Assembly (NCBI RefSeq): GCF_003334815.1
Contig: NZ_QOWO01000121.1
Source: Escherichia coli
GTDB lineage: Bacteria > Pseudomonadota > Gammaproteobacteria > Enterobacterales > Enterobacteriaceae
Strand: one strand, 5' to 3'
Length of the DNA: 691 nucleotides
Shown: one piece after another, positions 1 to 691 of the stretch
How positions within the stretch are numbered: position 1 is the stretch's first letter
Layout of the letters: the number at the start of each line of letters is the position of its first letter
Notes under the pieces: generated by a model
What the model was told of the DNA's origin: nothing
Seen by the model: the letters and a program-made list of their open reading frames with translations, nothing else
Database searches by the model: none
Made by a program: the position numbers and the translations under genes

Positions 1-38
1 GCCAGCGGCAGGCCGCGATGGTCGCAGTGGTACAGGTG
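1..38 (-). other. Probable N-terminal edge of the 'RHS repeat-associated core domain' ([13 protein letters not shown]…), continuing beyond the left window edge
   Basis: Translation of minus-strand codons 218-230 gives [13 protein letters not shown], a YD-like motif (Y-H-C-D-H-R-G-L). In my recollection of E. coli Rhs proteins this immediately precedes …EYDEWGNLL…GLYYNRHRYYDP…DPIGL, the end of the conserved core. Domain assignment is by recollection of the family consensus, not an HMM run. Confidence 0.55.
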
Positions 39-691
39 GATTTTTCGCGCCGGCGTGTACACCGGGTCCATCTGGTTTTGCATCTGCTCCACCGTCAGGC
101 CGCACGATGCCAGCCAGCGGCGGCTTTCCTCACTCACCCGGTCAGCCAGGATTTCACTTTCCAGCCGGTCGAGCATCTGCACCAGCACCGGCGGGAACAC
201 CACACTGCCACCGTCTTCGCCGCCGGACTGCTGAAGGGTATCCGCCAGGCTGCGGCGCTGCGTTTTCGCCAGCTCACCGGTGGCGGTTTCAACCCTGATG
301 AGTGGCGTGAAGCTCCCCGGCTGATAAATCGTCTGGATGCGGGTTCTGTCGTTCTGTATCGTGGTCAGGCGGTCGCCGTCCCAGCCGTACCAGGTCACTT
401 GCGGTTTCCGTGACAGCGACATCCAGCCCGTCAGGTCCCGTTCACGCCGCCATACCCGTTTTGCCACCCTGCGGCCCAGCGGGTCGTAAAGATAGCGACT
501 TTCGACCAGCGGCTCTGCATATTGTGTCCGCGTGTAGTGCACCAGCCGGTGCTGACTGTCGTAATGGTACCGGTGGGTGCGCTCATCATCCGTGCGGATA
601 ACCCCTTCCGGGATGAGGTCGGTTTTCTCTGTCAGCCTGCCGTGACGGTCATACCGGTAAAGATAGTGCGCGTCACGGGCGATACGGTTAT
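1..691 (-). CDS. rhs: Rhs-family YD-repeat protein, conserved core region (internal fragment, truncated at both window edges; codons in frame from + coordinate 689 down to 3, last 2 nt form a partial Ala codon)
   Basis: Seen in sequence: the minus-strand frame is open over the full window (229 codons, no stop), whereas the other frames are interrupted. The translation contains repeated YD-type motifs ([57 protein letters not shown]) matching the Rhs/YD-repeat consensus (Y-x-Y-D-x-x-G-R-L). Third codon positions are strongly G/C-biased in this frame. Recognition from memory, not a database search: the peptide is near-identical to the E. coli K-12 Rhs core (RhsA/B/C type). The paralog (rhsA/B/C/D or an orthologue in another enterobacterium) cannot be assigned from 691 nt of conserved core, so the symbol is the generic family name. 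Confidence 0.9.
354..395 (-). other. YD-repeat motif-encoding segment ([14 protein letters not shown]) within the Rhs CDS
   Basis: Direct translation of minus-strand codons 99-112; Y-G-W-D-x-x-(D)-R-L-T variant of the YD motif. Confidence 0.65.
453..497 (-). other. YD-repeat motif-encoding segment ([15 protein letters not shown]) within the Rhs CDS
   Basis: Direct translation of minus-strand codons 65-79; good match to the Y-x-Y-D-x-x-G-R consensus. Confidence 0.8.
531..569 (-). other. YD-repeat motif-encoding segment ([13 protein letters not shown]) within the Rhs CDS
   Basis: Direct translation of minus-strand codons 41-53; Y-x-Y-D…R-L pattern, degenerate (no Gly). Confidence 0.65.
627..665 (-). 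other. YD-repeat motif-encoding segment ([13 protein letters not shown]) within the Rhs CDS
   Basis: Direct translation of minus-strand codons 9-21; matches the YD-repeat consensus Y-x-Y-D-x-x-G-R-L-(T/I). Confidence 0.75.

Follow-up and report, generated by a model that had tools for sequence, protein, structure and literature searches.

Which strand of this stretch of Escherichia coli DNA codes for protein, and does the coding sequence belong to an intact gene? The stretch, analysed over its full length of 691 nt and referred to below as the window, carries three ORFs of at least 60 aa, all of them on the plus strand. Our analysis indicates, with near certainty, that it is an internal segment of an E. 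coli rhs core of the RhsA/B/C subfamily, encoded on the minus strand from position 689 to position 3 and located in either an intact gene or an orphan fragment, and that the plus-strand ORFs are non-coding.

Coding strand and reading frame

Six-frame translation of the 691-nt window yields a single frame that is open throughout, on the minus strand (positions 3–689, 229 codons, no stop), and it runs off both ends. The other five frames are all interrupted, with 11, 5 and 1 stops in plus-strand frames 1–690, 2–691 and 3–689, respectively, and 6 and 11 stops in minus-strand frames 691–2 and 690–1. The initial annotation, which named 689 to 3 as the only frame open over the entire window, was correct on this point. 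It also described the frame as having neither a start nor a stop inside the window, which is true of stops (and of a bounding stop, which is absent) but not of starts, as 14 in-frame ATG or GTG codons are present. The GC content of the three codon positions in this frame is 0.66, 0.45 and 0.76, a pattern typical of a GC-rich coding frame.

The frame is missing from the list of ORFs because it runs off both window ends, and the lister omits ORFs that extend past the ends of the sequence. At the 60-aa threshold the list consists of ORFs 18–413 (131 aa), 107–298 (63 aa) and 410–601 (63 aa), all on the plus strand and all antisense to the open minus-strand frame; at a threshold of 20 aa, two further short ORFs appear on the minus strand in other frames (134–292 and 431–589). 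Both the omission of the true frame by a caller that needs delimiting codons and the antisense position of all three listed ORFs had been anticipated. A gene that spans the whole of a short window is thus invisible to a stop-delimited ORF lister, and antisense shadow ORFs are listed instead.

Family assignment

The translation of the minus-strand frame aligns along its entire length (residues 1–229) to positions 941–1169 of the 1261 positions of the NCBIfam model NF041261 (RHS_core), with an E-value of 1.5e-145 and a score of 486.8 bits; the alignment is colinear and ungapped at its ends. The score is below the whole-protein cutoff of 2000 bits because only 229 of the 1261 model positions (18%) are present. 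The full-length rhsC product of strain EBJ001, whose gene holds an exact copy of the window, covers positions 1–1261 of the same model with 2650 bits. The YD-repeat model TIGR01643 exceeds its cutoff of 15.8 bits with a score of 24.1, and has its best match at positions 525–593 of the minus strand (residues 33–55). A weaker second match, to RHS_repeat, lies at positions 618–662 of the minus strand (residues 10–24) and holds the motif YRYDRHGRL (residues 11–19); YD dipeptides occur at residues 13, 43 and 68. Pfam profiles gave weak matches to the 229-aa fragment, with E = 0.044 for RHS_repeat and E = 0.014 for RHS over its first 13 model positions. The latter match marks the start of the PF03527 'RHS protein' domain (positions 3–41, minus strand), of which the window edge leaves the first 13 residues; in the full orphan protein described below this domain is found with E = 1.8e-14. 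The profile check suggested by the initial annotation therefore gave a positive answer with the NCBIfam models and an indecisive one with Pfam.

Compared with the Rhs proteins of E. coli K-12, the translation is identical to YbfO (100%) and shares 99.1% of residues with both RhsC and RhsA, 98.7% with RhsB and about 80% with RhsD and RhsE. It corresponds to residues 927–1155 of the 1397-aa RhsC, to residues 5–233 of the historic 477-aa YbfO ORF and to residues 34–262 of the 506-aa partial protein of the PGAP annotation. Full-length alignment to Rhs proteins on the minus strand, with no family match for the plus-strand ORFs, was the outcome that the initial annotation had expected. The RHS_core match, the YD-repeat score above cutoff and complete DNA identity to annotated rhs genes establish the product as the YD-repeat/Rhs protein proposed there. 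In the window, a search against Rfam (E ≤ 1) returned only two matches at chance level, a trypanosomatid snoRNA (19.3 bits against a gathering threshold of 47) and Rev44 (12.1 bits against 178), and a scan of both strands found no promoter-like or terminator-like sites.

Megablast against 5426 complete E. coli genomes found the window DNA in 3885 of them, at 17411 places in total (median 5, maximum 9 per genome). Many of these places are 100% identical and fall within features whose annotation reads rhsC, RHS element core protein or RHS repeat-associated core domain-containing protein. In K-12 MG1655 the ungapped DNA identity is 99.4% to ybfO, 99.3% to rhsC, 98.6% to rhsA, 98.4% to rhsB, 77.3% to rhsE and 77.0% to rhsD, and the five mismatches to rhsC are at window positions 39, 60, 76, 88 and 222. 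All exact copies that we inspected are at the rhsC locus, which is flanked by kdpFABC/ybfA and ybgA/phr. By all of the defining features that fall inside it and can be tested, the window fits the E. coli rhs core family, and the features beyond its edges are present in loci with exact copies; it is an ordinary piece of this well-known toxin gene family, and nothing in it departs from known biology.

Selection on the Rhs frame and its antisense ORFs

Selection was examined by comparing the window with K-12 rhsD and rhsE (about 77% nucleotide identity) and calculating dN/dS by the Nei-Gojobori method. In these comparisons, 98–100 of the 157–159 differences fall on third positions of the minus-strand frame. 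Amino-acid identity is 80% in the Rhs frame, compared with 49–53% in the frames of the plus-strand ORFs. Likewise, dN/dS is 0.13–0.14 in the Rhs frame, as opposed to 1.7–1.8 in the frame of ORF 18–413 and 2.9–3.0 in the frame shared by the two 63-aa ORFs. Among close copies of the window, 17 of the 22 variable sites are third positions of the Rhs frame.

These data bear on whether the open minus-strand frame could have arisen by chance in GC-rich non-coding DNA, or could be a relic that has no coding history. Stops are few in GC-rich DNA, and when the window was shuffled by mononucleotide 5000 times, 37 of the shuffles (0.7%) contained a fully open frame. Such an origin would not account for the RHS_core match, for the third-position substitution bias with dN/dS of 0.13 across paralogues that are 23% divergent, or for the openness of the Rhs frame in all 11 copies examined. 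The family match and the selection pattern against the paralogues refute the chance or relic reading, to which we assign a negligible probability, and leave the Rhs frame as a genuine coding frame.

In the same comparisons, plus-strand frame 1–690 has a deceptively low dN/dS of 0.25–0.29 despite its 11 stops, an artefact that arises because it shares its third codon positions with the Rhs frame. A low dN/dS is therefore insufficient on its own to pick the coding strand. The openness of a frame is also an insufficient guide: in rhsD and rhsE the antisense frame that contains ORF 18–413 is open over all 691 nt, so the argument from the only open frame fails there and the selection test is the real discriminator.

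The most plausible candidate for a real coding gene antisense to rhs would be the 131-aa ORF at positions 18–413 of the plus strand, whose codons are in phase with those of the Rhs frame. This ORF is intact in all copies of the RhsA/B/C type, its frame is fully open in rhsD and rhsE, and it is represented in public protein sets by a cluster of 103 members and by a gene call on contig JWHN01000116.1. Against this, it matches no NCBIfam family (E ≤ 1), and its product retains 52–53% identity to the corresponding frame of rhsD and rhsE, with dN/dS well above one, where the Rhs frame holds 80%. In rhsD and rhsE its ATG start is replaced by GTG and its stop is lost, and neither strand of the window shows a promoter-like site. 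The Rhs frame changes at synonymous sites about as fast under the ORF (dS of 1.05) as outside it (1.10), which argues against a second, antisense constraint, as such a constraint would depress synonymous change.

The length of the ORF follows from the codon usage of the Rhs frame, because its own frame can stop only opposite an Rhs-frame TTA, CTA or TCA codon. These codons occur 0, 0 and 1 times, respectively, among the 229 codons of the Rhs frame, and the TGA stop of the ORF (positions 411–413) is the complement of the sole TCA (Ser) codon. We consider it very improbable that a plus-strand ORF is a real antisense gene, and find it just as hard to credit that ORF 18–413, although kept open in every rhs copy examined, is a translated overlapping gene inside the Rhs core. 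The two 63-aa ORFs (107–298 and 410–601, plus strand) are spurious: their starts are replaced by GCG in rhsD and rhsE, they match no family in NCBIfam at E ≤ 1, and their exact sequences are absent from the protein collection searched. None of the three plus-strand ORFs shows purifying selection in its own frame, a lowered synonymous rate in the sense frame or a conserved start and stop. All three are non-coding by-products of Rhs codon usage, and ORF 18–413 is an antisense shadow of the rhs gene.

Wrong-strand entries in protein databases

The exact 131-aa sequence is present in the public protein collection, in the 103-member cluster mentioned above. The listed members that carry names are all 'hypothetical' or 'uncharacterised' proteins of E. 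coli or Shigella and form one 90% cluster that corresponds to the same DNA. The cluster includes the UniRef entry A0A0K4TWS5_ECOLX, and the listing also shows a variant of 188 aa from Shigella sonnei. Just one recorded contig, JWHN01000116.1 (GCA_000806175.1), has the exact sequence; there the gene is called at locus positions 8001–8396 of the plus strand, inside an orphan rhs fragment, with no Rhs-frame gene called over the ORF. A run of Ns interrupts this orphan, and the contig does not match the window exactly over its full length. Among cluster members on contigs of up to 4 kb, the rhs frame may have been broken by contig ends or gaps.

These entries are wrong-strand calls on one and the same rhs DNA and do not constitute independent evidence for a gene; more distant relatives of the ORF would likewise be expected to be rhs sequence translated from the opposite strand. 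The initial annotation had named conserved homologues of a plus-strand ORF as grounds for abandoning the minus-strand gene; homologues do exist in a formal sense, in the form of this cluster, but they are copies of the rhs DNA itself. Its warning that annotation from the ORF list would yield spurious hypothetical proteins has already come true, as the 131-aa ORF has been deposited about 100 times as a 'hypothetical protein'. The wrong-strand error to which a short window is prone is thus already present in public sets of E. coli and Shigella proteins.

A core repeat at the rhsC locus

The whole window (positions 1–691) lies within a direct repeat of about 1.05 kb that is common to full-length rhsC and the orphan fragment downstream of it. 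The left end of the repeat is about 265 nt beyond the window and its right end about 95 nt beyond, and the two copies are spaced 1871 nt apart. On the left, it ends at the PxxxxDPxGL motif (PISNIDPLGL, residues 1238–1247 of RhsC), and the tips past this motif are unrelated. On the right of the window, an intact gene would be expected to continue the Rhs core (…TGRLTGVHTTAANLDIRIPYATDPAGN…), whereas in an orphan the homology would break about 95 nt out and be followed by the end of ybfB.

Exact copies of the window were found in four contexts. In EBJ001, one copy is inside full-length rhsC (WP_162664796.1), at residues 927–1155 of 1397. In PG20180053, H9Ecoli and EBJ001, a copy is inside an N-terminally truncated orphan, downstream of rhsC-ybfB and upstream of ybfC. 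In MT102, it is inside an orphan with a different tip, annotated as 'polymorphic toxin type 34' and accompanied by a HEAT-repeat gene. In EC11 (NZ_CP060938.1), it is the only copy and belongs to a full-length chimera followed directly by ybfC. This chimera (locus positions 5268–9467, window copy at 6001–6691) is RhsC-like over its first ~1238 residues, while its last ~480 residues are those of the ybfO-type orphan with 4 mismatches; the rhsC tip and ybfB are absent. The EC11 arrangement could be either a product of recombination across the ~1.05-kb repeat or the ancestral state that preceded tip displacement in the model of Jackson et al. 2009 (PMC2935791).

The tips and putative immunity genes at these loci form the pairs rhsC tip with ybfB, orphan tip with ybfC, toxin-type-34 tip with the HEAT-repeat gene, and chimera with ybfC. 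At four of the loci with orphan copies, the orphan has no N-terminus, lies downstream of a main rhs gene of the same clade, shares a near-identical core with it and has an immunity gene of its own. The best match of the window in MG1655, ybfO, is annotated as a pseudogene that lacks its N-terminus (RefSeq, EcoCyc-style annotation). The Rhs frame of the orphan is open for 516 codons, and its first ATG, which begins MWPD and continues into NRIARD..., is 4 codons upstream of the window, which places the historic YbfO start 12 nt beyond position 689. A literature search on the name ybfO returned almost only unrelated papers.

Two of the strains show further differences from MG1655 at this locus. 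In MT102 (NZ_CP034953.2, locus positions 2669–6788), the orphans carry tips and immunity genes of the MG1655 rhsA type (with the HEAT-repeat yibA-like gene) and of the rhsB type (a DUF4329 tip with yhhH), which suggests that rhs elements at different loci have undergone exchange or rearrangement. PG20180053 has the same gene order at the rhsC locus as MG1655 and the serotype O16:H48, which we take to be that of K-12. When its two copies of the window (locus positions 9001–9691 and 10872–11562) were compared with those of MG1655 (7001–7691 and 8872–9562) over window positions 39–630, the PG20180053 orphan agreed with rhsC at positions 447, 453, 498 and 630, and the rhsC of this strain had the ybfO base at position 222. 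This reciprocal-looking pattern suggests gene conversion between the repeats or an assembly or polishing mix-up within them.

Intact gene or orphan fragment

Since the window lies wholly inside the repeat, none of its bases is diagnostic of an intact or an orphan context. We lean slightly towards the possibility that the window comes from a ybfO-type orphan, a silent fragment that would have neither a native translation start nor an export domain; this refines, rather than replaces, the assignment to the rhs core. Exact copies reside in the orphans of PG20180053, EBJ001, H9Ecoli and MT102, and the closest MG1655 sequence is the ybfO pseudogene. In the match list, which gives the best place in each genome record, about 15 of the best 25 matches with 100% identity fall under partial features named 'RHS repeat-associated core domain' or toxin type 34, and 11 carry the names rhsC or RHS element core protein; those of the 25 that we opened, three orphan copies and one intact gene, agreed with their feature names.

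The bases of the window at positions 39, 60, 76 and 88 are also of the orphan type: the haplotype G39, C60, T76, T88 is found in the orphan copy of four, and in the main rhsC copy of one, of the five two-copy genomes in a sample picked from exact matches. At the same time, two full-length genes, rhsC of EBJ001 and the only copy in EC11, are 100% identical to the window, and the genomes inspected are few and were chosen from among the exact matches. On balance, an orphan cassette appears somewhat favoured as the source, and an intact rhs gene (rhsC or a chimera) has a probability that falls a little short of even.

The initial annotation had called the minus-strand frame the real gene. The Rhs coding frame bears this out, but intactness has to be qualified, as exact copies occur in intact genes and in the pseudogene-annotated orphan alike, and the term is perhaps overstated because that orphan is N-terminally truncated. 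A sequence from a multi-copy repeat (median of 5 places per genome, two of them at one locus) can be placed, or called intact, only with the help of its flanks.

Predicted structure and role of the encoded segment

Residues 1–137 of the window protein align to residues 868–984 of Tse5 of Pseudomonas aeruginosa (8cp6; E = 7e-12), in the late part of its β-barrel, and residues 214–229 align weakly to Tse5 residues 1016–1030. Residues 1–137 also align to the Rhs core of Salmonella bongori (8qjb/c/d). Overall sequence identity to these solved proteins is low. Between the two aligned segments is a stretch of about 75 residues without YD motifs (residues ~138–213; positions 51–278, minus strand) that has no aligned counterpart in the solved shells of Tse5 (8cp6) and the S. 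bongori Rhs core; the Tse5 segment at that place has about 30 residues, some 45 fewer. The YD-free stretch is also the least conserved part between rhs clades, with dN of 0.22 against 0.055 for the YD part in the comparison with rhsD.

In Tse5, the YD-repeat barrel is located between an N-terminal plug (residues 48–124, DUF6531) and a C-terminal plug (residues 1092–1168), whose DPxGx19DPxG aspartyl protease cleaves off the encapsulated toxin (PMC10684867). A Pfam search of the N-terminal 400 aa of RhsC, in which the orphan was scanned as well, identified the DUF6531 plug in RhsC (E = 4.8e-18) together with a weak, partial match to PAAR (E = 0.18, model positions 51–69 of 70). Further along, RhsC has a match to TIGR03696 at residues 1170–1247, which ends with the PISNIDPLGL motif, and carries the protease motif DPIG-x18-DPLG(L); this autoprotease motif, DPxGx18DPxG(L), is ~80–90 codons beyond the left edge of the window. 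In the orphan the corresponding motif reads DPIG-x18-DSMG(L), with the aspartate kept and the proline replaced (residues ~330–354; PG20180053 locus positions 8271–9788, minus strand). No vgrG, which would point to a PAAR-Rhs effector delivered by a T6SS, is annotated in the examined flanks of the rhsC locus.

From homology and the literature, we infer the shell fold, autoproteolysis, toxin delivery and mechanism of recombination as follows. The window would encode the last hairpins of the YD-repeat shell, the YD-free stretch and the approach to the C-terminal plug. By analogy with the solved Rhs proteins, the β-shell would enclose the variable C-terminal toxin, which the autoprotease of the C-terminal plug would cleave off and which would be delivered to neighbouring cells, while the product of the small downstream gene would confer immunity to it. 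The orphan may represent a promoter-less, N-terminally truncated cassette, in which the window sequence would serve mainly as a homology arm for displacement or re-attachment of tips by recombination.

Relation to known rhs systems

The closest known counterparts of the window are K-12 RhsC (b0700, NP_415229.1), together with its EBJ001 allele, and K-12 ybfO (b0703). The former share strand, frame and locus with the window, and their DNA is 100% identical in EBJ001 and 99.3% identical in MG1655. The translation of ybfO is 100% identical over the window, as is the DNA of its counterparts in PG20180053, H9Ecoli, EBJ001 and MT102, with 99.4% in MG1655. In contrast to RhsC, ybfO is annotated as a pseudogene without an N-terminus and has DSMG instead of DPxG as its second protease motif. 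The reading frame, the family match, the sequence identities, the pattern of selection, the repeat and the surroundings of the copies were all observed directly here.

Core fragments attached to displaced tips have been described by Jackson et al. 2009 (PMC2935791), and tip displacement and re-attachment by recombination have also been modelled by Poole et al. 2011 (PMC3150448). In Salmonella Typhimurium LT2, a main rhs gene is followed by an orphan that shares its core, and by recombination between the shared core segments the main gene acquires the tip of the orphan (Koskiniemi et al. 2014, PMC3967940). The rhsC locus of E. coli EC11 has a fused arrangement like that of LT2, which in E. coli is known only as a natural variant, as opposed to the recombination documented in Salmonella LT2 (PMC3967940). 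As rhs genes, YD-repeat shells, orphan tips and recombination through shared cores are already well described, the window adds no new biology, and its value is practical, in exposing annotation artefacts and the difficulty of placing repeats.

Shorter pieces of the same core are also found. In MG1655, the yibJ pseudogene downstream of rhsA-yibA matches the first 207 nt of the window with 96.1% identity (locus coordinates 7198–7403). It represents a displaced tip with a much shorter core fragment and illustrates the variable length of the fragments described by Jackson et al. 2009 (PMC2935791). In strain RM9387, the sole match to the window is likewise partial and covers positions 1–207.

Follow-up and report, generated by a model that had tools for sequence, protein, structure and literature searches.

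The window analyzed here, a stretch of 691 nucleotides of Escherichia coli DNA, carries a partial coding sequence on its minus strand. In a six-frame translation only the minus-strand frame at offset 2 was open from end to end. It comprises 229 full codons (window 3-689), and the two spare bases at either end of the window are part of the flanking codons. The initial annotation had oriented the gene correctly, as running from a 5′ end beyond 691 to a 3′ end before position 1. The translation matched the NCBIfam model NF041261 (“RHS element core protein”) over profile positions 941-1169 of 1261 (E = 1.5e-145, 486.8 bits); the whole-protein cutoff of this model is 2,000 bits, which is beyond the reach of a 229-residue fragment. 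The YD-repeat model TIGR01643 scored 24.1 bits against a cutoff of 15.8. Pfam models, on the other hand, gave weak matches to the window alone (RHS, PF03527, E = 0.014 at aa 217-229; RHS_repeat, E = 0.044 and 0.63), and because even the best of these values was too weak, the NCBIfam equivalog model decided the identity. Together, the open frame, the NF041261 match and the codon-position bias described below define positions 3-689 as a partial CDS for the core of the E. coli RhsA/B/C subfamily. We regard this assignment of the window to Rhs core coding sequence as practically certain, and the NF041261 match bears out the initial claim that conserved Rhs core, and nothing else, is encoded here.

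The minus-strand frame was also confirmed without any database, by an excess of substitutions at third positions. In ungapped comparisons with the two 77%-identical K-12 copies, 100 of the 159 mismatches to rhsD and 98 of the 157 mismatches to rhsE fell at the third codon position of this frame. The window as a whole has a GC content of 62-65%, rising to 76% at third codon positions, which fits a GC-rich rhs core within a genome of about 51% GC. A plus-strand ORF at 18-413 (131 aa, starting with ATG) is present in the mechanical ORF list, and it could be speculated that the true gene is this ORF or some other one on the antisense side. We give this idea next to no chance: the substitution pattern agrees with the minus-strand frame, the overwhelming family match belongs to the minus-strand translation, and DNA with a GC content of 63% can be expected to contain long antisense ORFs by chance alone. 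No RNA family was matched either, as an Rfam scan of both strands returned only two chance-level matches (E = 0.16 and 0.7, far below the gathering scores). The 131-aa ORF is a by-product of GC-rich antisense sequence. A scan of the window for intrinsic terminators found none.

Teneurin, WapA and TcC were considered as other identities for this YD-repeat sequence and rejected, given the 100% match to E. coli rhs DNA and the end-to-end fit to the E. coli Rhs equivalog model. The teneurin YD-shell model PF25023 reached only E = 0.1.

Alignment to solved structures divides the encoded fragment into three segments. Residues 1-137 (window 279-689, minus strand) correspond to the last YD-repeat strands of the β-shell, as judged from TIGR01643 and from a phmmer alignment to residues 868-984 of Tse5 from Pseudomonas aeruginosa (8cp6_B, E = 7e-12); this part also aligns to the Salmonella Rhs core structures 8qjb, 8qjc, and 8qjd. 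The 24.1-bit YD repeat noted above is the sole one over threshold in the window and lies within this segment, at aa 33-55 (window 525-593, minus strand). The Tse5 alignment ends at residue 137 and restarts at residue 214, and the intervening segment of 76 residues (aa 138-213; window 51-278, minus strand) separates the final strands of the shell from the C-terminal plug. Residues 214-229 (window 3-50, minus strand) align to the start of the plug, the RHS-associated core or aspartyl protease region, and the PF03527 match inside the window covers only the first 13 positions of that model (aa 217-229), at the extreme C-terminal end of the fragment. The catalytic DPxGL motifs are encoded outside the window, about 200-270 nt past coordinate 1. 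In short, what the window encodes is the closing part of the cage and the lead-in to the plug, without catalytic or toxin residues.

In Tse5 the gap matching the 76-residue segment holds only about 31 residues, so that the E. coli linker before the plug is about 45 residues longer. Every K-12 Rhs core retains this segment, which is less conserved than its flanks: amino acid identity to RhsD/E is 68% over the segment versus 85% over the shell part. The most likely explanation is that it is a subfamily-specific linker.

The same 229 residues occur without change at aa 34-262 of the ybfO-type orphan product and at aa 927-1155 of a full-length homologue, the 1,397-aa RhsC of strain EBJ001. The latter scored 2,650 bits against NF041261, over the cutoff of 2,000, and is built in the order short N-terminus, DUF6531 (aa 46-123), YD-repeat shell, RHS-associated core, and variable tip. 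Its YD repeats scored 134 bits with TIGR01643 and several PF05593 repeats matched as well; the RHS-associated core domain TIGR03696 was found at aa 1170-1247, and PF03527 matched with E = 9.4e-15. The DPxGL motif occurs twice in it, as DPIGL at 1221 and as DPLGL at 1243, with a spacing of 17 residues. The RHS-associated core, the DPxGL motif and the YD repeats for which the initial annotation had proposed searching the full-length protein are thus all present in EBJ001 RhsC. At the loci that carry exact copies of the window, TIGR03696 is found in the orphan as well as in the main gene.

This architecture can be compared with that of Rhs effectors studied in other species. In Photorhabdus Rhs1 the shell encapsulates the toxin, and aspartyl autoproteolysis takes place at the second of two DPLGL motifs (PMC8636562). 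The two motifs of Rhs1 are 17 residues apart and the second holds the catalytic Asp (PMC8636562). In Tse5 (8cp6) and in 8qjb, 8qjc, and 8qjd, the final strands of the shell and the beginning of the plug align to the window, and the E. coli homologue shares with the solved T6SS effectors, Rhs1 included, both the paired DPxGL motifs and an N-terminal PVNPxLG cleavage motif; the RhsC version, PVNPLLG, lies at aa 48 and is aligned with the residue that opens the Tse5 shell chain. In contrast, the relationship is distant (E = 7e-12 to 1e-7), and the E. coli protein lacks a full PAAR domain, transmembrane helices, and an adjoining vgrG or Eag gene. The N-terminus of EBJ001 RhsC begins MSGKPAARQGD..., and searches of the N-terminus for a full PAAR domain gave only sub-threshold partial matches: the Pfam PAAR_motif aligned aa 2-20 to model positions 51-69 of 70 (E = 0.24) and SalCis10, a PAAR-like spike-tip protein, aligned to aa 2-29 (E = 0.059). 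Judged by these alignments, the full-length homologue would retain at most a vestige of PAAR. To judge from published work on Rhs proteins, the shell of a full-length product would enclose a variable C-terminal toxin, the plug would cut at the second DPxGL motif and so release the toxin, and the small ORF downstream would protect the producer.

Among the K-12 genes, the window is most similar not to one of the big rhs genes but to ybfO (b0703), a 5′-truncated orphan fragment downstream of rhsC-ybfB. Over ungapped alignments of all 691 nt, identity to the MG1655 copies is 99.42% for ybfO, 99.28% for rhsC, 98.55% for rhsA, and 98.41% for rhsB, and it falls to 77.3% for rhsE and 77.0% for rhsD. 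The initial description of the sequence as near-identical to the K-12 core therefore holds for four of these copies (98.4-99.4%). The four differences from MG1655 ybfO are synonymous, leaving 0 of 229 residues changed, while RhsC (b0700), RhsA, and RhsB each differ from the window at 2-3 of the 229 residues. Like the orphans at the exact-match loci described below, K-12 ybfO is an orphan core-extension fragment that follows rhsC-ybfB and precedes ybfC, and in it the window would start 82 nt after the start of the core homology. K-12 RhsC, in contrast, carries the RhsC tip with ybfB where the copies of the window have the ybfO tip with ybfC. In other K-12-derived and in wild E. coli assemblies the ybfO orphan is 100% identical to the window.

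Matches to the window were found in 3,885 of 5,426 complete E. coli genomes, the median genome having 5 such places. Identity is 100% in the 30 best-ranked records and 99.6% in a record about 100 ranks lower; we estimate that the exact allele is carried by roughly 30-100 records. Of the 17,411 places matched, two lie on plasmids.

From these estimated 30-100 records, we inspected nine loci with an exact copy (L001, L002, L004, and L009 to L014). All nine are one chromosomal site, kdpFABC-ybfA-rhsC...ybgA-phr, in which kdpFABC on the opposite strand is followed by ybfA, the rhs element, ISAs1/H-repeat remnants, ybgA, and phr. Each locus thus has ybfA and the divergent kdpFABC(DE) operon on the 5′ side of its rhs gene. 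The initial annotation had left undecided whether the element is linked to a T6SS and had suggested a search upstream for vgrG, PAAR, and Eag-type chaperone genes. No annotated vgrG, Eag (DUF1795) chaperone, or separate PAAR gene was present upstream at any of the nine loci (upstream flank of about 1.6-9.2 kb), and the answer to that question is that the rhs element at these loci is stand-alone. In agreement with this, previous work places rhsA, rhsB, and rhsC of EHEC EDL933 outside the vgrG islands and assigns the vgrG-linked rhs genes of E. coli to clades other than RhsA/B/C (PMC7216683).

Downstream, where a toxin tip and an immunity ORF had been anticipated, the exact copy is joined to a ybfO-type tip and then ybfC at all nine loci, and the RhsC tip with ybfB is found wherever the main rhsC is kept. 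Three arrangements were observed. Five loci (L001, L002, L011, L012, and L013) have the main rhsC and ybfB followed by the orphan and ybfC, and here the orphan alone is the exact copy. The EBJ001 locus (L004) has the same gene order, and both its main rhsC and its orphan are exact copies. The remaining three (L009, L010, and L014) have a single 4.2-kb gene with ybfC directly after it and neither the RhsC tip nor ybfB, and the exact copy is in this fused gene; that of L010 is frameshifted. In six of the nine loci, therefore, the exact copy is a 5′-truncated orphan that is annotated without an N-terminus and has no start codon, while in the other three it belongs to a full-length gene in which the rhsC core is fused to the orphan tip. 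The initial expectation that the rhs start lies to the right of 691 accordingly held for the full-length and fused genes and failed for the six start-less orphans, whose core homology begins only 82 nt upstream of the window. Since six of the nine exact copies lack a start codon, the stretch may go untranslated as Rhs protein.

The core-tip junction is reached about 271 nt beyond the window's left end (coordinate 1). In the main rhsC it reads PLNPISNIDPLGL and is followed by the RhsC tip and ybfB. In the ybfO-type copies it reads PLNPVQYIDSMGL, with IDSMGL in place of DPxGL, such that the Asp is kept and the Pro is replaced by Ser. To go by this motif, autocleavage of the ybfO-type tip is plausible, if less certain given IDSMGL. 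The small downstream ORFs at the exact-match loci are paired with their tips, ybfB with the RhsC tip and ybfC with the ybfO tip. No Pfam or NCBIfam domain matched the RhsC tip, the ybfO tip, YbfB, YbfC, or YbfA.

The whole of the window (1-691) lies in the interior of a 1,045-bp direct repeat, of which the main rhsC holds one copy and the downstream orphan the other; the repeat was detected by self-comparison of loci L004 and L003. The repeat corresponds to nt 2695-3738 of the rhsC gene and the window to nt 2777-3467, wholly inside it; the repeat continues for 82 nt past coordinate 691 on the gene's 5′ side and for 271 nt past coordinate 1 on its 3′ side. Main and orphan copies of the repeat are 97.2% identical in MG1655 and 98.9% identical in EBJ001. 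When compared with L004, the fused gene of L009 corresponds to rhsC at nt 1-3738 and, from nt 2695 on, to the orphan up to its end and then ybfC. This is the product expected of a crossover in the repeat, which would delete the RhsC tip and ybfB.

A table of variable sites showed the window allele to be a clean mosaic of rhsC and ybfO when set against MG1655. It is rhsC-type at 630, 498, 453, and 447, the four positions at which it differs from MG1655 ybfO, and ybfO-type at 222, 88, 76, 60, and 39, the positions at which it differs from MG1655 rhsC. The rhsC-type span, toward the 5′ side of the gene, is thus 447-630 and the ybfO-type span, toward its 3′ side, 39-222, with the switch between window positions 222 and 447.

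These features recall the STM0291/STM0292 locus of Salmonella Typhimurium LT2, in which a main gene is followed by a 5′-truncated orphan with a short common core (PMC3967940). In LT2, orphan tips are expressed after recombination with the main rhs gene within 522 bp of 95% identity (PMC3967940). The core-to-orphan-tip fusion that recombination generates there has natural E. coli equivalents in L009, L010, and L014. The two systems differ in several respects. The repeat is 522 bp at 95% identity in LT2 versus 1,045 bp at 97-99% identity here; the Salmonella locus is T6SS-associated whereas the E. coli rhsC locus has no adjoining vgrG; and in the E. coli fusions the RhsC tip and ybfB are missing through simple deletion, with no prior duplication seen. 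The motif PxxxxDPxGL has been described as the border between core and tip, and silent cassettes are known to exist (PMC3150448). By comparison with LT2, the window DNA would provide the homology that lets the main gene exchange its toxin tip for that of the orphan, via crossover or gene conversion, and it may itself be untranslated while serving in this way.

Which copy, then, was the source of the window? We think it very likely that the window derives from within the GC-rich core of an E. coli rhs element of the RhsA/B/C subfamily, with the ybfO-tip-linked core copy at the rhsC locus as the most probable origin; that it is this particular copy at this locus we hold only slightly less firmly. 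Between the two kinds of exact copy, the silent orphan is roughly twice as probable a source as the fused gene. In about six cases in nine the source would be a silent orphan cassette without the 5′ 2.7 kb and the start codon, and in about three in nine a full-length gene that would have arisen by recombination of the main rhsC with the orphan. The window alone cannot reveal its paralogous copy of origin, since two copies in EBJ001, the main rhsC as well as the orphan, match it with 100% identity. That identity over all 691 nt raises the possibility that the source is the main full-length rhsC, with the RhsC tip and ybfB downstream, and that the window is translated within an expressed Rhs protein; the rhsC annotation found beneath several of the top matches would be in keeping with this. 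We consider a main-rhsC origin improbable nonetheless. Even in EBJ001 the orphan is exact too, and in four of the five other loci that keep the main gene, that gene differs from the window by 1-4 bases where the orphan is exact; in the fifth, L011, the main rhsC is frameshifted and has no ungapped match to the window. The window also has ybfO-type bases at 39-88, where MG1655-type rhsC differs. A source at some other rhs locus of an unsampled strain or species, either rhsA- or rhsB-like or linked to vgrG, is more improbable still. Such a source is suggested by the 98.4-98.6% identity of the rhsA and rhsB cores, by the evident mosaic exchange between cores, and by strain MT102, whose rhsC locus carries RhsA- and RhsB-type tips and so would indicate that alleles move between loci. 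Yet every one of the nine exact-match loci is the rhsC site, 10-11 positions separate the window from the sampled copies of rhsA and rhsB, the vgrG-linked rhs genes of E. coli are of other clades (PMC7216683), and the rhsD/E-type cores are only 77% identical.

A further question is whether an orphan source would indeed be silent. In S. Typhimurium, internal promoters and internal starts yield functional toxins from both main and orphan rhs genes, and the sequence of one such promoter, P2, has been reported upstream of Rhs tips in E. coli too (PMC7043789). By analogy, an internal promoter could drive expression of an N-terminally truncated toxin from the orphan, which might act with ybfC as an intracellular toxin-antitoxin module. 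On the other hand, scans for sigma-70-like promoters found none on either strand of the window. P2 is drawn together with the PxxxDPxGL motif within a stretch of about 240 nt (alignment figure of PMC7043789), and because the junction is reached only about 271 nt beyond coordinate 1, the expected place of P2 is not within the window. We rate an active orphan as unlikely, though somewhat less so than a main-rhsC source; an internally expressed toxin-antitoxin pair, as shown for Salmonella rhs (PMC7043789), would moreover be an alternative role that is compatible with others.

Published work has already described Rhs cores, orphan cassettes, and the switching of tips by recombination, and every observation made here matches published Rhs biology, in agreement with the initial judgment that the system is well described and not novel. 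The practical value of the analysis is one of annotation, in that a 691-nt read of the core is not assignable to an expressed toxin gene. Expression and variant calls over this stretch are ambiguous because the same bases are found in the orphan, the main gene, and the fusions at one locus. The natural fusions of the rhsC core to the ybfO tip, for their part, provide E. coli field examples of a mechanism that was demonstrated experimentally in Salmonella.

We also asked what the mosaic says of exchange at this locus. The window allele could possibly be a direct record of exchange between an expressed rhsC and a silent orphan, but we hold this to be rather doubtful. Relative to the window, the ybfO allele is 99.4% identical in MG1655 and EC600_TC_NKI and 100% identical in C600-p2-3, MT102, and the O16:H48 PG2018005x strains. 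The disagreement among K-12 assemblies over this allele reflects either gene conversion in laboratory lineages or an artefact of repeat polishing. If the K-12-derived assemblies are correct, conversion between main gene and orphan occurred within laboratory lineages; if this is true, the 1-kb repeat would be a fast, observable device for tip switching in a clade that has at most a vestigial PAAR and no vgrG neighbor.

Further patches were seen in other copies, the main rhsC of MT102 being rhsA/B-type at position 93. The orphan array of MT102 (L002) is also unlike the others. Its orphans include one whose tip is RhsA-type, paired with a yibA-like HEAT-repeat gene, and one with a DUF4329 tip, paired with yhhH; this array is the outcome of either inter-locus shuffling or misassembly.

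Compared with the two MG1655 copies, the main rhsC gene and the 5'-truncated ybfO orphan, the window is a clean rhsC/ybfO mosaic from position 39 to 630. The gene-5' part carries rhsC-type bases (positions 630, 498, 453, and 447) and the gene-3' part carries ybfO-type bases (positions 222, 88, 76, 60, and 39), so the changeover from rhsC-type to ybfO-type falls within 222 to 447. Other core copies carry additional patches, a pattern suggestive of gene conversion among the paralogous Rhs cores.

The ybfO orphan itself (L001 10001-10691 and L003 9231-9921 in two of the K-12-derived loci) is discordant between K-12-derived assemblies at four linked synonymous sites. Identity to the window is 99.4% for the orphans of MG1655 and EC600_TC_NKI and 100% for those of C600-p2-3, MT102, and the O16:H48 PG2018005x strains. 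Either gene conversion within laboratory lineages, with the main rhsC as donor, or an artefact of repeat polishing could account for this discordance. A similar choice arises at the rhsC locus of strain MT102, where the orphan array (L002 9904-14023) is unlike that of other K-12 relatives and ybfO/ybfC have been replaced. The first tip there belongs to the "polymorphic toxin type 34" class and is paired with a yibA-like HEAT-repeat gene, as at rhsA; a DUF4329 tip paired with yhhH comes next, as at rhsB. This array reflects either inter-locus recombination or misassembly.

Three further loci carry natural fusion genes in which a full rhsC core is joined to the ybfO tip, with ybfC directly after, and from which the RhsC tip and ybfB have been deleted (L009 7225-11424; L010 7226-11424, frameshifted; and L014 4225-8424). 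These fusions are E. coli field examples of recombination activating an orphan tip. In strain EBJ001, the canonical core/tip junction of RhsC, PLNPISNIDPLGL, lies at L004 12936-12974 (RhsC residues 1238-1250) and the ybfO-type junction, PLNPVQYIDSMGL, at L004 14810-14848 (residues 346-358 of the orphan product). In the ybfO-type junction the second DPxGL motif is degenerate, reading DSMGL, with the Asp retained.

Between the last strands of the shell and the plug, the window encodes a segment of 76 residues (window 51-278, fragment residues 138-213), whereas Tse5 has approximately 31 residues at this place. No counterpart of equal length was found among solved Rhs structures. Among E. coli cores, amino acid identity to RhsD/E is 68% in this segment as compared to 85% in its flanks.

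At the N-terminus of full-length RhsC (L004 9225-9370, residues 1-48), only approximately 47 residues precede the conserved PVNPLLG cleavage motif, and no transmembrane or pre-PAAR region was evident in the EBJ001 protein. The tetrapeptide PAAR is literally present; the match to the PAAR domain is vestigial and sub-threshold.

In the search of E. coli genomes, the window matched 17,411 places, of which two are plasmid-borne rather than chromosomal. The sole match in RM9387 is a stretch of 207 nt from the 3' part of the segment, resembling short orphan fragments of the yibJ type. Strain H9Ecoli carries an IS1B element (L012 6148-6845) between ybfB and the orphan fragment, abutting the 5' side of the orphan core homology.

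Follow-up and report, generated by a model that had tools for sequence, protein, structure and literature searches.

The window, by which we mean the whole 691-nt stretch of DNA analyzed here, is an internal stretch of the conserved E. coli Rhs core, encoded on the minus strand. Its high G+C content is real and resides mainly at synonymous third codon positions. We consider it probable (roughly 70%) that the core originated in a GC-rich background and has drifted only partially toward the host composition, while the AT-rich toxin tips would be of separate origin. For these E. coli genes, the elevated G+C content has been known since the 1990s, and in this respect the window adds nothing new.

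An Rhs core forms a YD-repeat shell that encloses a C-terminal toxin. Only one of the six reading frames of the window, minus-strand frame 2, is free of stop codons (Table 1). Its translation matched the NCBIfam model NF041261 (RHS_core) with E = 1.5e-145 and 486.8 bits at model positions 941-1169 of 1261. The whole-protein cutoff of this model is 2000 bits, and the score of the window lies below it because only 18% of the model is covered. Megablast returned 100% hits that carry the annotation rhsC or "RHS repeat-associated core domain protein". The Rhs core identity given in the original prediction was confirmed. YD repeats of the YDxxGR[LI] type are present in the translation (e.g., YLYDPLGRR), and TIGR01643 (YD_repeat_2x) was matched with E = 3.5e-5 and 24.1 bits, compared to a cutoff of 15.8. 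The Pfam matches (RHS_repeat and RHS) were weak on so short a piece. The end of the window that carries the RHS segment lies approximately 80 residues upstream of the core/tip boundary, the DPxGL motifs of which are outside the window (in RhsC, they are at residues 1220 and 1242). An Rfam scan of the window revealed nothing credible; its best hits (E = 0.16 and 0.7) scored well short of the gathering thresholds.

Table 1. Positions of the features discussed in the text, given on the 691-nt window
Feature	Position	Strand	Basis or remark
Internal part of Rhs core ORF, rhsC/ybfO type	1..691	-	Frame open past both ends; 229 complete codons, 689 down to 3
YD (RHS) repeat unit, residues 10-24	618..662	-	Weak Pfam PF05593 (RHS_repeat) match; motif seen in translation
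YD repeat units, residues 33-55	525..593	-	NCBIfam TIGR01643 (YD_repeat_2x); Pfam PF05593 at residues 38-55
Start of conserved "RHS protein" segment	3..41	-	Pfam PF03527 positions 1-13 = residues 217-229
Probable shadow ORF, 131 codons, codon-aligned antisense frame	18..413	+	ORF scan; not to be taken for a gene

More distant relatives were also recognized by sequence comparison. Among solved structures, the nearest by sequence are Rhs shells associated with type VI secretion (T6SS), namely Tse5 from Pseudomonas aeruginosa (8cp6) and the Salmonella bongori Rhs core (8qjb, 8qjc, and 8qjd); the C-terminal third of these YD-repeat shells was matched by residues 1-143 of the window, with E-values from 7e-12 to 2e-7. 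The distant homologues at loci L015 and L016 adjoin vgrG or T6SS genes. For rhsC, the annotation of the loci examined shows neither vgrG nor a T6SS gene next to it.

The G+C content of the window is 62.2% (0.623 in the frame-based comparison of pieces described below). A hand count of 79 G or C in the first 120 nt had been given beforehand, and it proved exact (65.8%). In 120-nt sliding windows, the G+C content ranged from 0.575 to 0.675. In the minus-strand frame, GC1, GC2, and GC3 were 0.659, 0.450, and 0.760, respectively, with G or C at 174 of the 229 third positions. The strong third-position bias had been predicted relative to a chromosome of about 51% GC, together with the proposal to compare exact GC, GC3, and codon usage with the host. 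As a reference, we used 188 complete MG1655 genes (181,857 nt) from three unrelated 50-kb stretches and four rhs locus flanks, i.e., a part of the genome. In bulk, the three 50-kb stretches had 51.9% GC; per gene, the host GC was 0.529 ± 0.032 and the GC3 was 0.574 ± 0.056 (n = 188). The window deviated from the gene mean by z = +2.9 (GC) and z = +3.3 (GC3), and not one of 259 in-frame host pieces of 687 nt reached its GC or its GC3. Furthermore, its synonymous codon usage differed from that of the host (chi-square, p = 1.5e-9; for the whole rhsC core, p = 2e-41). The predicted bias is thus borne out in all three respects. The Karlin-type bias B of the window is 0.535 (host mean 0.344), and 9 of the 259 pieces had an equal or higher value.

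Could the GC richness be a mere by-product of the encoded protein? Gly, Arg, Pro, Ala, and Asp, which are abundant in the YD-repeat shell, have GC-rich codons. In line with this, GC1 and GC2 of the window slightly exceed the respective host means (0.603 and 0.411), and amino acid composition alone adds +0.024 to +0.038 GC. However, 48 and 55 of the 259 pieces attain the GC1 and the GC2 of the window, respectively, so that both are inside the host range, while GC3 is beyond every piece. When the same 229 residues were encoded with host synonymous usage, GC was 0.558 and GC3 was 0.578 instead of 0.760. The GC excess of the window (+0.088) consists of +0.024 from amino acid composition and +0.065 from synonymous choice, so about 73% of it is synonymous. 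Moreover, a homologous core in a low-GC host (L023) has a GC of only 0.499. The decomposition by host usage largely refutes protein composition as the sole cause, and we regard the by-product explanation as improbable. Even less probable is that the codon bias was selected for translational efficiency in E. coli, in the manner of genes with high expression. Several of the enriched codons (CTG, CCG, CAG, ATC, and GAC) are indeed also common in E. coli, but so are codons enriched that are rare there: CGG makes up 26% of the Arg codons in the core and 10% in the host, AGG 7% versus 1%, and ATA 13% versus 5%, and GGG is enriched as well. Conversely, the preferred CGT is depleted (16% versus 38%), and so is GGT. 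Therefore, the bias is not E. coli translational optimization. In addition, the exact-match copy is usually a promoterless orphan annotated as a pseudogene.

A further candidate for a constraint on composition is the long plus-strand ORF, if it were a real overlapping gene. Its frame is open in rhsA, rhsB, rhsC, ybfO, and the E. albertii copy, and it is stop-free in rhsD. This openness in all paralogues is, however, compositional, because stops in the antisense frame arise only from the sense codons TTA, CTA, and TCA, which are scarce. The ORF has GC1, GC2, and GC3 of 0.760, 0.450, and 0.659, a mirror image of the sense frame. Furthermore, the window and rhsD differ at 159 positions, of which 32, 27, and 100 are at the first, second, and third sense codon positions, respectively; the antisense translation is 52% identical to that of rhsD, compared to 80% for the sense translation. 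An overlapping gene is thus hardly credible, and from its sequence properties the ORF appears to be a shadow ORF. The original prediction had attributed the long opposite-strand ORF to the base composition, and this holds in part: the window has one stop-making codon (TCA), whereas 4.8 are expected with host usage, but in 17% of simulations under ordinary host synonymous usage an equally open run of at least 136 codons also arose.

A GC-rich core followed by a GC-poor tip had been predicted for a sliding-window plot across the whole rhs locus, and the 300-nt plot of the MG1655 rhsC locus bore this out. The core was at 0.57-0.68, and the tip together with ybfB was at 0.32-0.47. A second GC peak corresponds to the orphan core fragment (0.61-0.64), after which its tip, ybfC, and the H-repeat region fall to 0.29-0.45. 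At this locus, a small AT-rich ORF, a putative immunity gene, follows each tip (ybfB and ybfC). The four MG1655 cores (rhsA, rhsB, rhsC, and rhsD) have GC of 0.613-0.633 and GC3 of 0.715-0.754, the toxin tips 0.367-0.416 and 0.18-0.31, and the small downstream genes ybfB, ybfC, yibA, yhhH, and ybbC a GC of 0.31-0.37. The tips at L015, L016, and L020-L024, among them one in a host with 45% GC, are likewise AT-rich (GC3 of 0.25-0.33) relative to both core and host; among the hosts examined, the only exception is L018 (region around 14200), with a tip GC3 of 0.67 in a host with a GC3 of 0.75.

The same architecture, a GC-rich core and an AT-rich tip, is that of the K-12 rhsC element (rhsC plus ybfO, b0700-b0704). 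Jackson et al. 2009 (PMC2935791) summarize the G+C-rich core and A+T-rich core extension of the Hill laboratory, cite Wang et al., and mark off dissociated tips by means of the GC peak. At SMA1610, a clade II rhs locus of Serratia marcescens Db11, known here from that paper only, the core has 67.7% G+C and the tip 46.4%, and each of the downstream dissociated tips follows a partial core, which is visible as a peak in GC (PMC2935791). This locus differs from ours in Rhs clade and in host.

In megablast against complete E. coli genomes, the window was found in 3,885 of 5,426, at a median of 5 places per genome. Of the five exact matches inspected, four (L001, L026, L027, and L028) fall within the orphan core fragment, which lies downstream of rhsC and ybfB. 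This fragment, which is ybfO in K-12, is annotated as [quoted passage not shown] and is 100% identical to the window in strains PG20180053, RM10410, CE0011b, and 1303. Strain EBJ001 (L002) has the sequence of the window at 100% identity twice, in the full rhsC and in the orphan (L002 10130-10820 and 12001-12691), and therefore the window cannot be assigned to one copy. In PG20180053 (L001; 12001-12691 and 13872-14562), the orphan is identical to the window, while rhsC differs at 4 nt. These identity patterns suggest gene conversion between the main and orphan copies. Judged by the matches, the source of the window is the rhsC locus, either the promoterless orphan ybfO, which was the more frequent case in the exact matches inspected, or rhsC itself.

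Among the MG1655 genes, identity to the window is 99.4% for ybfO, 99.3% for rhsC, 98.6% for rhsA, 98.4% for rhsB, and 77.0% for rhsD. Neither copy at the MG1655 rhsC locus is identical to the window; the 4-nt differences from ybfO appear to be synonymous, as the translations read alike. In the nomenclature of Jackson et al. 2009 (PMC2935791), the genes rhsA, rhsB, and rhsC fall into the RhsA-B-C-F subfamily; rhsD is of the RhsD-E subfamily. The RhsD core is homologous to the window over the full length without gaps (80% amino acid identity) but differs in nucleotide sequence and in its chromosomal locus (ybbP-rhsD-ybbC). The window lies wholly within a 1,045-nt block common to rhsC and ybfO (97.2% identity; nt 2695-3738 of the rhsC gene), which ends at the DPxGL boundary. 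In Salmonella, recombination of main and orphan rhs genes was shown experimentally, with the orphan toxin tip moving to the main gene via such a block (PMC3967940).

Several peculiarities of these loci were noticed. The boundary motifs of the orphan read DPIGL...DSMGL, with DSMGL in second place instead of the DPxGL of rhsA to rhsD; DSMGL is found at L003 20181-20195 (MG1655 ybfO) and also at L001, L002, L026, L027, and L028. In CE0011b, the full-length rhsC (L027 12145-16317) is annotated as frameshifted, and the orphan downstream is intact. Directly downstream of the orphan tip and ybfC are transposase genes and remnants of the ISAs1 family (H-repeat; ybfQ, ybfL, and ybfD), located at L003 21446-23854 and L001 8071-10476 inside the AT-rich part of the element. 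Finally, an Escherichia-like contig (L029 1-1808) with a gcl 96.7% identical to that of MG1655 carries an rhsD-type gene at the selU-allS locus, in which an internal deletion joins rhsD nt 1346 to 3213, with the loss of approximately 1.9 kb of the core.

The original prediction adopted the classical reading of the GC-rich core as foreign DNA. Although diverged in sequence, rhsD is even more GC-rich (GC of 0.633, GC3 of 0.754) than the rhsC-type cores, and therefore the GC richness predates the split of the subfamilies. In the segment of the window, the E. albertii copy (96% amino acid identity) has a GC of 0.610, and two Lelliottia copies (59% and 53% amino acid identity) have 0.606 and 0.611. 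As a measure independent of the protein, we used the synonymous GC3 excess, i.e., the GC3 of a core minus that expected for the same protein under the codon usage of the flanking genes. Homologues came from a search of representatives at 50% identity with contig retrieval, 5 of 12 retrievals having usable flanks. The excess was +0.137 for E. coli rhsC and +0.175 for rhsD; at the six non-E. coli loci, for which the flank sets are short (3.8-17 kb) and include some T6SS or mobile genes, it was -0.008 (L015), -0.004 (L016), -0.011 (L022), +0.088 (L023), +0.102 (L011, Lelliottia), and +0.107 (L018). The E. coli cores are thus the extreme. Of the six other loci, three are near 0, three are near +0.10, and none is below -0.011; in this small sample, cores outside E. 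coli seem largely to track their hosts. Core GC3 spans 0.485 to 0.840 across the loci, with a correlation to flank GC3 of r = 0.77 (n = 8). In the hosts of L018 and L022, with 61-63% GC, ordinary flank genes reach a GC3 of 0.75-0.76, comparable to that of the window. Jackson et al. 2009 (PMC2935791) also state that rhs genes of the same clade differ in composition between genomes (data not shown there).

The direction of substitutions was also determined. With E. albertii as the polarizing outgroup, third-position changes within the rhsA/B/C clade were 44 from GC to AT and 21 from AT to GC (p = 0.006), which implies an equilibrium GC3 of 0.545, near the host value of 0.57-0.58. This flux is suggestive of slow amelioration toward the host composition. 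New mutations are AT-biased in general, which could alone give an excess of GC-to-AT changes. As a host control, kdpA and kdpB were compared in three E. coli strains; they contained one polymorphic site, too few to calibrate the 44:21 ratio, and in further strains fetched (the RM10410, CE0011b, and 1303 loci), the Kdp proteins were identical. Polarization with rhsD as the outgroup gave 109:41 and was discarded, as 77% identity is near third-position saturation and a GC-rich outgroup alone gives about 3:1.

Searches for homologues in further backgrounds returned few sequences from outside Escherichia. A scan of genome contigs with the 229-amino-acid protein found five loci only, too small a set for comparing species: E. 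albertii, two Lelliottia, and two that are apparently mis-binned E. coli. A tblastn search of a plasmid collection yielded pieces from E. coli and Klebsiella alone, of which several were in records of chromosome size, and a word-indexed homologue search returned almost only Escherichia and Shigella fragments. The two contigs, L012 1-297 (JARKOR010000224.1) and L013 2-190 (SFGN01000288.1), carry Rhs core ends 97-100% identical in amino acid sequence to E. coli, followed by AT-rich tips; they belong to metagenome-assembled genomes named Candidatus Nanosynbacter and Lachnospiraceae and are most likely mis-binned E. coli DNA. Four E. coli "plasmids" of PLSDB with rhs cores, NZ_OL790696.1 (4.80 Mb), CP061270.1 (1.20 Mb), CP099174.1 (1.31 Mb), and CP061233.1 (1.01 Mb), look like chromosomes or pieces of chromosomes. 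Two protein records are also peculiar: P0093 (390 amino acids; "VgrG, partial") has VgrG Pfam domains and matches the Rhs window at 78% identity with its residues 2-198, and P0071 (355 amino acids), labeled Acinetobacter baumannii, shares 80% identity with the window. Chimeric gene calls, contamination, or transfer may account for both records.

The main competitor to a foreign origin is that the high GC3 is actively maintained by GC-biased gene conversion among the multicopy and often recombining Rhs cores, in whatever host they reside. The copy number per genome and the near or complete identity of main and orphan copies over the window in EBJ001 (100%) and PG20180053 (4 nt apart) fit this explanation, and so do the three of six other hosts with an excess of about +0.10 and the lack of a real deficit in any of them. 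Furthermore, recombining bacterial genes have a higher GC content (Lassalle et al. 2015, PMC4450053). Against it are the three loci without any excess and the direction of the substitutions, since a flux toward AT with an equilibrium GC3 of 0.545 is the opposite of a force that holds GC3 at 0.72. In addition, the E. coli excess (+0.14 to +0.18) is large compared to what has been described for this effect in bacteria. We therefore regard such maintenance as unlikely, though by far the strongest of the alternatives weighed here and with a partial contribution of recombination, or of another general force raising GC in Rhs cores, being conceivable, and find it slightly more doubtful still that the GC3 excess of the core is a standing product of this process and not a fossil of foreign origin.

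A foreign origin of the core is supported by the comparisons across hosts and by the substitution counts, which favor it, and it matches the literature (Jackson et al. 2009, PMC2935791, and Wang et al. as cited there). The classical reading is thus supported, at a level short of proof. We infer a GC-rich donor and ongoing amelioration. According to this preferred history, the RhsA-D core lineage would have evolved in a GC-richer background, the ordinary genes of which had about 60-63% GC and a GC3 of about 0.72-0.76. The core would have entered the Escherichia lineage before the separation of E. coli and E. albertii and would since have drifted only partly to the host composition. A separate origin would apply to the toxin tips and immunity genes, which are AT-rich and would have been joined to the core at the DPxGL boundary via recombination within the conserved core end.

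For annotation, the results mean that the window codes on the minus strand and that no gene should be entered for the long ORF on the plus strand. Since the window has about five copies per genome and the main and orphan copies can be identical, reads and annotations from it are not uniquely placeable. The GC contrast between core and tip is an established hallmark of Rhs elements, in use to delimit cores, tips, and orphan fragments. The present analysis touches on the question of whether history or maintenance by recombination underlies the GC3 excess that persists in the cores. If it were a standing product of GC-biased gene conversion, Rhs loci would be a natural within-genome reporter of the strength of this process in bacteria.

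Follow-up and report, generated by a model that had tools for sequence, protein, structure and literature searches.

The 691-nt stretch of Escherichia coli DNA analyzed here, which we refer to as the window, is coding throughout on its minus strand. Minus strand frame 2 (689..1) is free of stops, and the other five frames each contain 1 to 11. Based on the reading frames, the match to NCBIfam NF041261 (RHS_core), and the comparison with RhsC and YbfO, the feature at 1..689 on the minus strand is a 229-aa ORF fragment, open at both ends, from the C-terminal part of an Rhs YD-repeat core. The translation aligns with NF041261 end-to-end at profile positions 941-1169 of 1261 (486.8 bits, E=1.5e-145); the whole-protein cut-off of this model, 2000 bits, is out of reach for a 229-aa fragment. 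There is one recognizable YD repeat, at 525..593 on the minus strand (aa 33-55 of the translation), which matches TIGR01643 (YD_repeat_2x) with 24.1 bits against a cut-off of 15.8. The start of the “RHS protein” associated core domain lies at 3..41 on the same strand, where its initial 13 residues fall within the window (model positions 1-13 of PF03527, i-E=0.014) and the remainder of the domain outside it. Pfam alone is nearly blind to this fragment, as its RHS_repeat matches (PF05593) are weak (E=0.044 and 0.63; best Pfam i-E 0.014), and NCBIfam is decisive.

The window protein corresponds to residues 927-1155 of the 1397-residue RhsC of strain MG1655, with 227 of 229 residues identical, and has no amino acid differences from MG1655 YbfO. 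The G+C content is 61.5-65.5%, compared to an E. coli average of ~51%; high G+C is a well-known signature of Rhs cores. The DPLGL motif that marks the boundary between core and toxin is at RhsC residue 1243, 88 aa downstream of the window end, so the original prediction was right to describe the stretch as pure core: the NF041261 alignment is end-to-end, and the toxin boundary falls outside the window. The encoded segment belongs to the C-terminal end of the YD-repeat shell, directly upstream of the RHS-associated core domain. At the matching loci, the DPLGL motif, the distinct toxin tips, and the small downstream genes ybfB and ybfC are likewise all outside the window. Altogether, we are highly confident that the window shows, in reverse orientation, a 691-nt piece of the conserved core of a polymorphic-toxin gene in the E. 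coli RhsA/B/C subfamily of Rhs, and that its exact allele is one of the rhsC locus.

Structural relatives are distant. Only aa 1-143 of the window align, and they do so with the C-terminal part of the solved YD-repeat cores of Pseudomonas aeruginosa Tse5 (8cp6, E=7e-12) and Salmonella bongori Rhs (8qjd/8qjb/8qjc); E-values across these structures range from 7e-12 to 2e-7. The YD repeats are not visible at the DNA level: no direct repeats occur within the window, and its one inverted pair is weak (23 nt, 326 nt apart). An Rfam search of the window returned only two chance-level matches, far under the gathering scores. The plus strand holds an antisense ORF at 18-413 (131 aa), which gave no NCBIfam match at E<=1; we rejected it as a gene and take it as a by-product of the GC-rich coding strand.

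The window is multi-copy. A megablast search against complete E. coli genomes found it in 3,885 of 5,426 genomes, at 17,411 places, with a median of five and a maximum of nine places per matching genome. Two of these places are plasmid-borne and the remainder are chromosomal. For MG1655, copies were counted by local BLAST on its five rhs loci. Four are full-length and align to the window without indels: ybfO, the orphan fragment downstream of rhsC (99.42%, 4 mismatches); rhsC (99.28%, 5 mismatches); rhsA (98.55%, 10 mismatches); and rhsB (98.41%, 11 mismatches). The yibJ remnant contributes a partial match (207 nt, 96%), and rhsD and rhsE are at 77% each. The expectation that this core occurs in several near-identical copies per genome thus holds, both in the median of five places and in the four MG1655 copies at 98.4-99.4%; counted at 95% identity or higher, a K-12-type genome has four full-length matches, not one. 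The opposite reading, that the window is unique and the multi-copy concern unfounded, draws on the observation that the full-length 691-mer is usually matched exactly only once in a genome. We give it next to no credence: K-12-type genomes carry four full-length copies at 98.4% or above, the median is five places over the 3,885 genomes, one strain (EBJ001) has two exact copies, and a single-copy state was refuted in every genome examined.

The exact matches place the window at one locus. Among 3,886 matching records from the same megablast search, 34 match at 100%, and all ten of the exact-match loci that we inspected lie between kdpFABC-ybfA and ybfC-ISAs1 remnants-ybgA-phr. In locus, gene order, and flanks, they are the same as the K-12 rhsC element, which consists of rhsC (b0700), the immunity-like gene ybfB, the orphan ybfO (b0703), and ybfC, with kdpFABC-ybfA upstream and ybfC-ISAs1 remnants-ybgA-phr downstream. 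The K-12 rhsA and rhsB cores, of the RhsA/B/C/F subfamily, are 98.6% and 98.4% identical to the window without indels and at the same position in the core, but are set apart by 10-11 diagnostic substitutions and 2-3 amino acid changes, and they lie elsewhere in the chromosome (3.76 and 3.62 Mb), where other toxin tips and immunity genes accompany them.

The structural context of the exact match varies. The 34 exact matches are annotated as orphan fragments (15), rhsC (7), single “RHS element core protein” genes (11), and one other feature. The match is the 5'-truncated ybfO orphan in PG20180053 (PG53), H9Ecoli, C600-p2-3, RM10410, and IGC_EcoliInv_1.1; in these five genomes, the main rhsC is 1.87 kb upstream and differs from the window only at positions 39, 60, 76, and 88. 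In EC11, EC23HZZ201, and FELIX_MS490, the exact match is inside one fused full-length gene. EBJ001 is the sole genome seen with true non-uniqueness, as both its rhsC and its ybfO are 100% identical to the window. H9Ecoli also carries an IS1B between ybfB and the ybfO orphan (extract 10847-11544), which increases the spacing between main gene and orphan by ~0.8 kb. Because the 691 nt are wholly inside the homology shared by main gene and orphan, the window itself does not tell whether it comes from an orphan, a main gene, or a fused gene.

The original prediction held that such a fragment cannot be placed at a unique locus. For the full 691 nt, this does not stand, since the exact match is at the rhsC locus in 10 of 10 inspected cases; it does stand in EBJ001, with its two exact copies. 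The associated concern about short reads is real. In a window-type genome, 84% of the 150-mers of the window (454/542) and 80% of the 250-mers (354/442) are found exactly in another rhs copy, while none of the 650-mers are. The authentic MG1655 ybfO segment shares fewer k-mers with another copy: 75 of 542 150-mers (14%), and no 250-mers or 650-mers. The full window can thus usually be placed at the rhsC locus through a few copy-specific bases, and is largely ambiguous for short reads.

The window allele is neither of the two MG1655 copies at this locus, and is instead a hybrid of them. Nine sites in the window discriminate MG1655 rhsC from MG1655 ybfO. In the segment 447..630, the window is rhsC-type: positions 447, 453, 498, and 630 are C, T, A, and T, where MG1655-type ybfO has T, C, G, and C. 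In the segment 39..222, it is ybfO-type: positions 39, 60, 76, 88, and 222 are G, C, T, T, and G, where MG1655 rhsC has A, T, C, G, and A. The stretch between them, 223..446 (rhsC nt 3022-3245), contains no discriminating site, and one switch point somewhere inside it accounts for all nine sites. The four changes relative to MG1655 ybfO are all synonymous, which is why the window protein is identical to YbfO. The ybfO-type bases of segment 39..222 also match rhsA and rhsB, which differ from the window at 10-11 sites overall, and sites 39-88 are all that separates the window from the main rhsC in most genomes with a 100% match. The MG1655-type ybfO allele is the commoner of the two and is itself found at 100% in at least 60 records, including MG1655 re-sequencings, C600, DH5alpha, and J53. 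We also considered the window as a majority-rule consensus of the four K-12 copies. The sites with a 3:1 split fit, but site 453 has the minority rhsC allele; because a single rhsC/ybfO switch explains all of the sites, we prefer the description as a hybrid.

The organization of the locus suggests how such a hybrid could arise. Main rhsC and orphan ybfO share 1,045 bp at 97-98% identity, and the window is wholly inside this homology, which extends past it by 82 nt on the gene-upstream side and by 271 nt on the gene-downstream side. The same 1,045-bp core stretch is present twice at the locus, in full-length rhsC and as the 5' end of a promoterless orphan, ybfO, which carries a different toxin tip along with the immunity gene ybfC. 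By analogy to Salmonella, the core DNA of the orphan may serve not as an independent gene but as a homology arm for main/orphan recombination and tip swapping. One crossover or conversion between main gene and orphan would yield a hybrid that is rhsC-type upstream and ybfO-type downstream, as would paralog cross-talk in an assembler.

The elements of this scheme have precedents. A recA-dependent unequal crossover between rhsA and rhsB is known, from which the elements took their name, and the five rhs elements of K-12 have been reviewed together with a C-terminal displacement model for the origin of orphans (PMC2935791). Orphan modules, the core/tip architecture, and the DPxGL demarcation have been described (PMC3150448; PMC3967940). 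In Salmonella Typhimurium LT2, passage selects for a fusion of main gene and orphan through a 522-bp stretch with 95% identity (PMC3967940). That system, with STM0291 as the main gene and STM0292 as the orphan, has the same main-then-orphan module with several hundred bp of near-identical core, and the homology at the E. coli locus is both longer and closer (1,045 bp at 97-98% vs 522 bp at 95%). Because K-12 is not known to possess a functional T6SS, it is doubtful that toxins encoded at these loci are delivered in K-12.

Fusions of the LT2 kind, in which the core is joined to the orphan tip, can be read from the assemblies of EC11, FELIX_MS490, and EC23HZZ201. EC11 and FELIX_MS490, the latter with a K-12-sized genome, each have one intact 4,200-nt rhs gene that is followed directly by ybfC, without the rhsC tip and ybfB. 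The FELIX_MS490 gene matches MG1655 rhsC exactly up to and including nt 3021 and carries ybfO-type bases from nt 3246 onward; the exception is a short rhsC-type patch at nt 3468-3487, which is directly outside the window. Its window-equivalent segment is 100% identical to the window. EC23HZZ201 has the same rhsC-core::ybfO-tip fusion, annotated as frameshifted.

The proposal that Rhs cores act as substrates for homologous recombination is therefore borne out by the literature (PMC2935791, PMC3967940) and by these fused rhsC-core::ybfO-tip genes without ybfB, and the displacement of tips into orphan modules agrees with the C-terminal displacement model (PMC2935791). The inversions that were also proposed found no support: none were seen in the loci examined, and a role of rhs in natural chromosomal rearrangement has been explicitly discounted (PMC2935791).

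Whether the hybrid allele reflects recombination in cells or cross-talk between paralogs during assembly is less clear-cut. We lean slightly toward it being a real product of recombination between main rhsC and the ybfO orphan that circulates in natural E. coli, in which case rhsC would have converted the 5' part of the orphan, or a single crossover would have joined the rhsC core to the ybfO tip. All nine discriminating sites fit a single switch, and in EC11 and FELIX_MS490 the fused genes are intact, in frame, and directly followed by ybfC. The allele is also carried by natural isolates that are unrelated to each other and come from crow, cattle, pig, chicken, and human hosts. In the natural isolate RM10410, the rhsC protein is otherwise MG1655-type, and the ybfO conversion tract is one site longer, extending to nt 2758. 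The mechanism itself is experimentally documented in Salmonella (PMC3967940). Against this, the same allele appears in K-12 derivatives from different laboratories that form no possible clade (IGC_EcoliInv_1.1, PG20180053, C600-p2-3, and MT102), while MG1655, C600 (CP031214), DH5alpha, and J53 keep the MG type, and the same K-12-derivative assemblies have simultaneous allele swaps in rhsA, rhsB, and rhsC. We consider it quite possible, with somewhat less than even confidence, that the hybrid is a chimera made by software, in the K-12-derived assemblies at least and perhaps in the source of the window as well; it would have been generated when graph-based assembly or short-read polishing overwrote short paralog-specific differences with a consensus of the copies. 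Over 16.7 kb, 11 sites distinguish C600-p2-3 from C600, and 10 of them are in rhsC or ybfO; PG20180053 differs from MG1655 at 20 sites in ~43 kb covering the rhsA, rhsB, and rhsC loci, 19 of which are in rhs cores (rhsA 9, rhsB 1, rhsC 5, ybfO 4); each of these core differences is the allele of another paralog. IGC_EcoliInv_1.1 (Portugal), PG20180053, and C600-p2-3 (Shanghai) have the identical nine rhsC/ybfO swaps and a common RhsC protein, WP_128251660.1, even though the three assemblies descend from different K-12 sublines, other assemblies of which are MG1655-type.

The spacing of the swaps also bears on this choice. Overwritten rhsC/ybfO sites stand alone or in small clusters, each separated by over 127 nt from the next position at which recipient and donor differ, while long, dense blocks of differences are intact (rhsC nt 954-2407 and the tip-proximal region). 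Such a pattern would be expected from the removal of short bubbles in de Bruijn graphs or from polishing with multi-mapped reads, and would not be expected from ~8 independent, identical gene conversions. A chimera does not explain everything: three swaps are between alleles of equal copy number, yet have the same outcome in every assembly; at window site 453, the allele taken is the minority one; the change of rhsA and rhsB nt 954 to the rhsC allele in PG20180053 is no simple bubble; and the hybrid ybfO of RM10410 is not accompanied by the other swaps. We found no usable literature on the PG20180053 accessions or on the behavior of the assemblers. The two readings are probably both true in part, that is, the hybrid allele exists in nature and is also generated artefactually in some assemblies. 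It is unlikely, in our view, that gene conversion in rhs cores, both between main gene and orphan and between loci, is fast and directional enough to have recurred identically in separate laboratory K-12 sublines within decades; if this were the case, the window-type allele would be a recurrent product of real conversion, and rhs cores would be a hotspot at which concerted evolution could be measured, not a problem of assembly.

Multi-copy Rhs cores, orphan modules, and main/orphan recombination are all well-described biology, and as such the window represents an ordinary, already known feature, one that illustrates the design of Rhs loci, in which the conserved core doubles as a homology arm when toxin tips are swapped. 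The practical caveat is that, within rhs cores, neither variant calls nor the assignment of paralogs can be relied on, and the same is true even of “complete” assemblies. The initial caution about assembly is well founded, as K-12-derived assemblies disagree at these loci almost exclusively at paralog-specific rhs sites. For SNP counts, inference of gene conversion, or Rhs toxin typing from short reads, rhs cores should be masked or phased with long reads.

Several further observations were made at these and other rhs loci. At the rhsC locus of MT102 (NZ_CP034953.2, locus extract 4669-8788), the orphan that follows ybfB has an rhsA-type tip (“polymorphic toxin type 34”) and the HEAT-repeat gene yibA, followed by an rhsB-type DUF4329 tip fragment and yhhH; together these replace the ybfO tip and ybfC. 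The rhsC core of MT102 also has rhsA-type patches at nt 1629-1678 and 3375-3522. Either different rhs loci have undergone a complex rearrangement with each other here, or a misassembly has joined them. In PG20180053, both rhsA (extract 17415-21548) and rhsB (15305-19540) have A->C at nt 954, which gives them the rhsC base, the rarer allele. The dense rhsC-specific block begins at this site, and the change fits neither simple bubble-popping nor a single conversion. The same assembly has an rhsA that is now identical to rhsB at nt 3108-3231. Compared to PG20180053, IGC_EcoliInv_1.1 has two more rhsC-private bases changed to the rhsA/rhsB allele, at rhsC nt 219 and 153 (extract 13120 and 13186), and over 16.7 kb it differs from C600 at 11 sites, every one of them within rhs sequence. 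The differences between C600-p2-3 and C600 include one site in the ybfO tip, in a yibJ-similar region outside the rhsC homology, and one site in dtpD, the sole non-rhs difference in the 16.7 kb (extract sites 7554 and 1831, respectively).

Window position 1 is rhsC nt 3467, one base short of the variable nt 3468 (C in rhsC and rhsA; G in ybfO and rhsB). The source, only 691 nt long, looks as a contig would that stopped at the branch point of a collapsed repeat; its other end, at nt 2777, adjoins no variable site that we saw, and the location beside a variable site may be a coincidence. In the rhsC of EBJ001 (extract 7274-11467) and the fused rhs gene of EC11 (7268-11467), the core at nt 954-2407 is rhsA/rhsB-type at ~70 sites, in contrast to the rhsC-type block of K-12; large core segments are thus mosaic between loci across strains.
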